A stretch of 64,000 nt of DNA, taken from positions 14,260,001 to 14,324,000 of the forward strand of contig NC_092671.1 in NCBI RefSeq assembly GCF_964355755.1, given 5' to 3'. The notes under the pieces are model-generated. The model was given only the letters and a program-made list of their open reading frames with translations. It was not told where the DNA came from and did not search any database. Both the position numbers and the translations under genes were made by a program. The stretch comes from Antedon mediterranea (taxonomy: Eukaryota; Animalia; Echinodermata). Below, piece after piece: positions 1 to 64,000 of the stretch (its first letter is position 1; each line of letters begins with the position of its first letter).

Positions 1-3000
1 ACACTGTAAACTTAATGTATTTATAGATCACTTCAGACTTAATAGATCAAGCTATATAATTATATTAGTATTTTGATTTAAGGCACTAGAGATGCTGGTA
101 AGTCCAGCAAACATGTTATGATTGCAAGTACTATATGTATTATAACATGTGCCACACAAACTTTTAATTTAATGTCATTCTGAAAAATAGACTTTCTAGT
201 GTCAATCAAGAATTTTTGGATAGTTTACCTGATACGATATTTGTGGCAGCCATTTTCTCAAAATTTAAATTTTTGTTTTATTTTTGTATCGATCTTTACT
301 AAAAGGAATTTGGATTCATACTTGTTATATTTCATAATTTTTGTTCAGAATTTCCCAAAATTGAACATATTTTTTTCTTTTTAAATTGGTGCAGAGCATG
401 TGATAGATCTTATATTATGTTTAGTAGTGAATATTTGTAGCCAAGAAAAGATATTGCCATACATTTTGCTGGTATTATTATTAACATTCGTGAGGAAAAC
501 AAAATGCCGCTGAGGTGTATAAAAGAGGATTAGAGCAGAGTTTATAAATGAGAAGAAAGCACCGGTAAAGCTATTCACATCAGTCGTTGATTATTTCCGT
601 GCTTAGAACTAGGTTTGGGATCAAACATGGTTAATGATCCCAACAATCTCAAGGTAGAGTTTTGGTCGTTCAGACAGTACCACAGGGAGGAACTAGAATT
701 CCCTTGCTCTCGCCCAATAAGAGCTTTATGTTAAATATTCACCTCATACGAAGAAGTAAAAAAAAATCGTATTTATATTGAGTACATACAGTACTGTAAA
801 CCACATTCTGCTATTGCATTATGGGAACAAGGTGGGTCATTTAAGGACATCTGCAGGAATTAAACTAACTTCCTCTCATAAAAATCTTGATTTATTTGTT
901 TTTGTTTTTGAATATTGACTTATTGGAAATTATTTTCATGATCACCAATTTCTAGAGTATGTTTACTATTTGTTTACAGATTGTTTTGAGTGGTCAACGT
1001 TTATTAAACAATAAAAATAACCATTATTTTTTAATGGAATTCTAGCAAAGCCATTTAATATTTGAAATTAAGATCATTTTAAATTATCAAGGAAGTAACA
1101 CATTTTTTAATAAAATAGAAAGCATCTTACTTCATTATAGGCCCATTTCCTGTGATTTCTTATTTTTCTTGTACATGTATGGTTTCAATATTATAATTAC
1201 GGTAAGTGAGCCTGCTGCCCTCACCTCATATCTAGATTTCATTTTGAAAAATATCTGATTTACAGATTTTTCTATCATATTTTTAATTTCCCTTATTTCC
1301 TGTTGAAAAGTGTTATGAATAATAAATAGTTTTATAAGACTCATTGAGATTAAACTTTCCCTTTCGGTATTTACTACCAGTTTTAAAAATACTTATCTAC
1401 AATGTTACAGTTAGATATATTTAAATTTATTCTAATTAAGATACAATTGCAATCCTCCAATAACAATCCCTTAATTACATGTTTATTGGTATATTCACCT
1501 TGAAACTGATATAGACCTACAGTAAGTGCTGAAAAGTCCAATCTAAACACTGAGTGTGTGACTTATGACAACACAATGTGAATCCCCCACACATGTGGAG
1601 CTCATGGCGCTTTGTGTGGCAACGACGACAAATTGGTTGATATTCAGCATCATAGGGCGGTTTTGTTCTGTGTTTGTTGATTAATCATCTGATTATGTAT
1701 GTCGAATGCTTCTGAAAATAAAAAATAAAAAATGAAGTTTTATCATTATTCCTAAACCGGTTGATGATGTTGAACACTGAATGGAAAAAAAATACACACA
1801 AAAATTGAAAATGCTGTTAATCCAGATAGTACTATGAACTTAAAATTAAAATGTTGTTTTATGCTATAGACTTCATCCTACTGAACTTTGATAATTAAAT
1901 GTGTTACAAACTTAAAGGTCAACTGATCTAAAGGTCAAATATAATATGTTGGAGATTGGCCAATGGCTGCCATGATCATGTGTATTGTTGTAATTTGTTG
2001 ACAAGTTTTTCTATAATAAAAATTCCAATTCCACAGAGACTTGTGTTTATTTTATAAATTAACAGTTCTTAAATGAAATGGATTGGTTTTCATTAACTGT
2101 GGTTTAAGCTTCCTTAACGATAGATATATTAATTGTTTCTCATATACACCTTTTTGATTTCCATGATATGACCTGTCACTTTCTGTTTGAATCAAATGGC
2201 TTTAATAATTGTTTAACAGAAGTTCAAGGAACTGCATTATTTATTTACTAGTCTATCTAGCTTTTATTTTGTTTTTGTCTAAATACAGTACTATATTCAA
2301 ATTTCTTTTTTTGGTGATAAAATGATTTGACGAATACATTGGTGTACTGTATTAAAAAACCCACTCACTAAAAAAATGTTAAGCAATTAATTACTTTAAT
2401 ATTTATTTTCAGCATATATTTCTCTGAAGTGTGTTCAATGTCTGTCTAACAATGAAATTATGGTGGACTGATTTATTAATGAATTTATTTATTTTAGTTC
2501 ATTTTGGCACAGAATCTGTGAACCTACTGTAGCTTTCCTAGGAATAAACAGATACAATGCGTTAATCATTACAATTCATATGGTCTTGTTTCTGCTGCAA
2601 AAAATAACTGGTTAACTGTGTGAATTCATTAACCCCAATTTCAAGTTGGCAGCAGAAACAGGAAAAATTAAAAATAGGACAGCCTAAAAATAAAAATATA
2701 AAAATTATATTTAAAATCAACAGTATTTGAATTTATTCGGCAATATGCAGCTGAAACAGACCCTAAATGACCTACACAGCTGGTTTGGCTCGTAAATGTA
2801 TTTGTTGAATAAATCTTGATTGGTAACGGAAGTAACAGTTATATTACGGATATAGACCTAACCTTTTGTTTTTACCTTAAAATGTAAATTTGTTTTTTTT
2901 ATTCATATCAATATTGTAAACGTTATCTGATATATACCATTACCAGTGTTGAATTTTATATTAGTTTGCCAAAAAATTAAGTGTCACTGTATTACAAGTC

Positions 3001-3754
3001 ATTAAAAAAACCCTTGAATGATTAATAGTTGTCAGAAACTTTGTAGATATGAAGAGCACAATTTGCTGCAATGGTAAGGAGTGCATATGATAAGGTAATA
3101 CGTCTTATTTGAATGTGCCCTTGGGCAAGATGTTTTTTGGTCATCCTGTTGATGAAACATTAAGCCTATGTGAACGGAAAAAGATGTAGGGCACTATTAA
3201 AGAAAGAGGAGTGTTTTTCCAATGTAGTCATGCACTACAGTAATGTGACTGCCCTAGGCCAACGGAGAGCTCAATCTTAACAAAAGTAATAGTACATTTT
3301 AGGTAGCCTGCAGTATGGAATTTTTTTTTCTTTCTATATTAATGACCTTAAAATCTGGAAAAATTAGCATAAAGGTAAATGATTATGTAGATTGAATAAT
3401 GATGTTATTGATTTAAACTAATGTTAAGTGTCAGGAAAAGTAGGTTATGTTGAGATATGATCTTCCTTTGTCTGGTGGACGTTGGAAAACATATGGAGGA
3501 ATAAATTGTACGTGATATACATACATGTAGTTAGAGTTGACACCATGGCTATTAAATGGTAACGCTAACAATTTTGGAGGCTAGATCCGTGCTAAAATTT
3601 GACAGTACCCCTGTATCTTGATCAACAAACGAAGATAAAGGTCAGAAATTCGGAAGTTTATTACAAGTTGCTCTTTTGCTTCTCATACTCTTTATTGCAA
3701 TCTTCTTGTTGTTGAAGCAACTTTTAAGCTGTAACCTAATTGCTTATAAATGTG

Positions 3755-3832
3755 AAACTTGATGTTCTAGATGGTGGTATAATGAATCTGTTTAAACTTG
3801 ATGTTCTAGATGGTGGTATAATGAATCTGTTT
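3755..3832. repeat. 39-bp perfect tandem duplication
   Basis: aaacttgatgttctagatggtggtataatgaatctgttt twice; explains the repeated peptides in ORFs 3736-4008 and 3740-3934. Confidence 0.9.
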
Positions 3833-4588
3833 TTGTATGCATTTACACACTTCCTTTTCAAGTCAAATTTGTACATCATGCTATTAATTAGTCTCATTGG
3901 CAGGTGTACTTTCTTGGAATTAGATGTGTTCTGACCCAGGTCATTAGACAAACATTTACTGTATGATGAGTCATTCTCAATAATTCTGATTAATTCACCT
4001 GTCTTCATTAGGCCATATAAAAAACATTATTTATTTGTTAGCATTCTCTTACCAATTTTCAATGAGGAATCTGGTCAAAGTTGATGTGTGATGTTTGCCC
4101 TATTGAATATTGGTCTCCATTGTACATGAGCAGTTTCAGTTATTCAGACCATAGAATAGTGTTATCTGTACAGTAGTTAATTATTCCATCTCCTACAGTA
4201 CTATTTATTTCTGTATAAATATAGAAGTTTTTAAACATTAACCATTCCATTAGTGAAGTTTGTTTAGGTCATGCCATCTCAGTACACAAGTTCACAAGTG
4301 CAGATGTATAAATTAAAAATATTACAACTTGTCAATGGATTATATATCTTCTCCTGCTGCTACAGTAAAATACTATGAAAAAACTAAAGAATTTATTTTA
4401 GAAACAAAATATTTACAATAAACGTACCCGCAAAAATTAATTGTATAAGTATTGTGCAGCAAAAGGTCAAGTAAAAACTTTTACCATATTTAAGCCGACA
4501 CCTCAAATATGAACAATTTTGATTTTAAGTAACTAGTAATTTTAAAATCCACAAATGACCACAAAACTATTTTATATGCTTTTATGTA

Positions 4589-5408
4589 CCGTATATTTCG
4601 GTCTATAAGTCGCACCTGTGTATAAGACGCACCCCCTAACTGAGAGTAAAATATCAGTATTTTTTATATCGTCGATGTATAAGACGCACCTTATATTTCA
4701 TCAAAACAATGTTTTTTTAAATTGTAATCAATATTATTGTAATAATATATTTTGTTATATCTACAACGGCGTCCTTTATTTAGGTTTTTTCTTACCTAGG
4801 CTCGGCCGCGCCCAGCCTCAACAAGTTCTTTCTAACTTGTTATTCATGAGTTTCGCGCCGCAACATCGAGTGCATGACCGTGTGTGTAACACGCACGTGT
4901 GTGGGCTAGCCTCGCTCGATCATTTCGAGAGGGCGCACGTTTTCACGGACAATCGTATTCGATTAGTATCTATGTAGCCGAGAAGTGTGTACGCTAGGTC
5001 CATGCTATAATCACCTGGAGAATATACTATTCGAATACCGTACACCATGTGGCCACCAAAAGAAGGGCTTGCGCTTGGGGTACGGCGATCGTGCGTATAA
5101 CTAACTACTGTATAAATAAATACTATTCCAATCGTACGTAAACGTTTACAAATGAAATTTTATCGGAGCGCCATAATGAACAAATCTTTTCATTATATTT
5201 AGTATAACACCATGCTAAAATGACTTGAAAACTAGGCAGAAGCAGGTTGCCGTTACTCAGGCCTAGCAAACAAGGTGACGATAGCCTAGGCCTAGGCCTA
5301 TGTACAATCTGTGTGGTGAGGCATTTATGTTCGGTGTATAAGACGCACCCTTAATTTAGAGGTCAAATTTGTGTGTCAAAAGTGCGACTTATACACCGAA
5401 ATATACGG
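4589..5408 (+). mobile_element. Tc1/mariner (pogo-like) MITE, copy 1
   Basis: TA TSD; about 27-bp TIRs CCGTATATTTCGGT(C/G)TATAAGTCGCAC...GTGCGACTTATACACCGAAATATACGG; internal repeats of GTATAAGACGCAC; near-identical copies at 8212 and 11035. Confidence 0.9.
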
Positions 5409-7237
5409 TACATCTTGCAGTGTATTATTATATTTGAAAGTGGTTTGATAGAGAAGTCTATCGCCCTCATTTTAATTTATTTTGCATACAAAAAACATAC
5501 CTGTATTATTTGTATTTTCTATGTACAATATTCATGTACATTAAAATCACATTAATGTTAGAATATTGTTTAGTTATTTTTTTTAAACAAGTGTACAGTA
5601 ATATATGTGTATGTTATCTTTGTTTGAAATGAATGTCACTTAATATTATCGAAAGCAAGCTCTCTAACTACACATTCATGTAACCTTTTATTTTATGACA
5701 TGATTTGAATGTAGTTCGATGTCTGTAAACTATTAATTATGGCGTCACGGTATAGTGCATTATACTTTTATTCGCAAATAGAATTACAAAGCATTTCTAA
5801 TTTACTGTTCAGGAAGAGTGACTCGTGATTCATGTCTTCTAAACATGTTAAAATACAATAACAAAATTCAAATTCTTTCGCGACATAGATTTTATTAATT
5901 CATTATACATCAATTTATTTATTTTTTAGTTTTATCTTGTACATAAGAACATTATGTATTTATTTATAACATTGAGCTCTGTAGATATGGAAGTATTTTT
6001 TACTTCCATTCTAATTAAAATTTACTGGCCTTTTTAACAATAGGGTGAAATTATTTGTTGCGAAGTACGCCCTACTGTAGAGTTGATCCCTTAATAGCAA
6101 CCATTCCGCTTTTGTCCCTACTGTACCTTTGTCTGTGATACCCTATTTTGTAGTAGGAAATAAGGCCATACTGTACCTATAAAATAATTCAGAATATTAA
6201 AAAAATACAGGATTTTGAACTTATTTTGATATTTTCAAAGTAATGAGAATCATTAAAATGCTAAAAGGTATTAATTTGAATTAGACTGATTATATCTTTC
6301 TGAACTTTCTGAATTGTTGTAGAGTGGTTGTTTATCAAAAGGAATTTATTTTTTCTTATATCTTACTTTAAATACTGAAAATGATATGTTGGTGTCAGCG
6401 CGTGATGTCATATCGGATGTGCACGTTGATCCGCAGCTTATCGCTGCCTAGTCATCAGGTTTTACAACATTTATCGGTATTGAAATGTCGAATAGCTAGG
6501 AAAGTCATGCAAATAGCTTTTAAACATTCGTCCTACTTCTATCGGGGGAATATTAGCTTGTAGAAGTACGTTTGAGTAAAGAGTGTGTGTGATACGACTT
6601 CAAAAGAGCAGAATATCAAGTATTTCATTGCAAAGGGTTACAGTAAGTTATTCAACTGCAGTAGTATGAAAGAACTAAAATAACAGTTTATGTTTTAAGT
6701 ATACTTTTTATAAAGTTTTTTCTATCTTGTAGGCATTTTATTTTTTATTTATTATTTGTACACATGTTGTTAAACATCAATGACTCTTTCAAAAAAGTTT
6801 TTCAAAACCATCTTTTTGTTTTTGTGATACAAATATACCACATACAACTACTGTAGGCTATGTATATAATTACATTATAAAACTAGATTTAATCCGTCAC
6901 TATGACGAATTATAGGTTATATGCATTGATTTAAATAAAGATGATTGATTGAAGATATATTAATTTATTGATTTTCTCAGAATCTTTAATTATTTATAAT
7001 ATATGATAGGATCTTGCTAACGCAAATACAATAGCCGGTATCATAATTTGATCAAAGATCCTTCTGCGTATAATAATGTCATAAACCACATTTGTTACAT
7101 ATATTAATAAAGACATAGTAAGTTACTTTTTATCTAGATTTCATTATAAATCATGTGTATAATCTAACACTAAGAAATACAATTGAACAAACAATACGGA
7201 TAATAATAAAAAAATCTTATTTCGTTTCGTTTCTCAA

Positions 7238-7298
7238 GATGAGACTCGAACTCGGTACCTTGAATGCTACAGACACGAGCAAAGACCACTGAGCCATA
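7238..7298 (-). repeat. tRNA-derived (SINE head-like) remnant with Pol III A and B boxes
   Basis: Minus strand TGGCTCAGTGG (A box) ... GAGTTCGAGTC (B box); no complete cloverleaf visible. Confidence 0.5.
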
Positions 7299-8211
7299 CA
7301 TAACTGACTAAAAATTATGGAAAGATTCCTCTCTGTATTTACTATGCAGTAACCACTTTGGTGCAGATAGATTATTACATACCGCAATGAATTTTAATGT
7401 TTTACTATGATGACATCTTTAAACATTTTTAAAAATGATGCACTGTCAAACTATATACTTTTAACTTTATTATATGAACTTCTTAAGGAAGAAAGTTAAT
7501 GTTAAATTTGTTATTTTGGCCTAAGAAAATGTTATAATTTGTTTGATTGTCGAAATTAATTTTTTTAAATTTAATATGCCATTAATGATGACTTAATCAA
7601 CTTTTGTTCTCTTAATTTCATAATAAATCATACGTATGATACATACACTTCAAGAAAATGAAATAAAAAATAGGTGTTCCCGAGCATTCTAACGATATAT
7701 ATTAATTTAAAAATTTAGCATATTTTCACCATTTTGTTAACTTACACGTGCGTAGCCTGTCACTTTTGACGTGCTCGTATAACGCTGTTTCGCGTTGAAA
7801 AGTGAATAAAATATGATATTATTAAAGAAAGGTTATACAACAGTAATCGGACAAAAACAGTGCTCATTAACGTTTGACGCGCGGTGCGTGTGCAAAAATC
7901 TGTGCACTTGCCTGAAACGTACTCTAATTTCATCGAAAATAAATTCTGACAATGTTGAATATTTTAAGCGCGCGTACGCATGCCTTATATGCCCTACGCA
8001 CGTAATTGTATTGCCATATGATGAAATATGACCTGAATTTATGAGTACCAAATTTTGTTTAAAAGTGATTCATGCTTGTGAAGATATAATTACAAACGTG
8101 ATTTCGTTAAATCGCGCGTAGACCGCGTAATTTTTGATTGCGCACCGTGAAAACATAACCACATCGATTCCTGGCCATAAGGAATATACAGTACTCTGAA
8201 AAATTGACTTA

Positions 8212-9019
8212 CCGTATATTTCGGTGTATAAGTCGCACTTTTGACACGCAAATTTGACCTCTAAATTAAGGGTGCGTCTTATACACCGAACATAAATGCC
8301 TCACCACACAGATTGTACATAGGCCTAGGCCTAGGCTATCGTCACCTCGTTTGCTAGGCCTAGGCTAGGCCTAGCTAAAGTAACTAACTAACGTAACGGC
8401 AACCTGCTTCTGCCTAGTTTTCAAGGCATTTTAGCATGATGTTATACTAAAAATATGATGAAAAGATTTGTTCATTATGGCAATAAAATTTCATTTGTAA
8501 ACGTTTACGTACGATTGGAATAGTATTTATTTATACAGTAGTTATACGCACGATCGCCGTACCCCCAGCGCAAGCCCTTCTTGGCGGCCACATGGTGTAC
8601 GGTATTCGACTAGGACATTCTCCAGGTGATTATAGCATGGACCTAGCGTATACACTTCTTAGATACATGGATACTAATCGAATACGATTGTCCGTGAAAA
8701 CGTCCGCCCTCTCGAAATGATCGAGCGAGGCTAGCACACATGTGTACGTGTATACACACATGGTCATGCACTCGATGTTGCGGCTGTTGAGGCTGGGCGC
8801 GGCCGAGCCTAGATAAGAAAAAACCTAAATAAAGGACGCCGTTGCAGATATAACAAAATATATTATTACAATAATATTGATTACAATTTAAAAAAACATT
8901 GTTTTGATGAAATATAAGGTGCGTCTTATACACCGACGATATAAAAAATACCGATATTTTACTCTCAGTTAGGGGGTGCGTCTTATACACAGGTGCGACT
9001 TATACACCGAAATATACGG
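8212..9019 (-). mobile_element. pogo-like MITE, copy 2 (inverted relative to copy 1, nested in the Helitron2-like element)
   Basis: Same TIRs and TA TSD; ORF 8643-8990 mirrors ORF 4618-4977. Confidence 0.9.
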
Positions 9020-9582
9020 TAGCTAGATGAAACTGATACCAAGATAATTCACTGACAAAATAGTGCTAAGGAAAGAATAAATAAATAAATAAAGATCCTG
9101 ACAGAATCAAGAGGTTATATGCATTAACCTAATTAATCGTATTAAGAATAATATTTTTATAAATATACTCATTAAGAATATTCAATTTTGATATTAGGAT
9201 TTATAAACCATTTGCATTATTATGTACAGTATGAATTTATATTTCCAGTTCATATCAACAGTATTTTTTATTTCATTTATAACTTTATTTTACTTGGTTT
9301 ATTTGGAGACTAGCGCAAATGAAATCAGCTTCCCAAAAAGAGTTAAAAAGGTCACAGACGGTGAGCTATGAATATTCTTCAATAAATATTTATAGTATTT
9401 TACTAACAAAATGTAATTGTATTAAATCAAATCTTAATTTTGTCGGGTTAGAATATAAAGTACAGGCTAGATGATGGAAATTTGTTCTATATTTCATAAA
9501 ATGTGTTAGAATAGCTTGCAGTATGATTATTTCTCATCACATCCAAGAAGGTCAATCTGTATGGGTTGTACCCAATGCTATT

Positions 9583-9599
9583 TGACCTTACATTGACCT
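9583..9599 (-). promoter_or_regulatory. Perfect DR5 retinoic acid response element (AGGTCA atgta AGGTCA on minus strand) in putative RAR promoter
   Basis: TGACCT-tacat-TGACCT at 9583-9599, followed by ATTGG (inverted CCAAT) at 9610-9614, about 200 bp upstream of ATG GTT G|gtaagt. Confidence 0.7.
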
Positions 9600-9660
9600 T
9601 AGCCCGACTATTGGATGAGTTGCCTGCTGTTCATTAAAGCTCAGCCAGCCATTTTGTTAC

Positions 9661-9677
9661 AGGTCGTAGCTAGTTCA
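9661..9677 (+). promoter_or_regulatory. Near-consensus DR5 (AGGTCG tagct AGTTCA)
   Basis: One mismatch to RGKTCA-n5-RGKTCA, about 60 bp downstream of the perfect DR5. Confidence 0.45.
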
Positions 9678-9793
9678 ACACCGCTCTTTGTGTGTACAGT
9701 TCGGTACTCCTAATACATACTTCAGCTTTTGACAGTTGGGCATCGGATATTTTTATAATATTAATTCACCTGTCGTATCTTCCACCTTTTTCT

Positions 9794-26271
<16,478 letters not shown>

Positions 26272-27293
26272 GTTATTAAGAGGTTCAGTAAGCTAAAAAC
26301 AATGCGAATAACATAATATGAACCCATTGACAAAAACAATAAAAAATACAGCAGTTGAATTTAAATAGTAAACTATGATCAGCGACAAAAATAGTACTGG
26401 ATTTTGCAAAGAAAAAAAACTATGAAAACTTTCAATGTTAGAAAGCAGTGTACTGCCCTCAGACTTCTGTGAAGGAAGAAACAAAACTAAATTTTATATT
26501 TTGATGAATCCAACAACATATTAATGATGGTGATTTATTTTATCCAATTCATTACTGATGTCACAGGATTTAAGCAATTCTCTTATAAATACAATCTGCT
26601 TTATTATTATTTATTATTATTATGCCTGTGCACACAAGTTCAAACAAGAACAAAGTATGTATTCATAACTAATATACTGTACTGAATGACATATATCTAG
26701 GAATTGTGTAAATCTGTGGGTAAAGTTAATTCAATGTATTTTAATGAAGCCTTAATTTTTAATATTCATGTATACCTAGTTATGAAGCCAAATAGGAAGG
26801 TGATGCCAGAAACCTCCTATACAAAAGCATCAACATGTGGCATTCTGGGGTAATTTTTACTTATATATTATATGGAGAATTAAAGATTTGTTTGCAGGCT
26901 TCAAGAGGGTGTAAATCAGGGTTATTCACATTATGCAAAATGAATGATACTTTAGATTAAGTTCACAAATTACATAGAATACATATCAAGTCAATATTAA
27001 TAGGAAACGTGTTTTAATGATAATAATCAATAATATTGAGCATCATATCATATTAGTTCAATCTTAATTTTGTTATCTTGGTGTATTGTAAACTCGTAGG
27101 TTCACACTGCACATTTTTTTTTCATTAAATATTTCACTAAGAGAGGATGCAATCCAAAGCATACAATCCATTTTTGAGGAGGGAGGAAAATCGATAAATG
27201 GCACCATTAGCTTTGCCATCTTGTATACAGCATCAAGCATCAACTTTCAATTTAAAAATTAATGTATATTTACTTTATCAGCATTCTTTCTCA

Positions 27294-27432
27294 AGCTCTG
27301 TTTACACTATCAACCTTCATGTGACGAAAAAATGTGATGTGCCTGAAAATGGACATGATGATGTCATATCACTACCATATTTGGGTATACCACACTTTTT
27401 GCTCAAACTAGTTTGATAGTGTAGATAGAAGT
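27294..27432. mobile_element. MITE family B copy in the presumed RAR 3' UTR
   Basis: Same TIR and body as 24067-24225. Confidence 0.75.
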
Positions 27433-29329
27433 TTATTCCTTTAAAACAAATTTGCATAGAAAAACTAAAAAAGAACATTGATCAAACTTATATATCTTGC
27501 CATTATTAAAATTCTAATAGTAAATCATTTTTTTTCCAAAATAGTTGTTACATTAATGAAATTCTTCCTTTCCATTTCCTATACTGATGTTTTTAATGTT
27601 TGTGGTCAAGTTATATTTACATGTTTTAAAAAATGATTTTATTTACAATGAAAAATGATTTTATATATATATATATATATTATTTTAGGACACTGTATTG
27701 TGTGAGTCTACAAAGAAATATTATTATTGTAATTTTTATGTATTTCTGACAACTGAAATTGTTATTTCTTTATGGAAATTTTGAAGGTACAATCCTAATA
27801 CAGATTCAAAAAAAGGAGAAAAATTACATATGTCATTCACATAAGTATAAATTTATGTACATAATTGTTGACATAAATTGACATCTTGGCAAATTAATAA
27901 TTTGTGTTCAAATGCTAATTGCAGTGTCTTGATAATCATATTAGAATGTATATTTTTATTATGCCTGAAATATTAAAGATTGCGTTTTTTTATGTCCTCT
28001 TAGAGGAACTGTTTAAAGGAATTATATAACTGCTTTCTTGTAATTGTTTTATTATATAAAATGTTAAGTATAATTGATGAAAGGATGTGTGTTCCATGAT
28101 GTTGTATCAAGGGGGACTTTAAAGGGGTTTTGTGAATTCAATTCTGTAGGCCTTTATTGTAAAATAAATTATTATTGTTATTACTGTGCAGTAGCCTGAT
28201 AGTTTGCTATCCTATTCTGTTTGAGAGTTGTTTAAAAAAAAATAATTTCCTTGAAAATTCAATGAAATATAAAACAAGTTATTTAGTTACTATCCTTTTA
28301 AGTAAGTATTTTTAATAATGTAATCTTAATAATTTTACAATTTTATCAGTGGTTATAAAGCATTAATACACTGATATACTGAACTATGAATATTTATAGA
28401 TCATTATTACTATTCATAGATCACTATAAATATTCATGCCCATCATTCTATCGTATGCCATAGTGTATATTATAGAATAAGATAATAAAGACTCGTAAAT
28501 ATTTATAAAGTTTAATTGAAATGGGTTTATTTATATTTGCATATACATTATATATTCTTTCAGCTGACCCGATAGAAGTTTCATCATTGTAAGTTAAAAT
28601 TTTTAGAAGAAGCATGTTTGCAATGTTGCATATTATTAATTACGACATAAGAGGTATATTATCGTTTCATTTTCAGCATTAATCTGTAAAACAACATGTT
28701 TTATTCCGCTGAAAGTCGAAATCACTACAAGACCAGCACAATCAATGCTATACAATATGTTAGTTGTGCCACACAGTTTATGTGACAAGTTCATGCAAGA
28801 CATTACTATGGCGGAGTAACAATTTGCTATGTTTTACTTTACCCAGACCCTGTAATAGGGTTATCTCATGTTTTAAAAAATCATTATATCTTTGTTTTGT
28901 TATGTATTTGAGAACTGAGAAAGAGCTGTAATTCCTGTCGACTATAAACATGTACATATGAAATATAAATTGGGAATTTTGTGGGAGGGGTTAAGATGTG
29001 TGTGTGGATGTTGGGTGCTCTTGCGTACGTGTGTGTTTAACATTATTTCTTCGTTTAGAATGAAAGATAAAAACAATTGCGTGTATTCATGTAAAATGTA
29101 TTTTTGAAAAAAAAGATCTATAAAATAACCATTTTAGAGGGTACTAAATTAAAAATGTTCAGATTGAACATTTATTTGTATACATTGTGGGGCTGTATAT
29201 TAGCTTATTATGTTAGCATCTGTATGGTCACGCAAAACCAAATAAAACATATCTCAATATATTAAATGATGTTTGTATTGTACTTTTATTATTTTAATTC
29301 ATTTATGTATCTATGTAGCCAATGTTCCG

Positions 29330-29770
29330 GGCATTTACGTGATAATGAAAGTATTGATCTCTGCAGGTTCAGATGTGGGAACCATCGACTTCAAATCTTT
29401 AAAAGATACAGTAATGAACACGAAACCAAATGTACTTCATGTAAACAAAATGATACTGGAGACGAATACCACTATTTATTTGTTTGCCCTTTACTTGTTC
29501 CCATGCGCCAAATATATATTCAAAAGTTATACAAAAAAATTATATCACCCGCCCAAATAGAACCAAAATGCACCAATTACTTAATACCAGATCCAAAAAA
29601 AAACTCTAAATTTATTCATGAAATTTTGTATTTGTTTAGTTAGATGTTGCTGTTCGATATATAAATTATTTATGTCTGAAAGTGTTTAGTTATTTTCTTT
29701 TTTAAGGTTGAAAGAATGTTCTTTCATACCCTGAAAAGGGTCGCTAAAGAAATAAATCATTGTCATTGTG
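29330..29770 (+). mobile_element. 5'-truncated non-LTR retrotransposon 3' end
   Basis: LCRFRCGNHRL...CTSC...DTGDEYHYLFVCP is the post-RT CCHC knuckle typical of LINE ORF2 ends; AATAAA plus a short repeat tail (tcattg)2 at about 29752-29768. Confidence 0.7.
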
Positions 29771-29884
29771 AGGTGCCATATTCTTCAAAATATTCCAGAG
29801 GTCATTATTAAAATGAAAGTTGAAACACTGGATACACTCCTGTCAATGCCCACTGTTTCATTCGCAAGACAAATTGTTTTTGTT

Positions 29885-31078
29885 TTATTCAACAGATTTC
29901 TTGCCATAGATTTTAGTCAATGATTTCAAATCAAAATCTGAACATTTTAACACTGTTTGCAATTTGGCCATTAACTCATCTCGATGCTGTGCCTCTTTCT
30001 TGCTTAGAAAATCAATTGATAAACTAAATCGTTTCGTGTTAGACAATTGCTTCAGAATCAGAAATATATCTGTGCAATTCTCTTCTTTAAAATGCATGTT
30101 AAAAAGTTTTAGGATTTCTCCTAGTAGACCAAAACTGATTTCATGTTTAATGGTTGAAAACAATTGATCAGCGTCAAACTGTAAAATATAGTTGTATTTT
30201 TCTTGTTGATTATCGGCAAGTCTTTTCCATTGTTGCATAAATTCATGACCATCTTTTGGTAAATGTCCAGGTATCTATAATTTAAAAAAATGAAAACGGA
30301 CAGTAACACAATTTTTTTTTATTCATTCCATTACATATTTATAACTCAGATTTTTTGCAAAATTATCTTCTTTCGGTTGTCTCATGTGCAAAATGGAAAA
30401 TGGTAACATTAGGCGAACAGTGAACATTCCATAAGGATTATCTCCTCGATCCGCACCTAAAGGGCCTTTCACACCTGTTCCGGCACGGTTCCGGTCCGGC
30501 GAATCGAACGCCAATGTTTCGTTTTCACGACGCTCCACGCGGCCAAGCACCAATTGATATGCGCGTAGCCGCGTAAAAACAAAACATTGACGTTCGATTG
30601 GATTTCCCGTCGCCGGACCGGAACCGTACGGGAACAGGTGTGAAAGACCCTTTATCCATATTTTTACCTGTAATGGTTGATCAGTTTTACTTTCCAGATT
30701 TTGAACATCTTTATCATTTTTATTTACATATGGGTTCCATGGTTGTTGTCTAGGCCGACCGAGTCCTTCTTTGTCACCTTTCTCAAGAGGCTTCAAATGA
30801 GATGCAGCAACAATATCCCTGAGAAAAGATAACTTTTTGTTAACATCAAAAAATAATATGGTATTGTAAAATAATTAATGTATTAATTACTAATTTCAAG
30901 AAAAAATTAGAAAAATGTTTTACACTAACCTAAACTGTTCATATGTCTCAACACGTTGCTCAACGGCTCGGAACTTAGCATCATTTTCCCTCCAATATTT
31001 ATTGTGCGCATCAACAGCCAATGATAGTTCCTTTTCAAGCTTCTGAAAGTCTATAGTATCTTCATTGGGGTCTGCCAT
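29885..31078 (-). CDS. CCDC103: CCDC103 / DNAAF19 axonemal dynein assembly factor; exons 31078-30930, 30818-30668, 30274-29885
   Basis: [22 protein letters not shown]...[23 protein letters not shown]|[15 protein letters not shown]...QPWN (dynein-attachment N-terminal motif); RPAP3_C-like C-terminus [11 protein letters not shown]...[15 protein letters not shown]; GT-AG introns in phase. Confidence 0.93.
30461..30651. mobile_element. Palindromic Harbinger-like MITE in CCDC103 intron
   Basis: AGGGCCTTTCACACCTGTTCC...GGAACAGGTGTGAAAGACCCT; long inverted arms; TAA/TTA flanks. Confidence 0.8.
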
Positions 31079-31619
31079 GGTTCTTCAGAAACAAAAAGCC
31101 TTATTTAGTAAAAAGCCTTCTTGCCAGACAAGGTACACTAAGTAAGGCTAAGTAAAGGCCTATATTGTTTCAATAAATTTTTTAATATTTATAATATAAA
31201 GTCAAAACACCAGTATAAAAACGGGTAGTACATACAGTATGGCGTACCGTAAGCTGCAAACACACTGGATTATAGTGCTGAAATCAGCGATGTCCAGTCA
31301 TTATTCTGAAGATTCTGAAGTATGCAATGTAGGTCTCTAAAACAAGGCTAGCCTAGGTGGCTTTATGTATATTGTGTAGGCTAAACTCCTAGTGTAGGTC
31401 TACCTAGGCTAACTAGCCTAGCTAGAAAGGTAGTGGTGGTAGGCTACTAGGCCTACTAGGCCAGGCCTAGGAGACTAGATAGAGGCCTTTTTTTAGGGTT
31501 CTCCTTTTTTTAGTACTGTCCTCAGTCATACTCATAGGATAGGCCTAGTAGCCTACCTAGGTAGAGAGTAGGAGGCCAATAACTGTACAATAAAATAAAC
31601 ATAACATAAAAATTACCTT

Positions 31620-31890
31620 TATATTTGTTATATTTAAAAAACTGATGTTATGTTATTTTGTTTTTGGTGTCTGTTGTTACGGACGCTCCGATCTTTCTGT
31701 TTATGATGGCCGCCGACTGCTGATATGCTTGAATGAGCACAACACAAACAAACGACTGGATTAAAATACTACGCAAAATCCGCGCGAATTCCGCATGTAT
31801 CATAAACATGTTGATGGATGATGAATGTTCAGCTTTAATTTTTATCCGTGGACTCCTATGTTATGTAGTCCTAAGTTAAGAAGGCATATG
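31620..31890. promoter_or_regulatory. Bidirectional promoter CCDC103 / DNA2
   Basis: Divergent genes; candidate 5' UTR donors at 31616 (minus) and 31891 (plus); CpG-richer core with an X-box-like GTTGTTACGGACGC (31673-31686), ATGGCCGCC, forkhead-like ACAAACA and CGCGCGAA. Confidence 0.6.
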
Positions 31891-32195
31891 GTGAGATTGA
31901 GTATGATGTGTGGTTCTCTAGTCCAGAGTGTGATATTGCAGTCTAGCTAGGCCCTCTACTACTCTAATAATACTAATAAAAGCCTCTCTAGTGTCTATAA
32001 TAGAGGCTAGTGTTGTGTATGAGTATGAGGAGTAGGCCTACGTACTAGGCTAGTCCATTAAGTAGTAGGCGTGGTGTACTGCATTTCCCTGCAGGAGACA
32101 GCAGTAGGCCTACATAAACAGTAGATTGCTGCACACAGTGCATTCATTTCTAATTGAAGCTTTGTTTGGTGTTGATAACTGTACTTGCTGTTAGC

Positions 32196-35100
32196 ATGGG
32201 TAAACTTTCAAGATCTTCAGCTGTGGTGAGTTAAACAAAAATCCCAAGTATTTAGAGTACCTATATAGTACATAGTGTGATGTCTATGTAACTACAAATG
32301 TAGACATATGCCTATTTATAAAAAACAAATACAAATTTTTAATTCATATCTTTACTACTTACTGTGTTTATTATACTTTAAATTTTCAGGCAAAGAACGT
32401 GAAGAAGAGTGGACAGTTGTCGCTGGAAAGTTTCTTTACTAGGCCTAAGGTTTATTTAACTATTTTAATCTGTTTTTAAAATGATTTGCACATTTAAAAA
32501 TTGATGTTTGTCATATTTGTAGAATAAAAACATTGAATTAAATCAATAATTTGATAATTTGTATAACAGTTTCATCAATTTTGTTTTAAAATTTAAGCCT
32601 GCTGAGAAGTTAATTGACCCAGAAACAGATTGTAATGGTACTACGGAAAAGGAAGTGTCAAGCTCTTGCATACCTGACAAAGATGATAAGTTCCTAAACA
32701 GAAGAGACAATGTACCATCAACATCCACGGAAAAGCAAGGAGATATGAATCTTTCTACAAATAATATAGAAGATGACAGTAAGCGGCAAATTATTGGTAA
32801 GATGTTATTTAGTATTATTCTTGATAGAGTGAGCTGAACTAAATGATCTACAGGATAAGACTTCCAATTTGATGAGAAATATTGTGTTTTTAGACCCATA
32901 CACATGTTTTATTACATGAATATAGAATGAGTAAATAAAACATAAACTTTGTATATTGTATAATTTTGTCAAATGATCTTTTACCTGCAGAAATTCCTAA
33001 TACTCCAGATCAAGGAGATTCAGGAAATGCCTCAACTCCAAAGACAAGCCAAGGAAGCTTGCTATATCAAACACACATCGTCCCAGAGACGCCAGTCAGT
33101 CAGATGAAATCGTCAAGATTTAGAAGTCAAAACCTGGAGAAGACAACTAAAGGAAGAGCGTTGGATTTAACATTTGTAGAGAATGAAAACATAAGGAAAC
33201 TACATACGACATACAAAGAAAATTTGAAAGAAAGTGAATTATTAAAGCATGAGTTATACAGTGACATGATTGGCATTGGAATTGAAACTAAGAAGAACCA
33301 TACAGAAATTGAACATTTACTAAGCAATAGCAGAGGGGCAAAACTTTCTCGTAGCTATAAAAAAGCACTAAGAACTACTCAAGTTTCTTCTAAAGGTGCT
33401 AATGTATCAGTGTTAGCTGTTCAGAACATTTCAGATAAAATTGAAACAAAACAGAATGTGTGTTGCAATTTATCTATAGATAATAAAGTTGAAAGTACAA
33501 CTATCATATTAAATTCCAGTTTGAGTGACGATGATGAAGACTTTCTTAATGCTGGACTTGAAGAACTTTTCCAGAAAAGCTCACAGAGGAAAAGTGTTCA
33601 GTACAATAGATTAAAAAACAATGTTCAGAAGACTACTAAGCGGAAACATGGTAAAAACAAAGCAGATGTACACGTGGAGGAAGATGGCACTATCAAACCT
33701 TTAAGACTTCACCTTAAACGAGGATCAACCAAAGGAATCTCTCCAAATGAAAAACGAAAACCATCAACTAACCTAAGAAATCCTTTTGCCAAGAGTAGTA
33801 CTTGTAACAAGATTTTATTTTCTGAGAAAAGATTAGAAAATGTAGTTAGTTCATTTGCAGATGATGTTGACAGTGTTTCTGTATTTAAAAATGCTAATGT
33901 AGTTGAGACTGGTAACACTGTTGATAAAGTTGATTGTTCATCTGTTGTAGACACCACAAAAGTGGCCAAGATTGATGATTCCTTTCTTGTAAAAGATAAC
34001 TCTGCAGATATAGATATATGTGCCAATACAGATGAAGTAAAAGCTACCAACCTGTTAGGCTGCTCCTTTGACACCAAGAGTAAACTTCAACCTGACGACC
34101 TTTATACACCAACTAAGAAGGTCAGCACAGCTGAAGACGTAAGTATCTATATAGAATAGTTAATTAGTTATATAATGTGTTTCTGACATACATGATGGTC
34201 TTCGGATAGGAGCATACACTCTCAATATTACTATCCTGTAATCACGCTTTATGCCCTGGTATCGGGTTGAAAAAGAATTCACTCCACAGCATTCCTTTAC
34301 ATTATTTAGTTGTTGACCCCCAACACAAAGGCCTTTTTGGAAAGCATGGATAACAGTTTGGTAGAAGAAGATGTAGCTATGATGTCACAAGTAAGTTGTA
34401 TATCTTATTTATCAATCAAGGAATGATGGATTATGGAAACCACAGTTTTCAGGACTATTGACTAACTAAATATCCCATATATATGTGTATTGTTGTATTT
34501 GCATCATTGAATGCTTTCAAATATTAAAGTATGACTGAGGACATTTTAAAGAAAGTGAATGGACCACACAATAATAGTTTTATTTACACTTTAGAAAAGA
34601 CAAAACCATTGAATTCTAAATTGTTAGTATTGAAATACTGTATTTCATTTATACAGGATTCAGATAGTTGCCCTGATCTTCAAAGGACTTTTAGTGACCT
34701 CTTTCCATTCAAGGATCAGTCGGCACAATCAAGTGATGAACCAGAATATCCAGATCTGAACCGATACATCGTTGTCAAAGTGGTTGATCAACAATTGTAA
34801 GTTCATAGAAATTATTGATACTAAACACAAAATATGTATTGTTTATAAGTTGCCTATACATTATATCTATTGACAACATTGAAATGCTCATAACCTGATG
34901 ATTCAAGACTCAATATTATTTTGCCAATTAAAATGGAAATAATATGAGTAAATTTTCAAAATTTTAAAATGTATATTACTATTATACAATAAATCCAAAG
35001 GCAAATTACTGAAAAAATGACAATGCTGTAGGTATCAGTGGCTGAATCTCAATGGAGATACAAAATAAAAGCGAAAAGCTAAATCAAAACGAGAAGTAAA

Positions 35101-38100
35101 ACAGCCAGAAAAGTTAGCAGAGCTTTCGGGCAACACTAGCCCTTCATAGTGCAATATTATACAATATTTATATTATTTAAAACAATCAATATAACAGACA
35201 TGAATACTACAGGGATACATCATTTTAAAAGCAAATATCAGAACATCAAAAATACTATAAACATTATTATTTGCTTTACTATGATGCAGACATATTACAA
35301 ATAAACATTTAAGAATATAATTGCTATTATTATTACAGTTTTTTGGGGGTTGCTACAACACACCAAGTGAAATGCATGTTCAATTTTAGGGTGTTGTATA
35401 AACACAGCCTAGGCTAAATATAACTGTACAGTATCTGAGACTAGCTGGAGAAACTAAATTGTAAGTGAAGGTAAAGAGTTCATTGGTGACCAATTTACAG
35501 ACAAGGAGTTTACTTAAATGAGATATATTTATTTATTTCTTTGCAGTCAAAAAGAAGTTCATGTTAAGGCTGAATTAGATGGTGTATTAAAAGTGTGTAC
35601 TCTTAAAGGAACTTGGTAAGTACTTTTGAGTATCTGTGTTTTACTGCAATGAATATTTCGCCATTTAAAGCCGCTGTAAGCATCGGTTTATTAATGTGTC
35701 CTGTATATTATTAACTGTAGTCTTCCATTTTGTTTTTTTTCTAAAAGGTGTCAGATGCCGATATCTGAGGGTATGGTGGTAGCTATTCATGGTGCATTTG
35801 ACAAATCGAATCAAATTGTTGTTAATCAGAGTAATAACTTCATAGTATTAAAACCAGATATACTATTAACAGGTACTGCAATAGCTGGCAGTATAAAATG
35901 TAAAAGAAGGTAGGTACTCTGATTATTAACTTTCATCTTAGTCGTTCATCTTTTAGCCATGTAGTTGAACAAAAGAAGTTAACTATATAAAATTAATACC
36001 TTTCATTTAGTTATTTTCTAGTCTTAATCAATATCTTGTTGTTGATTCTTTCTTTTATTTCATTCAAGTTGAATAATTATAGTTATGGAATTTTAAGTCA
36101 TTTACTTTCTGCTTTTTCCAGGTCTGTTTTAAGAGAAAGGTTTAAGGTATTTATTTTTTTTTTTGTTAAAACCGTAATAAAATTCAATGACATTTTGTTA
36201 CAACCACATTATATTATCTTGGTTGCAGGGTGCAGATTTTTCCAATAAAGCTATGTTATGTGGAACAATTCTCCATGAAGTGTTTGAAAAGGTGTGTACA
36301 AAATCACTCTTTGAATTATTTTCTATATTCTATGTAAATGGGTGAACACAATGACAAGGGCTGAATGGACCAGTTCACCGGGGACACCCCCTACTCTTCG
36401 AAAGATGTATTAGGTTCATTAAAGTGCACACAAGCCAGATGTGTACACTGGACCTCCAGTTTTAAGTCCTTATCCAAGAAGACTTGTTCTACCACCAGAA
36501 CAATGGTCGAGGAGCGACTTTAACCTGTGCCGATTGTATAGCTATGGTTTGCGGCGGCGTCCCTGCCTTACCCACTCGGCCACTCCACTCAAGTAAAAAT
36601 GTACTAATTGGTGACTACTACTGAATATACATATGTAAACATAGTAGCGAGTTGTAAGCGTTGACCAGGTAATGATGGCAGAAGTGCTCAATGCAGTGCA
36701 GAGCAGAATAAAAATACTAAAATATGCTAGTTATAACTTGTAACATTTTAATGCACTACAGGCTGTTTTATGAGGAGTACCTCAACAGTCAGGTGCTTTG
36801 GCTATATATGTAAACATATGCAAGATTATTACCCCTTTTCTTTTTTTATTTTTGTAGGCAATAAGTAAGAAAACATTTAATAAAGAATTTTTGGAGATGA
36901 CTGCAAAAGAAGTTTTGAGAACACCTTCTATTATAAATGACATGTAAGTCTTCCTTTAGGCAAGATACATTGGGAAAGATCATAGAACATTAGACAAAGT
37001 TCAGCAATTTTTAGGCCATTGACCCCATTTCAAAATCTTAGTTCAACCACTGGCATCAGAACTTTTTTATTGTTTTATCTTGGTTTTTGTAGGTTTAGAA
37101 TAGGCCTGAGAGATGAAGATGTGCTGCAAGTAGTTGACGAGTATGTTGGACCAATCATAGCCTGGGCTAGAAAGTATTACTGTGCTGTTCCAAAGATATC
37201 ATCATCTCTTGATGTCAAATTGTAAGAAACTTTCTTAAAAACTGAAACACTAATATGTTTTTGTATGTCATTTAAAATTAATGTTAGTATTTTTTGTTTT
37301 TTTGCAGCCCTAATGAGATGAAGCCATCAAAAAGCTCCATGTGTGTTTCTGAATTGAAAGATATTGAAGAGAATGTCTGCTCACCACGATGGGGTATCAA
37401 AGGCAAGGTCGATTTGACTGTTGAAGTCAAGGTAAGGATATTGCAGTAGCCTCTTTGTATTATTTAGAGCCATCGACAAAATAAAGAATAGATGAAAAAA
37501 AATGAGTGCAATAAAGTGTATTTTTAATTGATGGGTTCACATCTTCTTTACATAATACAGATTCACCGCGAAAAACCTCATCAAAAACAGACACTTATAC
37601 TCCCTCTAGAGTTGAAGACAGGAAGAGAAACAAATTCTATGGAACATCGGAGTCAGGTAAAGTGATTAACATGGTTTGCTGCCCTCATATTTACTTGTCC
37701 ATAAAACTCTACACTATCAAAGTTTAAAAATTGATGTGCCCATATATGGACATGATGATGTCATATCACTACCATATTTGGCCACATCACACTTTTTTTT
37801 GTCAAATTAATTTGATAGTGTAGACAGAGCTTTAGCACAAGTAATATATAATGTAAATATATATCATATAAATTACTTTATTTGTTGTATGTTAAGGTAA
37901 CTTTTCTAGTCATACTACATTCCATATGTTGTAATGCTGCATTTTTCAAAGTTATTTTATCTAAATAAAGTACGTCTTCCATATTTCAGTTGTTGCTTTA
38001 CAGTTTTCTGTTGAGTGAACTAGGTTGCAGTAAAGAGCTTGGATTTCTTTTATATCTCAAAACTGGATCCATGATATCAGTACCAGCAACACACATGGAT

Positions 38101-41100
38101 AAAAGAGGTAACATTTAAGCCTTATATCATATCCAATATAATCATTTTAATAAGTATATTTTGATTAATTGTTATCTGGTTATGGTGCTTCTGTTCAAAC
38201 TGTTAAAGAATGTAGAATTTAATGATCAACTTAATAAATAAGTAATACCTTTCATTTTATTTGGAAATATTTGTTTTTGATTGTCAAACAAGTATATAAA
38301 ATATGATACAAATGTTATATTCCAGAGTTGATAAACCTTCGCAACCATTTAGCATACTTTATCACACAATCCCCAAGCAAAGGTGAGAATAAAGAGAGCT
38401 GGTCTTTACCTCTCCTACCTGAACCAATCCAAGATACCTTTACATGCACCAAGTGTTCAGAGCTTCATCATTGTGCTCTTTTACACAGGTAAAAAACATT
38501 TATATTTTTTGTGACACTTTCTCTTGTTAAAAACGTACTAATTTCTCTAATTTAGTAGATGTGGTGATGTATAAAATTGAAATAGAGAAGCATTGTAGCT
38601 TGGACATTTATCTGCCCTTTTTGATGGTTAACAGTCATTTTGTACATGCCCATGTTTCTGACTCCAGTGCTTATTGACTTTCGAATAGCAATCTGAAAAC
38701 AAAAGGGCTCTATTAACTGTATGTATCACTATGTAACCCTGCAGAATAAAAAGACTTGAAAATGTGGTCTATGTTTGTTATTGTATTGAATATGTGCTTA
38801 AGAAATAAATTATAAAGTGAGAAATAATTTCTAAATTTAATCTTTTTCAGACTCGAGTCAAATCCAGTAATTTTGAGTGAGAACATTGCAAAGTTCTACC
38901 AAGAGAAGTTGGAACATTTAAATGAAGAGGAACTACAGTATTTTAGAGAATGGTTTCTCATGTGTATGTTGGAACACACTTCAGCAGAACAAAGAAAAAT
39001 CAACAGTGAAATGTGGCTTGTTGACGCTTGGAAAAGGTACAGTTTAAATTTTGAAGAAGTATTTCAGTGTTTTTAATCTTTATTGTGTTTACTGATTATC
39101 CAATGTTTTTCCATTAAAAGTTTTACCTAAACTTGTAATTCAGAATTATCATTATTAATTTAAAAAAAGGTCTGTCTACACTATCTAAAATAAAAAGTGT
39201 GATGTTCTCAAATATGGTAGTGGTATGCCCAAATATGGTAGTGATATGACATCACATTTTTGTGTCACATAAGCTTTGATAGTGTAGACAGAGCTTAATG
39301 CTATAGATCAATTATTTTCTAAAAATCTTTTGCAGAGAACAGAAGGACCAATGCTACAGTGGTATGCTCCTCACAAGTTGCAAACCTGGTGAAAATTCAA
39401 GTCAATATTTATTGACATTTAAACGGAAACCACTTCATCCCAGGTTAATATTACTATTATTATCAATACATAATCATAAGTGTGTTCATTCACTGTCTTT
39501 CTCAAAGCATATACACAAGATGCTTGGAAGTGGTAGTTGTATTTTGTCATAAAAACACATTTTAGCATTCTGTGATCAGTGGCTGAGCATCTAACTCTCC
39601 AAGTTACAACTCCAGGCTGGATACAATTTTAATACTTTGAGATATTGAGTCATTGGTTTTTAAAAAGCCCATTTATATACAGTGAATAAAAACTCTGTTC
39701 ACTTCTTTTTCAGCAATAAACCTCTTACAAGTGTGCAATTGACTGTAGGTCAAAGGTTAGCAGTAACCAAGGAGAAAACAAATGAAGTAGCGCTATGTGT
39801 TGGATTTATTGTAGAAGTAACTAGTGAATATGTTGTCATAGCCACTGACAGGTTTGTGAATTATTTAAAATTCTAAAAAAAGATGATGGAAAGATGATAT
39901 TTGGAACATAATTGTTAACAAGTTTAACAATCTTTCTTCAGCCCACTTCTGGGCAAAGGCCTCTCCCAATTAGTGCCAGTCGTTCTCCTCTAAATCTTGG
40001 CCATGCTGTGGAAACCATCATCACCATATAAATATGTACAAAATATTCTTCTACAGATCATTGATCCATTTATTTATTTTAAAATGCTATTTACAGGGAA
40101 CTGAGAACAAGAGGTAAGAATGCGATATACAGACTTGACAAGGATGATAGTTACAACAGTATGGCGTCCAGCTTGGTCAACCTGGGAAACTTGATGAAAA
40201 ATGAGCCTACAAGGTAATGTATCTTCAAATTGGCTCACAGTGTTGTCTCTTTTATTTGATGTTATGTCTTTAGGCACATGTGGCCAAGGATTACCAATAG
40301 TAAATTAATCACTGTCCTATCAACTATTGAACCAGTTCACCGGGGTAACACTTACATGTCTCGAAGGATGAACTGGGTTCAACTGTGTATGCTGGAACTA
40401 CTCCACCACCAGAACTAGGAGCGAGTCAGAACCCATTCCGATATTGTTCACTCTTTAGGTATGGTAAACGGTGCCCCTGCTTTAACCACTTAGCCATTGA
40501 CTTGCATATGAATACATATAACAGTTGTAGAACCGGGTTTGGTTTCTCATTACAGTTCTCATATACGACAGCTTATATTGGATACTAAGCAACCGGGCTT
40601 TGAGGATGCTCCCATTGATCTACCAACCAATGTCCACGCCAAAGGTACACATTGGCTTGCTTGCGATATTCTTAATACTCTAAATCATAAACATATTTAT
40701 GGAGCCTAGTAGGTGTAATATTTAATTCTTATTGTAGTAAATCAAATCATAACTATATGCAGAGCCAATATCTGTCACCAAATTGAGCGTCACAGAAAAT
40801 ACTAAAAAAAAATTCTAAATACAGTAGTACCCTAATTATTAAAATGGAAAACATAATGTGCAGCACATGATAGGTGGGTTATAATATTAACATATCAAGA
40901 AGTAAGTGGACATCTTAGTGTTTGATTGATTGAATTTATAAGCTTAGAAAATAAAAATTAAAATGAAATTCAGAATTGTTTCAAATCCCTGTATTAGATA
41001 ATTATCAATATTTATATTTGACATAGTAGTTAAAGATTTATAATTGGTTGGAAAGTGGTTATTAACATAGTTTTACTTTTCTTTAGTAAAAGGAATCCTA

Positions 41101-44100
41101 GCTGACTTAAATAAAGATCAGAGATGTGTCATTGATAAAGTACTAAGAAGCAATGATTACACATTGGTTGTTGGTATGCCTGGAACAGGTGAGTAGTCAA
41201 TACAATTCTTAATAAAATGCTTGTTTTTGAATTTTACTTAAAAAGACAGATTACTGTATGTAGAAAAAAACACATTGCATATGTAGAGCAGTATACACAA
41301 TGAGAATAAAAAAGCTTATACATTCTGTTTTGTGTATTATGTTATGTTAAAAATGTTAAATGTATTATTCTGGTCCTCAAGCTTGACTGCAAACTGAGGA
41401 AATTTGGATTATATTATAAAATAAGGTTTGTGGTATACCGTGTATTTCCAAAAAAGAAGAAAATAAAGTTTTGTTATGCTATCATAATAATCAATGTTAT
41501 ACCACCAACCATAAGCTCTGTCTACACTATGAAACTAGTTTGGCAAAAAAAAGTGTGATGTGCCCAAATATGGTAGTGATACGCTTAAATATGGTAATGA
41601 TATGACATCTTCATGTCCATATATGGGCACATCACATTTTTTGTCACATAAAATTTGATAGTGTAGACAGAGTTTTATTTTACACAATACCTTATATTAT
41701 TGTTTATTGTATTGTATTTATACAAATTTGCACTTCTTCATCTATTATATTTGTAGGCAAAACAACCACCATTGTTGCTTTAGTGAGAGTACTCGTGTAT
41801 TATGGAAAGTCAGTTTTATTAACAAGCTATACACATTCTGCAATTGATAACATCTTACTAAAGCTGTGTAAACACGACGTGAAGTTCATTCGCCTTGGTC
41901 GATCACTTAGCATTCACCCAGATGTACGCCGTTTCTCTGAGGAAACTGTTGCGAAACGAGCTAAGGGTATTGAAGAAATTACACACATTTACAATACAGT
42001 GGTATGTGCGTCATTCATGTTATTTTAAAATTAATGTAATAATTTATTGGTACTTTTACAAAAGTGGAACTCTGCATCCAAATTGGAAAATCTAACATCT
42101 AATAAAGCAACAATTTAAATAAATGCTACAAAATTAAACAAAGGAAAAACTAAATAAGTAAATATATACAATTTATTCAAAATGAATTTTACTCACAAAA
42201 GTTGATTACAACTTTGGAAGGATCACCTCTAAGTTCCTCTATCTATCTCTGCCCTAATACTTGATCCTAATACTACCATCTCTATATTTCTCTTTCAGCC
42301 TATTGTAGCCACCACCTGTCTAGGCTCCAAGCATGCCATCTTCTCTCAACGTCACTTTGATGTTTGTATCGTCGATGAGGCTTCCCAGATTAGCCAACCA
42401 GTTTGCCTCGGTCCATTGCTGCTAGCTAACCGCTTTGTTTTGGTTGGGGATCATCATCAACTTCCACCACTTGTTCAAAGTAAACATGCTAAGTATGTGC
42501 TATTATGGTTTTAAATTAAATGTAACAGCATGATTAATGAAAAGTACGAAATTACATCAGAGTAGACCAAACATCTGGCCAATTACTCAACTCCCTGACA
42601 CAAAGCTATTTCATAGTAGTTAAATACAATTATCAAGATTAATGACATTCACTATCACTGTTCTTAAAATTAAATTCAATTCAACTAATAATAATTTGTT
42701 TAAAGTAATTGTAATGAATTAGTAATTTTCAAATTGCAAGTAACTAATGATTTTTTATTCAAAAGTACTGATTTAAAACAATAAATAAAAGAATAGAGAA
42801 GTACTTGTACATTTAACACTTCCAATTCTGAAAACCCTTGACTATGCTAATATATCTGCTTTTCTGGAAAGTTGGGTATTCTGAATGTGTTTTTATTAAT
42901 TAAAAAAACAATTTTGGACATTTTGGACCGCAAGAAAAAGTCTGGTTTTGTTTTGGGAATGTATTTTATATTATATTCAGAGAGTTTGGTATCTTTCAAC
43001 AAGATGAAAAAACAATTTAATATTTTTATATAGAATGGTGTTAAATGTTGTTTTACAGACTTTTAGGAATGGATGAGAGTTTATTCAAACGTTTAGCTAC
43101 ATCTCACCCGAGTGCTACAATCTCGTTAACATTTCAATACCGAATGAACTTGGAGATTATGAAACTGAGTAATATTTTGGTGTATGGGGGCGCTCTTCAA
43201 TGCGGATCTGACAAAGTTGCAAGATCTACTTTAAGCTTAACAAATTGGGATGCTTTTCGAAATGTAAGTACAGTTTGCTTTAAACTATAAATAAAATTAA
43301 TTTCAATTAAGTTGATTATGTGATTTGTGTTTACAAAATTTGTCCAACATTTACCTAATTTATTTGTGTTATTGTTAGAAGTTTAACCAGGTAAAATGGT
43401 TACTACAATTGTTGGATCCGAAATCTACTGTTAGGTTTTTGAACATGGATGATGTAAGTATAACATTTTATATGAAGTATAGTATACAAATAATGAATGT
43501 TTATGAGTGCAATGGTACAAATAATGGCACGAGGTGAATGATGAAAGGTTATATCAACGAGGCAAAGCCGAGTTGATATAACCTTTCATCATTCACCAAG
43601 TGCCATTATTTGTACCATTACACGAATACAAAACATTCATTATTTGTTTTATATAACATCTAGACGTTTTTTTTTCGTACACAAAAATGTTTCAAAAAGT
43701 ACTATTTAACGATCGTTGAATAGTGCGTACTATTGCACGCCATGTGACCCACATTCGTCCAATCAAATGACAGGAATTTATATAGGTGTTATATAATATT
43801 ATTTATTATTACCCTCATTCAATAATGTACTGCAAACTTTAATTATTCTTTCAATAAAGAACTTGAAACATCAAAACATTTGTTTCAATTGTTGCATTTG
43901 GTTAGAGAGCATTTAATTATTTGTGGTCTTTTATTTTAGGTTGAAAGCGATTGTCAAAGTTCATATAGCACCAATCAAAATGAAGCAAATGTTATGATTA
44001 AATTAGTAGATGGATTGCTTAATGTAAGTGTTTATTTTCTATAACCATGATGGCAATAGTTGGCATTATGTTACAAAATTGTTTAATATGAAATTTGAAA

Positions 44101-44667
44101 ATGATCTATGTGGATATTGACCAGACTACCTTATTGTATTGTTGGGTATAAGCTGGGTTTATAAACACATGTTCGTAGTTTTTCTTATAACTGAGGGTTT
44201 GATATTATTTTTTGTTTGTTTAAAGTGTGGTTGTAAGGGTACAGATATAGGCTTGGTGTCACCCTATAGAAACCAGTGTTTATTAGTTGAATCAATGCTA
44301 CCAAGCCTAGCTGTAGACGCTTCCCAGGTAGAAGTGAACACTATAGATAAATATCAAGGAAGAGATAAAGAAGTTATTATTGTATCATTTGTCAAAACTG
44401 CCACACAGGTTAGTGTTTCTATTTATAATATTGTTATTTGTCAGAGACTTCATTAACTTCCTTCTCTCACTAATAATGCACTCACTTCTTACAATTCAGG
44501 GCGAGTTGTTACATGATATTCGTCGTTTAAACGTGGCATTGACTCGGGCGAAGAGGAAGCTGTTATTGATCGGTAGCTACAAGGCATTGAATGGGTACGA
44601 ACCATTGCGCAACCTACTCATTCACCTAATGCAAGACAAGCTAATAACTTTATATTCAGACGCATAA
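32196..44667 (+). CDS. DNA2: DNA2 nuclease/helicase, about 29 coding exons (32196-32225, 32390-32449, 32598-32796, 32991-34138, 34310-34390, 34657-34796, ..., 41087-41188, 41757-42001, 42299-42492, 43059-43263, ..., 44227-44408, 44500-44667)
   Basis: [19 protein letters not shown] (Fe-S Cys), [30 protein letters not shown] and LPLELKTG...EHRSQ (nuclease), [16 protein letters not shown]|KTT (Walker A), [52 protein letters not shown]-terminal exons are less certain. Confidence 0.95.
35040..35156 (-). mobile_element. Penelope-like terminal fragment with a degenerate minimal hammerhead ribozyme
   Basis: Minus strand gca CU-AUGA a GGGC uaguguu GCCC GAA AGCU C ugc at about 35118-35153. Confidence 0.5.
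36368..36592 (-). mobile_element. SINE copy (same family as 20277-20597) in DNA2 intron
   Basis: Colinear similarity (caccggg..accccctactc..cgaaagatgta...gttctaccaccagaac). Confidence 0.75.
37705..37831. mobile_element. MITE family B copy
   Basis: Same body and right TIR gatagtgtagacagagct. Confidence 0.75.
39168..39295. mobile_element. MITE family B copy
   Basis: tctgtctacactatc...gatagtgtagacagagct. Confidence 0.75.
39935..40020 (-). mobile_element. RTE-type LINE 3' end fragment
   Basis: Minus strand GGGAGAGGCCTTTGCCCAGAAGTGGGCTGAAGA (GEAFAQKW) resembles RTE-clade 3' termini. Confidence 0.4.
40329..40500 (-). mobile_element. Internally deleted SINE copy
   Basis: accagttcaccggggtaac...tcgaaggatgaactgggttc...ccaccagaac matches the other two copies. 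Confidence 0.6.
41514..41673. mobile_element. MITE family B copy
   Basis: agctctgtctacactat...gatagtgtagacagag. Confidence 0.8.
43484..43797. mobile_element. Palindromic non-autonomous element (Crypton-like architecture) in DNA2 intron
   Basis: About 75-bp arms around CGAGGCAAAGCCGAG (43486-43647), followed by a second inverted pair TTATATAACATCTA / TAGGTGTTATATAA (43649-43796). Confidence 0.6.
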
Positions 44668-45739
44668 TGGAAGGACCATGCCAATTCAAGTTTGACATGT
44701 TTTATAAAACTAAACAAATACAATACCACTAATTAATTATATTCCCCAAAAAATGGAATATTTCTACATTTTTATACAAAATATGTTAAGGGAAAAAATA
44801 ATAAAAACCAATTATAGTTAGATTTTTTATAACCAACTATAACTTGATATTTATTTTATTAACAATTAAAATGAATTCAGTAGATGATTGAAATCCAGGA
44901 TCTAATAAATGCCCATTGCAATATTTTTGTCCATAGAAACTAGAATCTCATTTTTTCAATAAATTGTGACCTTAAAAGGGTAAACTTGAATCAGTTTTGT
45001 ATCCTAAGAGATCACTCATCTCCCACAGATCTGTCAAGCAGTTTCACAAGAAAATTGGATTTAAATTTCAACCCTATTTTTATCCAGATTATTTTTTAAT
45101 AAGAAAAAAATAAATGCCATAGTTTTAACTTTGTAAATTTATTTTCAGCTTCGTACCCAACTTCAATTGTTCCAAATAATTAATATATATATAATGAAAA
45201 TAATAACCTATGTATAAACATGAAAAAAGAAATTTATTGTTTAAACATAACTAGTTTAAATTTATTGAATTGTCAAGGGATATTTGTATTCATTTCCTTT
45301 AAGTTGAATGTTTGTTTCCCACTACTCAAATGAATACTTTTTATAATGATTTCCTATAAATAGTTTAAAATGAATAATTACCTATAGAAAGTTTTTTGCT
45401 TTTTGCACACTTTTTTTGTATTACTAATTTAAAAAAAAATGAATTATACAATTGTCATATAATTAAACATAAAACTATTCATTTTGTATTTATATCTTTA
45501 AAAATTCATTCATGCATATGCATTAAAAAAATATTTTTGTCTGTATTTTTGTTATTCCTGAAATTGTTTACAGTGAATAAAAAGGATGATAATATATATA
45601 TATAATATTTTCACTTTTATGTTTACAAATATGTCATGTAATATTTATTGTTTGCCAAATTGGGTAAGTAGATCTTTTGTTATAAATATAAAACAACCTG
45701 TCTGATTTTTTACATCTTTTACACATATAAGCCATACAT

Positions 45740-48700
45740 TTATTTGACACTGGTCGGTGGATCCTTTTGTGAAACTACATAATTACGCACTAGGATGTCG
45801 GCAAACATTAAAATGTCTAAAGTACAGATTCCGGTTATCTTCTCTAGATGATTAATGACCTAATGAAATGAAATGGAATTCATGTCGTCAAGAAAATGTT
45901 TGGTGAATTTAAATTGCAATTATTTCCAATATTACTATTCAAATAAAGATTAACAATGTACACATTATGTGCATTTATATAGAATGCAGCCTCTATTGTT
46001 ATGCTGTATTTTAAAAAGGTAATAACCAACCACAAATCACCATTCATTCCCAGAGGTATATTCAGAACATTCATTGCAGGGTGGCACACAGAGCAAAACA
46101 GCAAATAGGTGTGTTTGCTAACTGGATGGATGTTAAGGCCACTAAGGACCATAAATGAAGGTAATAACTTGTCGTTTAATGTTTATCTTTGACTTAAATG
46201 ATCAGTACACATTTCACTACAATTTAGTATGTATTGAGTATCTTGCTTTTACCACAGTGTAGGTGGACATTGTAATCATTTGTTGCACCCACAATTACAT
46301 GATAAGGTCTGCTACAGCTGAATTTTAAATGTAGCTTTATTAATAGGTCTACTGTGTACAATATTAATGTTTGTGCTCCACCCTCTTTTTATCCCTGTGT
46401 ATTCTGCACTCTGAAGAACATATCTATTTTACTGACTATAAGCTATGCTAATTTTTTTTTTTCTATTTTATAATTGAAAGCTTACTTGATCACTTGTACT
46501 TTGATCAGCAACATATGAGGATGCAGCTATAACAGCAACTGCAAACAACATTAAATCATTCTCAACTGGTACAAACTTTATCCTAAATCAGTAAAAAGAA
46601 AACAGATTAACAAATACGAACTGCAACAAAGGGACATCAACAACAGAAGTGACGGTAAATATGTTTAGCTCAATATGATATATTTAAAAACTACCTTGTA
46701 AAAATCCTGGCTACAGGCTGGTGTATTATGTTCTTGTTTGAATACCATTATTTCAAACATTGTTTATGCTTTTTAAAATCACATGATTATTAGATAATAT
46801 ATGTTTTCAGTTGTGGGGTTTATCAACATTTGGATAGATAATTTTAAAGCAATACAATCTTTGCTTTAATCAATAAGGCATTCATTTGACACTGTACCTG
46901 TCCTGTTTGTATATACATGGTTGACCAGTAGCAGTTATAAATAGTTGTTCATAGATAGACTGTCTTCTTAGATATGCTAGATCTATTATCTGTATACTAA
47001 TATGATGCAGAGGTTTCATCTCTACTCCGTGATCATTATGAGCTATTTTGTAAATAGAGATGGACAAAATTAGAATTTAACCTACTGTCCCAAAAAAAAT
47101 AAATTAATACAGAAATATATTTGTACTGTATTGGATAAGTATCATATTTTAATTTTTTCAATATCAATAAACAAAATAAAAACAATATTGTATAATTTAT
47201 CTTTTAAGGTTTCCCATTGGTTTAAATTAGTTGCCAATACTGTACTTACCAATAACCTCTAGAATGATTTCCACATATGTTAGTGGTGAAGATGTACTAA
47301 TTTCATACTGTAATGTCTTGAGCACACACAGCTCAGACTGAACAGTGTTGTCCATTGAATAATTAAGTCCAAAATCATGCAAAATTCGATGGCACCTTTT
47401 AGCTGTCAAAGACTTGAATTGGTAGAGTACAGTACGCATTAATGACAACATATTGTAAATGGCACACGCAGGCATAGTTACATGGAAAATAATAGCATTG
47501 ATACACATTTTGAACATCGTGTCATAGAATATTAGAATGTAGTACACATACCTAAAAATATATTGTCCCCCTGAAAAAATATATATTTTTAAAAATGTTT
47601 TTCTTGAATACCGTATGTCATTTCAATGTCACATCTATTTACTTTGACCAAAAATGTGAAAAAAAAATGACTTACCTGAACTGTAATTTAACACAACAAA
47701 ATTGACTGAAAGTCAATGGATTTTTGGTTGAATTTAATCGTTCATTTTGTTGTTTATATAAATGAAAACATTATTTTTTTTTTTTCCTATGGAAGTGATT
47801 AACTTTATTAAAACAGCAAAATTGCCTATTCAAAGTCTTTTTTCTTCTTTGTTTTTTTCTATTAATCTTCATTTTTCATGTTTTTGTTTTAATAATGTCA
47901 AATATCTTTTATTAGTTTCTTCAAATTACCATGCATAAACTGGTTTATTCATTGTGTAACAACAAACACAAATGTAATACAGTATTAATCACAAAATAGC
48001 CATTCCTGAGGTGAAATGAGCAGTTCTACACTAGAAGGTGCTCTAACTTCTGTTATATAAACTTGCTCTGTATGTTAAACAGATATGCTGGCTGAATAAA
48101 TACCTTTGAAATGTCATCCTCCTTAGTAAACTAAATTTCATACAAAGAATCTTTGAACCACAATAATTTCAGCTTTCATTATCATGTCCACTGTCTTACC
48201 TTATAATGTGAGCAAAGTTTACTGGCCACTTGAATGCATGATAACATTCTTAATGTCATTTGCTTCATTAATCTTTTTATTATATTCTGCCAGTCTTGTT
48301 TCTTGTGGGTGTATGTTGGACTGCTCATTACATATTCATATAAACTCAAGACTTGCTTGACCATAAATCTATAGGATTGTAACAAACAATATTATTAGTG
48401 TGCCAGGTTGAAGTATTTGTGGTACTGGACTCCCCTAAATATGAATACAGTAAATGTTAGTAACAAATAAGAATGAATTGCTGAAGGTGATTTAAATTAT
48501 ATATAATAATTATAGTCATTTTGATATCATAATTTTGATATTTAAATAAGAGTAAGAGAAAAATATTGAATAAATATACCTGTTGAATATATCTACGGCC
48601 ATATATCTTGCTTCAGTAGGTTGTTTTAGCTTTTCACACATAAGAAAAATAAACTCAACTAAAACAAAGTAAAAGATCAATTAATTCTAAAGAATCATGT

Positions 48701-48937
48701 TAATTAACATTATGTGAGAACATCCTTAACTAGGTTAATGGATTTATAAAAATGTTTCTTACCTGCTTTTTTTTGCTTTTTGAAGCAGTTTTGGTTATTT
48801 ATGCCTTCCTTCAATTTTTTCTCATTTTCTTTTGCCAAATTTTGTAGCATCGACTCCAACACTTCTGATGAAACACTTGCTCCTTTGTGATTGAACAATG
48901 GTTCTGGTGGAGTGGCAAATATTTGAGATGCCTTCAT
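45740..48937 (-). CDS. CNTD1: Cyclin N-terminal domain-containing protein 1 (CNTD1/COSA-1), meiotic crossover factor; exons 48937-48763, 48658-48580, 48368-48200, 47412-47250, 47042-46898, 46582-46486, 45859-45740
   Basis: VEFIFLMCEKL...RYMAVDIFNR|FMVKQ, LRMLSCIQVASKLCSHYK, QSELCVLKTLQYEI..SPLTYVEIILEVI, KFVPVENDLMLFAVAVIAASSY, VINHLEKITGI; phases consistent. Confidence 0.92.
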
Positions 48938-49434
48938 GTTTCATGAAATTTCAATTCTATCATAGAAATAATATTAATAGAAATAATTCTAAATATACTG
49001 TACTACGAGGCCTCTTAGGTAATGTGGTTGTTACAGTATGTTAGGCTTTCCAAATGTGTTTCATAGTTTAATACTAGGCCTACTACGGGCCAATAGAATA
49101 GGCCTAGGCCCTAGGCTAGGCCCACACAGTAGCTAGTAAAGTAGGTCTAGGTTTGGCCTAATCTAGCTCTAGGCCTAGTGTAGAAGTAGGTAGCCTAACC
49201 TCTAAGGACCTCTAGCTAGGCATGTCATAGCTCTAGGCTAGGCCTAGCTAAGGAGCCAGGCCTATGGTACCTCAATGCATTCCCATTCATATTCACTGTG
49301 TAGCAGGCTAGGCTTTTATTTTAGGCTACCTTGTCCTTTTAGTTTAGGCTTAGAGGTTAGGCCTAGCTAGCTAGGACTCGACATATATTAATGCTGACTT
49401 AACCTAAAATAACGACTCCTATCACCGAACTTAC

Positions 49435-49683
49435 ATGTACAATTCAAATATTATATAATATAATGGTAAAAAGTAACATTTTAAATAAGATTTTTAAAGA
49501 AATAAAAATTAAATGCCAATCGACTGAATGTTCTGGTTGAGTGAGTTTTTCTGTGACTTCCAACCAATCACGCTAATCTATCATTCAGCCAATCGTTGAT
49601 GAGAATTATTAAAACCAATCACATCTATATTTCGTACAATATTCAGAAATTGATTAGGCCTATTATACTGTAAATAAAGGCAG
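49435..49683. promoter_or_regulatory. Putative bidirectional CCAAT-box promoter CNTD1 / TRIM-NHL
   Basis: CCAATC at 49516, 49564, 49589 and 49615; candidate UTR donors at about 49434 (minus) and 49684 (plus); acceptor tttttcag at 50309 just before the TRIM ATG. Confidence 0.5.
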
Positions 49684-50337
49684 GTAATTAGTTTCTTATG
49701 AACGACAAAGATGAATATTGTAATCAAATCTACCGTACTAACGTGAGCATAGCATATACAGTAGCTATAGATGGTGGATAGTTTTAAAATTAAAAATAAC
49801 GCTTATGCAGGCCCCATAAATATAAAATGTAGGCCTACATAAATAAATTAATTATATTGCTGAAAATTGTGTTTTTTATATATAATTGTTTCACTTAAAT
49901 GTTATCAGTAATCATATAGGCCTGTCACATGAAATTCTTGTGATCGTTCAAAACGAAAGCGTTATAATTTAATTACATTATTTCAAATCTTGATATTTGT
50001 TCAATAAATAACCCAGTATTTGTTAGACATTAAATGTGTTTCCATTTTGAAATATATAATATAAAACTCTGTGTGATTGTGTGAAAAAATCAACCTATTT
50101 AGAATCAAATCTCGATAACAATGACTGACAATTAAATTGCGTCATGTTTACATCATTTGTTTGCTAATTCATCATAATATTTTGGCATTTGTAACTGCAA
50201 GCTAGTGAAACGGAAGTTACTCATACCCGTTTTCAAAATTGGAGTTTCCGACGCACTTAAAAGTCTTGTTCCAAATAAATGCGATTTCATTAGCAAGCCT
50301 GTTTTTCAGACTCAACCTTGTCTGCTGTTAGTCGAAC

Positions 50338-52239
50338 ATGGCTAGTAATGTTCTTGCAGACCTTGCTACTGACTTTCTTGAATGTTCCATTTGCGTTGAA
50401 CTTTACCATGTACCAAAATTGTTACCATGCGGACACACATTTTGCCGAGAATGTATCAATAAATGGATAGAAACGCAAGGAAGCCGCGCTATATTCTCAT
50501 GTCCAAAATGTCGCACTGATACGTTTGTTCCAGACGGTGGCCTAAATGCATTTAAAGATGACAAGTTTGTCTTGAATTTGCTGTCGTTTCACAGAGTGCA
50601 AGTTGGTATCCATGATGAAGTAGAGTGGCTGAACTGTGCATCGTGTTCTGAGCAAGTTGGTCAATCCAGCTGTAGTGGTTACTGTCATGAATGCAAGGGT
50701 GTCATATGCAAACCATGTGGACAGCATCATAAGACGTTGGCAGCTTTAAGGGGTCATACTGTTGTTGATGAAGAAGAGCTTAAAAGCAGCAATATTCAAG
50801 AGTTATATCAACGAAGCCAACCAGAGGAACAGTGCTCTCAGCACAAAGGAGAAACAAGACGTCTTTTCTGCCAAACGTGTGAGATAATCATTTGTCAGGT
50901 TTGCTGTCTGATTGCACACCCGCGCCCAAAACATTCGGTCTATCCTGTTTCTGAAACGGCAGATAGAGTGAAGAAAGAACTGACAAAAGACCTTGATTCT
51001 GTTTGTCTAACAATGAAAAGAATTGAGAAGAAAATGGAAGATGCCAATCATATTAGAGAAAGATTAACATCTAAAATTGATTCGTCAAAACAAGCTGCCT
51101 TTCGGCGATGTGAAGAAGTTATTAAAAAGGTTAACGAAGAGTTCCATTCGATTATTAAACACATCGATAAAGTTGGTGGTAATAGATTGAAAGTTATCGA
51201 TGCGTTTGTCGATAATACAAAATTAACTCTGGGAAAAGTAAAAGGTAGTTATCATCTTGCGCAAAGGCAAGTTGATCTTTGTACCGATCGTGACATCTTG
51301 ATGATAGGACCAGAGCTTAGGCAGATGAGTAAGAACCTAAAAGGAGAAACAGTTGGTGAAGTTGATTCTAATTTTGGAACCATTGTATTTGAATCTAATA
51401 AGATTGAAATTAATCCACTACTAGGTAAGCTGATAACAACAAGCTATAGGTGGCGCCTCAAGAAAACTTTCGGCCAATTAGGAAAGAGCAAAGGCGAATT
51501 CATGTGGGCGTATGACGTAATTGTCACACCAGACTCTGATATCGCTGTCTGTGATCCAAAATTGAAACGAATACAAATTTTCAATGAGGTTGGAAAATAT
51601 AAATTTTCTCTTGAAGTTGGAAAAGATGAAAAGGATGGCACTAAAGAGCAAATGAATGTATCTATTACTAATGATGATAAGTATATTGTTGCCCAGAGGA
51701 ATTCTAAATGGGTTAAACAATACACGTTTGACGGCAAGTGTTTTTGTAAATTTAGTCCAGATGAGACACTAGACGGGCGTTATGCTTCCCTCGAAAGCGT
51801 TTCTGTAAGTCCCCGAGGTTTGATCTGTATTGGCCAATCTACACCGATAGGTACAGTTTATCTTCACGATAAAGACGGAACTATTATCTGGAAGCGTAAC
51901 TACTCTCAACCGTGGTTTATTGCTTTTAATTCTCTTGATCAAATTGCTGTTAGATCAAAAGATGGAATCAACATATTATCGTCGGAAGCTGGTGATATGA
52001 TCAAGAAGATCACACTTCCAATAAAAGAATTTGATCTTAGAGGAGTTTGTTTCGACAGCAAAGACAATCTATACGTAGTTGACAACAAAGGAAAAACTGT
52101 TCATAAGTTTAATCAAGAATGGAACTATTGTGGGAAAGCTGTGATTGGTTTGAATGATCCGTATGGAATAACGTTTTCAAATGAAGGCCGGATGTACATT
52201 TGTGATCATGATGACGTTAAAGTGATGGAATGGTTTTAA
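50338..52239 (+). CDS. TRIM-NHL E3 ubiquitin ligase (TRIM2/3/71-like architecture: RING, two B-boxes, coiled coil, NHL repeats; no filamin domain evident), intronless CDS
   Basis: 633-aa ORF: CSIC...PCGHTFCREC...CPKC (C3HC4 RING), CASC...CHEC..ICKPC..HH, CSQH...FCQTC..ICQVC...H, then FGQLGKSKGEF...IAVCD...RIQIF and PYGITF NHL repeats. Confidence 0.92.
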   Translation: MASNVLADLATDFLECSICVELYHVPKLLPCGHTFCRECINKWIETQGSRAIFSCPKCRTDTFVPDGGLNAFKDDKFVLNLLSFHRVQVGIHDEVEWLNCASCSEQVGQSSCSGYCHECKGVICKPCGQHHKTLAALRGHTVVDEEELKSSNIQELYQRSQPEEQCSQHKGETRRLFCQTCEIIICQVCCLIAHPRPKHSVYPVSETADRVKKELTKDLDSVCLTMKRIEKKMEDANHIRERLTSKIDSSKQAAFRRCEEVIKKVNEEFHSIIKHIDKVGGNRLKVIDAFVDNTKLTLGKVKGSYHLAQRQVDLCTDRDILMIGPELRQMSKNLKGETVGEVDSNFGTIVFESNKIEINPLLGKLITTSYRWRLKKTFGQLGKSKGEFMWAYDVIVTPDSDIAVCDPKLKRIQIFNEVGKYKFSLEVGKDEKDGTKEQMNVSITNDDKYIVAQRNSKWVKQYTFDGKCFCKFSPDETLDGRYASLESVSVSPRGLICIGQSTPIGTVYLHDKDGTIIWKRNYSQPWFIAFNSLDQIAVRSKDGINILSSEAGDMIKKITLPIKEFDLRGVCFDSKDNLYVVDNKGKTVHKFNQEWNYCGKAVIGLNDPYGITFSNEGRMYICDHDDVKVMEWF

Positions 52240-52919
52240 TATCAATAAACTAAAAGAGTATATTATATACTACTGTTTATATAAATTCCCAATAATCACA
52301 ATACACGGTTTTCTGTTCCCTATTAATATTGCTGCTACCCTTGATTGTAATAATGGATTGTAATTTATTTATTTTCTATACAACAAACTATATAGTATAT
52401 ATAGGCTACACAGAATGAGAAATATATGATTTACAATGCGCATATGCGTGTTCAGCATGGTGCATGCTTTCTGCTATTGTAACGTGTGCTGAAATAATGA
52501 ATTACAGTGTATATATTAAACTCTATGTCCCTTTCGATTGCTTATTTTTATGTTTACATATTAAGACATTGACAGATTAGAAAGCAATCGGTTGATATGA
52601 TTTGGGCGTCAATTAAATATGGATTATTAATTACAATGTACGTAAGTTGAATAATAACAAATAGGCGAAAGGTTACAATACTATTAAGCCTGGAATAAAC
52701 GAAAATCGATTTCTATTGTAGGGTGTCCCTGTTTTTGGACCAGCAAAGATTTCAGTAAAAATTTCAACAATTTGATCATGTAAATGTGTACCGTATTTTT
52801 TATACTGTTACTGTTATACAGAGGAAGGCAAATTCAATTTGTATTTCTAGATTTAAAATTGATAATCTATTCATGATAATCTAATGTTAACAACTAATTT
52901 AAAGACGTGACACCAAGAT

Positions 52920-53260
52920 AATTAGATAATCACTGTAATGTTATGAGGAAGAAATTGGGATAATTTTTCTCGATGTTGCTTTAATAATCACTGTGTTTTG
53001 GGAGGATAGGATTAGGATAAGGAATCTTGATTTCAATTGAATAATCTCTGTATTTTTGGAGGATGAGATTAGTATAAGGGGCTCGATGTTGCTTTAATGA
53101 TCACTGTATTTTTGGAGGATGGGTTTAGGATAAGTGATCCCAATTTTGCTTGAATAACAACTGCATTTTGTGATGGTGGCATTAGGATAAGTGGCCCATG
53201 TATTGTGGGAGGATATAAGTATTAGGATTTGCTTGGATAATCACTGTATTTTGATAAAAT
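52920..53260. repeat. Degenerate minisatellite, about 58-bp unit, 5-6 copies
   Basis: Recurring ataatcactgta/gttttggaggat..gattaggataag. Confidence 0.75.
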
Positions 53261-54040
53261 CGGCTGATGTTGTGTAAATGGTATTTAAAATACGTTTATT
53301 GTTTTATTCTGCTTTAGGTTGTATAATATACTTAATATGTTGTTTTTTAGAAAAATGAGATTACAATAGTTACTTGTTTTTTACAAGGTTGCCTGTAGCT
53401 TATTAATTTTAAGCAACACACCTTATTTTTTAATAAATACTATATAATATTATTAAGAATCGCAATATTTTCATTCATGATTGGTTTCAACAAAATTAAA
53501 CAACATTCACTGAAAGCAGCAAATGAATCGCTATCATACTTAGATTAAAACTACATTATAACCTTAATGATGTTTCGCACAATGTAGATGAGAGCATTAT
53601 TGTGTGTTAATTATAGTTGCGGTTAACTTTTCTTAACTACACGGAAATGCTTTTCAATCACTCTTTATGGCAATGTTCGTACTGTAATGATAAATTGTAT
53701 TGCTCAGCCTACATGGAAAACAGCCCTTTGATTAGAAAACCTTCAATTTCTCATTAAGATGTATAACATTATAAGATGTGCGGATGACGCAGATCAAAAC
53801 GTCCAGTTAATAATAATAGCGAATAACTGTTCACAGTATTGGAAAGCACCGCTCGCCATTGTTCTCTGTAATTCGGATGCCTGAAGAAATTACGACTTAC
53901 GGCTTCTGATTATAGACTAATAACGATACTGTAATGCATTTAATTTACGTGCACACTTTATATCAGTTTATTTTCCTTTTCTATCCGATGTAGAACGATG
54001 CCATACTATTAAGATCGTAAACACAGATATTTCCGAAGTC

Positions 54041-54632
54041 ATGTTAACTGCGATGTTAACTGTTTTCACTGCGATCATTTTGTTTACAGGTAAGGCGATC
54101 ACTTTTCATTATTACTGTTATAAGAACGTTTGAACGGAATTCAAAGAATAAATTGTTATGGGAAAATCCAAAATAAGTTGCGGATCATTATAACAAAACT
54201 ATTAATTACTATAAAAACTATAAGATAATAATTTGTCCGAACCATTGCATACAGTATATTGGAATTGCCGCTTTGGATGATGCAATCGTTTATTTAAAAA
54301 AATCTATTCGGGTGAAATAGAACTATGCGTTTTATTGGGCCTTTTTCCACCAATTTCATTTCTTATTTATTAATGTATTATTACTAACAACGACTAAAAT
54401 GGAGTATATAGGCCTAAGTAGAGTAAACAAATTGCTTCAAAAACGAAATTCATACAAAGAATATTGCAATATTTCACTAAAATAGTCCACTAAACTGGTC
54501 TTACTTTTTTCTAGATGGTGCTTTAAAGGAGCAAACATTTACAAACCATGAAGTAGATTGTGTATGTTCCTTTGACCCATGTGTGACCAGCAGTGGAAAA
54601 CAGGTTACTTGCGATAAAGATGCATTTTGTTC
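54041..54632 (+). CDS. First two coding exons (54041-54089, 54515-54632) of a secreted or membrane Cys-rich, EGF-like protein; remainder not found in the window
   Basis: MLTAMLTVFTAIILFT (hydrophobic signal-like) G|gtaagg, phase 1; ttttttctag|AT GGT...: DGALKEQTFTNHEVDCVCSFDPCVTSSGKQVTCDKDAFCS|gtaagt; strong splice sites, in phase. Confidence 0.6.
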
Positions 54633-54734
54633 GTAAGTTTATTATAATTATATACATATTTTGTTGCTAATATAGAGGAGCTTAAAACGCTCTTTCGCTC
54701 ATCCACATTGACTTACTCAACGCATTGTTCTAAA

Positions 54735-54866
54735 AGCTTGGTTTCCACTAGGACGCAACGCAAGGGACGTAGACACAACGCAAGCGAGTTGACAGTTCGA
54801 ATAATCCACCCAAATCACTTGCGTTGCGCATACGTTCTTGCGTTGCGTCCGAATGTGAATCCAGCT
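54735..54866. mobile_element. Palindromic Harbinger-like MITE
   Basis: AGCTTGGTTTCCACTAGGACGCAACGCAAG...CTTGCGTTGCGTCCGAATGTGAATCCAGCT. Confidence 0.65.
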
Positions 54867-55829
54867 TTAAGAACAGCGTGTTAAGCGCTGTATATCGCAC
54901 TCTCCGTTGACGACAGTACATTTAATTTATAACCGGATACATAAGTCACAGTGACAATTTTAAAACCCTTATTATTTGATGAAGACGAATTGCTTCAATC
55001 CTATGTCCATGTTCATGTTTTCTGTTTATTGGAAGCCTTAAGGCAAACTTGACGCGACGATAATTTTGACATTCAGACGTATAATAAAGTAATCGATAAA
55101 TCAATGGAAAAGAGTAAAATAGAATTAAAATGTCCTATTGTTTTGTATCGTTACCATAAACATTGGCCAGCGTGAAATTTAGAATGTTTACCTAAAGAAA
55201 AATGGCCGTGATTTATTTTGTATAATGTATATAGAAAGCTATCATCAAGTTAATGGGGGTGAAACACATCCCTGGTAAAGCTAATTTAAAAATGCATAAA
55301 ACATGACCGTAGTTTGAATAGTAAGATTGTTAAATTGATAACGGCAATTAATATTCTAGGCCTGTCTGCTGCTTGGCTGTCTGTGTACCAAATGACTATC
55401 CGTGGCCTGACATGCCCCTTGATCCGTATTGGTGAGAAGCTATTCAACATCAAATGTTTTATTGAACTCACATTAATGAAAAGAGTAGAAATAATGCTAA
55501 TAATAACTAGCTAATCATGTCTTGTACCGTAATTATCAAGATGAAGAACTTACAAATGAACGATTATTGAAAGAAATTTCAGACATCATACGAGACGCTT
55601 GATAGCGTTATGTATTTACTTAACACAGTTCATATCACACTAATTTATAGTTTATTTTTAAAAAATCACCCGAATTATGAACTGTTTAGAAATCAGGTAC
55701 TGTAATGCGAAAATACTGTAAATTCATATATGTCTATATTTGCGTCTCTTTATGTTGCCACTGGACCAAATGTGCTTATTTTTTTTAATGTTACAAACAT
55801 ATTCACTTTCCAAATGCAATTATTATGTG

Positions 55830-57180
55830 TTATCATCATCTTATAGAGCCATTTATGTCAAAAAATAAAAGGGTCCAAATTTTGCCATTTTTTAAAAATG
55901 TTCCTGTACTATAGTACAGGTTTTTTTTTTCGAAAAATGGGCAAAATATCCACTTTTTAAAATTCAATAATTATGCGATAATATTGCCATATATGCGCAT
56001 ATATTATGGTATCATCATCTAATAGAGCCATAGTAACTATAGTTATGTCAAAAAATAAAAGGTCAACATGTTGTAATTATTCGAAATTTTCGAAAAATGG
56101 CCGATTTTCGACCATTTTATTTTTTGACATAAATGGTTACTATTGCATAATAAACATGCGCAGAGACGAATAATGGGTTCTGCGCATGTCAATTGTGCTA
56201 TAGTAACCAGTTTTGACATAAATGGTTACTATAGCATAATAAACATGCGCAGATGCGAATAATGGGTTCTACGCATGTTAATTGTGCTTTAGTAACCAGT
56301 TTTATCGAAAAATAAAAAGGTCGAAAATTGGCCATTGTTTTGAAAAAAATCTCTGTACTATAGTACAGGGAAATTTCCAAAAAATGGCCGATTTTCGACC
56401 CTTTTATTTTTTGACATAAATGGTTACTATAGCATAAACATGCGCAGAGTCGAATAATAGGCTCTGCGCATATCAATTGTGCTATTTTTCATAATATGGC
56501 TAAAATTTCAAGTTTTTAGAATTCCATTATTGTGCGTTTATATTGCTGTATATGATCATATATTGCTTTATGATCATCTTATAGTTCCATAGAACCCAAT
56601 TATGTCGGAAAATGGCAATTTTTCGAAAAAAATCCCTGTACTATAGTTCAGGGATTTTTTCAAAATATGGCCAAAATTTAAAGTTTTTAAAATTCAATTA
56701 TTGTGCGTTTATATTGCTGTATATGATCATATATTGCTTTATGATCATCTTATAGTACCATAGAACCCAGTTATGTCGAAAAATAAAAATGTCAAAAATT
56801 GGCCATTTTTCGAAAAAATCTCTGCGCAAAGGGTACAGCTCAATCTTTTCACTCGGAACGGTAAAGAACGCAAAAAGAAATGGACAAGAAATGGACAGAG
56901 CCATGTGGGTTCATTAGATAAAGAGGAAACTAGACAATTTGCCAATGGGACCCAAGAATCTAGGAGGTTGTTTTGAATACCGGCATACTAAAAACTGTCA
57001 ATTTTAGGGGTTTATCACATGATCGATGTATTAAATGAATAAAAATATTAAACAATAGAATAATAAGATTTCATTTTTTGTTAAAAGTTGAGAAAGTCGA
57101 CATTTTTTATCCAATTTTCGAAAAATACTATAGTACATGGATTTTGTTTTTTAAACCACGGTAAATTCGACTACAAATGT
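55830..57180. repeat. Complex array of nested palindromes and tandem units
   Basis: Core palindrome CTGTACTATAGTACAG at 55904, 56353 and about 56636 (partial at about 57125), with long inverted arms; repeated tgacataaatggttactat(a/t)gcataa and tatgatcatcttatag units. Confidence 0.8.
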
Positions 57181-58225
57181 TGTATTAATTGTTAGTTCTT
57201 TTAATATGACGAGACGTTTTTTTGTTGTGTTTTTAGGGTGTGAACAAATGTCAATCAAAATTGTATATATATGTTACTATGTAGTCAGATAGGAGAAACG
57301 TCCGAGCGGTTTAATATATAAAGTTATCAGACAAAGATGAACATACAAAAATGCAGTAAAGTTAAAGTAAAACTTAAAACATATCTTAACTATTTAAAAA
57401 ACCCACCCTGACTTCTGATTGGCCAACCATATTCCAAGTAGTTTGATAAGTTAGCCTTTTTCAAAAATTGAGACAAAATGACCGTTAACTTTGTCTGGGG
57501 CTTTTTTTCTAGGCCACATGGTTTCATAGGATATGTGTAACTGTAAGAGGAGTAACTAAAGGTTACTGGATAATAACCTCTATAGTATGAGTTATTATCA
57601 CAATATATTATTAGAATTGGTGGAAGGAATTATTTGATTCACATTAAAATGAATTGTAGTAGAATTGCTCTTGAAATAAATATAACATATTTGAGAATTT
57701 ACACTACTAAGGAAATAGTCTTGACAAGAATATAGAATTCACCATTTAATGTACACTCAACTGCTTTTTTGGTAAGTGCTTGGGACCTTCAAATACAAAG
57801 TGCAATGAATGATATAATGTAAATTATAATGTAATAATTAAAACTGAATGTAATTTATAAAAATTACAAAATAATTTACAACATTAATCATTGCTCTTTG
57901 GATTTGGTACTGGTACTGGTTCAAATAACCGTCTCACAGAGACATCTGGTAGCCATTGACTTAAAGTTGGCATTTGGATGTGTTACTTTTAAATGTAGGC
58001 CTACAGTATGAGAGTGACTACTAGCATTAAAAACTGTTTTTATTATTATTATTATTATTAACTTTACTGCACATTCAGAATACCATTAGATATGGTGGCC
58101 CAATGGCTAAATTGCATAAATACAAATATTTTGTAAAAAGTGAATATAAAATCACAGAACAAAAAAAAATTGAAGATATACGAAACAGTATAAAAACTAT
58201 CCATGGCTACAAAAATCATTGGGAA

Positions 58226-61200
58226 TCATTCTTGCTTTTTTTTCCGCTCTTGACGAAGGCGACGGATGGCAACCATAGCCGATTTCCATTCTTTAAAAGT
58301 CACATCAGATGTTGCAGCACAATACCAATTTCCATAGTACTGAGTGTGGTTCTTATTTAATCTTGGTTGCTTACACTTTGAGCACACAATCGCAGACGTT
58401 CTTGGTTTGTATATTTTGATCGGTTTCCCTTCCGATATGTCTTTAGCCACTCGTTTTCTGTACAGGAGGGTAGTTCTAGGAATACGAGTACTACTAGCCT
58501 CAGAGACTGATGGTGGAGGTTTTGCTATCTCGCCTGGAACTGGGATCGACGGTTTGTTTCCTAGAGTTGCTAGGCCGGAAGTGTTTTTTGGTAGGACAAA
58601 TGTGAAAGATGGAGCGCTTGTATGAACGTTTAGCACCGCTGGCTTGGTTAAAGGTTCAAGTAGGGTTTTATCAGAGATAAGTTTGGGTATTGTTGCTGAG
58701 ATGCCAGATTCCAACACTTGCCGCTCTTGCTTCTTTGATGTTCTGTTGTACCTGTTGAAAATAAATCAAACACAGTATTTAAAAAACTTTAATGTATTTA
58801 CTGTAGTGTAAAATAACATCAATAACAAGTAAAAACTCACCACTGGATGAGTGTCGTCCGATTTATCTCCATCAACTGAAGCTTAGCAAACAACATCAGG
58901 TGTCCATTCGATAGCACTTTCCGACGAATGTTCTTGTAGCCTTTGGTAATGAGCGGCCAGCGCTGGAAACGTTTACCTTCGATAGATACGGTAGATGGAA
59001 ACGCTTCACATAGTTTTGTAATAATGCACTCCATATATTGATTGCAGTGCGGCCACTGAGCTGGCCCGGTGTTCCGACCATCTTTTAAAAAAACCGCAAA
59101 GAAACAAGTTAGATTTAAGACACATCATGCAACAAAGTTAAAAACGCTGGAAACTGCCTTACCGTCAAGTGCTTTCAACACCAGGTATTACGGAAGTAGT
59201 TTTACTTTTCTTGAACCTGCCTTTCGTCAGGTAATCTTGATGCCGTGCTTTGCGCTTAATGGTTTTGTCATAAGCATCCAGGTTGTTCCACAACTTTGCG
59301 ACATGTTCAGCATGACTTTGACTTATCACTCCACTGTCTTCCTTAAACTGCATAAGGTAGTCTGCCAGGGCTTCAACTTTGGCGTAGCCTGGAATGTTGT
59401 CCGGTCCAGTGGAATCCTCAAGTTCCTAAATTGTAAAATATGAAAACAAAATATATAATCAGACTCGTGCATTGTATTTCAAAACAGAAACAAAATTTGT
59501 GAGGTAGAAGCTAATAATACAAATTTAACTCACTGTGTCAAAAAGGGCTGCTTTTCCTTCACCATCATCATCATTATCGTCACGTGAAGGCAAGGGCTCC
59601 AGGTGGGGTGGTGAGGGTTTTTTTATCATTTCGAGGTTTAAAACAACGCTTAGGTGGTTTGTAGTCTGGTTGAGTCTTGTCATCATACCCTTCATCAACA
59701 TCAAAAGTGTAAATTTCTTCATCAAAGTCTTCATCATAAATGGTATCTGTTTTGACAGGAAATTGAGTTTCGAGCACTTTGTTCGACTGGTTGTACAGGT
59801 ACTCCACTCCGATGAGTTCTCCAGTGTACTTGTTTGGAATGATAAAACTTGTGTACACTTTTTTGCCAATCACTTGCTCTGCCAGTATGTTGAAACCATG
59901 CTGATGCAGTCCACTATATGTACTGGAGATGGGTCCTCCAGACTGGGTAGCAGCTAGTGCACGGTTTGCATTCCATCGAACAAGTCAATCCATCAAGTAA
60001 GCTTGGAAATGTAAGTCGCTAGCAAGCTCACCTGAGAAAAAAATAAACATCCATAATAATGAAATAATACAAAAATCTGTTGATAGGTTTGAAGATTTGG
60101 TAGATACCAAATAAAAAGTAATACTGTACCTGGAATAAACCTGTTAAGGTGAAGGTGAAACGATTCCAAAGAAGTGGAGCCTCTTGCTCAACAATATACT
60201 GGCAAAGTAACTCCACCCTTAAGCATCTCACTGGTTTTTGTGTAGAGCGAGATGCCTTCTGGATCCTGGATGCAGGCGATGTGTCGCTCTTGTGAGCTCC
60301 AGATATCCCAGGTCTGTTCAGAGTCTAAGAGTGGGACGCCCATTGTGTCACGGCCTTCTTCACCATCGAGGGAAGTCAGGAGCTCTCGGATTAGGTTGGC
60401 AGTCTCGCGAGACTTGTTGGCGAAGCTGTGATGGACTGTTCCCGAGACCGCGGTACTTTAGAATCTGCAGGACCCGGGTGTCGCAGGCCAAGTGATACGA
60501 AAGTACAACAGGAAACTGAAGGCGATGTGCTAAATCAAGTTGCTTTAAAACGTTTTCACTCCAGCCAATTTGTCTTTGTTTGCAATTAGAGCACCTTAGT
60601 TGCTCTGTTGCAAGAAAGTACTGGCAGTCTAAATCCAGGACCGGACGAACGATTCCATGGAGGCCGCCTGATGTTAGTGGATAGCTCTTGAAATCTGGCC
60701 GAGGGCAGACCAGCTTGATCTGCCAAGTCTTGCGGGGCAACCAAAGAAGAAGACGATGACCGAAGTAACTGTTGGCCATGGGTATGTTTTTGTTGAGCGG
60801 ATCCGGTTGAGGTGGATAATACCAAAGTTGTTTGAGTTTAGTTGAATCCAACTCTGCGGTCCCCTTCTTCGATTTTTTGAATAAGATTTTTGAAATCCAC
60901 TGTTGATCAATCTCGGGCAAGTTCTTCTTCCATTTATCTGGTAAGAGACAATCTGCAAGAAAAACCAAAACAAAATTGTATAATTAATTAAACTACATTA
61001 TGTAATTTTCATTTTCTAGTTTTAAACATCAAAATAATTAAAATTACATGAAATAAACTACCTTCACTCTGTTTGATAGTTATTGTAGTGGATGGCATAG
61101 TACTAACAGGTTCATAGGATGTATTTGGTTGAGCTGTAAGACGGAAAATTAAAGAATATTTAGCAGTAAACTACTTTCATTCGCTATCTACAGTATGCTA

Positions 61201-61938
61201 TAAAGCAATGTATTTAAACAACACGATTTTATGATTGAGTATAAATGAATGCATAAAAAAACCTAAACCCAGCAAACCTACAACATACACAGGCACTAAA
61301 AATGCAAAACCTCAAATTATTAATTTAGAAAATGCACAAAAAACACAAAATATTGAATAAGTCTTACCTGGTGCATATGAGGTTGATGGTTGCAAAGAAG
61401 CATCAAAGACATCAGTACCAGAAAGTGTTTTATCTGTGACATCCTCAACCTTTTGTAACTTAATACCAACAGGTATGTACGATGTCTGTCTAGTTGGGCA
61501 TTTCCTGCGGCATTTTATTTCTTTCATTGCTATGGCTTCTTTGCCTTCTGGGAAAGACTCCAAGTACCTCTTAAAGTTGAATTTGTTAATACTAAGTGAA
61601 CTTGTACTTGGAATTTCATTAGCCATTTTAATTACAAAACATACTGCATATTCCAGTACATTTTCGACCATCCACTTGAATGTTTGTCCACTGTATTTAC
61701 TATGCTGAAACTTGTAGCAGCCCAATACATCACATTCATCTTTGATGTTTCCACCCAGCCTGCACACCTCCTTCAAGGCATCTTGGCGTACATCATCAGG
61801 AGTTAGACACTTGCCAGTTGGTCGTTTTCTCAAGCTGTTAAATACTACAGCAGCAGATGTATCTTCAAGAATTAAGGCACCCTCTTCACTGCGCCGAAAA
61901 GTTGGTCTGAATATACTGTACTTTCTATTGAACACCTG
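58226..61938 (-). pseudogene. Decayed multi-exon DUF6729-type, transposase-like gene (probable DNA transposon relic)
   Basis: Spliced segments LWYYPPQP..YFGHRLLLWLP..CP..LTSGG..VRPVLDLD..LATEQLRC..C..GWS..LKQLDLAHRLQFP; DTMGVPL..HIACIQDP..LPVYC*ARGSTSLESFHLHLNRFIP|GELASDLHFQAYLMD*LVRWN; C-terminal CSKC..HTQYYGNWYC. In-frame TGAs at 60188-60190 and 59985-59987 and a frame break near 60410. Family assignment is from recall. Confidence 0.7.
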
Positions 61939-64000
61939 CAAAACTAAAAAAACTGATCAAAGGCAAAAATATATGTAAGTAAAGTATGTGCTAAAAGAAA
62001 ATGTTACCCGTATAATGCCACTGTGCACCGTAACAAATGGCTGTAAATAAAAGAAAATCAAATCTAAATAAAATAAAATATCTGTGGGTTAAAATTTCTC
62101 AAGTAATAATTAATAGTAGACCAAGACTTTAAATGTAACATATTAATAAAATGAATTACATATAGCATTAAAACATATCTACTAAGAACAAACTATTTTA
62201 TCTAAATTAAATTAAGAAAATATTACATATGAATAATTATGGTTTTTTTTTCAATTAAAAAAACTATATAAAGAATTACAACATAAATTAGAGTAAATTG
62301 AATAATCTTTGTTTATTAAACAGTGTATGTATCAACTCTTTGATCTCTGAGCACTTCCTTTAAAGCTCAGGTACAGGCATGAATTTTAAATATAATATTT
62401 GTTTAATTGTACATAAATCAAATATTTGTAACAGAAATCAAGACGAAAAAACATGAATTTCCCTTAATATGATCAAATAGAAAATTTGGCAACATTCTGC
62501 CATAAAAACCAGGAAGACCTTTTTTCAGTAGTTAGGTAGTTTAACCTAATGTAATAGCATGTCTGGTGACTACCTAGAAGGTGAAAAAAGATGGTGGATA
62601 TACGGTGGATAATTTTTGCTATAGCATAAAAATAAAAATCTGAAGTTGAATAAAAATACAAGAAATGTAAAATTCAAGTTATATTACCTATATTTAGTCA
62701 TCTGATAACATTTTTTACCACACTGTTTATTTTTCATAGCTTTTTAAAATGCCTCTCTATTTACAAAATGTGTGTACAAAAGAATAGAGATTTTACTGTG
62801 TAATTTGAACTATCCCCCCACTGATAAGAAAGTGCTTATTTTCAACAAGCTCATGTAACACAAATAAAATCCCCAAAATTATGAAACATAGGGGAAACTA
62901 TAGATCGATAATTATTGGAATGTATGATCAATAGAAATTTTTTGCCCGCACCTGGCCTTTAATGCAATCAAATTATTTGAGAATCTTATCTAAATCCACA
63001 AATACAGTTGATTGTCTAATTAAACGAATGCTTTAGATCAAAGAGTTGAAGCCTACACTTAATTAAACAATCATTATAATAAAAGTTAAATTGCTTATCT
63101 ATCAATTAGAAGGGTTGACATGTGAACAAGGCTTTACTCTGTTTCCCATGGATGCTATTCTGATACAGCACACATTTAGTTTTTTATAGTTTAAAATTAT
63201 GTTTAGGCCTAAAATCTATTACAGGGTACATAGGCTAGTCTAACTAGTAGTAGGATTGTTAAAATATTAAATAAATTAAACTTTAAAGAATAGATTAATT
63301 ACTTTAAACTAAATTTATTTACTATGGGATGGTTCTACGATAAATACTAATCTAAGCCTAGGCCTAGTCTATCTAACCATGGAGAAATACCACGATCTAA
63401 CTATGTATAGTAGATAACTTTTGAAGAAAAAAAATAACAGGGAGCCCTAAGTAGGTAGCATCTTACTAGGGCCTAGCCCTTGCAGGCCCATGGTTTGACT
63501 TACAATTCATGGCAACCAAAAATGATCTAGGCCTACCTAGGTCTTTCTATCTAGCCTAGGCGGCCTATATAGTAAATACATTAATTAAAGTAAGTGTCGA
63601 GTGACACTACCTATATCTAAACCCTAACTAACCTATAAAGGCATGCGTTATTGTTAATACTTTGTGAAATATATGTAGGCCTACTTGTAATTAGGGGAAG
63701 TAATAATAGCAAATGCATTTTACCCCCACAGAGCAGTAGTAACTTTCTAGATGATACTTCTTACTCTATTGGTATTACAATTTCTAAGCATACTTTTGGA
63801 ATGTTTCTGATTGTTCTTATAATAATTATACATGGTTTCTTAAAATCTAAACACATTCTAGAATGTTCATGTAGATGTTACTGTATATTATGTTAGGAAA
63901 TGGTAATTTATGACGATGTCAAACATCTTCAATACCGAGTGGCAAAGGCGCGCATATAGGCGCTGTATAATATCTAACTTGCCGTTTAACACAATAGCAT

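What the first reader, a model, noticed from the sequence alone, without database searches (positions are those of the whole stretch)
9341..9806. RARbeta2-like autoregulatory promoter: DR5 cluster in front of a 7-nt first coding segment of RAR
Seen: a perfect DR5 (TGACCT-tacat-TGACCT, 9583-9599), an inverted CCAAT (9610), a second near-perfect DR5 (AGGTCG-tagct-AGTTCA, 9661-9677), a DR2-like AGTTAA-aa-AGGTCA (9341-9354), and a lone AGGTCA (9549). These precede ATG GTT G|gtaagt (9794-9806), whose phase 1 matches the acceptor at 13693 exactly (M-V-V-S-G-Y-L-D-P...). Established: vertebrate RARbeta2 and RARalpha2 isoforms come from DR5-driven, RA-inducible internal promoters spliced onto the common B-region exon. 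Inference: this invertebrate RAR has the same feedback architecture. My rough estimate is only a few percent chance of one perfect DR5 arising in the 26-kb locus at this base composition.
Basis: partly seen in the sequence, partly recalled or inferred. Interest (0 to 1): 0.85.

Follow-up and report, generated by a model that had tools for sequence, protein, structure and literature searches.

The report
Feather-star retinoic acid receptor feedback promoter
In a feather star's retinoic acid receptor gene, two receptor-binding-type DNA repeats lie just in front of a tiny alternative starting exon, which likely makes this a second promoter through which the receptor would boost its own production, as in vertebrates, although the start site, binding and induction are untested.

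Summary
The motifs lie where stated. The gene is a feather-star RAR. Nine exons beginning ATG-GTT-G|GT at 9794-9800 and splicing to 13693 translate to a protein identical to RefSeq Antedon mediterranea RAR isoform X2 (421 of 421 aa). Isoforms X1/X3 start with another exon, not found in the window, so this exon is an internal alternative. One perfect DR5 somewhere in the gene is weak evidence (4-10% by chance). A perfect plus a near-perfect DR5 within 300 bp of this donor is not (about 2e-5). The CCAAT, the DR2-like site and the lone half-site are at chance level. A 178-nt ATG-free, GC-raised stretch fits a 5' UTR. There is no strict TATA or fly-type Inr match, and weak acceptor-like AGs leave open that the exon is spliced internally. 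No RNA reads or orthologous DNA were reachable, so start site, binding, conservation and RA induction are untested. Best reading (0.45): an RAR/RXR-read internal promoter that works like RARbeta2 P2, but with a 2-residue A region and no shown homology. My ten searches found no such element outside chordates.

The parts
9583..9599 (-). Perfect DR5 (AGGTCA atgta AGGTCA); candidate RARE 1; both halves are TAAGGTCA octamers
9661..9677 (+). One-mismatch DR5 (AGGTCG tagct AGTTCA); candidate RARE 2; overlaps an acceptor-like AG ending at 9662
9610..9614 (-). CCAAT core; chance level
9341..9354 (+). DR2-like site containing an AAAGGTCA (NBRE-type; name recalled) octamer; chance level on its own
9549..9554 (+). 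Lone AGGTCA half-site; one of 5 perfect half-sites in 9341-9740
9616..9793 (+). ATG-free stretch, putative core promoter plus 5' UTR (start site unknown); relaxed TATAAT at 9754
   Evidence: role inferred
9794..9800 (+). Coding end of the alternative 5' exon (Met-Val + 1 nt), donor G|GTAAGT
13693..13901 (+). Common exon: B region and first zinc finger; phase-1 acceptor, phase-0 donor
16747..26271 (+). Remaining RAR coding exons: 16747-16888, 18054-18208, 21097-21210 (skipped in X3), 24482-24661, 24862-25066, 25461-25619, 26177-26271
14920..14936 (-). Intronic one-mismatch DR5 (AGGTCG tatgg AGTTCA) with the same half-sites as 9661
19256..19272 (+). Second perfect DR5 (AGGTCA aagtg GGGTCA), intronic, next to a cluster of AATAATCG motifs
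23379..23453 (.). Intronic perfect DR1 (minus strand) and one-mismatch DR5 at 23437

Best explanation
The stretch 9583-9800 is likely an internal second promoter of the feather-star RAR gene: two DR5 repeats lie 117-211 bases in front of an alternative exon that codes only Met-Val and joins the common exon at 13693 in the annotated isoform, and an RAR/RXR dimer is predicted to bind these repeats, so that retinoic acid would raise the receptor's own transcription. Shown: the motifs, their non-random position, and the match of the exon to annotated isoform X2. Inferred: transcription starts between about 9620 and 9790; RAR/RXR occupies the DR5s; ligand turns the dimer into an activator. The product is X1 with 14 N-terminal residues replaced by 2, so the exon would matter for how much receptor is made, not for its properties. 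Further intronic DR5/DR1 sites may act as helper enhancers. For a receptor that probably binds RA weakly, this loop would sharpen the response, for example at metamorphosis.
For: Joined model identical to RefSeq X2, 421 of 421 aa. The only such ATG-donor in 13.7 kb, with one of 3 G|GTAAGT donors in that stretch. The X1/X3 first coding exon was not found in the window by four motif scans and two peptide scans. DR5 pair near the donor about 2e-5. Among DR0-DR9 the only perfect repeats in 64 kb are 2 DR5 and 1 DR1, all in the RAR gene. The 179-nt gap between ATGs is reached by 1.9% of 624 gaps. GC of 9550-9749 is at the 99th percentile of non-exon, non-MITE windows. The DNA-binding domain is nearly identical to human RARbeta by inspection. 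Annelid RAR/RXR binds DR1, DR2 and DR5 (PMC5821490 passages) and amphioxus RAR/RXR bound 12 of 13 DR5 (PMC5247814 passages). Human RARbeta2 has two proximal DR5 (PMC10218549 passages). Amphioxus RAR is up-regulated by RA (PMC8387019 passages). RA at 0.1-1 uM induces Antedon serrata metamorphosis and an RAR antagonist suppresses it (PMC7023313 passages; PMC8834484).
Against: No strict TATA, fly-type Inr or GC box in 9560-9800; only a relaxed TATAAT and loose Inr-like matches. Acceptor-like AGs before 9645, 9663, 9670 and 9700 rank at the 94-96th percentile of 1269 AGs. Neither DR5 fits the spacer preference of EMSA-validated amphioxus DR5s, and the second also departs in its first half-site (my comparison). 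The perfect DR5 could be a micro-duplication. Five near-perfect DR5 in the gene are matched by DR2 (5) and DR31 (5) and exceeded by DR10 (7). Echinoderm RAR/RXR binding to RAREs has not been shown (PMC8834484; PMC13666137 passages), sea urchin RAR binds RA weakly (PMC7827873 passages), and the crinoid pocket differs from vertebrates in helices 3 and 5. RA does not up-regulate RAR in Ciona (title of Nagatomo 2003 seen in a reference list). Alternative N-termini also occur in oyster and sea cucumber RARs, so a second 5' exon alone says nothing about RA.
Confidence: 0.45

Rival explanations
1. It is a real internal promoter with real nuclear-receptor sites, but not an RA-driven positive loop. The sites are read by other receptors (TR, COUP-TF, TR2/4, HNF4, NR4A), or RAR/RXR sits there mainly as a repressor.
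For: Both halves of the perfect DR5 are TAAGGTCA octamers and 9347 is AAAGGTCA; their link to TR and NR4A is recalled. HNF4alpha acts through RARE2 of human RARbeta2 and amphioxus TR2/4 binds RAREs as a repressor. Mollusc RARs likely act as constitutive repressors. The echinoderm receptor has low affinity.
Against: DR5 is the classical RAR/RXR spacing, it occurs twice here in the RAR gene itself, and RA plus antagonist experiments work in Antedon larvae.
Confidence: 0.25
2. The exon ending at 9800 is an internal 5' UTR exon entered at an acceptor before 9663, 9700 or nearby from an upstream non-coding exon. The DR5s would then be an intronic enhancer of the distal promoter.
For: Acceptor-like AGs at the 94-96th percentile; no clear core promoter; three Anneissia transcripts code one protein, which points to varied untranslated exons. 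The protein record of X2 cannot show its 5' end.
Against: These AGs score 4.6-5.2, below 7 of the 8 true RAR acceptors (6.7-13.0; one scores 0.3) in a small model trained on those 8. An ATG-free, GC-raised stretch and a DR5 pair directly upstream suit a first exon.
Confidence: 0.15
3. The DR5s are chance motifs, the perfect one a recent 11-bp micro-duplication, beside an ordinary minor 5' exon or an annotation artefact.
For: Exact 9-bp repeat at lag 11; 3 such loci in 64 kb; 3.4-fold excess of identical hexamers at that lag. 4-10% chance of one perfect DR5 in the gene. CCAAT, DR2-like site and half-site are at chance level. The support for RefSeq X2 was not seen directly.
Against: The second DR5 and the perfect DR5 at 19256 have unlike half-sites, so are not duplications.
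Confidence: 0.15

Closest known systems
Vertebrate RARbeta2 P2 promoter (RARalpha2 and RARgamma2 likewise; these two recalled)
   Same: RAR gene with two kinds of 5' exon (PMC2797528 passages); two DR5 close to the alternative exon (PMC10218549 passages); common exon with phase-1 acceptor and phase-0 donor after the first zinc finger.
   Different: A region of 2 residues against about 53, with no sequence likeness; the two DR5 face opposite ways and are 61 bp apart; no TATA next to the DR5 (that layout in RARbeta2 is recalled); only a modest GC rise (0.44), where RARbeta2 has a CpG island; induction and binding unproven.
Amphioxus RAR as an RA target gene
   Same: Invertebrate deuterostome RAR whose transcript rises with RA and is listed as a direct target (PMC8387019 passages).
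   Different: The passages read name no RARE or alternative promoter for amphioxus RAR. Here the candidate element is in hand and the induction is missing.
Putative sea urchin RAREs (hox1 DR5 at 3770 bp, cyp26 DR2 at 2503 bp upstream)
   Same: Motif-only echinoderm RAREs, untested in vivo.
   Different: Those are single, distant sites at target genes; this is a pair about 120-210 bp from an annotated start codon in the receptor gene.

Membership tests
RAR (NR1B) gene | C4 zinc-finger DBD plus LBD, closest to RARs | tested here: met
   Pfam zf-C4 and Hormone_recep; best solved match RARbeta, E 5.8e-129; top hits are ambulacrarian RARs.
RARbeta2/alpha2-type autoregulatory promoter | Alternative 5' coding exon downstream of another one, spliced to the common B-region exon | tested here: met
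   Identity to RefSeq X2; X1/X3 exon not found in 1-13692, so placed upstream by inference. Rests on an automated annotation, not on reads seen here.
RARbeta2/alpha2-type autoregulatory promoter | DR5 motif(s) close to that exon, beyond chance | tested here: met
RARbeta2/alpha2-type autoregulatory promoter | Own transcription start site just downstream of the DR5 | tested here: inconclusive
   ATG-free GC-raised stretch, but no strict core motifs and some acceptor-like AGs.
RARbeta2/alpha2-type autoregulatory promoter | RAR/RXR binding and RA induction through the DR5 | not testable with these tools
   Needs EMSA, ChIP, reporter and RA treatment.
RARbeta2/alpha2-type autoregulatory promoter | Conservation of the element in related species | not testable with these tools
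   No echinoderm RAR DNA among 8 metagenome loci or in genome contigs (0 of 47 candidate stretches); no genome held.
Vertebrate isoform-2 RARs (A2 region homologues) | About 50-residue A2 region starting MFDC/MYDC-like | tested here: not met
   The crinoid exon codes Met-Val only.

The most novel reading that the evidence does not exclude
The DR5-driven internal RAR promoter is older than chordates. The crinoid element descends from a deuterostome-ancestral feedback switch that lets a weak RA sensor amplify itself and commit larvae to metamorphosis, and vertebrate RARbeta2/alpha2 promoters are its elaborated descendants.
Probability: 0.2. Interest if true: 0.8.

Novelty: new variant of a known kind. 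Interest (0 to 1): 0.55.

Why it matters
Reviews from 2022 and 2026 state that RARE recognition by echinoderm RAR/RXR is untested and name only two motif-only sites. The 2022 review also asks why RA signalling stays off in competent larvae that already express rar and rxr. A DR5 pair at an annotated alternative start of RAR, in a genus where RA triggers metamorphosis, gives a 250-bp reporter fragment and an isoform-specific qPCR junction to test direct RA targets outside chordates. It would also date RAR autoregulation, which is reported in vertebrates and amphioxus but not in Ciona.

Tried and rejected
RNA evidence: no RNA holder listed among 5 runs. Three of the 5 were laid on 1-17000. The run guessed to be RNA covers introns and repeats in 30 of 30 bins and so behaves as DNA; none of the 15 joints shown (93 more not shown) is the 9800/13693 splice. 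This is no evidence either way. Two contigs span 9123-10478 and 9112-10494 with no differing letters, and depth in 9640-10206 equals that of unique flanks, but they come from one sample that may be the window's source.

Orthologous DNA: no whole genome is held. The metagenome scan gave 8 loci: 5 vertebrate-type RAR exons with upstream DNA, 1 truncated, 2 weak matches not examined. None of the 5 held a recognisable A2 exon or a perfect DR5. The genome-contig scan gave nothing. A search for short crinoid fragments gave 5 weak hits over 20% of the query. Supplements of PMC7023313 and PMC8834484 had no match to the N-terminal peptides. Supplements of the two bioRxiv preprints were not seen and could hold RA-treated RNA-seq tables bearing on rar induction.

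Rejected as support: CCAAT, DR2-like site, lone half-site, and the count of near-perfect DR5s. A VFNN-coding stretch at 9850 resembling the Anneissia alternative N-terminus (MVFNN...) has about 6% chance per 300 bp and was not among the top 6 peptide-scan hits; kept as a weak lead only. Earlier findings: nothing near this place or on these words; the genome-wide list concerned other genes.

Full report
Identity of the gene. The exon at 13693-13901 finds Antedon mediterranea RAR isoforms as its two best hits, E 6e-36. Its cluster holds three A. mediterranea and three Anneissia japonica proteins. The window is therefore from a feather star, Antedon or very close. tblastn placed the exons. A first exon model had wrong boundaries and did not match. 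After correction, nine exons with GT/AG ends, starting at 9794-9800, translate to a protein identical to RefSeq isoform X2 (P0123, 421 aa, beginning MVVSG). The RefSeq model may have been made on the same or a conspecific assembly. That NCBI builds alternative isoforms from transcript alignments is my recollection of the pipeline; I did not see the reads.

Position of the small exon. X1 and X3 begin with 14 other residues (MDMNMN...), a start shared with Anneissia X2 and echoed in sea star, urchin and sea cucumber RARs. Scans did not find that exon in the window, so it most likely lies more than 13.7 kb upstream, and the 9794 exon sits in the intron behind it. 9794 is the only ATG-GTN-G|G(T/C) site before the acceptor. 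Anneissia also has a second N-terminus joined at the same place (MVFNN...), so both crinoids have two 5' coding exons; whether these are the same exon could not be shown. The common exon has phases 1 and 0, as in 5 of 5 vertebrate-type loci with upstream DNA, but its acceptor lies about 20 codons further from the zinc finger and the B regions do not align well.

The motifs and chance. All are present. Half-sites occur about once per 500 bp. In 300 Markov simulations of the 26.3-kb locus, 4% had one perfect DR5, 1 of 300 had two, and 0 of 300 had three perfect DR1/2/5 sites. Control spacings are less kind: 10% and 0.5% for one and two, because half-sites cluster and short duplications are common. 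Near-perfect counts do not single out DR5. What stands out is the pair: a perfect and a one-mismatch DR5 ending 195 and 117 bp before an ATG that annotation fixes independently, with a joint estimate of 1-2e-5. One of 60 other spacings gives such a pair anywhere in the window. The gene also holds the only other perfect DR5 and the only perfect DR1 of the window. CCAAT, the DR2-like site and the lone half-site are ordinary. The 400 bp from 9341 carry 5 half-sites, tied for second behind 6 at 23181.

Promoter or internal exon. For a first exon: no ATG between 9615 and 9794 (1.9% of 624 gaps are as long), and the second most GC-rich non-exon, non-MITE 200-bp window of the locus. Against: no strict TATA, fly-type Inr or GC box, and several AGs at the 94-96th percentile of an acceptor model trained on only 8 sites, though below 7 of those 8. 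Entry at 9663 from the MDMN exon would be in frame but meets a stop at 9671-9673, so an internal exon would have to follow a non-coding exon. The base before the ATG at -3 is T, a weak start context. This point stays open.

Mechanism. The DNA-binding domain is almost that of human RARbeta. DR5 binding by RAR/RXR is shown in an annelid and in amphioxus, so binding of at least the perfect site is a reasonable prediction, although its spacer departs from the amphioxus preference. Activation is less sure: the pocket differs and sea urchin RAR binds RA weakly, yet RA induces and an antagonist suppresses metamorphosis in Antedon serrata. I put an RA-responsive internal promoter at 0.45, other receptors or repression at 0.25, an internal exon with an intronic enhancer at 0.15, and chance at 0.15.

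Comparison and literature. Human RARbeta2 has two proximal DR5 and mouse RARbeta two promoters. Amphioxus RAR rises with RA; Ciona RAR does not, by a title only. Ten searches showed no RARE or alternative promoter in a non-chordate RAR gene; the library lacks most subscription papers. What I saw of each paper: PMC8834484, parts 1-2 of 5 and a supplement search; PMC7023313, passages and a supplement search; passages only for PMC5821490, PMC5247814, PMC10218549, PMC4821253, PMC7827873, PMC8387019, PMC1500811, PMC2797528, PMC6995554, PMC13666137, 10.64898/2026.01.22.700939 and 10.1101/2025.03.09.642214. The passages from PMC4821253, PMC1500811, PMC6995554 and the sea star preprint held nothing on RAR autoregulation; the mollusc preprint suggests all-trans RA may not be the ligand of oyster RAR.

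Verdict. The element may work like RARbeta2 P2 but is not an A2-region homologue, and its defining functions are untested. It is a concrete, cheaply testable candidate: a new variant of a known kind, interest 0.55.

Noticed in passing
window 18586-19462: The second perfect DR5 (19256) abuts a homotypic cluster: 7 of the 9 AATAATCG motifs in 64 kb lie here, several as TAATCGATTA palindromes (homeodomain-dimer or Cut/Onecut type; names recalled), with two TGACGT at 19223 and 19228. Candidate intronic enhancer.
   Followed up: partly
window 14920-14938 and 9659-9677: Two near-perfect DR5s share ACAGGTCGTA-nnn-AGTTCA; this 10-mer occurs only at these two places in 64 kb. A post hoc observation; possibly a preferred local RARE form.
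   Followed up: partly
window 23379-23580: Perfect DR1 plus one-mismatch DR5 in the densest half-site window of the 64 kb (6 in 400 bp).
   Followed up: partly
window 8210-9021; copies 4587-5410 and 11033-11729: MITE-like element of about 810 bp with 34-bp terminal inverted repeats, three copies in this intron, very high read depth; one copy ends 320 bp before the DR2-like site.
   Followed up: partly
window 25381-25438 and 25455-25512: Exact 58-bp duplicate covering the acceptor and start of the eighth coding exon; could give a decoy acceptor.
   Followed up: no
window 21097-21210: Optional 38-codon exon in the LBD region, absent from X3; an insert at this place is seen in other ambulacrarian RARs and not in the vertebrate ones aligned.
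   Followed up: partly
window 9847-9861: VFNN-coding stretch 50 bp into the intron resembles the Anneissia alternative N-terminus; about 6% by chance.
   Followed up: partly
window 29885-30274 (- strand): Neighbouring gene with an RPAP3_C domain; probably CCDC103-like (name recalled). The gene on the + strand from about 32500 looks like DNA2 by eye; Pfam gave no hit for the two pieces tested.
   Followed up: no
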